From NCBI GenBank assembly GCA_002794465.1, contig MTSL01000077.1, positions 6,090 through 17,038 on the forward strand: a stretch of 10,949 nt of DNA, in the 5' to 3' direction. Each line of letters starts with the position of its first letter. Within the stretch, counting starts at the first letter, position 1. Positions 1-10,949 of this stretch are shown in pieces. The notes under the pieces are model-generated. The model was not told the DNA's origin, searched no databases, and worked only from the letters and a program-made list of their open reading frames with translations. A program made the position numbers and the translations under genes. The stretch is from Paramicrosporidium saccamoebae KSL3. Taxonomy: Eukaryota > Fungi > Cryptomycota.

Positions 1-311
1 GGTCCCAACAGTCAGCATGGCCAACATTGCTATTGCGGCAATGGTTTTCCATTCTCCCTCAAGAACGGGGAGCCAACGGCAAGAGCAACCCAGACCCAGA
101 GGACGTGTATTTGTGGGCTGAAGCGTGCCATCAACCACACTTCAGCCACGGCCGAGAAAATGACCGCAAGTGCGGTGCGACGAATATCGTCCGACAGAGC
201 GTCTACTTTACGAATATCAACGACTGTACAATGTGTTAACGCTAGAGAATGCTGTGTACTGATTATCTGGAACAAGTGAATTAAGATACCGCCGACACCG
301 AGGCTCATCAT
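1..311 (-). pseudogene. Membrane protein A, copy 1 (5' part, runs off left edge; 1-nt deletion = real frameshift or sequencing error)
   Basis: Colinear with copy 2 at offset 2311/2312; 74/103 aa identical by hand count. CCC at 56-58 versus CCCC at 2367-2370 shifts the frame. Restoring one base gives GEWKTIAAIAMLAMLTVGT, matching copy 2. ATGs at 311 and 308. Confidence 0.6.
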
Positions 312-926
312 TGTGCGTTGTGGGGGACTCACCGCGGGTCTACCCCTTGGCCAATCACAACTGGTACCAAACGTTGGGTGGTGCGAGGCAGCTTTAGGCT
401 CAGTCGGCCATCATGCTGCCCTGTGGCCTCTGGGGCGTTAAATGTGAGTCTGATTGATTTGAATAGCCAAGGCGTTCTCTTTTGCCAGCTGATTGCATCA
501 CACCTACCTTGTCGTCCAAAGACGGTCCAATTCTACACTTTATGGGCCATTAAGCATTCTGACTGACGTGCCAAGTCCGTCTATCACAGAATGTGTTCAA
601 TTGTGATGATTAGACTGTCTCACAACAAAGCTCTTATGAATTCAGAGCTAGTCAAAATCTTAGTGTCACGTCTTTTACCGTATGGGAGCTTTTGATTCTG
701 ATGGGGCGATATTCGTATTTTATATCTCCAAATGCACTGCAAAAGCCCCAAATGTGGCAAATTGCTTACGAGGCTCAAGGTTCTGCGCTAGCCAATGGCT
801 GCAGAGTAATAGCCATAGCCATAGTCAACTGAAACGAACCAATCAATGATTCTATTCAACGACGGGGGCCATTCATTCCTGATAGATATATATATCTTGA
901 AGTATCTACTCCACACACATCCTACC
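312..926. promoter_or_regulatory. Putative bidirectional promoter between A1 and B1
   Basis: Lies between divergent ATGs. Blocks identical to unit 2: 368-391, 791-810 (contains CCAAT) and 877-900 (contains TATATATA, ~40 nt before the B ATG). Confidence 0.6.
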
Positions 927-1568
927 ATGATGGATATTAGCACGGTCAATGATCGTTCTAGGAATGACTCGCAAAAACGACAGGAGAATGTCAGCACAGT
1001 GTACGAACTTTATTGGTGGTTCCACAATCACATCATCTTCCTTCCCATACTCTTCCCTGCGAACGTGGCAGAGTTGTTTTCTTACTGGACACCGATTGGG
1101 CTTACGATGCTTTACTTTATCTTTTTGGCGATCCTTAAATCCCGCGCAGCATATCATCGGAAAATTTACACACTACCAAACACTGATAATGGCGATGAAA
1201 GTAAGAGCAACTTAGCGATATGCCTGAAAAGTATCTTTTACTGTGAAGCCAAGATGGCTCCCTGCAGCAATTCTCTTATGTTTAGTCTTTGGAGAGTGCT
1301 GGGCTATCGGGTCGTGTATAAACTTTTTCCACAGCATCTCGTCTGCATATACTTTGCAGTGTCATGGCTCTCTTGGGTCATCCAGCTTTTCATGTCTGCA
1401 TATCTCGGTGACTGTTTTAGGCAGAGGGACGATTTGATCTACAATGGTCGACGTTTTAGAGTTATTCTGCCGGGAGCCCATTATTCCACGATTCAAGATG
1501 AGAAGCAGAACATTATGTATTATTCAACCATTGATCTTTGTGGGCTGGTTCCATCTAAAAATTTATAA
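927..1568 (+). CDS. Uncharacterised membrane protein B, copy 1 (213 aa, ~2-3 TM segments)
   Basis: Open frame; paralog 3251-3892 has the same length (642 nt) and aligns without gaps, 115/213 aa identical by hand count. Hydrophobic stretches FSYWTPIGLTMLYFIFLAIL and LVCIYFAVSWLSWVIQLFMSAYL. ATG 927 preferred over 846 because the 846-equivalent ATG is out of frame in copy 2. Confidence 0.8.
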   Translation: MMDISTVNDRSRNDSQKRQENVSTVYELYWWFHNHIIFLPILFPANVAELFSYWTPIGLTMLYFIFLAILKSRAAYHRKIYTLPNTDNGDESKSNLAICLKSIFYCEAKMAPCSNSLMFSLWRVLGYRVVYKLFPQHLVCIYFAVSWLSWVIQLFMSAYLGDCFRQRDDLIYNGRRFRVILPGAHYSTIQDEKQNIMYYSTIDLCGLVPSKNL

Positions 1569-1611
1569 GCAGCATTTCGATAAATCAATGTGCAGTGGTC
1601 GTCCTAATGTT

Positions 1612-1780
1612 GCGTAGTGGGGATAATACCACGGCCCAGTTTGGGCGAGAAGAGAACCTGTTCACTGCTAATCCTAGAATAATATGGATACACATTTCAC
1701 TGTCCTCAAATACCCAGCAACTAGGTCTCTTCCAAACTAATCAACCCTCTACGTCAAATACCCGACTAATCAATCCTCTG
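1612..1780. repeat. Non-coding segment X, direct repeat of 5356-5570
   Basis: GCGTAGTGGGGATAATACCAC (1612-1632) versus GCATAGTGGGGATAATACCAC (5356-5376), 20/21; TCAAATACC...CTAATCAATC at 1754-1775 versus 5544-5565. Confidence 0.8.
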
Positions 1781-1891
1781 CCTCTACGGCACACTAATAT
1801 ACATCTAGGCTGTAACGACCAGAATAGCGCCTCTTACTCATGGTCCCAGAAATACCACGATGAACCGCCCACTCTATACATGTATAACAGT

Positions 1892-2620
1892 TTATTCTTG
1901 AGTGTAGATGCAGGCGATAGCATGAAGTATAGCGGCTTCGCATGCAATAAGCGTTGCCTCTCGGTCGGTATGGGTGCACGTAGAAAGTATCATAAAGTCG
2001 CAGTACATGATTAGCCCGATCCAGGCAGTTGCAAAGAGTATGGCTCTGACTACTGAACGAAACTGGAAAACAAATATAATGGGCACGACAGTGAAAAGGT
2101 TGATTGCGGCTTTCCCGACCTCGCTCGGCTCTACCTCGCACCAGACCAAGAGCATGCAAAAACCGATGTATGCCATAAAGCTCATTGTGTACATAATGGT
2201 CCGCCATGGCTGTAACAAATCTCTCTGCTCGGGCTTTAACCATTCTATTGGCTTCAAGATTCTGTTTAGCCGCTCCTGTCCCGGTAGGGAGTCTCGGAAG
2301 TTGGACAGGGCAGTCCCAACAACCAGCATGGCTAGCATTACCATTGCAGCAATGGTTTTCCATTCTCCCCTAAGGAAAGGGGAGCCCCCGACAAGGACAA
2401 CCCAGACCCAAAGGATGTGGATTTGCGGACTGAAGCGTGCCATCAACACCATTTCACCCACAACCGAGAAAACGAAAACAACTGCAGCCCGACGGGCATT
2501 GTCTGAAAGTGCGCTAATTTCAACAAGATCAACGACTATAAAGCCTGTTAACACCAGAAGATGTTGTGTACTGATGATCTGGAACAAGTGAATCAAGATA
2601 CCGCCGACACCGAGGTACAT
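1892..2620 (-). CDS. Uncharacterised multi-pass membrane protein A, copy 2 (242 aa, ~7-9 hydrophobic segments)
   Basis: Uninterrupted, strongly hydrophobic ORF with two paralogs in the window. The ATG at 2620 aligns with ATG 308 in copy 1 and lies one codon from ATG 5014 in copy 3; the track's GTG at 2644 is not needed. Confidence 0.8.
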   Translation of the reverse strand: MYLGVGGILIHLFQIISTQHLLVLTGFIVVDLVEISALSDNARRAAVVFVFSVVGEMVLMARFSPQIHILWVWVVLVGGSPFLRGEWKTIAAMVMLAMLVVGTALSNFRDSLPGQERLNRILKPIEWLKPEQRDLLQPWRTIMYTMSFMAYIGFCMLLVWCEVEPSEVGKAAINLFTVVPIIFVFQFRSVVRAILFATAWIGLIMYCDFMILSTCTHTDREATLIACEAAILHAIACIYTQE

Positions 2621-3250
2621 TATTGTGTGTTGTGAGGGACTCACCGCGGGTCCATCTCTTAACCAATCACAACTGGTATCAAACGTTGGGTGGTGCGAGG
2701 CAGATTCAGGTTCAATCAGTCATCATGTTGCTCTGTAGCTTCTGGGATGTCAAATTTGAGTCTGACTGATTTTAAATAACCAACATGGGGGAATAGTCGA
2801 GGCGTTTTCTTTTGCAAGCTGATTGCATTGTACCTACATTTTCGCCCAAACACGGCCCAATTCTACATTATAGATACTATTGAACGCTTTAAATGACGTG
2901 TCAGGTCCGTCTATGACGGAATGTGCTCAGCTATGGCGGCTCGAATGTTTCAAACAATGCTCTTGTGCATTCAGAGTTTGTCAAAATCTTGGTGCCATAC
3001 TCTTTACTAAATGGTATCTTTTGATTATGAGGAGACGACGTTCATGGCTTATGTTACCGAGCGCACAATGAAAATCGGATGAAGCAATTTTTGCGGGGTC
3101 CAGCCTCCTACTGGCCAATGGCTGCAGAGTAATCATCGTAGTCAATCGGAATTGAAACTGGCCAATCAATGATTCCATTAAATTTACGGGGGCCACTCAC
3201 TCCTGATAGATATATATATCTTGATGTATCCATTCCGTACAAACCCCAGC
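2621..3250. promoter_or_regulatory. Putative bidirectional promoter between A2 and B2
   Basis: Homologous to 312-926; identical blocks at 2680-2703, 3114-3133 and 3201-3224 (TATA-like). Confidence 0.6.
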
Positions 3251-3892
3251 ATGGTAAATACTAACACAACCTACGATAGCTATTGGGATGCTTTATACGA
3301 AAGACTGGAATTTGTTGTAGCGTATTATAATCAACTTTGGTGCCTTCACATCTGCAGCATCTTTATTCCCACATTTATCCCAGTAAGTCGAGTAGATCGG
3401 TTCTTCTATTGGACACCAGTTGGGCTCATACCGCTGTATTTCCTCCTTTTGGCAATTCTTAAACGCCGCGCAGCATCTCAGTGGAAAATTGGCACGCTGC
3501 CAAACACTGATAATAGAGACGAAACCGAGAACACGTTGGTGACAGGCCTGAAAAAGATCTTTTACTCTGAAGCAAAGATGGCTCCCTGCATCCATCCATT
3601 CCTCTCTACTCTTTGGAGATTCCTGGGCTACCGTGTCGTGCATGAACTCTTCCCACGGCGTGTTGTCTACGTATATTTTATAGTGGCATGGCTTTCCTAT
3701 GTTTTTCAGGCTTTCATGTCTGCGTGCCTCTGTGACAGATCCAAGTGGGTCAATGATTTGGCTTATAATGGCCGACGTTTTAGAGCTGTTTGGCTGGGAG
3801 CCCATTATTCTACGCTTCAAGATGAGAATCAGAACATTTTGTATTACCCAACCATTGATCTTTATGGACTAGTCGCATCCAGAAATCTATAG
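3251..3892 (+). CDS. Uncharacterised membrane protein B, copy 2 (213 aa)
   Basis: Gap-free paralog of 927-1568 with shared blocks YWTP.GL, TLPNTDN, EAKMAPC, LGYRVV, YNGRRFR and GAHYST. AATAAA at 3903-3908 just after the stop. Confidence 0.8.
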   Translation: MVNTNTTYDSYWDALYERLEFVVAYYNQLWCLHICSIFIPTFIPVSRVDRFFYWTPVGLIPLYFLLLAILKRRAASQWKIGTLPNTDNRDETENTLVTGLKKIFYSEAKMAPCIHPFLSTLWRFLGYRVVHELFPRRVVYVYFIVAWLSYVFQAFMSACLCDRSKWVNDLAYNGRRFRAVWLGAHYSTLQDENQNILYYPTIDLYGLVASRNL

Positions 3893-4139
3893 ATGGCATT
3901 TCAATAAATCCATGAACAATAGTTTTTGTATTCTTCATTTAAGCTACAGTCACTACAATTCTCTTTTTCATTAATGGTTCCAAGTCATGTCAACCTACAA
4001 AAATTCTGCACTTTTACAGGTTTTCAAAACGAGGGCATGGAGTAATTCAGCCGCCCGATCGCCATATATCATCGTTTTGGAAATCCAACTGTAGATGCTG
4101 GGGGTGGTTAAAGAAAGCTAGACGAGACAAACCCGCCCA

Positions 4140-5014
4140 TTATATGGATAGACGGACGGGATCCATTTTAATGGCCTCGAAGATTCGCTCGGAGACTTTT
4201 ATCCCGGTAGATGAAAGGTGGTTAAAGCGGTCCCCAAAACCAGCAGGAGTGCTGTGAGTGTCTTGTTTGTCTCGCAAGGATGAACCAGATCCAAAACACG
4301 TGGATTTTATCATGATATCAAAAACCACTTTGAAAACAACGGAAATCATAAAAGCTTCTAGATCTTTGTAAAGAATATCCGGGTAGATAACAAAGCTGCA
4401 GTAACAGGCCGATGCTGCCCAGCCTGCCACAGGCACCGTCATACGAGGGCTCCATTTGTACCGGAAAAGAACTGTCACTAGCAGAAACGGGATTAGGCGA
4501 ATCACCGCCATGCCAATGCTGTACGGGCCAGCCCTACTCCATAGAGCAAACGAACTGGACGAGATTTATAGCGCCCAGCTGCTAGCAGAGCCCGGGTGGC
4601 CAAGTTTTCTCTCAATGTGGGCTTGACCCATTCAATAGCCTGGAGAAATTTGGTTACTATTTCTTGGCCTGGCAGGTGCTCATAAAAGCTGGTGAGTGCG
4701 GCCCCCACAGTCAGTATTCCTAGCATCTCGATCGCTACACAAAGCTCCCACTCTCCCCCTAGAAACGGGGTCCCAACAGCAAGGATCATTCACGCTCAGA
4801 ATATGTGGACCCTTGGGTTAACTCGTATAGACATTGCAGCTTCTGTGATGATGGTGGTGGTCAGTAGCGCGGCTCCGGCCCGGCGAGTGTTGTCCGATAA
4901 AGAGGTAATCTCAAAAGCATTGGCAACTATCTAACAGGTCAGTGCCAAAAGAGTTCGGGTACTGATGACTTGTAGAAAATATAGAGCAAGACCACTAGCA
5001 CTGAGACGCGTCAT
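4140..5014 (-). pseudogene. Membrane protein A, copy 3 (pseudogene)
   Basis: From ATG 5014: MTRLSASGLALYFLQVISTRTLLALTC*IVANAFEITSLSDNTRRA, aligning to copy 2. In-frame stops at 4931-4933 (TAG), 4796-4798 and 4790-4792 (TGA). Frameshift near 4565-4575 joins track ORFs 4502-4789 and 4140-4511. Confidence 0.85.
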
Positions 5015-5204
5015 GGCGCGCATTAAACAAGCTCGGTGAATAAATACGGAACATTGGCAGCCCACTCAAAAAGTACCTGATTTGGCATGTAGCGTAGCTA
5101 CATGATTGGTACAGACGCAGTGTTATTGCTACCGTGCAGTATAGAGGTTGCAAAGGCAGTTTGTAGAAATCTGCCGGCTGCTTCTTTATCGCATGTATCC
5201 TGCC

Positions 5205-5313
5205 AACTGTTTCACTATGCTGCAAAGGTTTTGTCAACTGTTTCATTGTACTACAAAGGTCTTGAATGGTTCCACTATACTGCAAAGGTCGTAAACGGTT
5301 CCACTCTAATACT
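5205..5313. repeat. Degenerate 29-31 bp minisatellite, about 3.7 units
   Basis: Units start at 5205, 5236, 5265 and 5294; consensus close to AA(C/T)(T/G)GTT(T/C)CA(C/T)T(A/G)T..T(G/A)CAAAGGT. Confidence 0.8.
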
Positions 5314-5355
5314 TCCCATTTAATACTTTGCTTTATCATAGAGATAATCTCTGTC

Positions 5356-5570
5356 GCATAGTGGGGATAATACCACATACTTCGTCAAGTGGAAAGAGAC
5401 GAGGTGAGAACTCATTCGCTGTTAATCCAGCAACCTACTTACAGTGTCACAAATAACGCAATAATCCTAACATGATGAAGATATAAATCTCATTATCTTT
5501 CATATATTGTTCCAATTGTATCATCCAAACTAGGAAATTATCTTCAAATACCTAGCTAATCAATCTTCTA
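5356..5570. repeat. Non-coding segment X', direct repeat of 1612-1780
   Basis: Same anchors as 1612-1780, with ~46 nt net extra sequence inside. Confidence 0.8.
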
Positions 5571-5654
5571 CATCGTAATCGCCACAACCAATAAACGGGT
5601 CGGGTTTCTTCAGCCTTCAATGCACGATCGCGGTATACCCCGGCCAGGTCGCAA

Positions 5655-7181
5655 ATGAAGACGATAGTATTCCTCACCCTCTGGTGGTTGCTTGCAAACC
5701 AGAGCTGGTGTCTCGTGATCGGCTACAATTCAGCTCATGATCTGACCCTCAACCTGGGAAAAGGCTCCTTTAAAGCGCTCTTCGCCTCGACTCCTTTAAG
5801 TGATGTCAGTATGCCGCTTGTGGGTGAACTTCTTACCAACCCGCATTCAAACCTCAGGCCTTATTATTTCAGCAGCTGTGCTCGTCGCACCGACCTGCAT
5901 CTTGTCCTTCATAATGCGGCTAATCTAACCGAGACAACTCGCGATGCACTACTGGATTGGCAGTGTCTGGAAAAGGCACCAATGATCCGGGCATGGGCTC
6001 TTTCGATGCAATTGCCCACCGCCGTGCCACTCGATTATGCCGTTTGGACTCGGGAGGAGTGGATTGTTGCATTTCAGACTGCCCAATATCCACACCATTG
6101 GTGCGTCTCAGTGCCGACAAGTTTCCTGGACGACAATTTTTTGGACGAAATAGACTTGGTGTCGCATCTGAAAAAGCGTTGTCTGGAAGAAAATTATCCG
6201 AGCCGAACGCTCATAGTCAATGCGCTCCATAGAAGATTATTAAGTGCAAGTGAAGAGTCATTGACGCGGTTTTTGTTAGAGTTTCGTAAGCTTTGGCTGG
6301 GGCCGGATACTGAAAGCATCCTTAAGTACGTCATCTGCATGTCATTGAGCGGTACTGAAACGGCTGCCCTGAATGCCGCGCTATACCGCTGTCCGAATCT
6401 GAGTACCACGGCACCAAATGTTGAGGACAAAGTCCGAGCTCTGTTGCAGGGTGACTCTTCAACCAGCTACAAATTGTGCCTTTTAAAGATCCTAATGTTA
6501 GAAACGGGAATCCCGTCCGTCCTTTCAACAGTCAACCCGCAGCGCCCACCCATAGAAGGTGTTTCTTGTCACCAAGTGCTTCAATTTGTCACTGAGCATC
6601 TAGACAATGTGAATGCAGAGGATAAGCAAGATCTACTGGCTTTGCTGGGGATCCAGTATCAAGCGACTCTCTCCCACTTGTCAACCCCCGTGCATCTGCT
6701 GCTAGAGCAGTCCTTTGAGATGAGGTTGGCACTTTATAGACAAGCAGCCATGATGCCCGTCTCTAACTATGTGAGACCGCGACACTATTTATGCATTACA
6801 AATGACACGCTGAATCGCGCGTTGGAACGCTACATTTCTTCGAATGATTACTTGCGCAATGGCAACATGTTTAGACCACGGGTATTGTCCAATCTCCAAA
6901 AGCTGGAAACTGTCCTGAATTTATTAATATACTCTCTGGTGGTCTTTGGTAACCTCCCTGTGCGACTGAATCCAGCATTTTGCTCTGATTTCGGAAGGGA
7001 ATATCACTGGATTGACTTTGCGCACTATCTCAGCGATCCATCAAATAGACCTTTGTCAATGGAGCAGCTCGAGTTGCGGTCGGTACGGATAGAGCGTCAG
7101 TTTCGGAGGCTGTGGAAATCTTGGGGCTTTGACATTTATTTTAGTAGCGACCTCTGTAGCATGCTGACTGCACAATACTAA
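5655..7181 (+). CDS. Hypothetical secreted protein (508 aa, N-terminal signal peptide)
   Basis: 1.5-kb uninterrupted ORF. MKTIVFLTLWWLLANQSWC has a basic N-region, a hydrophobic core and small/polar residues before a likely cleavage site. No family recognised. Confidence 0.8.
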   Translation: MKTIVFLTLWWLLANQSWCLVIGYNSAHDLTLNLGKGSFKALFASTPLSDVSMPLVGELLTNPHSNLRPYYFSSCARRTDLHLVLHNAANLTETTRDALLDWQCLEKAPMIRAWALSMQLPTAVPLDYAVWTREEWIVAFQTAQYPHHWCVSVPTSFLDDNFLDEIDLVSHLKKRCLEENYPSRTLIVNALHRRLLSASEESLTRFLLEFRKLWLGPDTESILKYVICMSLSGTETAALNAALYRCPNLSTTAPNVEDKVRALLQGDSSTSYKLCLLKILMLETGIPSVLSTVNPQRPPIEGVSCHQVLQFVTEHLDNVNAEDKQDLLALLGIQYQATLSHLSTPVHLLLEQSFEMRLALYRQAAMMPVSNYVRPRHYLCITNDTLNRALERYISSNDYLRNGNMFRPRVLSNLQKLETVLNLLIYSLVVFGNLPVRLNPAFCSDFGREYHWIDFAHYLSDPSNRPLSMEQLELRSVRIERQFRRLWKSWGFDIYFSSDLCSMLTAQY

Positions 7182-7183
7182 TC

Positions 7184-8395
7184 TCACTTTACTGCAGCGA
7201 AGGGTGGCGTTCTGTATACAAAAGCTCTCCTATAAAGACATTTTCTTATTGCTCTCAACGGCCCAATCCGCCCATCTCCTCCATCCTTTTTGCTGCCTCC
7301 TACAATCATCAGACGACAATATTTCAATGCTACAATGTGCTCTTTGAGAATTGCAATTTCAGATCGGAACACGGCCTCCTGCTGTTGACAAGTCAGCAAG
7401 CTGGCCCTTGTTGTATTCAATTCCGCGGTGCATCGGCTCAATTCCTCGCGAGTCTGTTCGTTTGTTGCTCGTGACATTTCCAATTCTATTGTCAAAGCTT
7501 TTAGTCTTCCCTCCAGCTCCCCAGTCCTCTCTTGCAGTTTCACCAGCTCTGCTGTCCGCTCAATCAGCTCTTTTAGCTCTCGTCCCGTCGTCACCTCTGC
7601 AGGCCGTTCCTTGTGCAGTGCATTGTGTTGATCCTCATATTTTCGGTATTGTTCGATTCGACACTCTGCCGTATGCAGTTTCTCTTCCAGTAGTCGAAAG
7701 TTGTGTGTGGATTCACGCAGCACTTCGTTTTCGTGTTGAAGACGACGGTTGGACACTTCCAACTTGTGCAGTCGCCCCAGAGTCTCTGGATCCAATGCGG
7801 CACGCTGTTCGTTGGGAGTGATCAGAGATTGCTTAGAATGGAGTTGGTCCCGATGCAGCTGCAAGTCTAAAACTGCTTGCTCCTTTGACTTGAGCTGTTG
7901 ATCTTTGATTGCAATGCTCTCTATAAGGGATTCCTTTTCATTCTGAAATTGCGCTCTGCAAGAGTCCCTTTCAGTTGTCACACTCTGTAGATCACGCGTC
8001 AACTTTTTCTTTTCCCTTTCCACGTCAAAGAACACTTCTTTCAGCTCACTAATTTGTTTCCGCTCCTCCAACAATTGACCCTTTATCGCAGTCAGTTCAT
8101 TCTGAAGGTTTGTCCTCGTTTCTTCACAGTTTTTGCGCAGTTCAGCTTCGGATTCATGCAAAAATTTGCGATCCTTTTCCAATTCGACAATTCGAATGTC
8201 CTTTCCGGCAAGCGACTTTTCGGTGCGAGCGCGTTCATTCACAAGCTGTGTCTGCAGTCTCTCCAGTTCAATTCGAAGAGTGGATAGTTCCTGTCGTGCC
8301 TTGCGTACCTCAGAGGGATGAATAGGACTGGAGGAGAGACTGCCGATATTAGGGCGTTTTGTGGCAGGCGACGACAGGGCCGAATTTCCAGTCAT
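7184..8395 (-). CDS. MAD1: Coiled-coil protein resembling the N-terminal ~60% of spindle checkpoint protein Mad1 (ends at 7255 if a 34-nt intron is spliced)
   Basis: Heptad-rich E/K/R/L sequence. Segments resemble fungal Mad1 from memory and in the expected order: ELEKDRKFLHESE; LEVSNRRLQHENEVLRE...RLLEEKL; ELVKLQERTGELE; QEAVFRSEIAILKEHI. The ORF is secure; the Mad1 identity is about 0.6. Confidence 0.62.
   Translation of the reverse strand: MTGNSALSSPATKRPNIGSLSSSPIHPSEVRKARQELSTLRIELERLQTQLVNERARTEKSLAGKDIRIVELEKDRKFLHESEAELRKNCEETRTNLQNELTAIKGQLLEERKQISELKEVFFDVEREKKKLTRDLQSVTTERDSCRAQFQNEKESLIESIAIKDQQLKSKEQAVLDLQLHRDQLHSKQSLITPNEQRAALDPETLGRLHKLEVSNRRLQHENEVLRESTHNFRLLEEKLHTAECRIEQYRKYEDQHNALHKERPAEVTTGRELKELIERTAELVKLQERTGELEGRLKALTIELEMSRATNEQTREELSRCTAELNTTRASLLTCQQQEAVFRSEIAILKEHIVALKYCRLMIVGGSKKDGGDGRIGPLRAIRKCLYRRAFVYRTPPFAAVK
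7300..7333 (-). other. Candidate 34-nt phase-0 GT-AG intron in the Mad1-like gene
   Basis: Minus strand GTAGCATTGAAATATTGTCGTCTGATGATTGTAG has a CTGAT branch-like motif. Coiled-coil character stops here in the unspliced frame. Splicing gives EHI|EAAKRMEEMGGLGR* with the stop at 7255-7257. Confidence 0.45.
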
Positions 8396-8823
8396 AAAAG
8401 GGCTCTAGTCATGAGTGATGGGGGATAAAAATACCAAAGGAGACTCTGTTTGCTCCACAACACTGTTGGACGACTCATGGCGAGCCGTCAGGGAAAATGT
8501 GGGCCGCTTCATGTGTCCAATAGGGGATCCCTTGTACACAAGGGGCTCTATAGTGCTGAGGTTTGAATTGAAAGTCATTGTTAAATAGTATCCGCTTATG
8601 GTCAATGGTTCCAATCCATACTTTACATGATTTAAAGGGGACATCTCTGCTCTGCTCTGTGCTCCGGGCTCTGGGCGCTGGGTTCTCGGTTCACAGTAAT
8701 GCCTTTAAAAATATTATGGATGCGCAATGGCAGATATGGATCTGATTAATATATCAATTTTAGGATTCTTATCTATTGACTAGTCCCAACAATATGGGCA
8801 GTACCGAGCCTATCCAACAAGAC

Positions 8824-10386
8824 ATGAGTCTCAGCAAGCTCCGCGCTTTAGTGCCCTACCACCTCAGCCAATTGCGTGCCTACAGCAGCGCCAAACGTGT
8901 TCCGCTCTTTATAAACGGACAATTTCTGCAGTCACAGACACAAGAATGGATTCCTGTGCATAATCCCGCCACCCAAGAAGTCTTGTCACTTGTTCCACAG
9001 ACGACACCAGCGGAACTGCAGCAGGCGGCAGAGGCAGCGCAGAAGGCTTTTGAAAGCTGGCGAAAGACAAGCGTAGTGACCAGACAAACAGCAATGTTTA
9101 AATTGCAACAGCTGGTGAAAAGGGAGATGGACCGGATTGCTGCAAATATTACAGAGGAGCTGGGCAAGACAGCAGCGGATGCAAAGGGAGACGTGCTTAG
9201 AGGACTGCAAGTTGTGGAGCACGCCTGCAGCATCCCAACCCTTCAGATGGGTGAACTGTGTGAGGGCGTAGCGACTGATATGGATACTTATTCCATCCGA
9301 CAGCCGCTTGGAGTGGTTGCCGGTATTTGTCCCTTTAACTTTCCCGCAATGATTCCCCTCTGGATGTTCCCCCTGATGATTGCTACTGGAAATACTGCAA
9401 TCATTAAGCCTTCAGAGCGCGATCCAGGCGCAATGATGATCCTTGCCGAGTTGGCAAACGAAGCTGGCATTCCTCCAGGCGTACTGAACATTGTACATGG
9501 AGGCAAGTCCGCCGTTGATTTCATCTGTGATACGCCCATTGTCAAGGCAATCTCCTTTGTGGGATCTGACAAGGTGGGAAAGTACATTTATGAGCGTGCC
9601 ACTGCGACGGGCAAACGGGTGCAATCCAACATGGGCGCAAAAAATCACGGCGTCATCATGGCAGATGCTAACAAAAATGCGACATTGAATTCCTTGGTGG
9701 GGGCTGCTTTTGGAGCAGCTGGTCAGCGATGTATGGCTCTCAGTACGGCCATCTTTGTAGGCGAGGCGCAAGAATGGATTCCAGAGCTGGTAGAGAGAGC
9801 CAAAAAGCTCAAAGTCAGTTGTGGCAGACAAAGTGATTCTGATGTGGGTCCGCTATGTACTCCCGAGGCCAAAGAGCGGGTAGAGTCGTTGATTCAATCC
9901 GGAATTGATGAAGGCGCTACAGTGATCCTCGACGGACGCGGATGTCGTCCCAATGGCTTTGAAGATGGCAATTTCGTTGCTCCCACCATCTTGACCAACG
10001 TTACAGCCTCAATGAAGTGCTACAAGGAGGAAATCTTTGGGCCAGTGCTCCTGTGTATCAATGTGCCTACTCTTGACGACGCTCTCCATGTTATCAACTC
10101 CAATCCCTACGGCAACGGCACTGCCATTTTTACCAATTCTGGTCCCGTTGCGCGCAAGTTCCAAAGCGAAGTGGACGCTGGCCAAGTTGGTATTAATGTG
10201 CCCATCCCCGTCCCCCTCCCCATGTTCTCTTTCACCGGCTCGCGAGGTTCTATCCGCGGCGATTTAAACTTTTACGGGAAAACTGGCGTGCAATTTTACA
10301 CGCAAATCAAGACTATTACTGCATTGTGGAGGGCTGATGATGCCAAAGATGTCAAGGCCACTGTGAATATGCCCACTCTGCACTGA
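8824..10386 (+). CDS. ALDH6A1: Methylmalonate-semialdehyde dehydrogenase (CoA-acylating), mitochondrial; ALDH6 family
   Basis: ALDH motifs [36 protein letters not shown]-type NMGAKNH, catalytic Cys in [18 protein letters not shown] and [12 protein letters not shown]. From ATG 8824 the N-terminus [22 protein letters not shown] is an acid-free presequence with an R-x-Y|S cleavage pattern. An in-frame upstream ATG exists at 8794. Confidence 0.96.
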
Positions 10387-10417
10387 TCATTTGATCTGTT
10401 TATAGTAAAGAATAATG

Positions 10418-10665
10418 GAGTTTGATCCGTGTTATAGTTGTTGGATTTGTAATACTAACTAAAGAGTTGAACCATGACATGTATTTGTAAGATTATAATA
10501 AAAACTAAAGAGTTGAATCCGTGTTATAGTTGTCGGATTTGTAATACTAACTAAAGAGTTGGATCCGTGACATATTTATAAGGTTGTGGTAAAAAATAAA
10601 GAGTTTGGCCGTGACCTGTTCATGAGATTTACAGTAAAACTAACAAGTTGGACCCACTATATCTT
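10418..10665. repeat. AT-rich ~46-bp tandem repeat with alternating unit types (92-bp higher-order period)
   Basis: Units start at 10418, 10464, 10510, 10556, 10601 and 10645 (lengths 46, 46, 46, 45, 44, partial). Units 1 and 3 are 43/46 identical; units 2, 4 and 5 share CC(A/G)TGAC. Confidence 0.9.
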
Positions 10666-10748
10666 CATGAGATACCTTTCCGCACTCTCTTTCTATTTCG
10701 CTCTTAGAATTCAAAGTCAGCCTTACGCCTGCTTTAAACGGCCCGTCT

Positions 10749-10907
10749 TTACGAGATAGCGGACAAAAGATGACGCCGACCGAGAATCATACCACAGACG
10801 AGGGCCATAAAGCCAAGAAACTTGTACAATGCCTGGTTGCAAAGATTTCTTTCTTCTTCCTCACTGCGGAATTCCCGGAATATTCTGCGAAAGTTGGGGA
10901 ATAGCAT
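10749..10907 (-). CDS. Candidate 52-aa single-TM small protein (below the ORF-track cutoff; could be the last exon of a gene beyond the window)
   Basis: My translation: MLFPNFRRIFREFRSEEEERNLCNQALYKFLGFMALVCGMILGRRHLLSAIS*. Charged N-half, hydrophobic segment, basic residues after it. A CATAG acceptor-like site lies 9 nt upstream of the ATG. Confidence 0.45.
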   Translation of the reverse strand: MLFPNFRRIFREFRSEEEERNLCNQALYKFLGFMALVCGMILGRRHLLSAIS

Positions 10908-10949
10908 CGTCAAAAGCTATGGTCTTTGATAATCAAAAATAATTATCCA

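Follow-up and report, generated by a model that had tools for sequence, protein, structure and literature searches.

A head-to-head pair of lineage-restricted membrane-protein genes in a partly decaying tandem array of Paramicrosporidium saccamoebae

Introduction

Microsporidia and their relatives carry lineage-specific multigene families that turn over by birth-and-death, among them the large gene families of Nematocida and the interB family of Encephalitozoon. In intracellular parasites with reduced genomes, the families that undergo expansion are usually those important to the infection apparatus or to the interface with the host. Paramicrosporidium saccamoebae (Rozellomycota), a microsporidia-like parasite of amoebae, has a genome of about 7 Mb. 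This genome is strongly reduced, with 3,750 protein models given in the summary table of the genome paper.

Here we describe two membrane-protein gene families, called A and B, that this reduced genome nonetheless keeps and re-duplicates as a fixed gene pair; no description of either was found in the literature. By the window we mean the whole 10,949-nt stretch of contig MTSL01000077.1 that was analysed; an earlier note had characterized its positions 1–5014, from the letters alone, as a tandemly amplified pair of orphan genes and a candidate recognition or toxin-antidote module. Coordinates are those of the window, negative values lying to its left.

An array of three A–B units

The contig carries in tandem a unit of about 2.3 kb, consisting of A on the minus strand, a spacer of about 0.62 kb, and B on the plus strand. 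Three copies of each gene make up the array, which reaches 1.5 kb beyond the left window edge. A family of 69-nt repeats starts at 2, 2313 and 4701 (spacings of 2311 and 2388), direct-repeat segments at 56–355 and 2368–2667 are 79% identical, those at 1013–1312 and 3337–3636 are 72% identical, and a blastn self-comparison aligns −315 to 1590 with 1998 to 3914 at 73.6% identity across 1939 columns. With 70–80% identity across about 1.9 kb and a period of 2311–2388 bp, the units are tandem duplicates of common origin. The repeat spacings and self-alignment thus bear out the period of 2.3–2.4 kb read from the sequence earlier, and the head-to-head definition of the unit has held up as well, the same arrangement recurring at six loci; a convergent B–A unit, considered on the basis of loci L003 and L002, was dropped when L009, L010 and L012 brought the head-to-head count to six. 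Assembly gaps flank the window on both sides and a 10-N scaffold gap lies inside the array. No RNA genes or tRNAs were found in the window.

Among the A copies, only A2 (1892–2620, minus strand; annotated, P0001) is intact, encoding 242 aa with about seven to eight transmembrane helices. A1 (1–311, minus strand) is the 5′ part of a pseudogene that extends leftward past the 10-N gap to about −340. It matches A2 residues 1–90 at 65.6% by tblastn, or 63/90 (70%) once frameshift-corrected, close to the roughly 72% noted earlier for the visible part but not that exact figure; its lesions are a 1-nt deletion near 64 and, past the gap, two 2-nt deletions and an in-frame TAG. A3 (4341–5014, minus strand) is an old pseudogene, 42% identical to A2 at the amino acid level over residues 3–136, with three in-frame stops and one frameshift. 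The decayed members that had been suspected are therefore real: A3 is heavily decayed, and A1 carries a TAG stop in frame as well as at least three frameshifts. A partial A relic (A2 residues ~63–128; 4160–4317, minus strand; tblastn E = 3e-4) sits in the spacer between the tails of B2 and A3, and an equivalent relic follows A1 (−326 to −475, E = 9e-5).

Two of the B copies are intact: B1 (927–1568, plus strand), an open reading frame of 213 aa without GenBank annotation that matches the B-family HMM at E = 1e-72, and B2 (3251–3892, plus strand; P0002), also 213 aa and annotated. They share 115/213 residues (54.0%), exactly the identity first estimated. The third copy, B0 (−1311 to −672), lies left of the window beside the GlnRS gene and has one late frameshift. 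A 173-nt tract covering the promoter-proximal region and first ~28 codons of B1 (839–1011, plus strand) is 100% identical to its counterpart in B0; it is the longest identical run, with flanks only about 75% identical, which points to recent gene conversion or assembly collapse. The possibility that this tract is an assembly artefact, together with the internal scaffold gap, is a caveat on the array. With A2, B1 and B2 intact, A1 and A3 pseudogenes, and B0 frameshifted, this is a three-unit, tandem and partly decaying array.

A conserved spacer and putative promoter

The head-to-head intergenic regions of unit 1 (A1/B1, 312–926, 615 bp) and unit 2 (A2/B2, 2621–3250, 630 bp) are 76.4% identical, with the highest conservation beside each ATG, and are more conserved than the synonymous sites of the flanking A and B genes, 38–48% of which differ. 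CCAAT motifs occur at conserved positions (792 and 839 in unit 1, 3115 and 3162 in unit 2), as does a run of TATATATAT about 35 nt upstream of the B ATG. Conservation beyond that of synonymous sites fits a putative bidirectional promoter common to A and B. The tail-to-tail spacer between B1 and A2 (1569–1891), on the other hand, is unique to its unit: it aligns with the tail spacers of the other units at 60–63% identity, which is the level of a shuffled control (63.7%).

Two lineage-restricted families

Both products had been described as membrane proteins of no assignable family, and hydropathy, the helices of AF2 models and empty Pfam searches agree. Protein A is a polytopic membrane protein of about 240 aa with some seven to eight helices by hydropathy. 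The single-sequence AF2 model of A2 is all-helical and of low confidence (pLDDT 47), and is thus unusable for fold searches. Protein B, of about 210 aa, combines three to four membrane helices with a small beta domain at its C-terminus and carries a strongly basic motif, LKYRAAHHRKI, in a juxtamembrane position; its model (pLDDT 76) consists of helices plus a four-strand beta domain. The two proteins are unrelated in direct comparison. Pfam and NCBIfam searches with all family members returned only scattered single-member chance matches, assigning neither family, and PDB sequence searches with A, B and both profiles gave nothing meaningful.

Word-seeded database searches recovered at most A2 itself for A2 and nothing for B1. 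The impression of B as an orphan arose from the insensitivity of such searches and was overturned by an exhaustive profile search, which returned 38 B relatives (29 with E ≤ 1e-10), seven or more of them whole or fragmentary copies at four P. saccamoebae loci outside this array (named members PSACC_02190, 02498, 01406 and 02503) and others on metagenomic contigs. A metagenome pattern scan with a tighter B alignment added 22 unconfirmed matches, and a scan of viral contigs for B gave none. A2 is likewise related to A-like neighbours of B elsewhere (E = 8e-8, plus HMM matches), and new A-like matches that were not used in the model have E-values of 3.5e-28, 3.4e-23, 9.6e-11 and 3.4e-11. The orphan label thus survives in that Pfam, NCBIfam and PDB offer no curated family, but not as a description of the genes themselves: judged by these searches, A and B are multigene families confined to this lineage.

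At seven of nine distinct loci, all of them located via B, the neighbour of B is a highly diverged gene or pseudogene resembling A, in head-to-head orientation at six; A-like neighbours are found at L002, L003, L012, L009, L010 and L005–7. The adjacency is present also on contigs of other organisms, and it persists despite paralog identities across loci of only 20–25% for A and 24–42% for B, so that the linkage of the two genes, claimed earlier from this array, stands. B occurs without A in the sequence at hand at L004, which ends 467 bp after B, and at L008, which is only 2.9 kb long. Independent occurrence, which the earlier note had named as evidence against its reading, was found in part, for B. 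Across the genome, intact copies are far commoner for B than for A, and an intact B accompanies a dead or absent A in the window array and at L012, L004 and L008. Additional fragments occur at L003 and L012, and one L012 gene call is likely spurious. The loci sit among housekeeping genes (GlnRS, ALDH, Tim17, proteasome, topoisomerase) without subtelomeric signs.

Selection and turnover

Omega is 0.26–0.40 for B (comparisons of B1 with B0 and B2 included), and for A it is 0.34 between A1 and A2 and 0.12 between A3 and A2, where dS is saturated. In paralog comparisons pN/pS is 0.24–0.78 in every 40-codon window and never exceeds 1. Both genes are under purifying selection, and the retained copies are coding-constrained. 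Tandem units, a mix of intact copies and pseudogenes, and purifying selection on what is retained, the features expected of birth-and-death, are all present. RIP-like mutation bias was rejected as an influence on the copies, transitions being symmetric (ts/tv 2.1) and the pseudogenes showing no GC depletion. Carriage by a mobile element was rejected too: the window has no inverted repeats, the flanks hold housekeeping genes with no transposase or integrase, and a Ty3-like element is found only at L005/L006, 7 kb distant.

What the gene pair may be

We consider it about an even bet (probability roughly 0.5) that the two genes make up a co-regulated membrane cassette, restricted to this lineage and evolving by birth-and-death. 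Each unit would be one such cassette, its genes divergently transcribed from a conserved spacer of about 0.35–0.8 kb; the gene pair is present at no fewer than five loci in P. saccamoebae and also in uncultured relatives. The back-to-back arrangement here and at most other loci suggests that the two genes probably work together; from this linkage we infer co-expression and physical partnership. The products may act jointly in a membrane of the parasite, as a hetero-oligomeric complex resembling a channel or transporter. B, being retained even alone, would be the core subunit and A a more dispensable partner. The birth-and-death of the cassette would be driven by tandem duplication of segments, by gene conversion or unequal crossing-over and by frequent pseudogenization, under relaxed purifying selection, and the turnover in its copy number would stem from adaptation at the parasite–host interface.

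That most A copies are dead beside an intact B argues against an obligate 1:1 partnership, and because each duplication copies both genes, their adjacency could be passively inherited: two unrelated genes, neighbours by chance in an ancestor, would then have been carried along together, acting independently and with no functional meaning in their position. Duplication blocks that cover A and B contiguously, the intact B genes whose A is dead or missing, and the differing decay rates of the two genes all suit this account. Yet the adjacency, mostly head-to-head, outlasts divergence to the paralog identities given above and recurs on the contigs of other organisms, and the spacer is more constrained than synonymous sites. 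Rearrangement, moreover, is frequent, as the relics and the unique tail spacer indicate, and without selection the linkage should have been lost more often. On balance we regard chance co-duplication as rather unlikely, though it is the most serious competitor to a co-regulated cassette. Compatible with that cassette, and able to specify its mechanism, is the proposal that B belongs, in extremely diverged form, to the MscS superfamily, with a pore helix leading into a beta domain of the Sm/SH3 type, and that A is its lineage-specific membrane partner. The modelled C-terminal beta domain does weakly resemble MscS channels: the best 40 Foldseek matches in the PDB are all MscS, MSL, YnaI, MscK or Flycatcher proteins (165–230 columns, probability up to 0.92–0.93), MscS-type proteins are among the best viral-library matches of B, and the order of elements is the same, the four-strand domain following the last long helix. 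Foldseek E-values of only about 1e-2, TM-scores of 0.17–0.29 and rmsd values of 14–25 Å speak against it, however, as do a hhalign probability of 0.2% between the B profile and E. coli MscS, the failure of any of 24 B-family members to match an MS_channel model in Pfam or NCBIfam, and an aromatic-rich helix before the beta domain that does not show the Gly/Ala pore pattern of MscS. We therefore hold this assignment doubtful, more so than chance co-duplication.

A selfish poison-antidote or self/non-self recognition cassette, in which A and B are matched partners and solitary intact B genes are orphan antidotes left after toxin decay, would account for a tightly linked two-gene unit that is multi-copy, dispersed and rich in pseudogenes, and for the asymmetry by which A is lost and B kept. 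A full meiosis toolkit and probable diploidy, both described in the P. saccamoebae genome paper, would allow for a driver, but there is no record of sex or of cell fusion in the species. Diversifying selection of the recognition type is contradicted by omega values of 0.12–0.40 and a maximum window pN/pS of 0.78. Unit-specific matching of A to B, proposed in the earlier note, is not supported either, with one of three A copies intact against two to three B copies in the array and with B standing without A at L004 and L008. According to the model and the positive-inside rule, the conserved portions of B seem to face the cytosol and its external loops to be tiny, a poor fit to surface recognition; nor does A or B show homology to known drivers, toxin-antitoxin systems or allorecognition proteins, Pfam searches returning no WTF, tgr (IPT/TIG), doc or cwr domains. 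Toxin-antidote and allorecognition roles are thus unsupported and speculative. It seems to us highly improbable that A damages membranes and B is the matching protector, in a cassette that spreads and then decays toxin first to leave orphan-antidote B; such a system would be the first in the Rozellomycota/Microsporidia lineage.

The conserved linkage provides a concrete and testable partnership hypothesis for two otherwise uncharacterized proteins. Were B channel-like with an MscS-type architecture, it would bear on osmotic or turgor steps in the life of these parasites, for example by gated solute release during spore germination. In addition, the locus illustrates birth-and-death in compact form, with apparent gene conversion, with chimeric relics and with intact genes that lack annotation; B1 merits addition to the annotation, and the likely spurious L012 call removal.

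Comparison with known systems

The wtf genes of S. pombe, tgrB1/tgrC1 of Dictyostelium and the doc and cwr genes of Neurospora resemble A and B in being linked or repeated and fast-evolving, with pseudogenes and membrane-protein products, and the head-to-head pairing of tgrB1/C1 is a further likeness to a pair that is tightly linked at seven of nine loci. However, a single wtf gene yields both poison and antidote, as two transcripts with alternative starts, whereas A and B are two unrelated genes, and the Dictyostelium tgr products are large single-pass IPT/TIG proteins, whereas A and B lack Pfam domains. In contrast to all of these systems, with which they share no homology, the A and B paralogs carry no signature of diversifying selection.

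In MscS channels, which dominate the Foldseek ranking, membrane helices lead directly into a small Sm/SH3-like beta domain, as in B. The differences are the absence of sequence or profile similarity, the low TM-scores, the lack of a Gly/Ala-rich pore helix and of a C-terminal alpha/beta domain, and a length of only about 210 aa.

Further parallels are the families of Nematocida and interB, which are likewise confined to one parasite lineage, without a curated domain, multi-copy and in tandem, fast-diverging and rich in pseudogenes, and whose products are likewise membrane (or secreted) proteins. Unlike those families, to which they have no sequence relationship, A and B are two unrelated families co-amplified as a fixed head-to-head pair, at loci among housekeeping genes that show nothing subtelomeric. 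In fungal divergent pairs (histone H2A–H2B and H3–H4, GAL1–GAL10) the products differ from the uncharacterized membrane proteins described here, for which co-expression is presumed; the likeness lies in the arrangement, with A and B head-to-head over a short conserved spacer, CCAAT and TATA-like elements conserved in position, and the two genes duplicated together.

A tandem array of paired membrane-protein genes

The intact A protein (P0001, the 242-aa product of copy A2) has a single encoding copy in the public collection, in assembly GCA_002794465.1 on contig MTSL01000077.1 (49,171 bp); the accession MTSL00000000 is that of Paramicrosporidium saccamoebae (Rozellomycota), which lives as a parasite inside the nuclei of amoebae (Quandt et al., 2017, PMC5701793). 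The array lies among housekeeping genes. In window orientation the order is glutaminyl-tRNA synthetase, B0(+), A1(-), B1(+), A2(-), B2(+), A3(-) and ORF508(+). Beyond the synthetase, on the left, come genes for a Myb-domain protein and a biotin/lipoyl-domain protein; ORF508, which is 508 aa long and uncharacterised, is followed on the right by genes for a coiled-coil protein, aldehyde dehydrogenase and the RNA polymerase subunit Rpb4. Coordinates of the 18.7 kb array locus (L001) convert as window x = 12621 - L001 coordinate. Assembly gaps form both window edges, the left one 10 N long (L001 12621-12630) and the right one 172 N (L001 1500-1671); the left gap falls within pseudogene A1, so the copy number and exact structure of the array are provisional.

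The tandem repeat reported in the earlier note is real and was accurately described: B1 and B2 share 54.0% amino acid identity, A1 and A2 share 70% over the 90 codons visible within the window, and the head-to-head spacers measure 615 and 630 bp. The GTG and TTG starts in the ORF list are mechanical rather than real; the A copies start at an in-frame ATG lying a few codons further in, the B copies at an ATG that follows a conserved TATATATAT run by about 35 nt, and these choices agree with the GenBank models of A2 (242 aa) and B2 (213 aa).

Only A2 is intact among the A copies of the array. In A1 one nucleotide is missing near window position 64, and on the far side of the gap there are two deletions of 2 nt each and a TAG in frame. 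A3, whose identity to A2 is only 42%, is disrupted by one frameshift and three in-frame stops. Among the B copies, two (B1 and B2) are intact; the third, B0, is frameshifted once, about 13 codons ahead of its stop. GenBank calls the A1 and A3 fragments as 93-aa and 95-aa proteins, while B1 (window 927-1568, L001 11053-11694, + strand), which is intact (213 aa) and evolves under purifying selection, has no gene call. Omega values (Nei-Gojobori) are 0.26 (B0/B1), 0.35 (B0/B2) and 0.40 (B1/B2) for B, and 0.34 (A1/A2) and 0.12 (A3/A2, with dS saturated) for A. Judged from their sequences, A and B are real genes, and this range (0.12-0.40) implies that the pseudogenes were under constraint for much of their history. 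RIP-like mutation bias was ruled out (ts/tv 2.1, symmetric).

Comparison of the copies indicates that the history of the array is a mosaic. B0 and B1 share a 173-nt tract of 100% identity that runs from the promoter-proximal region through the first ~28 codons, between flanks about 75% identical, which points to gene conversion or assembly collapse. After A1 and A3 (window -326 to -475, L001 ~12947-13096, and window 4160-4317), but not after A2, there are remnants of another, incomplete A copy (A2 residues ~63-148), which imply an older A-A duplication or unequal crossover predating unit amplification. Of the three tail spacers, the one between B1 and A2 is unrelated to the other two.

To the right of the array, the annotated ORF508 (window 5655-7181, +) has a hydrophobic, signal-peptide-like N-terminus (residues 4-22) and no Pfam match, and may be another lineage-specific secreted protein. 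It stands head-to-head with A3 across a spacer without recognisable homology to the A/B spacers, in which a 29-31-nt tandem repeat occurs (window 5204-5305; about 3 copies, 77% matches). The coiled-coil gene (window 7184-8395, -), annotated at 446 aa with apparently an extra exon, has CCDC113/96 as its sole match, weak and sub-threshold. An AT-rich 92-nt tandem repeat (46-nt sub-period) occupies window 10400-10605, just downstream of the aldehyde dehydrogenase gene and near the 172-N gap.

Two lineage-restricted families

Word-seeded searches returned no match besides A2 itself. An exhaustive HMMER search with a B1+B2 profile yielded 38 relatives of about 200 aa (29 with E <= 1e-10), and the orphan status previously given to these genes is not borne out. 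Strongly conserved motifs of the B family are LLAILKYRAAHHRKI, EAKMxP, LFP, VYNGRRYR and IQDExQNxLYYPTxDLxGLIP. The organism-assigned relatives are all P. saccamoebae hypothetical proteins (PSACC_02190, 02498, 02503, 01406), the remainder coming from JGI metagenome and Logan/SRA contigs; none is covered by Pfam or NCBIfam models, and no description of either family was found in the literature. As far as these matches reach, A and B are lineage-restricted families, not orphans.

The two families are unrelated to each other. A has about 7-8 predicted hydrophobic helices, with a conserved core formed by a W.W....PFL segment and a C-terminal EAA..H helix; neither a consistent match in Pfam nor any among PDB sequences was obtained for it, and its single-sequence AF2 model (pLDDT 47) was too poor to use. 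For B, an AF2-type model built on a 24-sequence alignment (pLDDT 76, pTM 0.61) has helices at 5-37, 45-52, 55-79, 95-105, 116-133 and 136-166, then a four-strand beta domain (170-200), the part best predicted and most conserved.

Recurrence of the pair

Six-frame ORFs of the B-bearing loci were searched with A2 and then with A-family HMMs; every locus was reached through B, such that the figures describe how often a B gene has an A beside it. A adjoins B at seven of nine distinct loci, head-to-head at six, with paralogs only 20-25% (A) and 24-42% (B) identical. Constant head-to-head co-occurrence, which the earlier note proposed to test, holds in part: the sequence available shows B without A at L004 (an IDO gene upstream, the contig stopping 467 bp past B) and L008, where B's convergent neighbour appears ankyrin-like by reading of its sequence.

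Locus L002 (1-4036, the start of MTSL01000150.1) reads B, B, A (254 aa, -), B, truncated A (130 aa, -); this second cluster begins <=268 bp from the contig end and so may extend past the assembly. L003 has an A fragment (-), B (+) and a 212-aa A (-) matching A2 at E = 8e-8 over about 180 residues. L012 (PSACC_02503) contains a B fragment, fragmented A pseudogenes (-), B (+) and a B fragment; there the annotation places a 288-aa gene (4238-5222, +) opposite the minus-strand run of A-like fragments (4063-5491), probably in error. A (-) is also head-to-head with B at L009 (Logan; E = 3.5e-28 for a sequence outside the model) and L010 (JGI; E = 9.6e-11, cut by the contig end). In the JGI loci L005-7 a 64-aa A fragment lies about 1.5 kb downstream of B on the same strand. 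On JGI metagenome contigs, about 7 kb from B, sits a retroelement of the Ty3/gypsy type with domains for integrase, RNase H and RT (L005 13113-14386, L006 10155-11428); no such element was seen close to the cassettes of P. saccamoebae.

The P. saccamoebae loci examined hold eight intact B genes plus B0, only three intact A genes and at least six decayed ones. With A-like genes so few among the 3,750 protein models cited in the genome paper, we infer, informally, that the association is far beyond chance.

Function of the pair

A and B are best explained as a lineage-restricted cassette of two membrane-protein genes with divergent transcription that has been amplified in tandem, dispersed to several loci and turned over by birth-and-death. 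Units 1 and 2 share 76.4% identity in the head-to-head region between A and B, which is most conserved beside each start codon, and the synonymous sites of the flanking genes differ by 38-48%. Two CCAAT motifs and a TATA-like run upstream of B are position-conserved (the CCAAT count by itself is not significant), a pattern that fits a shared bidirectional promoter. Given the conserved head-to-head linkage and constrained spacer, functional partnership and co-regulation are the most economical reading. We favour, at a probability of about 0.5, a hetero-oligomeric membrane complex of A and B, in which B would be the more indispensable subunit. The main rival, passive co-duplication of functionally uncoupled genes, seems to us rather unlikely.

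That B forms an MscS-like channel is a sub-hypothesis that we consider doubtful, somewhat more so than passive co-duplication. The best 40 Foldseek hits of the B model against PDB were all MscS-family channels, if weak ones (E about 1e-2, TM-score 0.17-0.29, rmsd 14-25 A), and a viral library showed the same weak tendency; however, hhalign, comparing the B profile with MscS of E. coli, gave 0.2% probability, and no MS_channel model (Pfam, NCBIfam) matched B. The predicted order of structural elements is thus MscS-like, but membership of the family is doubtful. The toxin-antidote or allorecognition module proposed in the earlier note is improbable. A full meiosis toolkit and probable diploidy would accommodate it, and surviving B copies, with A lost in the asymmetric decay, could be interpreted as orphan antidotes, but sex has never been observed in P. 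saccamoebae, Pfam shows no homology to such systems, nothing indicates unit-specific matching, and B gives no sign of diversifying selection (pN/pS <=0.78 in every 40-codon window).

What is new here falls within a familiar theme, the lineage-specific expanded gene families of microsporidia-like parasites; what is unusual, compared with those families, is that two unrelated membrane-protein families have been amplified as a fixed pair.
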